64,000 nt of DNA. Source: Eledone cirrhosa (Eukaryota). A program made the translations under genes and the position numbers. Shown one piece after another: positions 1-64,000 of this stretch (its first letter is position 1; every line of letters begins with the position of its first letter). Below the pieces are notes generated by a model. The model was not told the DNA's origin. It ran no database searches and saw only the letters and a program-made list of their open reading frames with translations. The stretch lies in assembly GCA_964016885.1 (NCBI GenBank), contig OZ024740.1, positions 192,944,001-193,008,000 on the forward strand, read 5' to 3'.

Positions 1-143
1 TGTTCTCAGCCCGCTACTAAAAAAAAAATATATATATATATATATAGATAGAGAGAGAGAGGGGGGAGTGTGTGTGTGTGTATGTGGTGCTGGGACGGGG
101 AAGACTATTAATTACCGGAATACTCTCTGCATGGGCAGAATTT

Positions 144-183
<40 letters not shown>

Positions 184-189
<6 letters not shown>

Positions 190-2802
190 ACAGGGAGATT
201 ATTAGGAAGAAAATATATATCTTTTTCCTTTTTTGTCTCTCTCTCTCTCTTTTCTGAGTTAGAAAGTGATTAAAACGAAATGTTTTACTTTGTGTGAAGT
301 GTTAAAGTATTAGTTGATTTATTTATTATTTAACGATGGTATTTATTCATAAACATATTATGAAAAGGCCCAACACTACACACAACAGAAAAGAATGAGA
401 AACATAAAATCCCTAACAACTCTTTACAAAGAAGGCCTTACAGATAAGGAATACAACTACATCACCAATTTCAAAATCAGAACCAGCCTTTTCTACGGTA
501 TCCCCAAGACACACAAAAGCGAAATAATAGGTAGGCCTGCAAGCAAGTCACAGGCGTTTACATCAATATAGCCCCTCCTGATGACCTTAAATTAAGACCC
601 ATAATAGCAGGCACCACATGTGAAACCCACCGCCTAAGCAATTTCCTAGATATTCTGCTTAAACCTTTCCTAAAACATATAAAAAGCTTCATAAGGGATG
701 ACCTTGACATGCTCAACCACCTCCCAACAACACTCAATAACGGACATACCCTACTTGTAAACTTTGATGTCATCAATTTATATTCCAATATCCCACACAA
801 CCTAGGTATAGAGGCAATACAATTCTGGATGGAAACTTTCCCCAGTGAACTCCCACAGCGCATCCCTAAAGAAATTTTGTTGGAGGGACTCCAATTCATC
901 TTGGAAAACAATTTCTTCGAATCAATGCCAAATACTACAGACAGAAATCTGGGACTGCCATGGGCACGAAAGTGGCCTCCTCATAAGCCAACCTTGTCAT
1001 GGGATATTTGGAAACCATTCTCTACCGCAAAGTTCTAGACAAATACGGCAACCACTTCTACCAACACATAGAAAAGAACTGGAAGAGATATCTGGACGAC
1101 TGCTTCATCCTCTGAATGAAAGTATAGTTAGACTGTTTGAGTTCAAAACCCTTCTGAATGGTCTCAACACAAACTTACAATTCACAATGGATTACAGCCA
1201 TGAACAACGCCCTTTCCTCGATATCCTCATCAAGAAAACAAGCAACAAAATTGAACCAGATATATACTACAAACCCACAGACTCCAAACAATACCTTCCA
1301 TTCAACTCGTGCCACTCTAGACACACCAAAATGGCAAATCCTTATAACCTAGCCAGAAGGATCTGCACAATAGTTTCAGATAAATACACTTGCTACACAC
1401 GACAAGAAGAATTAAAAAACACACTTATCAGCAGAAACTACCCACCATCTCTAATCACCAATGGTTTCCAACGTACCCTAAAACTAGGCATCCAGGAACT
1501 CAGACATTCCAAACCCAGGAATGAACCGCAACAAAAAACTCTACCATACACCTCCACACACAACCCCCTAAACAATGAGGCATTCGACACCATCCTCAAG
1601 AACATTGCTTTACTAAAAAGAGACCCAAGAATGAACAATATCCTCCAAACACACAACATCATAAAGAGCAAAAGACAACCCAAATCATAAAAACATCCTT
1701 ACACAAGCCAAAATTCAACAAACCCTCACAATGTACAGTAACAAAATGCGGAAGGCCCAAATGTGGCATATGCATAAATCTACTAGAAGGTTCAACATTC
1801 CATTTTAAACAAAGACAACGTTCCACAGTTAAACACAACTTTACATGTGCATCTTAAAACCGTATCTATGTTTTGACCTGCTCAGGTTGTCAAGAGCACT
1901 ACATAGGACAGACAAAAAACAGCCTCCGTCAACGTATGACCATCCATAAATCACAAATTAAAATACAGGAATACAGAAAGATTGCATTTAGTGAACAAAT
2001 CGCCAATTGTGCTCTCAACCAACATCCAAACTTTAAAATGTTCCCCATTTACAAATTCATAGACAACGCTACTTTCATCCAACGTACCAATAAGGAAACA
2101 CATTTCATTAATAAATTTCAACCCCTACTAATGCCCTAAAAACCGGACCAATCTAAAACGGCAACAAACAATTAAAACATTTACAAGACAACCTCACACC
2201 CTACCTAATCTTTTTTCATAAATAAATTAAATATCACCCAGCAAGAATTGCTTCCACCTGCATATTAACTCTCTTAAAAGGGAAATCATATCAAACCTCA
2301 GTCCAGCATTTGCCTCCATCACGGAATCATGGATCAACTAAGCACTCTTGCAATATTAACACATTTTGATCTGCTTAACTTCAATGACTTTGCTTGTAAA
2401 TAACGTTATTTTTTCTTCCACATTGACTTTTTACATTCTACATTATGCACGTTTTTATTCCTTTTTCTTTTTTCTTTTCACTTCATAAACCTTGTTTGTA
2501 AATAACCTTATTCTTTCTGCACCTTCTGTTTAACATGTGCGACACCACACTAATGAATTTCACTATCATTTGATAATGCATAAAAATTGTGAAACCGGTA
2601 ATAGACAATAATTAAATATATAAATAGATAAATAATTGCCATTGTTAAATAATAAATAAATCAACTAATACCTTAACACTTCACACAAAGAAAAACATTT
2701 CGTTTTATTCATTTTCTAACCCAGAAAAAAGAGAGAGAGAAACAAAAAAGGAAAAAAATATATTTTTCTTCCTAATAATCGTCTCTTTCTCCCTATTTTC
2801 AT
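184..2802 (+). mobile_element. Penelope-like retroelement (Neptune-like), 5'-truncated and degenerate, with inverted terminal pseudo-LTR segment
   Basis: ORF pieces 709-1038, 845-1690 and 1873-2139 give RT motifs (FDVINLYSNIPH; RYLDD in a shifted frame; FLDILI; YYKPTDSKQYL) and GIY-YIG (CSGCQEHYIGQTKNSLRQRMTIH). 184-347 is the reverse complement of ~2636-2802. Flanked by (TA)n. Confidence 0.9.
2563..2604 (+). ncRNA. Hammerhead ribozyme-like motif (type I, U3:A8 core variant)
   Basis: ctatcat-TTGATAA-tgcataaaaattgt-GAAAC-cg-GTA-atag in the PLE 3' pseudo-LTR. Stem I is imperfect. Confidence 0.55.
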
Positions 2803-2843
2803 ATATATATATATCCTGACGCGTGTGCTTCCTCTCCCCATTT

Positions 2844-2951
<108 letters not shown>

Positions 2952-2955
2952 CCAC

Positions 2956-2992
<37 letters not shown>

Positions 2993-3562
2993 ACATCAAC
3001 TGCACTAGAAATGTTTCATTTGTATAATCAGGACTTTCCTGATGTATGAAACTGTTCTTATCATTTAGCATTCATTTCCTTATAACATACAAAGGCCTTA
3101 TTCTCTACTAATTTATTGAGTAACTTCTTTAACTGTGGTCATCTCCTGACACTTATTGGGCATCTACTCGTAATATAGATGAAAAAACAAACAATTAAAA
3201 TGTAATATTAATATTTGATTTTTAAGTGATCGTGTCTAATTAAATCGTGAAATTTTCATGAGGTCAGTTATTTTTTAAAATTTGCTTTGGAACATAAATC
3301 ATATAAGTGCTGATATTCATATATATTGAAGGGCTTTTTATGGTGTAGGGTAAGGGCAATGTCCTTAAATGAGGCAAAACATACCCTCGTACTTTTGGTT
3401 GTCAATGCTTATGAATTCATGAGCTATTATAATGAATATTTGCTTCTTTTTCTACTGGATGAGACGTGGACGGATAAAAATTCCCATATCTGTGCACTGA
3501 CGCAGTACACACACACGCACACACACACAAATAAACACACGCACACGCACATACCCACACAC

Positions 3563-3602
<40 letters not shown>

Positions 3603-3765
3603 TTCTATCTAGAGAGGACATAACTGATATACAGGATCGCACACATACATATAAGCAATCACTAAGCTAGATGTCTATACAGAAAACTACACACAGTCGT
3701 TCCCTCAACAAACGAGATTCTTTCGTGAAAGATTTTTACAACTGAATAAATATTGTATACCCTGG

Positions 3766-3882
3766 CGGATAAAATAGAGAAGGCGTTTCCCCGGAGGATG
3801 CTGAGGGAGACGCGAGCTGGAATTGCTCTGCTACGCGTCAAACTCAGCATCCTCCGGGGAAACGCCTTCCCTATTTTGTCCG
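3766..3882. repeat. GC-rich ~117-nt fold-back hairpin
   Basis: cggataaaatagagaaggcgtttccccggaggatgctgag pairs with ctcagcatcctccggggaaacgccttccctattttgtccg, with an inner gacgcg/cgcgtc stem. Confidence 0.9.
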
Positions 3883-4111
3883 ACGGGCCCGCGAGGTGGC
3901 CAGTGTGTGGTGCTTCCATTTGACCAGAAAAGTGAGAGATGGGGAGAGCGGGAGAGACGGAGGCAGTAACAATGGGAGTTTAGTTGCTTTGCGTTCGGAG
4001 CTTGTGTATATATGTGTATATAAGGGAGAATGCGTCTAAAAGTTGTTTCTTGTTTTGAAGTATCATGAAGATAATATGTATACCCCTATTTTGATAAATT
4101 AAACAGTCATT

Positions 4112-4490
4112 TAATCGCCAGGGCCTTTGCCTTTCAGTCTTGATCTATCAGTTGAAACGGCAAGAGCTCAGTCGTCAGGGTCCTGACCCAGTTATATAAC
4201 CATATTCTGCTAACCCTAGTAGCAAGCAATATGGTGAGTAATGGTTTTAACCAGCTTCTAACTGAATCCATCCTGATATATATATATCAATCAAATTACT
4301 AAATAAGAGGAAATAATAGACAAAAATATACCTTTTTTCTTCAAAGTCCCGACATCGCAGTTTCGCTGATCCATATGGAACAATTGTTCATTATGAAATA
4401 AAATGCACTCCCGTTGTGGGGCCAATAAGCTTGTCAAGGAACACCTCAGAGAAATGGACTGTTTTCCAGGCGCGTTTGTAACAAAAGTGA
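4112..4490 (+). pseudogene. Possible decayed fibronectin type-III exons
   Basis: Translations VVRVLTQLYNHILLTLVASNM followed by gtgagt (~4234), and ADPYGTIVHYEIKCTPVVGPISLSRNTSEKWTVF after a pyrimidine-AG (~4346), resemble FN3 strands. Stops are nearby and the resemblance is by eye only. Confidence 0.25.
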
Positions 4491-4705
4491 GAACATTTTT
4501 ATAGGCGGAGGGAGGAATTAACAAGTGATATATCGTTCAAGAAAAACGACTGTTTCCTTTTTAGCTAGTGAAAAAAGGGCGGGGGGAGAAATTAATATAT
4601 GATACAGAGATAACAAGCGGGTAGTAAGGTGTACAGAATGTGACTATCGTATTTGCTAAAGAAACCCGTTAGTACAATTTCGGGTTAACTGTTTGAGACT
4701 ATATA

Positions 4706-4895
4706 AAAATTGTTTCTACTTTTGGCACAATGCCAGCAATTATGTCAGTGAATTACTGGTACTTTATTTTATCGACCCCGTAACGATGAAAGGCAAAGTT
4801 TACCTCGGCGGGATTTGAACTCAGACTGTAAAGGGCCGTAACTCGATGTTGCAAAGCTATGCGTCCGACCCTCTACCGATACTGCCAATCCCCCA
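4706..4895 (-). mobile_element. tRNA-derived SINE (Meta-domain-like core)
   Basis: The reverse complement contains gagttcaaatcccgccgaggtaaactttgcctttcatcgttacggggtcgataaaataaagtaccag, the same family as 18565-19420. Confidence 0.85.
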
Positions 4896-4898
4896 ATG

Positions 4899-5733
<835 letters not shown>

Positions 5734-5992
5734 GTTCGTGAGCCCCCTTTTTTTAGTAAAAAGAAATTCAAACACTCATGTATGAAAAAACAACGTGTGC
5801 CCTGCCCCTCAACTTGTTTGAAGAACTTTGTAGCGCGAACTGGTGCGAAATTTATTATAATTATTGACCAATCAATCAATTTACTTCTCTACAAACCTGG
5901 CGTTTCGAGCCACTTTTTTTACATATAAAACAAGTAACATTCAAAGACCAGCCAGATGTGCGAAAAACCACAGACCCTCCATCTCAACTCTA

Positions 5993-6028
5993 CTTTTGAA
6001 AAGTAGAAGAATTGCGAAACCGGTAAAG
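5993..6028 (+). ncRNA. Hammerhead ribozyme motif (type I minimal, U3:A8 core variant)
   Basis: ctt-TTGAAAA-gtag aagaa ttgc-GAAAC-cg-GTA-aag. The surrounding ~5950-6060 is homologous to the PLE tail at ~54350-54445 (minus). Confidence 0.65.
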
Positions 6029-6085
6029 GAAACAAATAAATATATATATATTTTTTTTAAATAAGACTCCAGTTGCCTTTCCATT

Positions 6086-6437
<352 letters not shown>

Positions 6438-6540
6438 GTGTAGTGTTAGAACACTGGAAGGTAATATCCGTAACGGTAGAGCACTCAGTCCATGGGACGA
6501 GTTAGGTGGAAGTGGTTACACAACAGTTAGTTCACCATAC

Positions 6541-6577
6541 CGAGAACAATTGTTTCACCTTACGGATCTTCAGCTCG
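6541..6577 (-). ncRNA. Hammerhead ribozyme (type I minimal)
   Basis: Minus strand: cgag-CTGAAGA-tccgtaaggt-GAAAC-aatt-GTT-ctcg. Confidence 0.8.
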
Positions 6578-7340
6578 AAATGGGCATGGTTATACGGCAC
6601 AGGAAGGACAACCGTACGAACGCACATGCGCAGAACCCCGTCACTTCACACAGGCAATAATCAAATGCGTGCCAGAGGTGTAAGGGAGATAACTGCGAAA
6701 GTCCCAAAAGTTTTTAGTTGATAAGAAAAATTATTGTTGTTAAAATAATTCATTCAATCCGTAGCTTTGTAGTTAATCAATAGGTGTTTCGAGACGTGTG
6801 GACAACGTGTGAAAAATTCATGTCTCGTGTTTAGGCAATCACTATTGCATAATCTCTTTAAAATATGTATTCGTTCGTCAATACACAGTCCACACGACGG
6901 ATTTCCCCTTGTGTTTGGCTTGGACTTAGTGATGGATTTCCATTGAATGGAGTAGTATATACTTGAGTCCTTGAGGGACCATACGTGTGTCACGAGTTTC
7001 GTGGATGAACGTCTGTCCGGGAACCTAAAGGTCGACTGAACGAATAAATATTATAAAGAGATTATGCAATAGTGATTGCCTAAACACGAGAAATGAATTT
7101 TTCACAACGTTGTCCACACGTCTCGAAACACATATTACATAACTACAACGCTCCGGATTGAATGAATTATTGTAACAACATCAATATTTTTTCTTATCAA
7201 CTAAAAACTTTTCGGACTTTCGAAGTTATCTCCCTTATACCTCTCGCACGCACTTTAGTATTGCCTGTGGGAAGTGACGGGTTTCTGCGCAAGCGCGTTC
7301 GTACGGTTTTCCTCCCGGTTCCGTATAACCATGCCCATTA

Positions 7341-7378
7341 CGAGCTGAGGATCCGCTAAGGCGAAACAATTGTTCTCG
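7341..7378 (+). ncRNA. Hammerhead ribozyme (type I minimal)
   Basis: cgag-CTGAGGA-tccgctaaggc-GAAAC-aatt-GTT-ctcg, with palindromic stem III (aacaattgtt). Confidence 0.8.
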
Positions 7379-9845
7379 GTATGGTGAACTAACTGTTGTG
7401 TAACCACTTCTACCTAACTCATCCCATGGACTGAATGCTCTACCACTACGGATATTACCTTCAAGTGTTCTGCCATTATATACGTCTCCAGCACCGGTCA
7501 GCAGATTCTCTTCTGTACGTAGAAGTTTGGCTTTTAGCAGATTCTTCAACACGTGCGAGTTTGGCTTACTTCCCTGAGAGCGCTCTCTATATCCTCGTGT
7601 CCTACACCATTTTCTGTCTCATCAACGTCAGTATTTATACGAACTGGATTACTCCCTGAAGAACTTTCCAACTCCCTCCAATCATGTTTACGAAAAGATT
7701 CTCCTAAAAGCGGAAGATGACGTCAGGCGCTTCAGATAGCGAGCCCTAGCTTTTGACGGCAAAATTACAGGCACCAATAACACCTTCAACCTGAAATCGA
7801 GAGCCTACTCTCCTAAGGTAACTGAACTTGCTCCTTTCGAGACGGACCTTCTTCACTTAGTCGCTAACATTTCCTTTCGCAAACTCACTAACACCTTTCA
7901 AATTTAACTCAGAAATGATAATAAGAAATTTAAGTCTTCTAATAATACCTTCGTTCTTTCCGACATAACTAATAATATTTACGAAGTCGACAACACCACT
8001 TTCCGCCACCTGGCCCACAACGCTATTACTTCCAAATACAAAAAAGCTAACCCTATGGCCTACCACGACATTAATACAGAAGCCAAAGAACTTGCCGCCG
8101 CCCTTAAGGTAGATAAGAAGCTACAATCTCTAGCTAAGCGGGAGGCGTTCCTCACCCTGAAAAATCACAAGGTAAACTTTACTTCTAACCCCACATGTAG
8201 ACTAATAAACCCGGCACGCACAGATATGGGACTAGTCAGTAAGGCCATACTTAGAAACATAGTTAAGACCATTAGGACCAAGTCCAACCTGCGCCAGTGG
8301 GAGAACAGCGAGTCCTTAAAATCCCCAAAAGCGAAGTTTACAGTTTGACATTGTCGATTTTTACCCCTCGATCTCGGAGACCCTTTTAAACAAATCGTTG
8401 GACTTCGCTACCACTTACACCACCGTTGATGGTTTAGACAGGGAAATCATCGCTCACTGCCGGAAAACCCTCCTCTTCAAAGACGGAGTAGCCTGGGCAA
8501 AGAGTCTACAACTTCAGACCTATTCGACGTCTCCATGGGATCGTTTGACAGTGCTGACGTATGTGACTTGGTTGGCCTATTTATTTTAGACATATTACGT
8601 GTTAGATTCCCCGACTTCCACACGGAATATACCTCGACGATAGACTGACCTTATCGAGCCATAAAAGTGGTCACGACCTCGACCCGTTTAAAAAAGACTT
8701 AGCTTCTACCTTCAATGAGTTAGGACTTAGGACAACATCTCTAGCGTAGATTTCTTAGACATTAATTTAGACCTTCGCACCCACACCCACACACCCTTCC
8801 ATAAGCTAAACTAAAAACTCAGTTATATTCACAAGGACTCATGCTACCCTCCCACTGTTTTTAGAAACTTCGTAAATAATATCAGTACTAGAATCTCAAA
8901 CCTCTCCTCTAATAAGTCTATCTTTGACAGGGCGGCACCTTACTATAACGCGGCGTTAGCTAACAGCGGCTTCTCACAACGTATCACTTACTCTCCCACT
9001 ATCAACAACAGCAATAAGAAAAGAAAGCGCAACAATAGACAAACTATCTGGTTCTCTCCTTCCTCTGACTCACCGTTAAAATCAATGTAGGCAAAACATT
9101 TCCAGCCCTCTTAGAAAGACACTTTCCCATAGGTCATAAATACCGCTCCTTCTTTAACCGACACAAAGTAAAACTAGGATGCTCCTGCGCTAAGAACATG
9201 AAGGTCCACATCACCAGCATCCCTAGGAGGAGCACCCCACCAGGGTGCTCTTGCCGTAAGCCCGAAGCTTGCCCCCTTCAACAGCAATGTAACACACCAG
9301 CTGTAATTTATGATGATGTGGTCACTTCCAACCGACCAAACCAACCACAGAACATCAAATCCTATGTGGGCATGGTGGAGGGCCGATTTAAGGAACGTTT
9401 CCTGAACCATCAGTCGAAATTTAGGTATCCGGACAGATGTTCATCCCCGAAACTCGCGAGCTACGCATGGTCTATCAAGGACTCAAATATAGACTACTCC
9501 ATTCAATGGAAAGCCATCATTAAGTCCAAGCCATACGCAAGGGGAAATCCGTCGTGTGGACTGTGTATTGACGAACGAATAAATATTCTAAAGAGATTAT
9601 GCAATAGTGATTACCTAAACACGAGCAATGAATTTTTCACACGTTGTCCACACGTCTCGAAACACATATTGCATAACTACAACGCTCCGGATTTTTTCTG
9701 ATCAACTAAACACTTTTCGGACTTTCGCAGTTATCTCCATTACACATCTCGCACGCATTTTAATATTGCCTGTGTGAAGTGACGGGTTTCTGCGCCTGTG
9801 CGTTCGTACTGTTGTCCTACCTGTTCCGTATAACCATGTCCATTA

Positions 9846-9883
9846 CGATTTGAGGATCCGCTAAGGTGAAACAATTGTTCTCG
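9846..9883 (+). ncRNA. Degenerate hammerhead copy in the 3' pseudo-LTR
   Basis: cgat-TTGAGGA-tccgctaaggt-GAAAC-aatt-GTT-ctcg (C3U without a compensating change). Confidence 0.6.
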
Positions 9884-9939
9884 GTATAGTGCACTAACTG
9901 TTGTGAAACCACTTCTATATATATATATATATATAGATA

Positions 9940-10041
<102 letters not shown>

Positions 10042-10051
10042 TGTAAATAGA

Positions 10052-11457
10052 TATCTTTCGCCACAGAGACGTAAAAAAATGGGACATTACAAGTCATGAC
10101 TGCGGGGTTTTACATCAAAATCATATAACTTTAACATTAATAAATAACAATAAACAATATATAATAAAATAACAATTGAAATCCACAATAGGGGGAACGT
10201 TACTAAGCGTTGTTTTACACTCTGTGGACAGAACAATCCTCCACACCAGGAACACTTTTTTTTAGGTGTTCCCGTCTTCCCTCTGTTTATCTTCCTCAAT
10301 TTACAGGTTTAAATACAAAGAAGACCCATTTACTCGGGTCATTTTCGTCACATTCACCCACCTTTCAGCGAATTTACTGACGTGTAGCACCTCCCTCTGC
10401 ACTCTCACCTTCCTTCTGATGTGGTACTTAAATAAGGGGATTAATTGTTGTCCGGATACAAAGGTTTTTTCCGTCAGTCTATTTAACCTCGTCCACCATA
10501 TTACCTCTTTCGCCATAGCCATCAGACAGAGGAAAACCGCCTCTCCTTCATTCTCAAATGAAGGCGGGGTGATGATCCTCACAATGGACTCGGCTGACAA
10601 CTTGATGGTCCCCCATGTGACAGTGGCTGTTAGACATAATTCTCCAGGTCGGTTACCCTTGGGCACGGATCAATGGCGTGCAGAACGGTTTCGATATCCT
10701 GCTCGCATCTTGGACAGGCCCTTTTGGCAGGATCTCTGCCAGGGCGTCCGTCTCTGTAGATTTTGTCTCGAACTGGCACAGGTCCTCGGTAGCACTGCCA
10801 GGCCAGAGATCTCTGGAAGTTATTCATAAGCGCTGGACGGAAAGTCCTCCATAACAGACTGGTCAGTTCGTATCGTCCACTAAACCCCTATAGAATGTCG
10901 AAGTGGAGTCTCTGCTGATTGCCGTTTCCGCTTGGTAGAGGGCTGTGAGCGCCTAAAGGCACTCAAGTTTCTCGGCGCCCATTTTCGGTCTTCGCTCGAC
11001 CCAGGACTGCAGCTCTGTTAGTGAGACGAATTGTGTTAGAGCTCGTCTCACAAACGCAACCACGCCGGTTCGCCGGTCAGGAATACCTGGAGACGGTCCT
11101 TCCGTCCAGCGCCCAACAACACTGTCGGAAGGCATGGGTTTGCCTCTCCATGTGCCGAGTTGCAAACCGACAGATATGTTTGGGTTCAGTCCTGCTCCTG
11201 TCAACGTTTCGTATTCCTGTAATAGGTTGCTGATTACCCCGATTTGCGAGGTTTTAGACAACATTACGGTTACGTCGTCGGCATAGGCCGACACTGCTTT
11301 CTGCAGTCCTGGTTCGATCGGGATGCCCTGCAACAGCTCCAACTTCCGCAGTAAGGGCTCGAGAATCAGTACATACAGGATGGAGGAGAGAGGGCATCCC
11401 TGACGTATGAAACACAGGATTTGGAATGGCTCCGATAGGTAGCCATTCACCTTGACT
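10052..11457 (-). mobile_element. L1/Tx1-clade LINE, 5'-truncated with internal deletions (subfamily beta)
   Basis: RQGCPLS and SAYADDVTV (10953-11450), plus C-terminal CPRC..ETVLHA zinc-finger pieces. Homologous to 35340-37120. Confidence 0.9.
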
Positions 11458-11509
11458 ATCTATATAGATAGATAGAAAATAGATAGTTAGATAGTTAGAT
11501 AGATAGATA

Positions 11510-14500
11510 TGTTTCTTTATTAGCCAGAGGGGCACAAATCAAGGGGGCAAATACAAAGGGGGAAGTTTACATACAATAAAAACGTGTAAAATAATATCAC
11601 AAATGCAATTTAAAAATTAGTCGATTTTCCCCAATAAGGGGAGACATTACATATGGGTAACACATACCCCCGAAAAAAAATATGCACCCCTCATCTCCAG
11701 GAGTACGAAGAGTTTGTACCCCTTTTCTCTCCTCCTCTTTTTCTTCAACCTACATGCTGATATAGAGAGAAGGCCCATTCACTCGGGCTATTCTCGCCAC
11801 TTTCACCCACCTTTCATAAAACTTGCTGGGGTACAGTACCTCTCTCTCCATCCTGATTCTTCTTCCAGAGTGGTATTAGAAAAAAAGAATCAGTTGTCCG
11901 CCGGAGAGAAAGGTGTCTGACCTCAGCCGTTTCAACCTTGTCTACCATACAACCTCTTTCGCCATAGCTATCACACAAAGGAAAACCGACTCTCCTTCGT
12001 TTTTGAAGGAGGGTGGGGGTTTGATCATGACAATGGACTCGGCGGTCAACCGGATTGGTCCCACCCGCGACAATAGTCGTTCTACATAGCCCCACAGGTC
12101 GGTAACGCCCGAGCAGTGTATGAATGCGTGCGTGACGGTTTCTTCGTCTCGCACGCACCTCGGACAGATCTTTTTTGCAGGGTCTCTGCCCGGGCGGCCA
12201 TTTTCTGTAGAGCTTGTCTCGAACTGGTAGAGCTCCTCGGTAGCACAGCCAGGCCAGGTACTTTTGAAAGTTGTCCATCGGTACCGGGCGGAAGGTCCTA
12301 CCGAACAGACTGGCCAGTTCGTCTTCCTCTACGCCTAGAGTTTCACCGAGCGCGTCGTCGCACTTGCTACGGTTCAACCCTCTATAGAATGACGAAGTGG
12401 AGCCTCCACTGATCGCCGGGGCCGCCTGCCAGAGTGCTGTGAGCGCCTGAGCACATTCGATGTGGCAGTCGCCCATTTTCCTCGGTCTTTGCTTGACTCA
12501 GGACTGCAGCTCGGTCAGCGAGACGAGACGTGGGAAGGCTCGCTTCACGAACGGGGCCCACACCGGTTCTCCGGTGAGGAATACGTAGAGATGCCGCAGC
12601 CTGAGCGCGTGTTTGCGCATCGTTAGTCACGGCATCCCCAGCCCTCCGTTTGAAGGATGTTGGCAGAAGATGGATGTTCTCAACAAAGGAGCCCGCCTCT
12701 TCCAAAGGAATTGGAAGAGCGCGCGCTCCATTTTGGTGAGCGTTTTGGCTGGACAAGGCACGACGGTCAAGCGGTAGTAGATGGCGTACGCTATAAAATT
12801 TTCGCCACCTCCGCTCGAACTTTCAGGGAAAGTTTTCACTCGGCCCACTTCTGGGTGAGTGCAAACACCTTGGCCGTCACCTCGTTCCAGTTCTTCTCCA
12901 CCTGGGTATCCGTACCAGCCCAGACCCCGAGGAGCTTTACCGGTCCTTCCGTCCAGCGTCGTACGACACCATCGGAAGGCATCGGTTTGCCTCTCCACGA
13001 TCCGAGTTGCAAACCGATGGATTTGTCCCGGTTCAGCTTCGCTCCTGTGAACCTTTCGTATTCCTTTAGTAAGGTGCCCACTTCCTCGATTTTCGAGGTG
13101 CTCAACACAATTACTGTCACGTCATCGGCGTAGGCCGACGCCGCTTTCTGCAGTCCCGGTTCCAGAGGGATGCCCTGCAATAGCTCAAAATTTCGCAGTA
13201 GTGGCTCGAGATCCAGTACGTTCAGAAGGGAGGAGAGAGGGCATCCCTGTCGGATGGATCGCGTGATATGGAACGGCTCCGAGAGGTAGCCGTTCACCTT
13301 GACCCTTGAGCAGATGTTGCTGCTATGCATTGCAGAAATCCAACCCCTGAACTCAGGTTCGAAGCCTGCCGCCTCGAGCACCGCATCCAGGTAACGATAG
13401 TCAACCCTATCGAAAGCCTTAGACTGATCCCAGTTAAACAGGGCCCCACCAAAGTCGGGTTTACACTCTACCATCTCTATGATGTATCGCTGGTCGGGTT
13501 TGCGCATGTCTGCGCATCTCCCACCAGGTTTTCGACGACAAGCGCCAGCCTCTTTGCCAACACCTTCGCCAAAATCTGTAACTCTGTGTTTAGCAAAGTT
13601 ATGGGCCGGAAGTTGCCTATGTCATCCCCCTTATTCTCGTCCTTCCTGACTAGTGTGACTACGCCCCCGGTCTCAGAACTGGGAATACTCCCTTCTGCTG
13701 CCAGTTACAGTAGACCGCTTCCAGGAGACCGGAGAATAAGTCCGGCATTGCTACGTAAAATTCGTAGGGTAGACCGTCGAGACCTGGAGATTTGCGTTTG
13801 CCGCATTGTCTCAGCGCGTCCCCTATCTCAGCGGCTGAAATCGGCTTTTCTCAGAACTTCGCCTCGTGTCCGAAAGTCGCGGTAGGCCGTCAAGGTATTG
13901 ACCGAAATCCATAGCCCCTCCCGGCGCGCGCTCCAGCGCGAACAGTTGAGCAGAGTGCCGCTGAAAGGCCGCACAATCTGCTTCGACTCACGTATCACCC
14001 GTCCGTCTTGGTCCTTCAAAGACCGAATCGTGGACTTGTTGCCACTTTTTGCCTCCATCACTCGGGCCCAGCTAACAGCTTTGGCTTCCTCGTTTCCCAG
14101 AGCACGTATTGTGCTTCTGACAACGCAGCCCTCGTGCTTTGCCTCGAAGAACTGGTCCAAGGCCGTTCTCGTTGCTAGCACTCTGGCTACGTTGCCACTT
14201 CTAATTGCCTCTTCTATTTATCTACCAGTTTCTTCTCGGTTCTGTTTCTATCTAACGCTAATTTTTACTAAAAACTAACGAGTCTAATCTAATTGCCCTC
14301 TTGAGAGAGTACCACCATCTGTTGTTGACAATGACCCCTGTCAAGTGCTGTTTAACTAAAGTGCTAATCCGTCTACTGTAGGCTTTGCATGTCGGTAACC
14401 ACAAGTTCAGCTTCCAGTAGCCGGGTCCTTGTCTATGGGCTCTATCAAGATTAACCAAGCAGGTCAATAGTTTGTGATCTGAATAGGCAACCATGAACAT

Positions 14501-14578
14501 TTCTGGACAGCTTAACATGTCCCTATCCTTATTTCTAATTAGAACCCTATCTAGGTACGATCTAGATGTTCCGCTGCG
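11510..14578 (-). mobile_element. L1/Tx1-clade LINE, 5'-truncated (subfamily alpha)
   Basis: End of the APE domain (SYLDR..YSDHK..GYWKLN), RT (DQSKAFDRV, RQGCPLS, AYADD) and the C-terminal region, all frameshifted. (GATA)n lies at both ends. Confidence 0.92.
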
Positions 14579-14605
14579 ATAGATAGATAGATACATACAT
14601 ACATT

Positions 14606-15380
<775 letters not shown>

Positions 15381-15919
15381 CCCGAAGAATAACTACACCA
15401 AACTATTTATGCTGCTAGCATATATTATCATTGCTTTTTAATTGGTTCTAGTTATGTTATGTATTGTTTTTACGGATGTCTAACTACATAAAGTACGGAA
15501 TAAATATTTATCTGATTCCCATAAAGCATATGTTGTATTAGAACGTTAAAGAATCATTCTGTTAACGTTGGTCTAAATAATATATTGAGTTTAGCTGCAT
15601 CATGTTTATCAAACTAATAATTAATATTGTAATCCTGAATGAATCTGCAATAGCATTGCTGGATAACATACTTTAATATGAAATTATGTAACAGTTTATT
15701 TCTTTATCCATGCTCAGTGACGTCTCTGCCGATTCATGCAATATCTAATAAAATTGCATGCTGACAAATGTTCCATCGCTGAACAGCATAATGCCTTGTT
15801 AACGATGCAATATATATATATTTTCCCATACCTTACGTTAAATATTTTCCATTTTGACGTTATAGTCACTTATATATTATGAAATACTCTTGGCTTCTTG
15901 CTCACATTAATTTCTCTAT

Positions 15920-15963
<44 letters not shown>

Positions 15964-15965
15964 CT

Positions 15966-17213
15966 TACATGTATCAAAGTTCTGTTCAAACCATTTATTA
16001 GCTTACAATTGTTTCGTCCAAACCGAGGTTTGGAGTATTGCGAGCAATTTTTCAATGATTGATTACATACATGACCTCCTTTCCAACACAAGAGACATAC
16101 AGATACATATGTATATATCGATGCACAGTAGGGTGACATCCATTATAATATTTTTGCATGGTAATTTAAATTCAAAAATTAAAATCATATTAAAACAAAA
16201 TTAAAGTCAAAATACAACATTGGCAGTTTACGAAGATAATGCAAGAGGATAGTTTGTTAGTCAGTTGAAGTAGTTAGTGCATGCAATAGTTACACGTGGG
16301 GCATGCACGTGTATCTTATTTATATAAGATTATTGTGCGGCAAGGTGTTATATGCAATACAAGCACTTTAAGCGAGTAAACAAGAGTATTATGGAGGTTG
16401 TATTGGTAAAGTATTTTTTGTGTATTATAAAGAAGCTTGTGTCCAGAGAAATATTATAAATGAGTAGCAAAATAATGTTATGGTTTTTGTATACACCACC
16501 ATTTTCACAATCCAGGAGACGTAATATATAGTTTATATGTCCTTCACATAATTAACGATGATTCAGTATTGGTTGTTTGATGTATTAAGTTAAATTATTA
16601 CAGCTTGTTGCGGCTCAGTGTTCTTTAATCCAATTTTATAGAGCAGGTTGTTTTTGTTGCGAGAATTTACATCGTTTTATTTTCCGGAAGTATGTTAATG
16701 AGAGGTAACTAGCTGATTTATATAACTAAATTTATTATACACAAAAAATACTTTACCACTACAACCTCCATAATACTCTTGTTTACCCGCTTAAAGTGCT
16801 TGTATTGCATATAACACCTTGCCGCACAATAATCTTATATAAATAAGACACGTGCATGCCCCACGTGTAACTATTGCATGCACTAACTACTTCAACTGAC
16901 TAAAAAACTATCCTCTTGCATTATCTTCGTAAACTGCCAATGTTGTATTTTAACTTTAATTTTGTATTTTAACTTTAATTTTGTTTTAATATGATTTTAA
17001 TTTTTGAATTTAAACTGCCATGCAAAAATATTATAATGGATGTCACCCCACTGTGCATCGATATATAAATATGTATCTGTATGTCTCTTGTGTTGAAAAG
17101 GAGGTCATGTATGTAATCAATCATTGAAAAATTGCTCGGAAGACTCCAAACCTTGGTTTGGACGAAACAATTGTGAGCTATTAAATGGTTTGAACAGAAC
17201 TTTGATTCATGTG
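15966..17213. repeat. Non-coding inverted repeat (~470-bp arms, ~300-bp spacer) with a degenerate HHR in each arm
   Basis: 15966-~16430 is the reverse complement of ~16732-17213. An HHR-like gct-CGGAAGA-ctccaaaccttggtttggac-GAAAC-aatt-GTG-agc lies at 17134-17178, with a counterpart at ~16001-16046. Confidence 0.85.
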
Positions 17214-17699
17214 ATTTCTATATAACTGCTCTGTAGAATAACTGATGTTATTACATTGAGCTATTTATCTTACTGGTAATAAGGTAGTAATAAATTACTG
17301 TCTTTCACTGTTTAGGGTTTAAAATATATATAACTATAACAAGTTTTAGCATATACATAACCATAAATAGTATCCTTAATACTATATATATATATATATA
17401 TATATACACGGCTCAAGAGTAACCAATCTTAAAGAGAGATGGTGATAGGAGAGGAGAAGAGAGATTGGTGAATTTGTTAGAAGCCAAAAGCGTAAAGGCA
17501 TGTGCTCAATGTGCAATATGCAGTGGAAGGCAGCTAGATGGCTGGGTTCATGCAGAGATTAGGTGCACAGAGCTGGAAATATTCATTAGTTAAGCAAAAC
17601 AAGACCACAAATTTCACAAGGAAGACGTTATTTAAAGAGTGTCAACATAGTTGCAGTTTAATGTAAGAAATAAGGAGTGTAATTATAGTTTAATGTAAG

Positions 17700-17730
<31 letters not shown>

Positions 17731-17787
17731 TGTTTCTACTTTAAGCACAAGGCCAGAAATTACCCAGTGCAAATAATAATAATGTCC

Positions 17788-17884
17788 GTTTACAATTGTT
17801 TCGCTACTCCATATAATGTTTCTGGATCAATTGATTATAGATCATTATTGATTAGGTAAAATTTATGGAGCGGCTCTTCAGAAC
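17788..17884 (-). ncRNA. Hammerhead ribozyme with expanded stem II
   Basis: Minus-strand copy of 18007-18128 with a shorter insert. Confidence 0.65.
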
Positions 17885-18006
17885 TTCAAAAGGGATGATT
17901 TAATTATTGATATATTCTTATATATATATTGATGTATTCTTATATAACTATTGATATATTCTTATTCCATCGTATCTTTAGCAATATTTTCATTATCTCT
18001 TTTGAA

Positions 18007-18128
18007 GTTCTGAAGAGCCGCTCCATAATTTTTACCTAAGTTACTTATCTTCATCTGAACCAGATCAATAATGATCTATAATCAATTGATCCAGAAAGAA
18101 TATATGGAGTAGCGAAACAATTGTAAAC
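18007..18128 (+). ncRNA. Hammerhead ribozyme with ~75-nt stem-II insertion
   Basis: gtt-CTGAAGA-gccgctccata..[75 nt]..tatggagtagc-GAAAC-aatt-GTA-aac. Confidence 0.7.
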
Positions 18129-18177
18129 GGACATTATTATTATTATTATTATTCAAATTATTATTATTATTATTACT

Positions 18178-18270
18178 ATTCAAATCCCGCCGAGGTTGAC
18201 TTTGCCTTTCATCCTTACGGGGTCGATAAAATAAAGTACCAGTAATGCACTGGGTTATTGCTGGCCTTTC
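18178..18270 (+). mobile_element. SINE 3' fragment
   Basis: ttcaaatcccgccgaggttgactttgcctttcatccttacggggtcgataaaataaagtaccag. Confidence 0.85.
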
Positions 18271-18472
18271 GGATTTCGCATCCATCAACTGGGGCTTTTC
18301 CGCACACGATAATCAACAGAGACCACATGTTGTTTAAAACCTTTTCTCCTCGGAAAACCAGAAGTTGATGGATGCGAAATACGAAATATAGGGACAATTA
18401 AATCACTTCCAAGGTAACTCTGTGATGGAAGACGTTTCTGCATTGGACTCCTCAGCGGAGTTTGGAGAGAGA

Positions 18473-18537
<65 letters not shown>

Positions 18538-18564
18538 AGTTATAATATATATTATATTATTATT

Positions 18565-19420
18565 GGTGGAATGGCGGTATCGGTAGAGTGTCGGATAACA
18601 TGATTTGCGACATAATGTTTATGGTCATTTCCGTTTGTGAAATCAAATCTCGCCGAGGTTAACTCTGCCTTTCATCTTTACAGGTTCGATAAAATAAAGT
18701 ACCAATAATGCACTGGGCTCGATTTAATCGACTACCCCCCCCCCCCAAAAAAAATAAAAAATTGCTGGCCTTGTACCTAAAGTAGAAACAATTATTACTA
18801 TTATCATATAAGGGCGGTGGATTGGTAGTATTGGTAGAGAGTCGGACGCCATGCTTTCCAGCATAGTTACGTCCCTTTACGATCTGAGTTCAAATCCCGC
18901 CGAGGTTGACTTTCCCTTTCATCCTTACGGGGTCGATAAAATAAAGTACCAGTAATGCACTGGGTAATTGCTGGCCTTGTGCCTAAAGTAGAAACAATTA
19001 TCATATAAGGGCAGTGTTTTGGCAGTATCGGTAGAGGGTCATATACTATGCTTTGCAGCATAGAGTTATGGCACTTCACGTTCTGACTTCAAATCACGCC
19101 GAGGTTAACTTTGCCTTTCATCCTTACGGGGACGATAAAATAAAGTACCAGTCACGCACTGGGGTAGATTTAATCGACTTTCCTCTCCGCTAAAATTGCT
19201 GGCCTTGTGCCTTATAAGAAACAATTATTAGATGATGGATTGGCAATGTCGGTAGAGGGTCGGACGCCATGCTTTGACGCATAGAGTTACGGCCCTTGCC
19301 ATTCTGTGTTCTAATCCCGCCGAGAATAACTTTGCCTTTCATCCTTACGGGGTCGATAAAATAAAGTACCAGTAATGTACTAAAATTGCTGGCCTTGTGC
19401 CAAATGTAGAAACAATTATT
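18565..19420 (+). mobile_element. Four head-to-tail SINE copies
   Basis: Units at ~18565-18800, 18812-19000, 19008-19228 and 19235-19420 each have an A-box-like ggcagtatcggtagag, a B-box-like gttcaaatc, the core, and a gtagaaacaattatta tail. Confidence 0.9.
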
Positions 19421-19845
19421 AGATTGCATCTGCTGGTATAAAATTGTTGATTCAAAACCATATAAAATGCGTTACTCATACCCATGTTTAAAAATAGAGT
19501 ATGTATATTTATTACTATTACGATGCCTTGGTGGCTACGTGTGTGTAAGCGAGTGGAAAGAATTTAGAAACTTTAAACTGAAAATAGAAAGATTATCGAC
19601 TGAATATTTATGTTTAAATTTTATCCCGATTTGCTCTTTGTGAATCATAAAAGATGTCTGTTCCAGGTCTATATATTACAATGACAGCAGAACAACAGAA
19701 CCTCTAGAAATAACTTCTGAGAAGTTTGCCGTAAAACGAACGACCACAAATTTAACATTCCATATTCAAACTGATATGTTGTCACTGCAATAAATGATTG
19801 AAAAGATCCTTCATCTTATGTGTAAGAACTATTATTAGCTGCCAG

Positions 19846-19958
19846 AGTTCAAATCCGGCCGAGGTTAACTTTGCCTTTCATTCTTACTGGGTCGATAAAA
19901 TAAAGTACCAGTAATGCACTGAATAATTGCTGGCCTTTTGCCAAAATAGAAACAATTA
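19846..19958 (+). mobile_element. SINE 3' fragment
   Basis: Same core. attattagctgccag precedes it and attactagctgccag follows it, a possible target-site duplication. Confidence 0.8.
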
Positions 19959-20569
19959 CTAGCTGCCAGAAAATATGTGGAGATATTTTTCAAAATATCC
20001 AAATCTCTTTCAATATCAATAATGGCTTCTGTTTCTTGTATCATAGAATTAGTATAGAGGCCAGGAAGAAGAAGAGTGTTTTTAAACATGATAGAAATGA
20101 AAGTGAATAAGCTAACGCGTTGAAAGGTAGATAGATTTCATAGTAATAATAATTATTATTATTCCAATGCGAATAGAAATAAGTGTTTTGAACGAGTCAA
20201 AGATTAACATGTCATTTGGAATAGCTGACACCACTCACCGGAAATGTCATCAAAATACGACAAAAATGTAATTATTTTTATCTTCTACACAGTTCCAAAA
20301 ATCGAACAATCTAACGTCATTTCCAGAAATTTTATATGGGCGTAGGTGAAGATAAAATAGTAGGTAAAAACAATTAAAAAAGTATTACCATTTTTACAAT
20401 GGTATGGTATTATATATGAATCTATATTTTAGTTACATTTGCATTTTTCGTTTCTTTGAACAAATATTTTGATCTCTTTCCCAACGTTTGCTTTCTTCTT
20501 ACGGTCCATCAAAACCTTATAAACTTAATAATTTTGATGTGAATTTAATAGACCGTAGGCTTTCACGGA

Positions 20570-20740
20570 ATTGGCTGAGTCGTTCCTACGTCTGATTAAA
20601 AATGACTGGGTATTAGTTCGAACTCAATACGCTTTACGTTCAAATCCCGCCAAAGTCAATTTTGCCTGTCATAATTTGGGGGTCGATAAATATATTACCA
20701 CCGAAGTACCGTGGTTGATAATTTCTACCTATCAATCTTT
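20570..20740 (+). mobile_element. Older, diverged SINE of the same superfamily
   Basis: gttcaaatcccgccaaagtcaattttgcctgtcataatttgggggtcgataaa. Confidence 0.6.
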
Positions 20741-21741
20741 CCCTCCTTCCTTCCTGGTTAATACGCACTAGTAAAGTGCAGTAGGGTTTGAAGACGAATA
20801 CAATGACAGGAATATATATTAGAAATATAGATATTACAGTTGATACATGACCGAATTTGAATACATTCTGAATTTGAATCATTGTAAATCTCATATACTC
20901 TCCTATACTTATTATTATAAAATATAATATTCAGGAAGTTCTCTCCCTTCCAAATAATTGAAAACAAGCATTGGGAATGAAACATATAAAGTATAAATAC
21001 TTTCAACAATGATAATTATTACATACTGTTATAAGTTATAATGATAATCCAACTGTTATAAGGTGTTATAATTCAAGAAATTTAATTAACTGTAATTTTG
21101 TTATTGTTATAATGTAAGGAGTCTAAATCAAGTGAAGTTTAACTAATCTAATGAAAGAATAAATCTAATCTAGAAAAGTCACACGTCCTTAGCTTCTGAC
21201 GCAGCCTCAGTTTTCTAATTTAATTCATTTTCAATACAACCATAATCTTCCTGCTAAGTACACTGACGTTAGTTATTGTCATTTCCTTCTTGGTACGTAT
21301 CATTATAGTGTGTATAGTCTATTTCTTTTAGTTGGCTGACTTAGTTAAGATGCTTCTCACATTGGACTCTTCCGTTCTTTATTTTTCTGAGATAATAGTG
21401 GGTACATGGACCTCCGTTGGCTTCGTCGATATATGTATAGTTGTTCGATACCAGCCCATGCTTCGCTGAATGCCAGGCTGAAGAGGGCAAACCGTTCAAG
21501 TATCGGCCGCTCTCTGATAGGTTTGCGGTTGAGACAAGCTCTGATATCCTAACTTATTAGCATCAAGTTGATCTTACACAGTGAAACCGCAATCGAGATA
21601 TTTGAGGTAAGAAGGTAACTTTTATCTCGCTTGCTTTTCCCATTCTTATTAGAATATATTAAGTTGATATTACACGGCAAAACCAAGATCGCTTGCTTCT
21701 CTCACTTATGAATTCATATACATACGTACACCCACCCACCC

Positions 21742-21823
<82 letters not shown>

Positions 21824-21849
21824 GATATATGACATACCCTGAGATGTTA

Positions 21850-21897
21850 AATGGTTAAGATTTAATCAAGGTACTACCTTGATTAAATATTAACCAT

Positions 21898-21898
<1 letters not shown>
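21850..21898. repeat. Short near-perfect palindrome between (TA)n tracts
   Basis: aatggttaagatttaatcaaggta-c-taccttgattaaatattaaccatt. Confidence 0.85.
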
Positions 21899-21928
<30 letters not shown>

Positions 21929-21967
21929 GGTTGGTTGGTTCCACAACCAGATGATTGTTCATATATT

Positions 21968-22009
21968 GTCAAAGTTCTTTCGTCACACATCTGTGACCTC
22001 TTCAGTGAC
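21968..22009 (-). ncRNA. Hammerhead ribozyme (type I minimal)
   Basis: Minus strand: gtca-CTGAAGA-ggtcacagatgtgtgac-GAAAG-aa-CTT-tgac. Confidence 0.75.
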
Positions 22010-22615
22010 TGGGGATGCTTTTCTTTGTTTTTGTGCCTCTCCTTTGTTCTGTCCTACGCCATCTTGTTTCTGTGTGTGTTGTATGCTTAGTTTGCGCATG
22101 TGTTATATCCTGGTGTCTGTGTGTATTTATATTTATTTATTTATTTGTTTATATATATGTTACTGGTTGGTTATTTGTTCTATGTGTATGTGTGTTTTCA
22201 TTTTGTCCTTAATTGTAAGTTGTGATGTTGCTGTTCCATTCATGTTTTCTATTTAATTTTGGTTGGAGTTCATTTATGTTTATTGCCTCTGTGATTTGTC
22301 TAAACATTGCGTCTTTTCTGTGTGTAGATTCTATTTTTATTTCTATTTCTATTTCTATTTCTATTTCTAACCAAAATTAAATAGAAAACATGAATGGAAC
22401 AGCAACATCACAACTTACAATTAAGGACAAAATGAAAACACACATAGAACAAACAACCAACCAGTATAATGTAAATAAACAAATAAATAAACAGATATAA
22501 ACACACAGACACCCGGATGTAACACATGCACAAACCAAGCACACAACACATACAAAAACAAGATGGCGTAGGACAGAACAAAGGAGAGGCACAAAAACAA
22601 AGAAAATAATCCCCA

Positions 22616-22658
22616 GTCACTGAAGAGGTCACATAATGTCTGACGAAAGAACTTTGAC
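22616..22658 (+). ncRNA. Hammerhead ribozyme (type I minimal)
   Basis: gtca-CTGAAGA-ggtcacataatgtctgac-GAAAG-aa-CTT-tgac. Confidence 0.75.
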
Positions 22659-22874
22659 AATATATGAACAATCATCTGGTTGTGGAACCAACCAACCAAC
22701 TGGACATTTATAAATTCCTAAATTTATAAATTTAATTTATAATAAATTGGAGTGAAAGCAATGGTGCGTGTGTTTCTTATTGGCAACATGACCCTCCCAA
22801 AGTATAACAATATCGGTTTCAACACACGTTTTCAGATAAAGAATAAATAATCTTGCTAAACAAATTCAGAAACG

Positions 22875-22918
<44 letters not shown>

Positions 22919-22920
22919 TT

Positions 22921-23203
22921 CAAAGAATAGAGGTGTAACACACGAGTTGTGATATATTGGTAAAAGGAAAAGAAAATGCTGACAAATTGTTCCCAGTGAA
23001 AAATAGTTTAATTAGGAATAAGTATTGGTTAGTATTCATCACGGACGCTCTATCTCAAATTTGAAAAGCATTAGAAATGCGCAACCGGTAAAAACTTAAA
23101 ACTAAAACTGAATACTAACCAATACTTATTACTAATTTTTGCTTATTCCTAATTAAACTATTTTTCACTGGGAACAATTTGTCAGCATTTTCTTTTCCTT
23201 TTA

Positions 23204-23210
<7 letters not shown>
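22921..23210. mobile_element. Solo PLE terminal fold-back (same family as 57506-60565) with HHR-like motif at ~23058-23093
   Basis: ~22954-23038 is inverted with ~23109-23210. It contains TTGAAAA-gcatt aga aatgc-GCAAC-cg-GTA. Confidence 0.75.
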
Positions 23211-23246
<36 letters not shown>

Positions 23247-23254
<8 letters not shown>

Positions 23255-23338
23255 AAGGTTTAGCAAATAATGAAAAAGTTTCAAAATAAATTTTAAAAAA
23301 TTGAAACTTTTTCATTATTTGCTAAACCTTGTTTATAT
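23247..23338. repeat. AT-rich hairpin
   Basis: aaacaaggtttagcaaataatgaaaaagtttcaa pairs with ttgaaactttttcattattttgctaaaccttgttt. Confidence 0.85.
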
Positions 23339-23448
23339 TTGTTCTGGCTCGTTAATTTATTAACCCGCCATTGAATCACACTGGCATTTGGTTGGACAAT
23401 ACATGCGTACCTTAGCGCCTTGTGCGTGAAGGAACACATATCCTATTA

Positions 23449-23523
<75 letters not shown>

Positions 23524-24289
23524 CGCTAGAGAGCTTAATTCGATTTGCGCAGTTTTTGCAATTATTGCATTTATTTTACACTTACTGAATTCATCTGCTA
23601 AAATCTGGGGTTTTCTCCCTTCAAGAGTTACACACGTGGTTTTACTACTACATACCACTGCGTGATTCTGCACGCTGGCGTAGAACAAAATACCTGTTGA
23701 CGAAGTGACAGCCTTGTTCGATCATTATAACAAAAGTTTATTATTTTAAGCAGGCAGTATAATTGATTTAGGTGTCGCAGAAACCCTGTACTGGATTATA
23801 CCATCTTTCCCAATGTCCGGGTACATATTTCAATTATTTTGTTTGACCTATTTAGCTTGCCTCGTCTTTTTGGCTTAGGTGCTTGATGGTTTCTTGACCG
23901 CCATCTCATTTTGCTTGGCCTTTATAACCTATGTTTATTGCTCTGGTCTTTATTTGGTCGATGGAGTGCTTGCCAGCATAACTCAGATATTGCGTTTCGT
24001 TGATTTTATACCTAATTGTGTTTGGTTGACGATATATTTAATTGATTTCCACGTGCTATTAGAAATGCTGGGTAAATATTCTATAGTTGTTGATCGCGAA
24101 TAGATAGCTGTAGTTTATTTATCTATTATTTCTTCATAGGTGCCTTTTAAACTTATAGCCTTGTTTAATTGTTTTTTTGTGTGGTTGATTATGTTGATTG
24201 GGAGAGGAGATGGTGTATATATTTTATCAAATGATTCTATGGACATACTTTATTGTATATATATATGAAGATATATATGTTGACATAAT

Positions 24290-25330
24290 TGATTTTCACC
24301 CCACGGCATCCAGGACCTAACTAGATAAGGCTCTTGATTTCGCTAGCAATTTCACCAACATAGACAAAATAGAGTGATTAGTCACATTACTCTGCCGGGA
24401 AACCTTCGTCTTTAATAATGGCGGCTCATGGATAAAGGAATCCACTAACAACGACCCATTTGATGTACCGATGTTATCTTTTGAAAGCATCGATATATGT
24501 GATTTGGTCGGTCTTTTTTCTTAAACACACTACGTAATAAATTCCCTGACTTCCATATGGTGATGACGTTCTGGCACTATCAAGCCTTAAAAGTGGTCAT
24601 GCCTTCGACATATTTCGAAAAACCTGGTCACTACCTTCAACAGCCTAGGCTTAAAAATTACTATATCCAGCAACCTCACCATTGTTAATTTCCTCCGTCG
24701 ACGTTAAATTAGAGTTACGGACACGCACATACAAACCATTTCACAAAACCAGTTAGAGATGTAGATACATTCATAGGGACTCTAACCACCTCCTATAATT
24801 TTAAAAATATTATCAATGACATTAGTAAGTGGGTATTCGACCTCATTTCTAGCAAAGTCATCTTTGATAGAACAGCACCCTACTACAACTCAGCAATACG
24901 AAACAGCGGTTTCTCCGAAAGAATCACTTACTCTCTCGACCAACGCCCTACATCTTGAAAAATAAATAGACATAACGACGTCATATGGTTTTCACCACCT
25001 TTCGCACTTAGTGTGAACCTAATATAGGTAGAAATTTCCTAGGCCTTCGAGATCTCCACTTCCCTGTTGGCCATAAATATTGACAGATGTTCAATCACCA
25101 TGAATTGAAAATGGGGTACTAGTGTACCAATAACATTAAATCCCACATCACCGGCAACGCAAATGTCCTCCACCGTAAGGACGCTCATACAGTAGACCAC
25201 ATATATACCCACTAGAATAAGGTGCAACACTCCAGCGGTGATATATCAAGCAGAAGTAAACTCCACCAACCAGAATCATGACACTGAAGCATTGACTCAT
25301 ATTCGAATGTCCGAGAGCCGGATCAAAAGA
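24290..25330 (+). mobile_element. Highly decayed Penelope-like fragment (similar to the 6444-9913 family)
   Basis: Recognisable remnants: gattttcacccc, FDVPM, ICDLVGL, IVNFL, PFHK, APYYNSAIRNSGF, IWFSPPF. Confidence 0.7.
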
Positions 25331-25901
25331 TTTCATCGGGAGTTGGGACAAAATTACGATGCATAAATAAATAAACAATAAAATATAGTGGCTATGGACA
25401 TTATCTAACTTATGTAAAATGCCAGAGCATGGAAAACATCCAGGATGGAGCTTGCGTGAGAGAGAGATAGAGAGAGAGAGAGAGGGAGAATAGGAGTCAG
25501 AGACAGGGAGCTAATATAATAGCATTTCTAATAAAAGAAATATAGTGAAAAGACAAACACTAGAAAATCGCATCATATATGTAAAGTCTGTAATGTAGCA
25601 ATATAGATGGGGAAACAGTGGTAGAGGCAGACAGGAGACAATTACTATCGTCGTATTAACGGTTAATATTTGGACATTCGTTTAAGCTGTTTATAAATAT
25701 ATTCAATAGTCACTGATAAATAAGCGTTTGATGTTTTTGTTTTAAATAACCTATATTTGTCTTGAGTCATATTGACAGATTAAATTTTTACATCTGAATT
25801 ACACTACATCAGCGCCACCAGTAGGTGATTTTGAATTTTTTAAATTTATAATTGAATATGTAAGTACGGTTAAATAGGGATCTTCCTATATATACAGTAC
25901 A

Positions 25902-25970
<69 letters not shown>

Positions 25971-26128
25971 AGGAGGTTATAGTTTACTTGAAGCATTGTG
26001 TAATGAGGTATAAACGTTTGAATATGTGTAATAAGGCCAAGACAATGCAGGTATGGACATAGAAAAAAGAATGCAATAGTGAAAGATATTGATGTGAATT
26101 CGTCTTTCACCTTGAATTTATTTAAATG

Positions 26129-26165
26129 TCCTTAATTTTCGAGATAATATCTCTTCTTCGGAGGA
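26129..26165 (-). ncRNA. Hammerhead-like motif (CCGAAGA core)
   Basis: Minus strand: tcct-CCGAAGA-agagatattatctc-GAAA-a-TTA-agga. Confidence 0.55.
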
Positions 26166-26566
26166 AAGTAAAGGTCTCAAACCAGCGTCTTTAAATCTCT
26201 AGCCAAGCCATGCTGACCGGAAATAGTATAGAGTATCTGTTCTAACTCTAATATCAAAGAATTAAAATTAGGTGGACAAAGAGTAGTCTCCCTTTAAGAG
26301 GGGTTTGTTTAGGTTTTTCTTTTTTTTAAAATGTTATATACGTGCCTGTATATGTGTGTGGGAGAATGCATGAAGGTGTATGTATGAGGGTGTGTGTGTG
26401 TGAGTGTGGGAAGATAGGTCTAATCGTAAAAGTGGGGGGTAGGTGTTATCTGGTGTTAGAACTGGTTTTGTGTGTGTATGTGTGAGAGAGAATAAGTGGA
26501 GGTGTAAGCGTGTGTGCGCGCGCGTGCGTGTGTGTGGGGTGTGTAAAAATGGGGCTACAGGCCCTA

Positions 26567-28123
26567 TCAGGTTATAAATTGGGTGTTGAGCTCTAGTCTA
26601 TTATTGATTGGTGGATGTGTTCTATCTATAATAAGTGCTTCCTTAATTCTAAGATTGCCGAGGTTTCTTTCCTTAGTTTCTATCCTAACTGTTCTGTTTT
26701 TATCGGTGTTTTTGCATTTAACTAGGTGTTTCTTAAATGAGAAAACGTTAGTATTGAGGTGTTCTTTTATTCTTATGTGGAGTGGTCTGGTGGTGCTACC
26801 TACGTAGAAGTTGTTGCATTTGTCACACTCTAGCCTGTATACTACGTAAGCCTGGTGGCATAGGTCTGTGTCGTTGATGGGGCAGTTGGCTAGTCTGCAG
26901 CAGTTGTCATGTCTGGTGGAGTGTCTCTTAGCCAGACGTCCGCGCAGAGAAGGACCCGAGGGGGCCAGTTGGATATCCCGTCCCTCTGGTCTGATGGCTC
27001 TGCGGATGGCTGTTGTTGTTTCTTCACTGAAGTGTGGGAGCTTCAGGAAGCAAGTGTTAGTGCCTCGGGTGTGGTGTCCTCTGTTCTTTCTGGCACGGTT
27101 TGTGGTGGATGTCGTGTATCCGTTCAGTTTGAGTACTTCCAGGAAATGTGTGGTGTGTGTGTCTCGGTCTCTGGCGTCGGTGCATTTGTTCTTGATACGT
27201 GCCAGTTCGTTCTTTATGTATCCGAACTTGGCACCGAGTGGGAGGGCCGATCTGAAATGTACGAACAGGTCCCTGCTGGCGGATTTTTTATAGAAGCAGG
27301 TGTGGATGTTGCCTTCCTCTGTTACCCTGAGTTGGAAGTCCAGTAGGGATAGGGATCCGCGGTCATCGGGGTGTTCCATGCTGAACTTTATACTGGCGTC
27401 CATGCTGGAGAATGTCGTGTATATTTTCTCTGCCTCCTCACGGGATGATGTAAGGATGAGTATGTCATCTACATATCGGGCGAAGATGGCATGGGAATGG
27501 CATGTGTTGAGGGCTCGGCATTCTAGCTGGTTCATGTAGGTGATGGCCAGCAGGCCCGAAAGGCTGGTTCCCATGGGTAATCCTGTTGTCTGTCTGTATG
27601 TGTGGTGGTGGAAGGTGAAGTACGTGTTGTCTACTGTGAAGGACAAAGGCTGGTGTATGACCGTCGGGTGGAGGCCGTAGCAGTGGATGTTCTCTGCGAC
27701 CACGCAGTCCGTCAATAAATCGACAGCTGGGTGAGCGGGGACTGTAGTGTAGAGGGAGACAACGTCGAGGCTAAAAGCGTATTTATTAAGTTTAAGTTGT
27801 TCTGGCTGGAGTTGGTGTAATCTACGTATAACTTCGTCGGAGCTACTGACATGTCCGGGGAAGGTGGAGAGTAGAGGCTTGAGGACCTGGGAGAGAAGCC
27901 AGGAAATTTTGTATAGGGGTCCTTCTATGCTAGAGACGATGGGTCTTATTTGCGTCTTACTGCTATTCTTGTGGGTCTTGATGAGGTGGTAGAAAGTGGG
28001 CAGTCTGCTATTTCTAGTGGTGTAGTTGAGTTTAATTTTATTCGGGAGTTGTCTTCTCCTACAGATATCGAACCAAATGGAATTGATCTGTTTTTCGATT
28101 TGTGCTGCGGTCATGTCCGACAC
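26567..28123 (-). CDS. PLE reverse transcriptase-GIY-YIG endonuclease (open 518-aa frame, N-terminally truncated)
   Basis: FYHLIKTHK, IRPIVS, SLDVVSLYTTVP, GLPMGTSLS, RYVDD, LSLLDF, VVYRLECDKCNNFYVGSTTRPLHIRIKEH, LRIKEALII. Confidence 0.9.
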   Translation of the reverse strand: MSDMTAAQIEKQINSIWFDICRRRQLPNKIKLNYTTRNSRLPTFYHLIKTHKNSSKTQIRPIVSSIEGPLYKISWLLSQVLKPLLSTFPGHVSSSDEVIRRLHQLQPEQLKLNKYAFSLDVVSLYTTVPAHPAVDLLTDCVVAENIHCYGLHPTVIHQPLSFTVDNTYFTFHHHTYRQTTGLPMGTSLSGLLAITYMNQLECRALNTCHSHAIFARYVDDILILTSSREEAEKIYTTFSSMDASIKFSMEHPDDRGSLSLLDFQLRVTEEGNIHTCFYKKSASRDLFVHFRSALPLGAKFGYIKNELARIKNKCTDARDRDTHTTHFLEVLKLNGYTTSTTNRARKNRGHHTRGTNTCFLKLPHFSEETTTAIRRAIRPEGRDIQLAPSGPSLRGRLAKRHSTRHDNCCRLANCPINDTDLCHQAYVVYRLECDKCNNFYVGSTTRPLHIRIKEHLNTNVFSFKKHLVKCKNTDKNRTVRIETKERNLGNLRIKEALIIDRTHPPINNRLELNTQFIT

Positions 28124-28824
28124 AGACCTATGCGACCAGGCTTACGTAGTATACAGACTAGAGTGTGACAAATGCAACAACTTCTACGTAGGTAGCACCA
28201 CCAGACCACTCCACATAAGAATAAAAGAACACCTCAATACTAACGCTTCCTCATTTAAGAAAGACCTAGTTAAATGCAAAAACACCGATAAAAACAGAAC
28301 AGTTAGGATAGAAACTAAGGAAAGAAACCTCGGCAATCTTAGAATTAAGGAAGCACTTATTATAGATAGAACACATCCACCAATCAATAATAGACTAGAG
28401 CTCAACACCCAATTTATAACCTGATAGGGCCTCTAGCCCCATTTTTACACACCCCACACACACGCACGCGCACACACACACGCTTACACCTCCACTTATT
28501 CTCTCTCACACATACACACACAAAGCCAGTTCTAACACCAGATAACACCTACCCCCCACTTTTACGATTAGACCTATCTTCCCACACTCACTCACACACA
28601 CCCACATACCTACACCTTCATGCATTCTCCCACACAAATATACAAGCACGTATATAAATTTAAAAAAAAAAAAAAACCTAAACAAACCCCTCTTAAAGGG
28701 AGACTACTCTTTGTCCACCTAATTTTAATTCTTTGATATTAGAGTTAGAACAGATACTCTATACTATTTCCGGTCAGCATGGCTTGGCTAGAGATTTAAA
28801 GACGCTGGTTTGAGACCTATACTT

Positions 28825-28861
28825 CCCTCCGAAGAAGAGATATTATCTCGAAAATTAAGGA
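28825..28861 (+). ncRNA. Hammerhead-like motif (CCGAAGA core), second arm
   Basis: ccct-CCGAAGA-agagatattatctc-GAAA-a-TTA-agga. Confidence 0.55.
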
Positions 28862-29386
28862 CATTTAAATAAATTCAAGTTGAAAGACGAATTCACATCA
28901 ATATCTTTCACTTTTGCATTCTTTTTTCTATGTCCATACCTGCATTGTCTTGGCCTTATTACACATATTCAAACGTGTATATATATATATATATATATGT
29001 AGAAGTTATATTTAATTTGTTGGGATACAAAAAGCAAATATTTATATAACTGATATAAAACACTCAACAAATTATTGGAGTAAAACTACAATATATTAAC
29101 AAATGGAAACTATATTTATAAAACCATATTTATTTGATTATATATATTTCAAGGACACCAAGGCAAATTATGGTGCACTTTCATGAGATAAAATATAATG
29201 GAGATCAGTTTTATAAATAAATATTGACATACACTGAGACCATTTCTGGTGGAAGCCCCCTCATAGTGGAGTTACTAATTTTATTATTGGTCTATTTTTC
29301 AAATTAGTGTCGGAGAGGTTTAAAACTCAGTACATTTAAATTAGGCCGTTGGAGTAGGGGAAAACCATTTGTTAATATATTGTATA

Positions 29387-29460
<74 letters not shown>

Positions 29461-32400
29461 CATTTTTAGTAGCAACAAAGGCACAAAAGAAGTGGACAAA
29501 TACAAATGGGGAGTTTACACAGGTATATGAAAATAAAACTATTAATAAAATAACAAATAACAATTGAAATCTTCAATAGGGGGGAGGCATTACACAGGTG
29601 TTGTATACACGCCGAAAAATGTACAACCCTCATCTCCAGGAGCACCAAGAGTGAGTACTCCGCTCCTCTCTTCCTCTTTTTCCTCAACTTACAGGCTTAT
29701 ATAGAGAGAAGGCCCAACCACTCAGACCATCTTTGCCACATTCCCCCACCTTTTATAAAATGTGCTGGGGTACAGGACCTCTCTCTCCATCCTGATTCTT
29801 CTTCCAAATTGATATTTGAAAAAAACGAATCAGTTGCTCGCCAGAGAGAAAGGTGTCCGACCTCGACCGTTTTAACCTCGTCCACCATATAACCTCTTTC
29901 ACTATAGCCATGACACCTAGGAAAACCGCCGCTCCTTCGTTTTTGAAGGTAGGTGGCGCTTTGATCATGACAATGGACTCGGTGGTCAACTGGATTGGTC
30001 CCACCCACGACGATAGTCTATCTACATAGCCCCACACGTCGGTAACGCCCGGGGAGTGTACAAGTGCGTGCGCCACGGTCTCCTCGTCGCGCATCATCTC
30101 GGACATCTTTTGCGAAGTTTCCCTGCCCGGGCGCCCATGTCTGTTGAGCTTGTCTCGAACTGGTAGAGCTCCTCGGTAGCACTGCCAGGCCAGGGACTTT
30201 TGGAAGTTGTCCATCGGTCCCGGGCGGAAGGTCCTACCGAACAGTCTGGCCAGTTCGTGCTCCTCTACGCCCAGAGTTTCTCCGAGCGCGTCGTCGCATT
30301 TGCTGGGGACCAACCCTGTATAGACTGTCTAAGTGGAGTCTCCACTGATCGCCGGGTCCGTTTGCCAGAGGACTGTGAGCGCCTGAGCACATTCGATGTG
30401 CCAGTCGCCCATTTTCCTCGGTCTTTTCTTGACCCAGGACTGCAGCTCGGCCAGCGAGACGAGTCGTGGGAATGCTCGCCTCACGACCGGGGCCCACACC
30501 GGTTGTCCGGTGAGGAATATGTGGAGGTCCCGCAGCCTGAGCGCGTGTTTGCGCATAGTCAGCCACCGCAACCCCAGCCCTCCGTTTGAAGGGTGTTGGC
30601 AGTAGATGGATCTTCTTACCAATGGAGCTCGTTTCTTCCAAAAGAATTGGAAGAGCACGCGCTCCATTTTGCTGAGCGTTTGGGCTGGACAAGGCACGAC
30701 GGTCAAGCGGTAGTAGATGACGGACGCTATAAAAGTGTTCGCCACCTCCGATCGACCTTTCAAGAATAGTTTGCACGCGGCTCACTTCTGGGTGAGCGCA
30801 AACATTTTGGTCGTCACCTCGTTCCAGTTCTTCTCCACCTGGAGGTCCGGTCCAAACCAGACCCAGAGCAGCTTTACCGGTCCTTCCGTCAAGCGTCCGA
30901 CGACACCATCGGAAGGCGTCGGTTTGCCTCCCCACGTTCTGAGTTGCAAACGGACGGATTTGTCCCGGTAGAGCTTCGCTCCCAGAAGCTTTCGTATTCC
31001 TCCAGTAAGGTGCCGACCTCCCCGATTTTCAAGGTGCTCAACACAATTAGTGCCACGTCGTCGGCGTAGGCCGACGCTGCTTCTCGCAGTCCCGGTTCCA
31101 AAGGGATACCCTGCAATAATTCGAACTTCCGCAGTAGTGCCTCGAGAGTCAGTACATACATAAGAGAGGAGAGAGGGCATCCCTGTCGGATGGATCGCGT
31201 GATATGGAACGGCTCCGAGAGGTAGCCGTTTACCTTGACCCTTGAGCAGATGTTGCTGCTATGCATTGCAGCAATCCAACTCCTGAACACGGGTCCGAAG
31301 CCTGCCGCCTCGAGCACCGCATCCAGGTAACGATGGTCAACCCTATCGAAAGCCTTACACTGATCCCAGTTGATCAGGGCCCCACCAAAGTCGGGTTCAC
31401 ACTCTACCATCTCTATGATGTATTGCTGGTCGGGTTTGCGCATGTCTGCGCTTCTCCCACCAGGTTTTCGACGACAAGCGCCAGCCTCTTTGCCAACACC
31501 TTGGCCAAAATCTGTAACTCTGTGTTTAGCAGAGTTATGGGCCGGAAGTTGCCTATGTCATCCCCCTTATTCTCGTCCTTCCTGACTAATGTGACTACGC
31601 CCTTGGTCGCCGAACTGGGAATTCTCCCGTTCTGCTGCCAGTTGCAGTAGACCGCTTCCAGGAGACTGCAGAACAAGTCCGGCATTGCTATGTAAAATTC
31701 GTAGGGTAGACTGTCGAGACCTGGAGATTTGCGTTTGCCGCATTGGCACAGCGTGTCCCCTATCTCAGCGGCCGAAATCAGCCTTTCGTAGAACTTCGCC
31801 TCGCTGTTCGTGAGTCGCGGTAGGCCGTCAAGGTATTGACCGAAATCCATAGCCTCTCCCGGCGCGCCACCCTGCCTGAACAGTTGAGCAACGTGCCGCT
31901 GAAAGGCCGCTCATATCTGCTTCGGCTCACGTATCTCGCGTCCGTCTTGGTCCTTCAAAGACCGAATCGTGGACTTCTTGCCACTTTTCGCCTCCGTCAC
32001 TCGGGCCCAGCTAACAGCTTTGGCTCCCTCGTTTCCCAGAGCACTTATTTTGCTTCTGACAACGCAGCCTTCATGCTTTACGTCGAATTACTGGTCCAAG
32101 GCCGTTTTCGTCGCTAGCACGCTGGCTTCGTTGACACCCCTAAGTGCCTCTTCTATTTAACTACCAGTTCCTTTTCGGTTTTAGTTCTATCTGACACTAA
32201 CTCTTAACTAAAACCTATAGAGTCAAATCTAACCGCCCTCTTGAGAGAGTACCACCATCTGTTGATGACACTGGCTCCCGTCAAGTGCTGCTTAACTAAA
32301 GTGCTAATCCGTCTACTGCAGGCTCTGCATGTCGGTAACGACAAGTTCAGCTTCCAGTGGTCGGGTCCTTGTCTATGGGTTTTGTCAAGGTTGACTAAGC

Positions 32401-35325
32401 ATGTCACTAATTTGTGATCTGAATAGGCAACCATGAACATTTGTGGACAGCTTAACATGTCCCTATCCTTCTTGCTAACTAGAATCCTATCTAGGTACGA
32501 TCTAGATGTTCCGCTGCGATCTAGATGTTCCACGTCCACAGTGGCACAGTGGGAAAATCTAGTCGATATCTATCGGCCAGTTCAAATAGGCCGATTAATT
32601 GTTTGAGCCTGTTACACCCCCCCCCTTATCGGGACATGCTCTCACATAGTCCCAACGTGCATCTAGGATGCCATTCCAGTCCCCCACTAACAGAAGGGAG
32701 CGGGACGTTCCCAAAAAAGTCTCTAGACGTTTGAAGAAGTCTGGCCGCGGTGTCCCGGATGGGGCATATGCGACCACCAGCTTGAAGGTTCCACCTTCAC
32801 TACCGTCAACGTCTGGGACCACCAGTCAACCCTCCTGGTCCAGATGCACCGTCTGTGATACGAGGCCCAGGTGTTTCCGCACCAAACCAGCAACCCCACC
32901 ACCACCTCCTTGCTGACAGAGAGATACGTAGATCACAAAATCGTCGAAGATGGGGCGAGTTGTCGCTTGCTGTGGATCCTGGACTCGCAAATGGCTAATA
33001 CATCCATACTGTGCGACCCGAGGACGTGTAAGAGTTTGCCCTGTTTCCAGGGCATCCCTAGACCGCGTACATTCACACATCCAACTCTTATATTGGCCAT
33101 GTTGGTGCTGAAAATTTAAAAGAAGAGGAAAAGAAATCACTCACCTCTTCGTCTCCTGGGGATGAGGCTGCACAATTTCCATGGGGGTGTTGGAGGGGTT
33201 GTTTGATAGGGTTGTAGTGGCGGGGTGGGGATGGAGATGTTTGGTGAGGAGGGGTGTCTTGTGGGATAGGGTGGGGGTGGGGAAACATTTTAACAGGACT
33301 CGATTGTAGGGTTTGACGCAGGGGTTACCTACGTCGTTAGGAAATGTTTCTTTTAACTGATTATGTGTGTCAATGGAGGTCATAATCTTTTAAAGATTAG
33401 GATTCTTCGAAGAGTGTGTAGAAGGTGGAGACCGAAGGGTTTTTATATATGGTGCCTGTTAAAGTTTTATTGTTAGTATTTATGTAGGTGTAACATTTTT
33501 GTTGTGTTGTGTTCCTTTTTGTCTGTGGTTCTTGTGTGTGTTTACGTTTTGTAGTTGGTGTTTTGTTTTCAGGAGGGGGTGTTTTTGTTTGTGCTGTTTG
33601 CGTCGCTTGTGTTGGTGTTTGTGTGTTTGTTGCATTTTTGTTTGTGTTATGTCTTTTCTTTTTTCCTTTTTACAGGTTGGAAAGGCTCTCCCTCATGGTC
33701 ACATGGTGACGATGATGAGGCCTCATCCGTTTTGGGGGGGAGGGGTACATTTTGGGGAGCTGTTATGTGTGTGGGTGTTTCTGTAGTTGTTTTAGGTGGG
33801 GAGGAGGACTGTGTTTGTCGTTTGTTTTGTTGTCACTATTTTTAAATGTTGTTGTTGTGGTGGTGGTGGTGATTGTTGTGCTGATGTTGCAGGTGTTGGC
33901 AGTAGTGCCTTTTTTGGCTCGTTAGCCGAGGACAGGAAGCTCTTAGGTGACCCCTGCTTAAGCAATGGTAACATGAGGGCCGCCTACCCTCGACCAAAAT
34001 GTTTATGTATATAAGCCCATCCAGCATCAAACGTTCCGGGATCCTAGCTATTCGTTCTAGTGTCATTTGGACCAGCACTTCCAGTCTAGTTCCGCTGAAC
34101 AGGTCCCCGGAGTACTTACCTACCGATATTATATAGTCTTTTTCGAGGTTTAAAATTCCACATAGTACCCACTAAATATCAATATTTGGTGTGATACTTT
34201 GGATTTTTATTTTATGTGTTCTTTTTCCCATGTAAGTGGGGAAAATGGTGAACAGCGGTGACCCAAATGGCGACACAGAATATTTCTGTGCCGTCAATTG
34301 GTCTTTCATTAGAATGGATAAACTCCCGTAGAGTCTTCCCTTCTGAACGAGAGCAATGTCTTTTAATTCATTTTTTAAAGCCAACTCAATTTCGCCTTGT
34401 GGAAGTTTAGTCGGTTTTCGGATTTTGTTTGAGACTGTCTGAAAATCACAGTTTTCAAGGCAGCTTCTCTTCGCAAATCTGGAGGAGAGTTTATGGAGAA
34501 TGATCCGTTCTCCCCAAAAGTTACATATTGTCTGGCGTTATTCAAAAGCTCATTTGCATTTGAAATGTCTACCGGAGTGTAGCTTACCGTTTTCTTTACG
34601 GTTTGCGCAAACGATATTTTGTCATTTACTTCCTTGTTGCAGTTATTGGTCTTGTTGTTATTATTGTTCTTGTTGTTGATGTTGTTTTCGTTTTTTCCGT
34701 TGTTGGTGTTGTTGTTGGTAGTGGTTGTGGTTTTGTTGCCGTTGTTGTTCTTCTTGTTCTCGTTGTCACTGTTGTTGTTGATGGCGTTGTTTTGGTTTCT
34801 GCCATTCACAGTTTTCGTGTTGGTGGTGCTGGTGTTGTTGTCAGGGTGTGTTTTAAACATATCGACGTGTTTCACTGAGGCGGTGCGAGCTGCCTGTTGG
34901 CTTGACACTTTTACCGTCCCTCCACCACCTCTGTCTAATTGTTGGAGACAGATTTGAAGATGTTGTTTTTGTTGCTGTTGTTGTTACTGTTGTTGGTGGT
35001 GGTGATAGCAGCAGGCAGGCAGCCTTCACCTGCTACTAGTACTCTGTAAGGTGAGATTAACAGCCCATATCCACAATTTTCTGATGTGTTTTTCGTGAAG
35101 ATGAGATCAAAGAATTTGGCCATTTTGGCTATATTCAAAATTTCAGTAGACATTTTGTGGGATTTCTCCGTTTTTCGCCTTGATGGGCTTAGTATTTGGG
35201 GTTGCTACCACCTACAGAGTGTAGGCTGGCAGCTTATCTACAGAATGTAGATTCAATTCATGCAATTTCCAATGAAATTAAAACCTTTCCTCACCAGCGC
35301 ATTTTCCACGTGTTAGACAGAATCC
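29461..35325 (-). mobile_element. Near full-length L1/Tx1-clade LINE (subfamily alpha), frameshifted
   Basis: ORF1 pieces ~33790-34908 have an Asn/Thr-rich N-terminus and a CYHCLSRGHLRASC zinc knuckle. ORF2 pieces ~33100-29697 have APE (VAYAP, VGDWN, YSDHK), RT (KSPGLD, NFRPITLLN, KAFDRV, QGCPLS, YADD) and a C-terminal zinc finger. (GATA)n lies at 29427-29459. Confidence 0.93.
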
Positions 35326-35339
35326 GAGATAGATAGATA

Positions 35340-38300
35340 TCTTTCTTTATTTGCCACAGCGGCGTAAACAAATGGGACATTACGAGACGTGACGGCGGGG
35401 TTTTACATAAAAATAACTTTAACATTAATAAATAACAATAAACTATATATAATAAAATAACAATTGAAATCCCCAATAGGAGGGAACGTTACTGCGGAGT
35501 TGTTTTACACCCCGTGGATAGAACAACCTTCAACACCAGGAACACGTTTTGTAGGTGTTCCTGTCTTCCCTCTGTTTATCTTCCTCAACCTACAGGTTTA
35601 TATACAGTGAAGGCCCATTCACTCGGGCCATTTTTGCCACGTTCACCCACCTTTCAGCGAATTTACTGGGGTGTAGCACCTCTCTCTCCACTCTCACCTT
35701 CCTTCTGAAGTGGTACTTAAAGAAGGGGATAAGTTGTTGTCCGGAGAGAAAGGTGTTTGCTCTCAGTCCTTTTGACCTCGTCCACCATATTACCTCTTTC
35801 GCCATAGCCACCAGACAGAGGAAAACCGCCTCTCCTTCGTTCTTAAATGAAGGCGGCGGGGTAATCCTCACGATGGACAACTGGATGCGTCCCACACGTG
35901 ACAGCAGCTGTTCGACATAATTCCACAGGTCGGTCACCCCTGGGCACTGAACAATTGCGTGCAGAACGGCTTCGATGTCCTGCTCGCATCTTGGACAGGT
36001 CCTTTTGGCAGGATCTCTGCCAGGGCGTCCGTGCGTGTAGATTTTGTCTCGAACTGGTAGAGTTCCTCGGTAGCACTGCCAGGCCAGACACCTCTGGAAG
36101 TTATCCATAGGCCCTGGACGGAAATTCCTCCCGAACAGACTGGTCAGTTCGTCCTCCTCGATGCCTAGAGTTTCCCCAAGAACGTCGTCGCACTTATCCT
36201 CTACTAATCCCCTATAGAATGTGGAAGTATAGTCTCTGCTGATTGCCGTTTCCGCTTGGTAGAGGGCTGTGAGCGCCTGTAGGCACTCGAGGTGCCAGGC
36301 ACGCATTTTCGGCCTTCGCTTGACCCAGGACTCCAGCTCTGTTAGTGAGTCGAGTTGTGGAAGAGCGTGTCTCACAACCGACAGCCACACCGGTTCACCT
36401 GTCAGGAATACCTGGAGATGGCGTATGTTTGCGCATCATCAGCCACGGCACGCCCAGCCCTCCGTTAGAAGGATGTTGACAGCAGATGGAGCTCCTCACC
36501 AATGGAGCCTGTTTCTTCCAGAGGAACTTGAAGTGTAGGCGTCCCATTTTGGTAAGGTATTCGTGGGGCAAGGCACAACTGTCAATCGGTAGTAGATGAC
36601 GGACGCTATGTAAGTGTTCGCCACCTCCGCTCGACCTTTCAAGGAGAATTTGCACTCACCTTCGCCGTAATCTCTTTCCAGTTCTTGTCCACCTGGAGGT
36701 CTGGACCGAACCAGACCCCGAGCAATTTCACCGATCCTTCCGTCCAGCGTCCAACGACACTGTCGGAAGTCATGGATTTGCCTCTCCATATGCCGAGTTG
36801 CAAACCGACAGACTTGTTTGGGTTTAGTCTTGCTCCTGTCAAAGTTTCGTATTCCTGTAATAGGTTGCCGATTACCCTGATTTCCGAGGTTTTCGACACC
36901 ATTACGGTTATGTTGTCGGCAGAGGCTGACGCTGCTTTCCGCAGTCCTGGTTCGATCGGGATGCCCTGCACCAGCTCAAATTTCCGCAGTAACGGCTCGA
37001 GAGACAGTACATACAGAATGGAGGAGAGAGGGCATCCCTGACGGATGGAACGCATGATTTGGAATGGCTCTGATAGGTAGCCATTCGCCTTGAGTGCCGA
37101 GCAGATGCTGGTGTGCATGGCAGCGATTCAGACTCTGAAGACGGGACCGAAGCCGGTCGCCTTGAGAACTGCTTCCAAGTATTGATGGTCGACCCTATAA
37201 AATGCCTTAGACTGATCTAAATTGATCAGAGCCCACCAAAGCCAGGTTTACACCCTACCCTCTCTATGATGTATTACATGAGGTGGAGGTTGTCGTCTAT
37301 GGACCTGGTCAGGATTGCACACGTTTGGGTTTCCCCTACCAGGTTCTCTAGGACAAGCGCCAGCCTTGCTATAACACCTTGGCCAAAATATTTAACTCTG
37401 TGTTGAGCAGAGTTATGGGCCTGCAATTGCTTATCTCAGCCCCCTTGTTTTCATCTTTCCTGATCAGCGTTACTACGCCTCTGCCTACAGAGCTGGGAAG
37501 CCCCCCGTTCTGCTGCCAGTTGCAGTAGACCGCTTCGAGGACGCCAGTGAACAAGTCTGGCATGCCTATGTAAAACTTATAGGGTAGACAATCTAAACCG
37601 GGTGATTTGCGTTTCCCGCAGCGCCTAGGGAATCTTATATTTCTCCCGCTGTGATCGGCCTTTAGCAGCTCTCCGCATGCGTGCTCGAGGGTCGTGGTAA
37701 GCCGTCGAGGTAGGAGCTGAAGTCCATCACCTCGCTCGATGTACCGCTTTGCCCGAACAGTTGTGGAAAATTCTGCTGGAAGGTCGCGCACATCTGCTTG
37801 GATTCAAGTATAATGCGTCCATCTTTGTCTTGCAAAGACCGAATTGTGGATTTGTTGCCACTTTTCGCCTCTGCCACTCGGGCCCAGCTAACAGCTTTGG
37901 CTCTCTCCTTTCTTAGAGCACGTGTTCTACTTCTAATACTACAACCTTCGTGTTTCACGTTGAAGAACTAGTCTAGTGCTGTTCTCGCCGCTAGCACGTC
38001 AGCTGTACTGCCATTCCTAAGTGCCTCTTCTATTTTAGCTACCAGTTCCTTTTCAGTTTTGTTTTTTTTCTAAAGCTACTTCCTTGCTTAATGCTATTGA
38101 TTCTATTCTAATTGCTCTCTTTAGAGAGCTCCACCACCTGTTGTTGACGATCGCTCCCGTTAATTGGCACTTAACTAAGGTGCTAATCCGTTTACTGTAG
38201 GCCTTACGCGCCGAGAGCGACATGTTTAGCTTCCAGTATGCGGGTCCCTCTCTATGTGTTCTATCAAGATTGACTACGCAGGTGACTAATTTGTGGTCTG

Positions 38301-41105
38301 AATAGGCAACCATGTGCATTTGTGGACAGCTTAATGTTTCCTTATCATTCTGTCTAATTAAAAATATATCTAAATACGATCTAGAAGACCCAGTGCAGTT
38401 GCTCCACGTCCACAGTTGTGCTCTTGGGAAGTCTAGTCGATATCTATCAGCCAGTTGGAATTGGCTGATGAGACTTTTGAGCCTATTACACGCCCCTCTA
38501 TTATCACAAGCTCCTACATAGTCCCAACGTGCGTCTAAGATGCCATTCCAGTCCCCCGCTAACACTAAGGATCAAGACGTTCCCAGGAATGTCCCCAGAC
38601 GCTTGAAGAACCCTGGTCGCGATGTCCCAGTCGGGGCATATACGGCCACCAGTCTGAAAGCTCCACCTTCACTACCGTTCACGTCCAGGACCACCAGGCT
38701 GCCCTCCGGGTCCAAGTGAATCGTCTGTATTTTGAGATCCAAGTTATTTCGAAACAGAAAAGTAACTCCCCCTCCACCTCCTGCTGACAGAGAGATGCGT
38801 AGATCTGAAAATCATCGAACATGGCGCTTAGCTGCTGCTTGTCGTGAATTGTTGACTCGGTGATGGCTATCACATCTATACAATGTGACCTGAGATCATT
38901 TAAAAGCTGGCTCTGTTTCCAGGACATGCTCAGGCCACGTTCATCCAAACATCCAGCTTGTATAGTTGCCATGTTGGTGAAGAAGAGTTAAGGAGAGAAA
39001 GGGCAGGAAGACTTAGCTTTACGTTTCCTGGAGGTCGGGTTGTTCGATCTCCATATCCAGATTGGTGGTGTTTGGGGAGGGAGGGTATCACTTTAGCAGG
39101 ACACGGTTAGGGGGCTTTTGGCAAGGGGGGCACACATCATGTGGGAAGTTCTCTTTTAAAGTTTCATACTGTAGGGTTGTTACCCTGATAAGTTTGAGGT
39201 TTGGGGGTGGGTCGTTGGTGGGAAAAGTTTTCCCTTCCGCTTGTATTGTGGGGTCCTTTCGGACAGTTTCTACCAGTTTTTTGTTTCTTGTTTTTATGTA
39301 TGTGTAGTGTGTTTTGTTTTTTATGTGTACTGTTTCTGTTTGTAGTTTTCTTATTGTGGTTGGGGTTTGTGATTGTGGTGGTGTGGGTGTTTGTTTTGTT
39401 GGTGATGTGTTTGGTTGTGTTGGTGGTGATTGTGTTGTTGGTGTGTTTGTCGTTTGTGGCGGTGTGTTTATGGTGGGGTTGGGTGTGTGCGTGTTTTCTG
39501 TAGATGTTTTTGTGTCTTTTTTGTGTCTTTTTGTTTTTTGGATTTTTGGGGTTCCTCTTCATTCTCACTTGGAGATGTAGAAGTTCCTGTATCTGAGACT
39601 TCTGAATCAGAGGTAGATGGGAGGGTATGTTGTGTGGTGGAGTGTTTGTGCAGGTGTTTGTGGAACTATTTGACAGGGGGGGGGGAGGCAATGGAGAGTT
39701 TTTCAGTGGGATTTTGTGTGTCTGGTTGTCTCTGGTCTGCGGTGGTGTGGGAGAGTGGATGTTGCAGGTGTTTGTGTTGTGTTTGGTTTGGAGTGTTGAT
39801 GTGGTTTTCGTGTTCTTAATAACACCTTGTTTGTCCTCGGTTTGTTTAAGAGAGGGCAAAAGGCCTTTAAGTGTGTGGTTTTCCCACACTTAATGCACTG
39901 AGGTCTATTCCCCTCCACTAAAATGGAGATGATATATTCCTCAAGGACGATCCTGTCCGGTATTTTTTCAACTCTCTCTGGCGTCATTTGTACCAGAACC
40001 TAGATGCAGGTTCCAAACCAGTTATGCCTGTCTGTCCTGTCTACAGATAGGAGGGTGTGCTCATCCTTCTTCAGGATGAAGCGTAGGATCCACCATATGT
40101 TGACCTCTGCTGGGATGCTGGTTATTTTTATTTTGTAGGATCTTCTTCCCATGTGTGTGGGGAAGAAGATGTTTTGATCTGTTTTTATTGGGTGAACCTA
40201 GTGTTTTTGTGCCAGAGTTTCGCTCTTAAAGAGCACTGACACACTTCCATACTGTTTACCTCTTTGGAGGTATGCCACGTCTGGCTTGATGTGTTTTAGT
40301 GCAGCTTCGATAGTGCTTGTTGGGAGTGTTATGGGTTTGTTGGTAGTGATGTCAACTGTTCTATAAATTAGCTTCATTTTCTGTGTCATTTCTCTTACTT
40401 GTGCGAGTATGTGTATGTGTGGGGTGTCTCCCTCAAACATCACATAGCTGGAAGCTATTTCCAAATATTGGGATTTTGGGGAAATGTCCATGGAGTAGTA
40501 TTTAAAATCCTGTTGCTTAGCAACTGTTGCTGCAAATGAAATGTTGTTATTGTTGTTGTTGGTGGTGATGATGGTATCATTCGTTGTGTTGCCACTGATT
40601 CCTTTTGTTGTGTTGTTGTTCACATTTATTGTGTTGTTGTTGGTTGTGGTGGTATTAGTGTTTGCTACACATACTTCCTTCTGTGTGTGGATACATGTGA
40701 CGTTTGTAACGTCAGGCGTGTTGAGTTGCTTACAAGCAGCTGACGTTTGTTCCTCTTCTAAATGTTCTGGCGATAATGTTGGCTTCCTTTGTCCATGTCT
40801 GCTACTACCTGCTGGTCAAGTAGGCATGGCTTTCCCTTCCCATCTTCTTGTTTTGACAAAAATGTAGGTACCTTTGCTTCACCCAATTTTTAAACTTTGA
40901 AGCGTTTTGTAAACTTTTTATTTCGAAAATATTTTGGATGTTTTTGCCCTGTGAGGCACGATATTTTGGGAGACTGACCAGATCAAAATTTCATCTGTCA
41001 GTCCCTCTACAAATTGGTATACAAATAAAAGTTTACAATGACGAATTTGTGAAGAAATTTAAACAAAACTTTCCGAGCAAGTTTAACACATGTGTCCATC
41101 CCAGA
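35340..41105 (-). mobile_element. Near full-length L1/Tx1-clade LINE (subfamily beta), frameshifted
   Basis: ORF1 pieces 39164-40623 (CIKCGKTTHLKAFC). ORF2 runs from 38972 (MATIQAGCL, AGDWN, YSDHK) through RT to 35590 (CPRC). The 3' end is aataaagaaagatatctatc. Confidence 0.93.
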
Positions 41106-41120
41106 CAGATATGCAGATAG

Positions 41121-41214
41121 ATATCTTTCTTTATTTGCAACAGAGGCGTACAGAAATGGGACATTACAAGACGTGACGGCGGGGCTTTTACATAAAAATC
41201 ATATAACTTTAACA
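41121..41214 (-). mobile_element. 3' UTR stub of a subfamily-beta Tx1 LINE
   Basis: Matches 35340-35425 and 10052-10136. Confidence 0.8.
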
Positions 41215-41230
41215 TATATACTAAACTTTA

Positions 41231-41290
<60 letters not shown>

Positions 41291-41599
41291 TTCAAGAGTA
41301 ACCAATCTTAAAGAGAGAGAGATGGAGATAGGAGAGGAGATAGGAGAGGAGAGATTGGGGAATTAGTTAGAAGCCAAAGCGTAAAGGCATGTGCTCAATG
41401 TGCAATATGCAGTGGAAAGCAGCTAGGTGGCTGGGTTCATGCAGAAGTTAGGCGCACAGAGCTGGAAATATTCATTAGTTAAGCGAAACAAGACCATAAA
41501 TTTCACAAGGAAGACATTATTAAAAGATTGTCAACATATTTTAGTTTGATGTAAGGAATGTAGAGAATAATAATAATACTATTAATAATAATAATGTCC

Positions 41600-41718
41600 G
41601 TTTACAATTGTTTCGCTACTCCATATAATATTTCTGGATCAAATGACTATATATCATTATTGATCTGGTTCAGTTGAAAATAATTAACATAGTTAAAGAT
41701 AGACCGTCTCATCTGAAC
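41600..41718 (-). ncRNA. Degenerate expanded-stem-II HHR (mirror copy at ~47016-47135, +)
   Basis: Homologous to 18007-18128. The cores read CAGATGA (minus copy) and CCGATGA (plus copy). Confidence 0.5.
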
Positions 41719-44700
41719 TTCAAAGGAATATAAATTAAAATAAGGAGAGAATGCTACATAAATGTACTGTTCAATATATTGATATATCAGTATGGTGTCC
41801 TGGGTGTATCAATTGTCTGCCATAATCAAGCGGTATTCTTCTGTCGAGGCTGCATTTTGTGAGATCTGACTATGGGTAACAAGATGGCCGCCAATGGACA
41901 TATTTACCTTACTAATTAGAGGGTGGTTTCAGGGGAAGTAAATCCTCGTGAGATTAGAAATTGTGGGTAGTTTATAGTTAAGTGCTAATTTTTTAATTTT
42001 TTTTATTGAGAGACAATGTAAAGGAGGTAACTTATAATTATCTAAGTTAGTTATACCTATTTTACTTATTAGCTACAAGTAAAAATGGGGCTATATGACT
42101 ATGTTGGGTCAAATATTCTGTTGGCGAAGGAATTAGCCCTTCGATGTTGACAGCTAATAGTTACCTCCGTTCTATCGTTAATCGGTAGGGGTCGTGATAG
42201 AGTTATGTAATATGCTTCGGTAATACAGAGATCACAATATTTTTTTCGTCCATTGAACGGTTGGGCCCTAGCTAAGATATCCCATGTTAGTGAGTGTTCA
42301 ATGTTGGTTAATTTAAGGTTTTTAAAGAGCCTAGCTAGAGATGTCGAACATCTGTTGTTAGGGTCTCGGAAGGAAAAGGAGTGCGCGTTAGAGCGTACCT
42401 TAAAAGGGTTAGAGGTAGACACGATATAGGAGCTGGTATTCGAAGCAGTTGTAACCGTGCACCTATAGATTATGTTGGGTGTCAGGCAGTGTCCCTTTAG
42501 TGGGCATGCATTAGGGTAACGGCAGTTGAAGTTACTTCTGCGGTTATGAGACTAGGGCAATTTAACCTAAGCGGTTGGTCAGTGTTAGAAGGATTAGATG
42601 GGGGAGGTGTGCTACTAGAGTAAGTATTGGTGTAGTGGCGTGGTGTATTTGATAGGGGTGGTGGTACCGCGGTGTGGGAGTTATACTGTCTTAGTTTATG
42701 ATGGTTACTGAATGCGAAGTGGCTAGCTAGGTTAGGTGTTGTGGAGAATGAGATTGTAATGTTATTTTTATTAAAGAGTTCGTAATATATATGGTTGGTG
42801 GGGAAATGTTTAGATAGGATAGAAAAGAAGCGTTTAGGCATATTAGTGGCTAGATTAGATGAGAAGGCGGTCTAAAGCCAGGTGATATTTCTAGGCCTAT
42901 TCCTTCTAGGGGTTCTAGTGGAGTTGGTAGGGGCCTTCCTAGGGTTATTATTACCTGATCATTTGTTATTTGTCATCCCATTGCTCGTTCCTATTCTAGA
43001 GTTGATATTTAGGTTGCTACTTGGAGTGGGAAGCAGGCCGCTGCCACCATTAAAGTTCCCTGTATAGGTGCTGTTACTGCTAAAATTCCGGCGAATCTGG
43101 CTATATGCTAAAGTATTTCTAGCTCTAGTGTTAAGTTTATTATGGAGAATGGCTGTGTTATGGCATTTAGGTATGTAGTAAATAGACTGTTCATAACCAG
43201 ATTCAGAAAGAACATTATTATAATATTGTGCATGGTTTATAAATATCTCCTCATTTGCTGATACATGGAGATTCTATACGAGATATATTTGATTACTGCT
43301 CGGATGACTGCCGGTGGGTGGTTAGAGTGTGGGCTAATATATGTAAGTATTTCACCTGGTTTATGGTAAGGGTAATATAGGTTATTGTTAAGATCCAGGG
43401 TGACGTCTAGGAAGTTTACTACTTTATGGTTCGGCTCGATGGTGATAGAGAGACCGTTATTTTTAAAGAATCTATGTAATTATTTTGTGAGCAAACCAAT
43501 GCCCCGATTAGTGCATTTGTGGTCTGCAAATAGAGCGCCGTCCCTGTATATTCCGCTTTGAAATTTTTAGATTTGGGCTTTGATTTTATGTAATAGGTAA
43601 ATTCCAACTAAATCGGTGATTTGCGCAGAGTCACTTGAGCCCATCGTGATGTCAAAGTTGTCTGTTCTGTCTTTTCTTGTCCAGAGTGCTCCGTTGAATT
43701 CAATGATTATCTGCCTAGCCATAAGTATGATGTCAATCTCATTATTGGTTATGTTCGAGTTGGTGCTGGCTAGGGTTAATGCTTTGTTGAGCAGTTCCTG
43801 GGTTATTGAAGCGTAATAGCTGTCAATGTCAAATTGGATGAACCTCATAGATTGCTTGGACCATAGATCGGAGAGCCATCTAATGACTTGGCCGGTGTTG
43901 GACCACAACTTGTAGGTGATATCATCCGGTAGCCCACGGATGATCCTATCAAGGATGTTCTTACTGATACGACCCAGGTCGGATGTGGTTGGGCTTATAA
44001 GTCTAATAGATGGGTTCTCTATAAAGTTTGGCTTATGATCCTTGAGAGAGAACCTTGTGGTTGTTGGTACATAAGGGTGGGTAAATCTATCCAGATGCAA
44101 GTCCTTAACCAAAGCCTGTGCTTTTCGGTTAAGTACGTTTACACTAGACGGTATAGCTTTTTTATAGTTTTTATTATGTTCCTTAAGAAGGAAAGAGTTG
44201 TAATTTTCAGAAGTCATGGTGTATACATTTTTAATTTTGTCAGATATAACATGTAAGCGGTGGCTATCTTTAAATTTGTTATAGTTGTTGCTAATTTTGT
44301 GAGGAAATTATTCTTGTTTCTATAATGCTTTTTGAATTTAATGCTCTTGACGAAGTTGAATGGATCTTTCTCAAAAGGGTCCAGCAGGATGTTGTGTTGG
44401 GGGTTCTTGCAGGTGGTAAATCCATATCTGTTTGTTGTACTTCCGGCGTCAGCAGCACCCACACGGTCGAAGTGGAAGGCTTTTCATCTTATTCTTCGGA
44501 TGAAAGAGTTGACACTCTGTATTAGGAGTTTGAGGTATGTCTTCCTGTCTGGGATAGGTATGGCCTTAAGTGAGATCCTGAGTTCCTACTTGCTCAACAT
44601 GGTGACTTCTAACAGTAAATAGCTCAACTACGGGAGCTCATGTATACACAGTTCAAGAGTAACCAATCTTAAAGAGATAGATGGAGATAGGCGAGGAGAT

Positions 44701-44998
44701 AGGGAAGAAGAGATTGCACTCTGCTGGACCCTTTTGAGAAAGATCTATTCAACTTCGTCAGGAGAATTAAATTCAAAAAAGCATTATAGACACAAGTATA
44801 ATTTCTTCACAAAATTAGCAACAACTATAAACAAATTTAAAGATAGCCACCTCTTACATGTTATGTCTGAGAAAACTAAAAATATATACAACATGACTCC
44901 TGAAACTTACAACTCTTTCCTTCTTAAGGAACTTAATAACAACTATAAAAAAAACTATACCCTCCAGTATAAACGTACTTAACCGAAAAGCACAGGCT

Positions 44999-46675
44999 TT
45001 GGTTAAGGACTTGCATCTGGATAGATTTACCCACCCTTATTTACCAACAGCCCCAAGGTGCTCTCTCAAGGATCATAAGCCAAACTTTATAGAGAACCCA
45101 TCTATTAGACTTATAAGCCCAACCACATCCGACCTGGGTCGTATCAGTAAGAACATCCTTGATAGGATCATCCGTGGGCTACGGGATGATACCACCTACA
45201 AGTTGTGGTCCAACACCGGCCAAGTCAGTAGATGGGTCTCCGATCTATCGTCCAAGCAATCTATGAGGTTCATCCAATTTGACATTGACAGCTATTACAC
45301 TTCAATAACCCCGGAACTGCTCAACAAAGCATTAACCCCAGCCAGCACCAATTCGGACATAACCAATAATGAGATTGACATCATACTTCTGGCTAGGCAG
45401 ACAATCATTGAATTCAACGGAGCACTCTGGACTAGAAAAGACAAAAAAGACAACTTTGACATTACGATGGGCTCAAGTAACTCTGCTCAAATCACCGATT
45501 TAGTTGGAATTCACCTATCACAAAACATCAGAGCCGAAATCCAACACTTGCAAGGCAGAATATGCAGGGACGACGCCCTATTTGCAATCCACAATTGCAC
45601 TAATCGTGGCATTGATTTGTTCAAAAAACAATTACATAGATTCTTTAAAAATAACGGTCTCTCTATCACCATCGAGCTGAACCATAAAGTAGTAAACTTC
45701 CTAGACGTTACCCTGGATCTTAACAATAACCTGTATTACTCTTACCATAAACCAGGTGAAATACTTACATATATTATCCCACACTCTAACCACCCACCGG
45801 CAGTCATCAGAGCAGTAATCAAATATATCTCGTATAGAATCTCACTGCTATCAGCAAATGAGGAGATATTTATAAACCATGCACCATATTATAATAATGC
45901 TCTTTCTGAATCTGGTTATGAACAGTCCATTTACTACATACCTAAATGCCATAACACAGCAATTCTCCATAATAAACTTAACACTAGAACTAGAAATACT
46001 TTAGCATATAGCCAGATTCGCCGGAATTTTAGCTGTAACAGGACCTATACAGGGAACTTTAATGGAGGCAGCGGCCTGCTTCCCACTCCAAGTAACAAAT
46101 TAAAAATCAACTCTAGAATAGGAACGAGCAATGGAATGACAAATAACAAATGCCCAGGTAATAATAACCCTAGGAAGGCCCCTACCAACTCCACTAGAAC
46201 ACCTAGAAGGAATAGGCCTAGAAATATCACCTGGCTTAACCCCCCCCCCCCCTTCTCATCTAATCTAGCCACTAATATGCCTAAACGCTTCTTTTCTATC
46301 CTATCTAAACATTTCCCATCCCCCAACCATAGATATTACAAACTCTTTAATAAAGATAATATTAAAATCTCATTCTCCACAACACCTAACCTAGCTAGCC
46401 ACATCGCATTCAGTAACCATCATAAACTAAGACAGTATAACTCCCACACCGCGGTAACACCGCCCCTATCAAATACAACACGCCACTACACCAATACTTA
46501 CTCTAGTAGCACACCTCCCCCATTTAATCCTTCTAAAACTGACCAACCGCTTAGGTTAAACTACCCTACTCTCACTAACCGCAGAATTAACTGCAACTGC
46601 CGTTACCCTAATGCAACAGAATATTTGACCCAACATAGTCATCTAGCCCCATTTTTACTTGTAGCTAATATGTAA
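44999..46675 (+). pseudogene. PLE RT open frame (558 aa) with YRDD->CRDD and deleted GIY-YIG domain
   Basis: LKDHKPNF..PSIRLISP, FIQFDIDSYY, FDITMGS, ICRDD, VNFLDVTLDL, YHKP. The junction at ~46614 removes the endonuclease present in the other arm. Confidence 0.85.
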
Positions 46676-47259
46676 AATAGCTATAACTAACTTAGATAAT
46701 TATAAGTTTCTCCCTTACATTTTCTCTCAATAAAAAAATAAAAAAATAGCACTTAACTATAAACTATACACAATTTCTTATCTCTCGAGGAATTACTTCC
46801 CCTGAATCCACCCTCTAATGAGTAAGGTAAATATGTCCATTGGCGGCCATCTTGTTACCCATAGGCAGATCTCACAAAATGCAGCCTCGACAGAAGAATA
46901 CTGCTTGATTATGGTAGACAATTGATACACCAAGGACACCATAGTGAAATACCAATATATGGAACATTACATTTATGTAACATTCTCTCCTTATTTTAAG
47001 TTATATTGCTTTGAAGTTCCGATGAACCGTTCTATCTTTAACTACGTTAATTATTTTCAACTGAACCAGATCAATAATGATATATAGTCATTTGATCCAG
47101 AAATATTATATGGAGTAGCGAAACACTTGTAAACGGACATTATTATTATTAATATTATTATTATTATTCTCTACATTCCTTACATCAAACTAAAATATGT
47201 TGACAATCTTTTAATAATGTCTTCCTTGTGAAATTTGCGTTTTTGTTTTGCTTAACTAA

Positions 47260-47318
<59 letters not shown>

Positions 47319-47432
47319 TGGTAGTAATGGAAACAATAAAATAACGAGAAATAATGACAAATAATGGATGATATTATGTAGATATATATATAGAGAGAGA
47401 TATGTATACACACACACACATATATATATATT

Positions 47433-47480
<48 letters not shown>

Positions 47481-47482
47481 TA

Positions 47483-47526
<44 letters not shown>

Positions 47527-47610
47527 AATGTATATACTTATGTACATACACACATATATACATGTCCAAACATATACACATCATATGTGTTTGAGATGTT
47601 ATATGAGGGG

Positions 47611-47871
47611 CAGGGTTGAATTTAAACCTCGGGGGCCCGGGACGCTTTAGGTTTGGGGGGTCCTCATATACAGAAAAAAACGAATTCACAACAAACAACC
47701 AATTTTACATATCAAAGTTAACTAGGCGCAAGTAATTTTAATTAAAAAGATATAAATACAGTAATTAAATTCACAAATTCTAACCATCCTTCATCTAAAA
47801 AGCCCAGCTTAGGGCAGGCATTAAGGGGGCCCGACGCAATTTCTCTTCGTCCCCCATTAAATTCGGCCCTG
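47611..47871. mobile_element. Small TIR element (MITE, hAT-like CAGGG termini)
   Basis: cagggttgaatttaa ... ttaaattcggccctg. A diverged second copy lies at 48516-48745. Confidence 0.65.
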
Positions 47872-48515
47872 ATGATTGTGCAACCAAACTTGAACTACCT
47901 CAAGCCTTGAAGGTCTAAATCTAGTCCTGAATATACTCAGCTGAAAAGTAGAATGAAATGTCGAATTATATAAATCCAATACATCAAAATATGTGAATCT
48001 AAAATTTAAGACAATGTTATATAACTATATGTGCTTAGTGTTTAAAGGTTCAATTATACATAAATAACATTATATAAATAAATCAAATACATCTAAACTG
48101 ATATTATTTTCTTCAGAAAGGTGGTTTGAATAAAATCTATAATGAATCAAAAGTGAAAGAATTCTTGAAATAGATTTAGCTCTTACTGTATGAACTGAAC
48201 TTTTGAAAATATTTCCATTGATGCGAACTGAATGAAAATCACATAGTAATGTCGTCCAAGACATCTTGATTGTTTGCCATTTTATAATTAATTAGATTTT
48301 ATTAGTTCATTACATTAAATATGTTACGGCCTTCCTTGCCATTTCGTTTTCACACGGGTCATGTAACTGTGCATATTCTCTAAGTAAGAAGAATAGCAGT
48401 TCGCCGTAGGGCAGCAAACAGATTTGAGAGACATAAATATACAAAAAGAAAATCATTCGGAATAAGAAAGATACACCTTCAATAAAACCTATATGTGTAT
48501 ATCTGTGTGTGTGTG

Positions 48516-48745
48516 CATGGTTTGATTTAAACCTTGGGGGCCCGGGGTAATTCAGGTTTGGTGGGCTCCTCATACACAAAAATTAGAATAGAGAGTTATC
48601 CACCCCAATTTTACATATAAAATTTAGGCTTGGCGCAAGTAATTGGAATTCAAAAGATATACATACAGGTATCAAATTCAAAAATTCTACCCAGCCTAAA
48701 ACTAAAAAGCCTTGCTGAGGGCACATATAAATTGCTACGGCCCTG
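48516..48745. mobile_element. Second copy of the MITE
   Basis: Internal homology to 47611-47871. It ends in cggccctg, and the flanks tgtgtgtg/tgtatgtg resemble an 8-bp TSD. Confidence 0.6.
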
Positions 48746-48810
48746 TGTATGTGAGTATGTTTGTGTAATCTATTGAAGCAGTGTGAGCACTCCATGAATG
48801 AAGTGAAAAG

Positions 48811-49176
48811 GTGGGTTGTCGAGGAAAACTAAACGTGCATTTTGTTAAGAGTACCCAAAACGTTAATGTTCACACTATCATAGATACCAAACGTGAAATG
48901 GAGCAATATTTAGAACGTCAGACATCACTTTCCGATATTAGTCCCGTTTCACTGTGCCCTCTGTTCAAATCCCAACCAAGTGAACTTTCGAGGTCAATAA
49001 AGAAAATACACCAGGACGAAATTGGTTATGTTAAGGCCTGCAGAGATTTGGGAGCAGCTAAAATTAAATGCGCACGGCATGCCGTATATTACTATGGTGC
49101 CCCGACGACCCCATCAAGAGTTATTGGACTGTGGAATGACATGGCAAAGACATCAACAATTTACAATAATATATAG
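48811..49176 (+). pseudogene. Possible divergent protein-tyrosine-phosphatase domain remnant
   Basis: ERQTSLSDISPVSLCPL..EIGYVKACRDLG..AVYYYGAPTTPSRVIGLWNDM loosely follows the order KNRY.DILP / DYINA / YIATQGP / DFW.M. By-eye match only. Confidence 0.2.
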
Positions 49177-50209
49177 AGTCATAAAAATGCTCCCGAATAA
49201 CACGCTATTTTAACAAATACCTGAACAAAAGCTCGTAGAAGAGGGTGTTTTTTTTTAGCGACGCATCGAAGTTTTTTCACTGGTCTGGACTTCATATCTG
49301 ATAGGTGTGCCCAAACATGAAGTGGATAAACACAATCTATAACTTATAAGATATTTTGTATTTATTAGATTTGTCTGCAATTAATGTCAAGGCTTAGATA
49401 ATTTTAGATTTGAAGACTTGCACAAGCGTTACTTGTATTGAAATGAATCTTTTAACTTATTGGGTAAATGATGAAACAGAACAAAACATATTTAAGAAAC
49501 GTCTAGATTGCTCTCGGTTATTATATATAGGAGTGTATGAAATACATTTGAATATATAACAATAGTAGTTTTAACAAATCATAGAAGGGCCCCAAGAGTA
49601 CTGATTCGATAGCTACACATTCATAACAAGTTGCGGTTTTAGGTTTACAACAAAGTATTAATTATTAAAGTAGATATTTTAACTATAGTAATTAATCATT
49701 GCTAGAAATGTAATCCGTTAAAAGAATAATAGAATTTATTCGTTAAAGAAAGGGATTAAATAATATTTAAATAACATTTAATGGATTACATAATAATTAC
49801 AGAATCAGCATTTCTTAAATACATTCATTGTTTGATTTAAGGTATTAGACACAACAATAAACAGGAGTAGAATTGGTGGTCCTTTTAGAAGAACTTTCCC
49901 GAGAATTCTATACAAAGTGGAAGAATTAATTCTTTACAGATCAGCAGATGCAAATAGAAAATTGTTTCCTTTCAAATACATTTTCAATTAATTCCTTACA
50001 CACACACACACACACGCACAGACATACACACACACACACGCCCCCCCCCACACACATATATATATATAAATATATATATATGTATACTTAAACACACGCA
50101 TGCACATATGCACGCACAGATACACATATATACTGAAACACACATTCACACGCAACTGCACACATATTAATGTGAGAGTGGTTTAGAGAAACAGAGCAGT
50201 TATATATAT

Positions 50210-50297
<88 letters not shown>

Positions 50298-50378
50298 GTT
50301 ATTCCGGGTTGAATCGGAGGTAACCACAGTAAGTAAGGTACTCAATACATAGCAGAGTATAAAAGTGTTAATATAGAT

Positions 50379-50431
50379 GAGATTCTACAGGACTAGAACT
50401 GTTTCATTCATTAGAAATCATCAGGAATCTC
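50379..50431 (-). ncRNA. Hammerhead ribozyme (type I, canonical core)
   Basis: Minus strand: gagattc-CTGATGA-tttctaatgaat-GAAACAG-ttctagtc-CTGTA-gaatctc. Confidence 0.85.
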
Positions 50432-50433
50432 CT

Positions 50434-50482
50434 GATTTCTGATGATTTCTAATGAATGAAACAGTTCTAGTCCTGTAGAATC
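50434..50482 (+). ncRNA. Hammerhead ribozyme (type I), mirror copy
   Basis: gattt-CTGATGA-tttctaatgaat-GAAACAG-ttctagtc-CTGTA-gaatc. Confidence 0.75.
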
Positions 50483-50486
50483 TCAT

Positions 50487-50526
<40 letters not shown>

Positions 50527-50735
50527 TACATATATACATTTATATGTGTGTGTGTGTGTGTGTATTTATGTGTGTATGTATATATATATATGTGTATGTA
50601 TATAATTGTGTGTGTGTTGGTGTGTGTTTGCATGTGTGTTTTTATTTTTCCTTCCTTCTTCATTTTCCAGCCTCACTTTCATATAGATTATATTTTTGCT
50701 TTTAAAATCCAACGCTAATAAATACACCAGGATTT

Positions 50736-50796
50736 TTTCATTCTGATGATTGAAAGCAAAATTTGTTTGCTTTTAAGAAACCACTGGTAAATGAAA
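50736..50796 (+). ncRNA. Hammerhead ribozyme (type I, canonical, long stems)
   Basis: tttcatt-CTGATGA-ttgaaagcaaa atttg tttgcttttaa-GAAACC-act-GGTA-aatgaaa: 7-bp stem I, 11-bp stem II, GUA site. Confidence 0.88.
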
Positions 50797-50907
50797 TAAT
50801 TGCCTTATGTTGTTTATTACATAACTATTAAGCTCTGTTACCTACATAGAGCACTCCTTTTTCCTGGACTTTTCCGAAGGAATTACTTCATTTATATATA
50901 TCTATAT

Positions 50908-53245
50908 ATGAAAATAGTGAGAAAAAGACAATTATTAGGAAGAAACATTTTTTTTTTCCTTTTTATTTTTCGTCGTTTTTCTGGGTTAGAAAATGTTTAA
51001 AACAAAATATTTTACTTTGTGTGATGTGTTGAGTATTAGTTAATTTATTTATTAATTAACAATGCCATTTATTTATTTATTTATATATTTAATAATTGTC
51101 TATTACCGGTATCAGCATTTTATGCATTATCAAAAGGGAGGAATATGTATTGGTGTAAAATGGTGATGTTGATCATGTTAAGGAAATGGTGAAGAAAGAA
51201 TAATGTTATTTCCAAACAACGTTTTTGAAGTGAAAAGAAAAAAGAATAAAAGGGGCGGGGGGGGGGGCATGATAGGGTAATGGGAAATAAAAAATAATAT
51301 TATTTACAGACATAGTTCTTGAAGTTAAGCAGTTCAAAATGTGTTATTATGATAAGAGCGCTTAGTTGATCCAAATGGTAGTCTGGTGTTTGATATGATT
51401 TCCCTTTTTAGAGAGTTAATATGCAGGGGGAGGTAATTCAGGTCAGGTACGTGAATGAGAAATGAGAGAAGGTATACAATTTATATAACAAAAAGGATTA
51501 GGTACGGTGTTAGGGAGGTAGCCCTCTAGAGAAACAAAGGATTTGGTTTTGGTTCATTGTTCGTTCCAGTTTTAGTTTAGTCCGAAGTTTAGTCTATTAA
51601 GTAGAAGTTGGAATTTGTTAATGAAGTACGTTTCCTTTTGGGTACGATAGATGAAAGAAGCATTGTCTATGAATTTGCAAATGGGGAACATTTTAAAGTT
51701 TGGATGTTGATTGGGTGCACAATTGGCGATATGTTCACTAAACGCAATCTTTCTGTATTCCTGTATTTTGATTTGTGATATATGGACGGTCATGCGTTGT
51801 CGGAGGCTGTTATTTTGTCTGTCCTATGTAGTGCCTTGACAACCCGAGCAGGTCAAAATATAGATTGGGGTTTCAGATGCACATGTAAAGTTGTGTTTAA
51901 CTGTGAAATGTTGTCTTTGTTTAAAATGGAATGTTGAACCTTCTATTAGATTTATGCATATGCCACAGTTGGGCCTTCCGCATTTTTTTTACTGTAGGGT
52001 TCATTGTGAGGGTTGGTTGGATTTTGGCTTGTGTGCGGATGTTTTTAATGGATTTAGGTTGTCTTTTGCTCTTTATGATGTGTGTTTTGAGGATTTTGTT
52101 CATTCTTGGATCTCATTTTATAAAGGAATGTTCTGGAGGATGGTGGTGAATGCCTCATTGTTGAGGGGTTGTGTGTGCAGATGTATGGTAGAGTTTTTTG
52201 ATGCGGTTCATTTCTGGGTTTGGGGTGTCTGAGTTCCTGGATGTTAAGTTTTAGGTCACGTTGGAATCCATTGTTGATTAGGGATGGTGGGTAGTTTCTG
52301 CTGATAAGTGTGTTCTTTAATTATTCTAGTCGTGTGTAGCTAGTGTGCAGATCCTTCTGGCTAGGTCATAAGGAATTGCCATTTTGGTATGGCGAGGGGG
52401 GCACGAGTTGAATAGAAGATATTGTTTGGAGTCTGTGGGTTTGTAGTATATGTATGTTTCTATTTTGTTGTTTGTTTTCTTGATGAGGATGTCGAAGAAA
52501 GGGAGTTGTTCATGACTGTAATCCATTGTAAATTGTAAGTTTGTGTTCAGTCCATGTAGAAGTGTTTTAAACTCAATCAGTCTATCTATACTTTCTTGCC
52601 AGAGGATGAAGGAGTCGTCCAGATATCTCTTCCAGTTTTTTTCTATGTGTAGGTAGAAGTGGTTACAGTATTTGTCTAGAACTTTGCGGTAGAGAGTGGT
52701 TTCCAAATATCCCATGACAAGGTGGGCGTATGAGGGGGCTACTTTCGTGCCCATGGCAGTCCCAGATTTCTGTATTTAGTATTTGGCATGGAATTCGAAG
52801 AAGTTGTTTTCCAAGATGAATTTGAGTCCCTCCAACACAAATTCTTTATGGATGCGCTGTGGAAGTTGACTGGGGAAATGTTCAAGCCAGAAATGTATTG
52901 CCTCTATACCTAGGCTGTATGGGATTTTGGAATATAAATTGATGACATAAAAGATTAATAGTAGGGTATGTTCATTATTAAGTGTTGTTGGGAGGTGGTT
53001 GAGCATGTAAACGTCGTCCCTTATGAATCTTTTTATGTGTTTTAGGAAAGGTTTAAGCAGAATATCTAGGAAGTTGCTTAGGCGGTGGATTTCACATGTG
53101 GTACCTGCTATTATGGGTCTATATATAAGGTCATCAGTAGGGGGTATATTGATATAAATGTCTGTGGCTTGCTTGCAGGCCCTGCCTATTACTTCGCTTT
53201 TGTGTGTCTTTGGGATGCCGTAGAAGAGTCTGGTTCTGCAGAACT
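50908..53245 (-). mobile_element. Penelope-like element, second copy of the 184-2802 family, degenerate
   Basis: FYGIPKTHK, RPIIAG, MGTKVAPSYA, WKRYLDD and GIY-YIG remnants. The tail is homologous to 2140-2802, with an HHR-like TTGATAA motif at ~51101-51136. Confidence 0.9.
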
Positions 53246-53659
53246 TTGAGATTAAGCAGTATAATAAAACCATTTGTTGAACCCCTATCAACAAATTTAG
53301 ATTAAGCTATATGTATTCTTCAAACCACTCTCTCCCATTTCTCCTACCCATACATATCTCTCTCTCTTACTCTCTCTCTCTCTCTCTCCCTCTCCCTTTC
53401 TTTCTCTCTTCCGTTTCTACTCTATCTTCCCCAATTACTCCTTTTAAGAAATATTAAGAAACTATGATGCAGCCATATTAGTTCTGAAGAATTGATGGTA
53501 TGAACAGCATTTGAAAATTGAGTATCTGCAAATTCATAACTACCAATTTGAATATAGCATGACTATGCTGTGTAACTATTAAGGAAACATTTGTAAACAC
53601 TTGAAATAAATTACCTTTATATGATGTCTACCTGTTTTATTAATCAATCTTTGTATATA

Positions 53660-53699
<40 letters not shown>

Positions 53700-53735
53700 T
53701 GTGCGTGTGTGTGTATGTATGTATGTATGTATGTA

Positions 53736-54091
53736 CATGTCGAGTCATTCGTGGGTGCTACTGGTAACATGTAACACAGTACAACCTGTCGCATGATCGG
53801 TCGTCAGCGACTAAACCGGCACCCCTACCAAGTTTACGTGGTGAGGAGGGTGATTTTGGACACCCTGCACGACAAAATACAAAGGCTGACAAAGGGCAGG
53901 AGAACTCATAAGAGTCAACGCAAAAGGAAAGTGTGTAAATATGTATATACAGATGTACTGCGCGGTTAAACCACTGGGATTGAAAAACCCCTACCATTTG
54001 TCAGGGCATTCTTCTAGGAGAAGGCAACTCAGGAAACTGGGATAACTCCGATACAAAACCTGTCGCTCTGTAGTTACCGATGATGTTGATC

Positions 54092-54092
<1 letters not shown>
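53736..54092 (+). mobile_element. Probable RTE-related 5' UTR / SINE-like fragment
   Basis: GC-richer island between microsatellites. tctaggagaaggcaactc..aaacctg resembles RTE 5' UTR sequence as I recall it; not verified. Confidence 0.3.
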
Positions 54093-54181
<89 letters not shown>

Positions 54182-54254
54182 TTATGTATATATAGATATA
54201 TATATGTGTGTGTGTGTGTGAGAGGAGGGAGAGATAGAGAGAGAAAGAGAGAGA

Positions 54255-55911
54255 CAATTAGGTTTTTTTAAATAAAACAAAATAGATGTCCTACACGGGT
54301 GAACGTATAAGGAAAAGAAATCGGAAATGCGACTGGAATCTGTTTAAGAATATTTATTTATTTCCTTTTACTGGTTTCACAGTTCTTATGCTTTTCAAAA
54401 ATAGAATTGAGATGGAGGGTTTGTGATTATCTGGCATTTCGAGAAAAAACACAACTCGGCGCATGTTACAGATTTGGTTGGTTTGTATTTTTTAAATGAA
54501 ATTCAGAAGGATTTACCCTACCTCAATGTTGGTTTCTACCGCAATGATGCACTACTACTTATAGATTATAAAAAAAGTTAATATAGAAAGAACTAGAAAA
54601 CAATTGCATAAACTATTTAAAAACTTCAACTTAAGTATTACCTTAGATAAAAACACTGAAAACGTTAACTTCCTTGATGCTACCCTTTGCTTAGACTCTA
54701 AAATATATACATCCTTTCATAAACCAAATGAAACACTGCTTTGTGTAGATAACAACTCTAACCACCCTAAATCTATTTTAAACTCGATTACCAAAGGAGT
54801 ATCTAGTAGAATACCGACTCTTATAATGAAACTACATTTAACGCAAATTCCCAATATTATAATGAAGCTTTAACTCGCTCAGGCCATAAAGATAAAATTA
54901 CATTTTTACGAAAAAAATCGTCTAGTTATAATATTATTTCACACAATGTGGGCATGAATAAAATTAAAAGTAATAAAAATACTGACCACTCTAACTCTCG
55001 TATAAAGGGTAATAACAATGTTAACTCGCACCAAAATAAACATCCTAGTAATAATAATAAAAATATAAATAAAAACAATACTACAACTAAGCTTACAAAA
55101 AATAATCACACAAATAGATGAACTAATACATTTTTCAATCCCCCTTTCAATTTAAACGTTTCCACCAACTTGCCTAAGGCTTTCTTCTCAACTTTAGAAA
55201 AAAACTTCCCAGTCGGCCATAGATACCATAATCTTATCAATAAAAATACTATTAAAATCTCTCACTCTACTACACCTAACATTGCGAACCATATAGCTGG
55301 TAGTAATAAAAGGAAGATTAATAAATATTTCCAAGTGATTAAATCTCAACATAGGGAGAACCTGCATAACAACTTAGTACTGAAGAATACTAGTAACATT
55401 AATATCAATAGTAATAGCAATAGGAATAATAATCATCATTATCCTTGTAATCTTCCTAACAACCATGCATCTACACACCCTATTAACCAGCAAGTAAACA
55501 ACCAAAATAACTGCAAGTGTAGCACAAATAGAACTTGCCCATTAAGAAGAAACTGCTTAATCAAAGACATTATTTACTCCTGTACCGTCACTACACGTAA
55601 CGTAACATTTCGAAAATATATATTGGTTCTACCTCGAACTGCTTTAAGACGAGATATAACTCGCGCCTTCCCACTTTATCTACCTACATGCACTCTTTGA
55701 AAACGAGGAATAGACCATATACACTATAATGGGAAGTAATAGATGGGCCACTTCTTATAAACCACCGAATAGATTCTGTAACCTCTGTCTTTTGGAGTCT
55801 CGCATTATAATCTATTCTAAGTTAAACCTTTTAAATAGAAAGTTAGGAATTTATTACAAGTGTCAACACTACCACCGACACTCTTTCCACAATTTCAAAC
55901 CTAGCCGTTAA
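54255..55911 (+). mobile_element. Decayed Penelope-like element (Hydra-clade-like) preceded by an inverted pseudo-LTR piece
   Basis: VTDLVGLY, FYRND, VNFLDATLCL, FHKPNE, SNHP, CKC..CPL..CL..IIY, CNLC, CQH. ~54350-54445 is the reverse complement of a homolog of 5950-6050. Confidence 0.8.
54367..54402 (-). ncRNA. Hammerhead motif (U3:A8 core variant)
   Basis: Minus strand: ttt-TTGAAAA-gca taagaac tgt-GAAAC-ca-GTA-aaa. Confidence 0.6.
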
Positions 55912-56181
55912 TATGTAACAATATCATATCTAGATTCCTCACCAGTGTTAACACTTTACCTCTAGGTTTTATTAGCATAAAATCTCCCCACATCATCACT
56001 TGTTTGTATCAACTAAATCCTTCATTTATCCCCTATTTATCTCAGATCCTATACTCAATAATAACTATAAAGAATAAACATACCTTTACCACCACTTGAT
56101 ATAATTATAATATCTTCCTTACTAATATGTTATTCCTTTAATTAATATATAAGTAAGTATTGGACTATTGGGAGCTTTAAA

Positions 56182-56450
56182 TCTTTATATATATAAAAGC
56201 GAGGATGTGTGTGTGTCTGTGTACAATTTTGCATACTTAAGGCTTTTACAATTACCAACTGAATTTGACCAAATTTTCTGTGCACGTTGCACAGGTCGTT
56301 AAGATTGTCACATCACAAACATTTTCCAAATCGAACCACGTTGAGCAATAAAAAATCGATATCAAAATTATCGGTAGAAAAATTGATGTAAGGGAGATAA
56401 CCAACTTTATTGACAATCCTTATAAAAAAGGGAGATAACCAACTTTTCAG
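56182..56450 (+). mobile_element. Possible 5' part of a non-autonomous Helitron-like element
   Basis: Starts tctttatatatataaaagcgaggatgtgtgtgtgtctg..gaatttgaccaaattt, which is typical of invertebrate Helitron-N 5' ends. No CTRR 3' end was found. Confidence 0.35.
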
Positions 56451-56660
56451 AATATAAACATCACATTCATTTGGAGATGAATCAATAATATTATCGTGTG
56501 TTCCTTGTTTATTCTTTGCTGCACTTTTAAAGTTAAAAAACTCTTGTTGTTTTAACTTGTTTCACTATAATACGTGTTAATTTTCGCGGTAAGGGCCTAA
56601 TCTCGCAGCAGTCTCGAATTGACGATATTTTGATGATGGTTTGTTTATTTTTAATGACAA

Positions 56661-57068
56661 ATAACCGAAAGCAACCCTTCGCGGCGATGGCGACGGATCA
56701 TTTATCGAGTATTTCGACAGCGTGTATAAATCGACCAGATATACAGTCAACTAAACAGAATTAGGTGTAAAATAAACTAGAAGGAAAGTGAACATATTTA
56801 GTAACCTCTACCATGGTTTCGTCCGCATTTTAAGATATCCGATAACATTGGAAATCTAGAGCACCGGACTCTTCAGGAGTTAGCCCAAATTTAGACAATA
56901 AATTTTCCAAAGAATACATTCAAAAATGGCTAAGAATCGTGACGTGGCAGCGGTCAAGTTAGAAAGGATGTGATTTGTTGCTTACTGCTAGTAGGCTTTT
57001 TGCAGGAAAGCGCAGCCAAATACAACCAGAATTGTATCTCAACCTAACGGGAGATTATTATATATAAA

Positions 57069-57115
<47 letters not shown>

Positions 57116-57131
57116 CATATATATTTATATA

Positions 57132-57188
<57 letters not shown>

Positions 57189-57420
57189 TTTGCAACGGGT
57201 CACTTTGTGGCTCAATGAAGAGTTAATAAATTAAATAATCAGAGCTATATATTATAAAACATGTCTATAGAATTACCAGATAAAATATATACCGTTTCCT
57301 CTCCCAATTAGCATAACCGAAAGCAACTCTTCCTGGCGGTTGCGACGGAGCATTTATCGAGTATTTCGACAGCGTGTATAAATCGACCAGATATACAGTC
57401 AACTAAACAGAATTAGGTGT

Positions 57421-57424
<4 letters not shown>
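56661..57424 (+). repeat. ~110-bp direct repeat (56661-56773 and ~57314-57424)
   Basis: ataaccgaaagcaac..catttatcgagtatttcgacagcgtgtataaatcgaccagatatacagtcaactaaacagaattaggtgtaaaata occurs twice. Confidence 0.85.
56806..56879 (-). ncRNA. Hammerhead ribozyme (type I) with large loop II
   Basis: Minus strand: ctc-CTGAAGA-gtccg..[39 nt]..cggac-GAAAC-catg-GTA-gag. Confidence 0.8.
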
Positions 57425-57494
<70 letters not shown>

Positions 57495-57505
57495 TATATA
57501 TACAT

Positions 57506-58082
57506 ATATTGGTAAACGGAATAGAAAATGCTGACAAATTGTTCACAGTTGAAAAATGGTTTAATTAGCAATAAAAGAGCATTAGTGTATGGGTTAGTAT
57601 TCAGTTGTGGTTTTAAGTTTTTAAGTTTTTACCGGTTGCACATTTCTAAATGCTTTTCAAAAATAATTTTTAGATAGAGTGTCCGTGCCGTTTGCTCTGA
57701 TCTGATTAGTTTTGGGAATTCTACCTGTTTTTATGTTAAAAAAGCGGCTCCAGCGTTATTTTTGTGTTGCAAAAATGCTTGTGGTCAAAACAATTTTGAT
57801 TGGTTGGTAGAGGTCATGTGAATGTAAAAAGTTGATTTTGCGCCAAGACTGTTTTTATGTTAAAAAAGTGGCTCCAGCAAACATTCTTGGTCAAAACAAT
57901 TTTGATTGGTCGGTAGAGGTCATGTGGATAAAAAATTGGTTTTGCGCCAAGATTGAGAAATGACTCTTTCACAACAAATATGTGTGTGTGTGTGTGTATG
58001 TGTGTGTGTGTAGTAGTAGTAGTAGGGTGTTCGATGCTGCGACAATGGCCAGCAGCGATGTGTGTCAAATGGCTATTAAGAT

Positions 58083-58119
<37 letters not shown>

Positions 58120-59393
58120 TATAGCAGAGTAATTCGATGGTCAGTAAGAATGTGTTTGAAAGCAGTGGGGGGTATTTTAGCACGTCAAAAGATATTTTTC
58201 AGCTTTTGTCTTATACGGAGAAGTGCGTGTGTGTGTGTGTTTATAAGTCTCTTTGTATGTTGATGTACGCGTGTGTATGTGTTTGTGTATATATTGGTGT
58301 GTGGGTGTGTGTGTGTGTGTGTGTGGGTGGACCAGTATTTTTTTCCCCCTGGTAAAATGGTGTACATTATTCGATTTTTTCAGACTCCAAGCAATATCTC
58401 CCCTTCAACTCTTGCCACCCTAGACACGTTAAAATTAATATTCCCTAAAACTTAGCCAAGAGAATCTGTACTATAGTCTCCAATAAAAACATCTGCTACT
58501 TACGGCTACAAGAACTAAAGGACACACTCATAGGCAGGGACTACCCTGCATCACTAATTGACAATGGAATCCAACGTCCCCTAAAACTCAGTACCCAGGA
58601 CCTTAGACACCCTAAAGTAAATCAACCAAAACTAAAAGCTCTTCCATACATCTCCACACACAAACCCCTCAACAATGAGGCCTTTGACACCATCCTCCAG
58701 AACATCCCTGTATTGAAAAAGGACCATAGAATGAACCAAATTCTACGAACACACGATATCATAAAGAGCAAAAGACAATCCAAGTCAATGAAAAACATCT
58801 TAACACATGCCAAAGTACTGCCAACCACAACAACGAAACCCACAGTAAAAAAATGCGATAGACCCAACTGTGGCATTTGCATCAACCTAATAGAGGGTTC
58901 GGAATTCTATTTCAAAGATGGACAACGTTTTATAGTAAAACACAATTTCACATGTGCATCGGAAAATCTAATATATGTATTAACAATGTTCAGGTTGTCG
59001 AGAACAATACATAGGCCAGACCAAAAACAGCCTCCGCCAACGCATGACTGTCCATAGATCCCAAATTAAAATACGGGAATACAGGAAAATACCACTGAGT
59101 GAACACATTGACACCTGCCGCCCAAAATCATCCCAACTTCAGAATCTTTCCCCTCTACAAATTTAAAGATAATGCCACCCACACCCAGCGCATCAGCAAG
59201 GAATCTTACTTCATTAACAAATACGGACCCCGTCTAAAGACTTCTCCCTAAGACGAACCCACAACATACACACGTCAACATACATACCTACATCAGCACA
59301 CATCTCTACCCACATATAAACACAATGACACACGTAAACACACATGCTCTATGGTGCAATACAAAAGAATATATGTGCATATATATGTATGTA

Positions 59394-59450
<57 letters not shown>

Positions 59451-59594
59451 AATATGTGTATGTGTATATAAATATAGTGAATATCATTTCACACCTTTTA
59501 TTGTTAAGATTTTTGATGTTCTATTAAGAGAACCGAATTTACTGAAAAAATCGAATAATGTACACCATTTTACCAGGGGGAAAAAAATACTGGT

Positions 59595-59633
<39 letters not shown>

Positions 59634-59827
59634 CACAAACACATACACACGCGTACATCAACATACAAAGAGACTTATATACACACACACACACACACAC
59701 ACACGCACTTCTCCGTATAAGACAAAAGCTGAAAAATATCTTGTGACATGCTAAAATACCCCCCACTGCTTTCAGACACATTCTTACTGACCATCGAATT
59801 ACTCTGCTATACACACACACACACACA

Positions 59828-59870
<43 letters not shown>

Positions 59871-59961
59871 ACACAGACACACACACACATTTATCTTAAT
59901 AGCCATTTGACACACATCGCTGCCGGCCATTGTCGCAGCATCGAACACCTTACTACTACTA

Positions 59962-60023
<62 letters not shown>

Positions 60024-60565
60024 TCACACATACACACACACACACACACATATTTGTTGTGAAAGAGTCATTTCTCAATCTTGGCGCAAAACCAATTTTT
60101 TATCCACATGACCTCTACCGACCAATCAAAATTGTTTTGACCAAGAATTTTTGCTGGAGCCACTTTTTTAACATAAAAACAGTCTTGGCGCAAAATCAAC
60201 TTTTTACATTCACATGACCTCTACCGACCAATCAAAATTGTTTTGACCACAAGCATTTTTGCAACACAAAAATAACGCTGGCGCCACTTTTTTAACATAA
60301 AAACAGGTAGAATTCCCAAAACTAATCAGATCAGAGCAAACAGCACGGACACTCTATCTCAGAATTATTTTTGAAAGCATTTAGAAATGCGCAACCGGTA
60401 AAAACTTAAAAACTTAAAACCACAACTGAATACTAACCCATACAATCACTAATACTCTTTTATTCCTAATTAAACCATTTTTCAACTGTGAACAATTTGT
60501 CAGCATTTTCTATTCCGTTTACCAATATATAATAACTTGTGTGTTACACCTCTATTCTTTTAACT
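57506..60565 (+). mobile_element. Penelope-like 3' fragment (Neptune-like) enclosed in ~0.9-1.0-kb inverted repeats
   Basis: Coding remnant ~58420-59240 (CDRPNCGIC, FTCASENLIY, YIGQT). 57506-58383 is inverted with 59542-60526. The arms contain (CA)n, an ~85-bp internal repeat and HHR-like TTGAAAA..GCAACCGGTA (~57627-57663 minus; ~60368-60403 plus). Confidence 0.88.
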
Positions 60566-60743
60566 ATATATATATATATATGTGTGTGTGTATATATTAA
60601 AATAACAGATTACAGTTTAAGCAAAGTATCGCTACTTTCACCCTTAACGGGATATTCTGAAACTGAAAAAATAAAGTTGTAGACGCAGAAGTAAATATTA
60701 CGAAAAACGATGCAACCGAAGGAAAACAGGAATACTATTATTA

Positions 60744-60993
60744 TCGAGGTTGACTTTGCCTTTCATCCTTACGGGGTCGATAAAATAAAGTACCAGTGAG
60801 GCACTGGGTAGTTGCTGGCCTTGTGCCTAAAGTAGAAACAATTATTATTATTATTATTTTACGATCTGAGTTCAAATCACGCTGAGGTTGACTTTGACTT
60901 TCATCCTTACGGGGTCGATAAAATAAAGTACCAGTAATGCACTGGCTAATTGCTGGCCTTGTGCCTAAAGTAGAAACAACTATTATTATTATT
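60744..60993 (+). mobile_element. Two tandem 5'-truncated SINE copies with (TTA)n tails
   Basis: Same core as 18565-19420. Confidence 0.88.
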
Positions 60994-63900
60994 ACTCTTT
61001 GAGTCTCAGTCATTGATGTTAGTTAACTGGAAAGTTTGTTGAAATGAATATCAAGCCACTACCTACAGCCTCAGATATTCAGGACGTATCGGAGGGTTCT
61101 TACTGTTCCCAGCAAGCCTGCCTTTAGAAGTGTTCCAAAAAGCGTGGCGGGGTCAACTTTCTTTAACCATCCCTGGAAACTTTTTGAGATAGTACCTACT
61201 GCGCCTATGACAATCGGGACCACTTTGAATTCATAGCAGTTACTAATCCTTTTACCTCCCACTTTATGTCCTGGTATCGGTTAATTTTCTCCCTCTCTTT
61301 CTCTTGCACTCTCGTGTCGAATGGGCATGCCACATCCACAATCAGGCACGATCTTTTTTCCTTGTCCAGAACCACCAGGTCAGGTATATTGTGTTCCAGT
61401 TTCTTGTCCGTCTGTATCCTAAAATCCCACAGCACCTTCACCTGATCGCTTTCTATCACAGACTCTGGCTTATGCTCATACCACTTCTCAGAATGTGGTA
61501 AATTGTTTACTTTTCATAGGTACCAGTGGATCACCCTGCCCATCACTTCATGTCTCCAGCCTTTATAGTGAGTCTGGGCTAGGTGTTTACACTCGGATAC
61601 AATGTGAGCCACAGTCTCCTCTCTCTCTCCACAGATCCTGCACAGTGGGCTAGCCTCCTCCTTGTAAATATGGTGTTTCAACCACTTCGTTTTGAGGGCT
61701 TGCACTTGCGCAGCCAATAGCATTCCTTCTATTGCCTTTTTAAGGTCTCCTCTTTTCAACCAGTTCCATGTCTGTGGATCTCTGAATTCAGTTTTCTCAA
61801 AGAAGGTACTATGAGGGGATTTTTCATGGAGGCTGCTCTTTCTCCTTGTTGTTATTTGCTCCTTGGACATCCCCTGGTCTATTGTCCTCTTCTTCAGTAC
61901 AATTCTGAGCATAGGCTCCTTACTATCAGTCACGTATTTGTGTAGGTTGTTTTTCTCCATCTGAACACAGTCCTATATGCTGATAAGACACTTCCACCTT
62001 CAGATCTCCTTAAGTAGAGTCTATCGACATCACTCCTCTTGTGGAACATGTTGTAGATAGCTTCCTAGTCTTCCTATCCATAAATTTTTGTTCAGCAACA
62101 TTCCATCTCAGAATTCCCGCACCGTACCTAATAATAGACACCACACTTATGGCATTCCTACTGGTCAGATGTGACTTAAATACTCTCCTTACTCTCTGAA
62201 TGTATTCAGATCTTATCAATTCCTTCATTTTTTTGTTCTTGATGTCATCAGCTTCCAGGAAACCCAAATACTTGTATCCTTCTTCAGTGTCAATTTCCTT
62301 TATCATTTTACCTGTTGGTACCTGGATTCCGTCGCTTCTGCTCTATTTACCCCTCTTCATCACAAGGACTCCACACTTTCTAATACCAAATTTCATACAT
62401 ATATCATTGCTGAAAATACGGACAGTGTCAACAAGCACATCCAACTCCTTCTCACTCTTCCCGAAGAGCTTAAGATCGTCCATGAAGAGGTGATTGATGG
62501 TAAGCCCTCCCTTTCCCAACCTGTATCCTGCTCTCACTTTTCGAAGTATAATGGTCAAGGGCACCAGGCGAAGGACAAACAAAAGAGGGGACAGACTATC
62601 ACCCTGGAAGATACCTCTCTTGATCTTCACGCCTCCAAGGAATCTCCAGCTGATGTTAACTCTGTTTTCCAGTTCTTCATACTTTTGCTCAACAACTGTC
62701 TGATGTCTGATGTTATCTGCCATCCTGAAGATCTCTAGGCTTTTGGTGATCCAAGAATGAGGCACCAAGTCAAATGCCTTTTTGTAGTCTATCCTTCCGA
62801 TGGTAAGACCAGTGTGTCTTCTTTTGCAATTCCTCATTACCATCTTATCAATAAGTAACTGGTCCTTTGTACCACGGGACTTCTTTCGGCATCCTTTCTG
62901 TTCGTCCGGTAACAAGTTGTTTGTGTGCAAGTGATGGTAGATTTCCTCAGACACAATGCTTGTCAACAGTTTCCACATTACGAACAGACATGTGATAGGT
63001 CTATAGTTGGTAACATCATGACTCTTGATTCGGTCTTTCATTACCAGATCTGTGGTACCTTTTGTCAACCACTCTGGTACCTCACCTGACATCAATCAGT
63101 CATTGAACATGGTTGTGAGTTTCGCGAGGAGGCATGTTATATTTTTAATCCAATACCCCTGCACACCATCTGGGCCTGGTGATTTCCAGCAGTTGGTTAA
63201 TTGTTTGACCTGCCACTTAAGTGTTTCAACTGTGATACTGAAATCAGTTTGTTGGTGTGCCTGTTCACTAATCTCCTTTTGTACTGTCTCAATCCACACT
63301 GCCTGGTCATTATGTTTAACATCCTGCTCCCATATTCCTCACCAGAATGTCTTAGTTTGTTCCGCCTCAGGGATCAAGTCGTTGCCTATTTCTTTCCCTT
63401 CAAGCTGTCCAAACAACATCTGGTTGTTGTCAAACATGCGGTTCTGTCTATACTGACTGACTCTGTTCTCGTATCGCCTAATTTTTGCACTCTTTGCTAC
63501 AATGCGTTGCTTCAGTTCCTCTATGATCATATTTAGCTTTTTCCTCCTAGTTTTGTACTTTATTTCCAGTCTATTTTTAGTGTCTATGTTTTATAGTGTC
63601 CCATTCAGTAGGGACTCAAGCGTTCCAATGTAATTTCTCATTTCCCTGATTTGACCATTCAGTCGTTTCTTCCACCAAGGTTTTGATCTTTCTTGTTTGT
63701 TGTTTCCTCTCGCTTTTATGTCAAGTAATTTCCTCACCGCATTTGCTGTTGTTTTGAGGATATTGTTGCACTTGTGAAGGCCCCTCGCCTCAAGGTATGG
63801 GATGACTTTTTTTACCTTAGCTGATGTTTCTTTTAACTTTTTCCTGTCTACAAATCTTAGGTTAATAGGTTTCCCCACTATCATTGTTCATTTCATCTAC

Positions 63901-64000
63901 CACTAAGTTTAGGATATCAACCAACTCTTGTCCTAGCCAGTCAGCATTCATCTCCTCAATGGCTGTATCTCTGTTTCAGGTATTATTTATTTCAGCATTC
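60994..64000 (-). mobile_element. Dong/R4-clade RLE non-LTR retrotransposon, degenerate, running off the window
   Basis: WKSPGPDGVQGYWIK, NYRPITCL, EQKGC, DYKKAFDLVPH, GIFQGDSLSP, FMDDLKL, CRICGEREETVAHIVSEC, LWDF..PDLV..VDVACP, VPIVIGAVG. The 3' end abuts (TAA)n. Confidence 0.93.

What the first reader, a model, noticed from the sequence alone, without database searches (positions are those of the whole stretch)
50372..50491. Perfect 120-bp palindrome consisting solely of two divergent hammerhead ribozymes
The exact 53-bp arms each encode a complete canonical HHR (CUGAUGA, 4-bp stem III, GUA) on opposite strands, inserted beside (TA)n with no coding DNA. A transcript from either strand contains one HHR plus its perfect antisense, so hairpin and ribozyme folds are mutually exclusive, like a switch. 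It may be the minimal product of PLE fold-back integration or a tiny mobile ribozyme element. A much more decayed look-alike lies at ~3012-3052.
Basis: partly seen in the sequence, partly recalled or inferred. Interest (0 to 1): 0.75.

Follow-up and report, generated by a model that had tools for sequence, protein, structure and literature searches.

The report
Back-to-back stubs of a Penelope retrotransposon
The mirror-image pair of hammerhead-ribozyme motifs is real, but it is one of about 2,500 such stubs of a Penelope-like jumping gene in this genome, likely made when both cut DNA strands copy the front end of the same uncut RNA, and it is predicted to fold as an inert hairpin rather than act as a switch.

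Summary
The two 53-bp arms are exact and each carries a type I hammerhead core. The 14-nt centre is not symmetric, and the insertion is 195 bp (50297-50491): one arm runs on for 75 bp. It is the first ~134 nt of the predicted transcript of a Hydra-clade Penelope-like element (PLE), joined head to head to a copy of its first ~59 nt, in (TA)n. The genome holds intact 713-aa parent ORFs, 11,383 exact ribozyme cores and 2,527 tight head-to-head pairs. Centres vary widely, so the pairs likely arise anew at each insertion. The arms mostly stop at a predicted transcription start (TATA at -30), often with an extra G. They rarely stop at the ribozyme cut site (28 versus 1,056 sites). 55 of 58 pairs join one long and one short 3' end, and 99% share the same variant in both arms. 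Best reading: both target strands prime copying of one capped, uncut RNA, and the two run-off cDNAs are joined. The architecture is known. This scan found the same kind of structure before, in this and other genomes. Not a switch, a master mini-element or an artefact.

The parts
50297..50491 (.). Whole insertion, 195 bp: long arm + 3-nt junction + short inverted arm, between (TA)n tracts
   Evidence: blastn to an intact parent copy covers 50430-50292 at 97.8%
50297..50430 (-). Long arm: positions +1 to +134 of the parent's predicted transcript (+1 = A of AGATTC at 50430)
50379..50431 (-). Type I hammerhead motif, stem I 7 bp, stem II 3 bp + U-U, stem III 4 bp with CUAG in its loop; predicted cut between 50386 and 50385
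   Evidence: -9.9 kcal/mol; the MFE of the isolated arm (-10.2) is the same three-stem fold. Stem I change A3-U49 to C3-G49 in 4 of 220 arms
50297..50363 (-). 'Tail': stretch between the family's two usual 3' ends (+60/+67 and +134 to +136), present on one arm only; ends at the base of a predicted hairpin
   Evidence: meaning taken from PMC11167929 (two RT start sites)
50431..50433 (.). Junction: one base that gives a G in front of +1 (the parent has C), plus 2 filler bases
   Evidence: cap origin is inferred
50434..50491 (+). Short inverted arm, +2 to +59, with one substitution at +6 (50438)
50434..50482 (+). Second hammerhead motif, stem I 5 bp with a U-G next to the cut site; predicted cut after 50477
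   Evidence: ribozyme fold -3.0 kcal/mol, while another fold of the isolated arm is -8.3
50201..50296 (.). Left (TA)n target tract
50492..50519 (.). Right (TA)n target tract; no target-site duplication can be read
2994..3070 (.). Decayed head-to-head relative beside (TA)n; both cores are broken (CUGAUUA, CUGAUGU)

Best explanation
This is a 195-bp, promoterless head-to-head stub of a Hydra-clade Penelope-like retrotransposon, likely made in one insertion event in which both strands of a cut (TA)n target primed reverse transcription of the same uncut, probably capped element RNA. Shown: the arms equal +1..+134 and +2..+59 of the parent's leader, which lies between promoter-like motifs and an intact ORF. 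Inferred steps: (1) the parent is transcribed from the A that starts ribozyme stem I; (2) the element's protein cuts both strands of (TA)n; (3) each 3' end primes at one of two start sites near the RNA's 5' end (+60/+67 and +134); (4) both cDNAs run off the 5' end, often gaining a C opposite the cap; (5) the two cDNA ends are joined by template jumping or end joining, with variable filler. The ribozyme rides along because it fills the first 52 nt of the RNA. In the stub it is predicted to be masked by its own antisense arm.
For: Parent: 39 other loci scored carry ribozyme + tail + ORF start; 4 of 5 fetched copies have an intact ORF; TATAAATA at -30, CCAAT at -84, ATG at +182. 5' boundary: of the first 30 cores by position, 14 begin at +1/+2, 1 at -6 and 15 carry the upstream promoter region. 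Only 1 of the 50 listed tight junctions holds clear upstream parent sequence. Extra G: of 58 distinct listed (TA)n-joined 5' ends, 17 of 36 that keep A+1 have G before it (10 C, 9 A/T), and 10 of 22 that begin at +2 have G (my hand count). Two 3' ends: 55 of 58 pairs are long+short, none long+long. One template: 25 of 2,527 pairs differ at an A/T site; the first 50 listed split 20:30, so about 48% would differ if arms were independent, and background arm differences are about 1% per site (28 in 58 pairs). Two independent ends: 10 of 50 listed centres are a single base with both arms complete; in 6 of 9 asymmetric position-ordered junctions the short arm is the complete one. Uncut template: 28 pivots near the cut site versus 1,056 at +1/+2. 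In vitro precedent: the Anolis PLE protein cuts and extends both strands, starts at two internal sites and prefers uncut RNA (PMC11167929).
Against: The transcription start is predicted from motifs only; no RNA was laid. The extra G could also be templated from the stem I 3' strand or added by the RT without a cap. Many junctions hold short snap-back-like filler, so fold-back chemistry takes part. The 99% arm concordance also fits fold-back, two RNAs from one source locus, or gene conversion. The 6-of-9 count is small. Few cut-site ends could reflect loss of cut RNA or of very short inserts rather than no cutting; 47 sites do join at stem I. PMC11167929 studied a different clade and found no strand preference for start sites, whereas one long and one short end is the rule here. 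Pfam gave only a weak GIY-YIG match (E=0.069) and no RT family; the clade call rests on motifs.
Confidence: 0.72

Rival explanations
1. Same parent, but the palindrome forms by fold-back: one cDNA (or an antisense template, as proposed in PMC3846280) primes on itself and copies back.
For: Arms are 99% concordant. Many centres look like a 3-5 nt loop or hold filler copied from next to the junction. PMC3846280 reads junction palindromes as self-priming (passages).
Against: Single-base centres with both arms complete (10 of 50) leave no loop. Fold-back of the long cDNA needs the long arm complete, yet the short arm is the complete one in 6 of 9. The short arm ends at +67, the same 3' end as non-inverted and full-length copies.
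Confidence: 0.15
2. The 5' boundary is not a transcription start but an RT stall at ribozyme stem I or a splice acceptor (the parent reads poly-T...CAG there).
For: +1 coincides with the first base of stem I, and the upstream sequence resembles a 3' splice site. In D. virilis Penelope an intron ends at the 5' end of helix I (PMC4209133).
Against: Splicing would put a constant exon upstream, but upstream letters are heterogeneous. 5,074 cores read through this point into the promoter, so it is no hard block. TATA and CCAAT spacing fit a start at +1.
Confidence: 0.07
3. A small palindromic master element (MITE-like or retrozyme-like) is itself transcribed and amplified.
For: 40 scored loci match the full 120 bp at 97-100%, and one centre recurs often among them.
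Against: Centres vary widely. The recurring centre occurs in both orientations relative to the tail and on three arm variants. The stub lacks the promoter motifs. The same layout occurs at many lengths (L047, L050/L061, L077, L085, L107).
Confidence: 0.04
4. A functional hairpin/ribozyme switch used by the host.
For: The two folds exclude each other.
Against: An energy gap of about 80 kcal/mol, antisense made first on both strands, thousands of dispersed young copies in microsatellites, and no ligand or trigger part.
Confidence: 0.01
5. Assembly fold-back artefact.
For: Depth over the centre is far lower than over the left arm in short-read runs, and no listed piece spans this whole locus.
Against: 2,527 dispersed pairs with unequal arms and varied centres; arms differ by private substitutions; contigs of two runs cross a junction of this family (X1 record 8, X4 record 15), though these runs may come from the assembly's own study.
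Confidence: 0.01

Closest known systems
Insertion unit of endonuclease-bearing Penelope-like elements: pLTR with adjacent inverted 5'-truncated copy and one-sided tail (PMC8557442, PMC3846280; passages)
   Same: Head-to-head inverted copy, tail on one end only, palindromic junction, (TA)n target, hammerhead in the pLTR.
   Different: Here the unit has shrunk to the first 134 and 59 nt of the predicted transcript, with no ORF or promoter; this form occurs about 2,500 times; the tail is about 70 nt, not 30-40.
Hydra clade of C-terminal EN+ PLEs (PMC8557442, section 11; Hydra-1_Obim, Hydra-1_Ajap in its supplement)
   Same: Parent ORF has RWR, DKT, CxCx5C, CxxC and CxH around the conserved E and N, a C-terminal GIY-YIG-like domain, a hammerhead and (TA)n targeting.
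   Different: Parent unit is about 5.0 kb because of a long microsatellite-rich 3' region (Hydra are generally under 3 kb). It is not the listed Hydra-1_Obim (N-termini differ by eye; a 12-nt core motif had 0 hits in the supplement).
PAc (Poseidon of Anolis) in vitro mechanism (PMC11167929)
   Same: Both strands extended, two internal start sites defining a tail, uncut RNA as main template, AT-rich target.
   Different: Different clade; start sites here lie in the leader, upstream of the ATG; in the parts I read that paper does not derive inverted insertions from the reaction.
Opposite-strand dual minimal hammerheads of Schistosoma PLEs (PMC4209133)
   Same: Two hammerheads close together on opposite strands, derived from PLEs.
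   Different: Reported 100-700 bp apart; here the cores are 14 nt apart, and the motif has a 4-bp stem III and short stem II, unlike the min-HHR.
Non-LTR retrozymes (10.64898/2026.07.22.740005, part 1 of 5; PMC7229834, listing only)
   Same: Small, non-coding, PLE-derived, type I hammerhead.
   Different: Retrozymes are head-to-tail arrays that give unit-length RNAs; this is a head-to-head pair predicted to give double-stranded RNA.

Membership tests
EN+ PLE insertion | Derived from an element with one RT + GIY-YIG ORF flanked by pLTRs | tested here: met
   L136: 713-aa ORF between two pLTR copies 99.6% alike over 755 bp. Pfam support is weak; RT motifs read by eye.
EN+ PLE insertion | Inverted 5'-truncated copy adjacent to the 5' end | tested here: met
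   also beside a full-length copy, L139
EN+ PLE insertion | Tail on one end only | tested here: met
   55 of 58 pairs long+short; about 70 nt
EN+ PLE insertion | Target-site duplication | tested here: inconclusive
   Both flanks are (TA)n
Hydra clade | RWK motif | tested here: met
   IRWRAFF (R for K)
Hydra clade | DKG modified to DKT | tested here: met
   SSDKTKN
Hydra clade | CxCx5C linker; CxxC and CxH around conserved E and N | tested here: met
   CNCLNKETC; CDLC...E...N...CMH
Hydra clade | CCHH motif absent from the endonuclease | tested here: inconclusive
   Two cysteines 8 residues apart lie between the GIY-like and YIG motifs, not a close pair; judged by eye, not aligned
Hydra clade | (TA)n insertion and hammerhead present | tested here: met
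Hydra clade | Generally under 3 kb | tested here: not met
   L136 unit 2189-7218, about 5.0 kb; stated in the paper as a tendency
Hydra clade | Placement in the RT phylogeny | not tested
   Reference proteins were not held as tool sequences
Type I hammerhead ribozyme | CUGANGA and GAAA core, NUH cut site, stems I-III | tested here: met
   compensatory stem I change in 4 of 220 arms; subfamily variation concentrates in loop II
Type I hammerhead ribozyme | G10.1-C11.1 pair | tested here: not met
   U-U in 218 of 220 arms; no Rfam hammerhead match
Type I hammerhead ribozyme | Self-cleavage | not testable with these tools
   Needs an assay
Non-LTR retrozyme | Head-to-tail tandem units each with a hammerhead | tested here: not met
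   Single head-to-head pair
MITE | Fixed ends with terminal inverted repeats and a constant interior | tested here: not met
   Unequal ends and variable centres

The most novel reading that the evidence does not exclude
These ~2,500 stubs are a genomic record of a Penelope 'double strong-stop' reaction: a dimeric RT-endonuclease primes both target strands on one capped, uncut RNA at two fixed sites, both cDNAs run off the cap and are joined. This would explain PLE inverted repeats in general, against the published antisense self-priming idea, and would map the start site and show that the hammerhead is mostly uncut during copying. Read-through of the stubs would also seed thousands of perfect hairpins against the element's own leader, a possible self-silencing route.
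Probability: 0.45. Interest if true: 0.6.

Novelty: new member of a known kind. Interest (0 to 1): 0.35.

Why it matters
As a feature it is ordinary: a by-product of a very active retrotransposon family, not a new RNA device. Its value is statistical. PMC8557442 names the formation of tandem and inverted PLE structures as an open question. Thousands of very short, young junctions give counts (end positions, extra G, arm concordance, cut-site versus start-site pivots) that separate the proposed mechanisms, and intact parent copies make a direct test possible.

Tried and rejected
Rfam: no hammerhead match in the window or the local stretch; the miRNA matches reflect any long hairpin and lie below gathering scores. 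PDB sequence search of the parent ORF: nothing below E=0.1. The protein atlas gave no answer. Run search: no RNA holder listed, so expression is open. My first clade guess, Nematis/Neptune, was dropped after checking Hydra motifs. A fixed ~590-bp non-autonomous parent was considered and dropped: those copies begin at a microsatellite tract of the full element's 3' region. A scan of 791 kb of held loci for tight head-to-head canonical cores of other families found one (L033, gap 58 nt), so generality across families is not shown here. Literature searches for the run-off reading (Penelope/strong-stop/pLTR; twin priming/untemplated; head-to-head/hammerhead, 0 papers; transcription start/palindrome) listed no paper stating it; the library lacks most subscription papers, and supplements of PMC11167929 and PMC3846280 were not read and may bear on it. 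Long reads across this exact locus were not available.

Full report
Observation. The arms 50372-50424 and 50439-50491 are exact reverse complements over 53 bp; 6 of the 14 central positions are asymmetric. The stretch folds as one hairpin at -96.7 (+) or -92.1 (-) kcal/mol. Each strand reads CUGAUGA, a weak stem II (3 bp plus U-U at 10.1-11.1), GAAA, a 4-bp stem III and GUA. The isolated minus arm folds best as the three-stem hammerhead (-10.2); the plus arm does not (-3.0 versus -8.3). Rfam lists no hammerhead family there. The hammerhead numbering and the NUH rule are from my own knowledge. Support from the family is modest: a two-sided stem I change in 4 of 220 arms.

It is a repeat, and larger than stated. 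A search of G000 (3.0 Gb) gave 866 candidates; the 40 scored match the 120 bp at 97-100%. All 30 fetched carry the same ~75-bp extension on one side and end in (TA)n. The insertion is therefore 50297-50491. Loci chosen by the extension alone show other pivots and longer, non-inverted copies, and longer palindromes of the same layout (L047, L050/L061, L077, L085, L107).

The parent. In L048 the extension runs on into a reading frame. 39 other scored loci do the same, and 4 of 5 fetched copies hold an intact ORF. L136 reads pLTR, 713-aa ORF, long microsatellite-rich 3' region, pLTR. Its motifs (RWR, DKT, CxCx5C, CxxC, CxH) fit the Hydra clade as defined in PMC8557442 (section 11). I checked Hydra after earlier scan notes named it. 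Pfam gave only a weak GIY-YIG match, and no tree was built. Taking the A that begins stem I as +1, TATAAATA lies at -30, CCAAT at -84 and the ATG at +182. That this spacing marks a polymerase II start is from my own knowledge.

Counts. Exact patterns find 11,383 cores, 5,074 with upstream parent sequence and 2,527 head-to-head pairs with a 4-24 nt spacer; reversed-pattern controls are 0. Among the first 30 cores by position, 14 begin at +1/+2, one at -6 and 15 carry the promoter region (the pattern cannot see starts beyond +2). 3' ends fall at +60 to +67 or +131 to +139, or run into the ORF. Of 58 pairs in held loci, 55 join one long and one short end (this set is partly chosen by likeness; in the position-ordered subset 23 of 26). 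Pivots with both arms reaching +2 number 1,056; pivots near the cut site number 28; 47 sites join through stem I. In my hand count of the 58 distinct (TA)n-joined 5' ends listed, 17 of 36 that keep A+1 have a G before it, where the parent has C. PMC11702581 (passage) attributes such an extra G to the mRNA cap for L1.

Mechanism. The arms agree at a common A/T site in all but 25 of 2,527 pairs, close to the background difference between arms, so one template or one source gave both. Simple fold-back of a long cDNA needs a loop and a complete long arm. Yet 10 of 50 listed centres are a single base with both arms complete, and the short arm is the complete one in 6 of 9 asymmetric junctions. PMC11167929 (parts 1-2 of 4 and passages) shows a PLE protein cutting and extending both strands from two internal start sites on uncut RNA. 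Together these favour two target-primed cDNAs that run off the RNA's 5' end and are joined. The start site, cap and joining step are inferred. Against: no RNA data, small asymmetric sample, snap-back-like filler at many junctions, and other sources for the extra G.

Function. The stub lacks the parent's promoter motifs. A read-through transcript on either strand makes the antisense arm first, so the ribozyme is predicted never to fold. This is an off state, not a switch. Raw DNA reads of two other samples carry the arm and tail in thousands of reads, and contigs of two runs cross a family junction; none spans this locus, so artefact is unlikely but not excluded for this copy by reads.

Known or new. 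Inverted 5'-truncated copies with a one-sided tail are standard for PLEs (PMC8557442 and PMC3846280, passages). Opposite-strand hammerhead pairs 100-700 bp apart are in PMC4209133 (parts 1-2 of 4). PMC3846280 explains junction palindromes by self-priming on an antisense template. My searches listed no paper with the run-off reading. Earlier scan notes report like structures here and in other genomes, one with the same reading; these are not independent support. Verdict: real, ordinary in kind, useful as a mechanistic footprint. Interest 0.35.

Noticed in passing
window 6573(-), 7345(+), 7641-9590, 9850(+): A textbook PLE of another family: inverted hammerhead, direct hammerhead, broken ORF 33-44% identical to the parent studied here, and a 3' hammerhead.
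   Followed up: partly
window 22005(-) and 22620(+); 42126-46408; 24273-25176; 54453-55902: Another divergent hammerhead-core pair 615 bp apart, an inverted pair of PLE ORF pieces, and further PLE fragments. The window is crowded with PLEs.
   Followed up: no
L047 (minus strand, about 1075-1280); related pieces in L042, L057, L065: A second family forms the same long-arm/short-arm palindrome in (TA)n without a full canonical core, and shares an 11-nt tail motif (GTATTGAGTAC) with this family, a candidate protein-binding site.
   Followed up: partly
L224-L225 (G000:C1:83.68-83.69 Mb): About a dozen head-to-tail ~1.08-kb pLTR units, each with promoter motifs, hammerhead and long tail, beside an element body: retrozyme-like array.
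   Followed up: partly
G000 whole genome: Core patterns are strand-biased (6,912 vs 4,471; 3,590 vs 1,484), which suggests large tandem arrays somewhere.
   Followed up: no
L136 +103 to +138 of the leader: The long 3' end sits at the base of a predicted hairpin, like the stem-loop start reported for PAc.
   Followed up: partly
window 3779-3869 and 23247-23338: Two other inverted repeats with 26-bp exact arms and no hammerhead core.
   Followed up: no
L138 6457-7998; L140 2-2794(-): A 514-aa frame with a cysteine-rich N-terminal part and Q/H repeats, and a 931-aa LINE-like RT frame (labels by eye).
   Followed up: no
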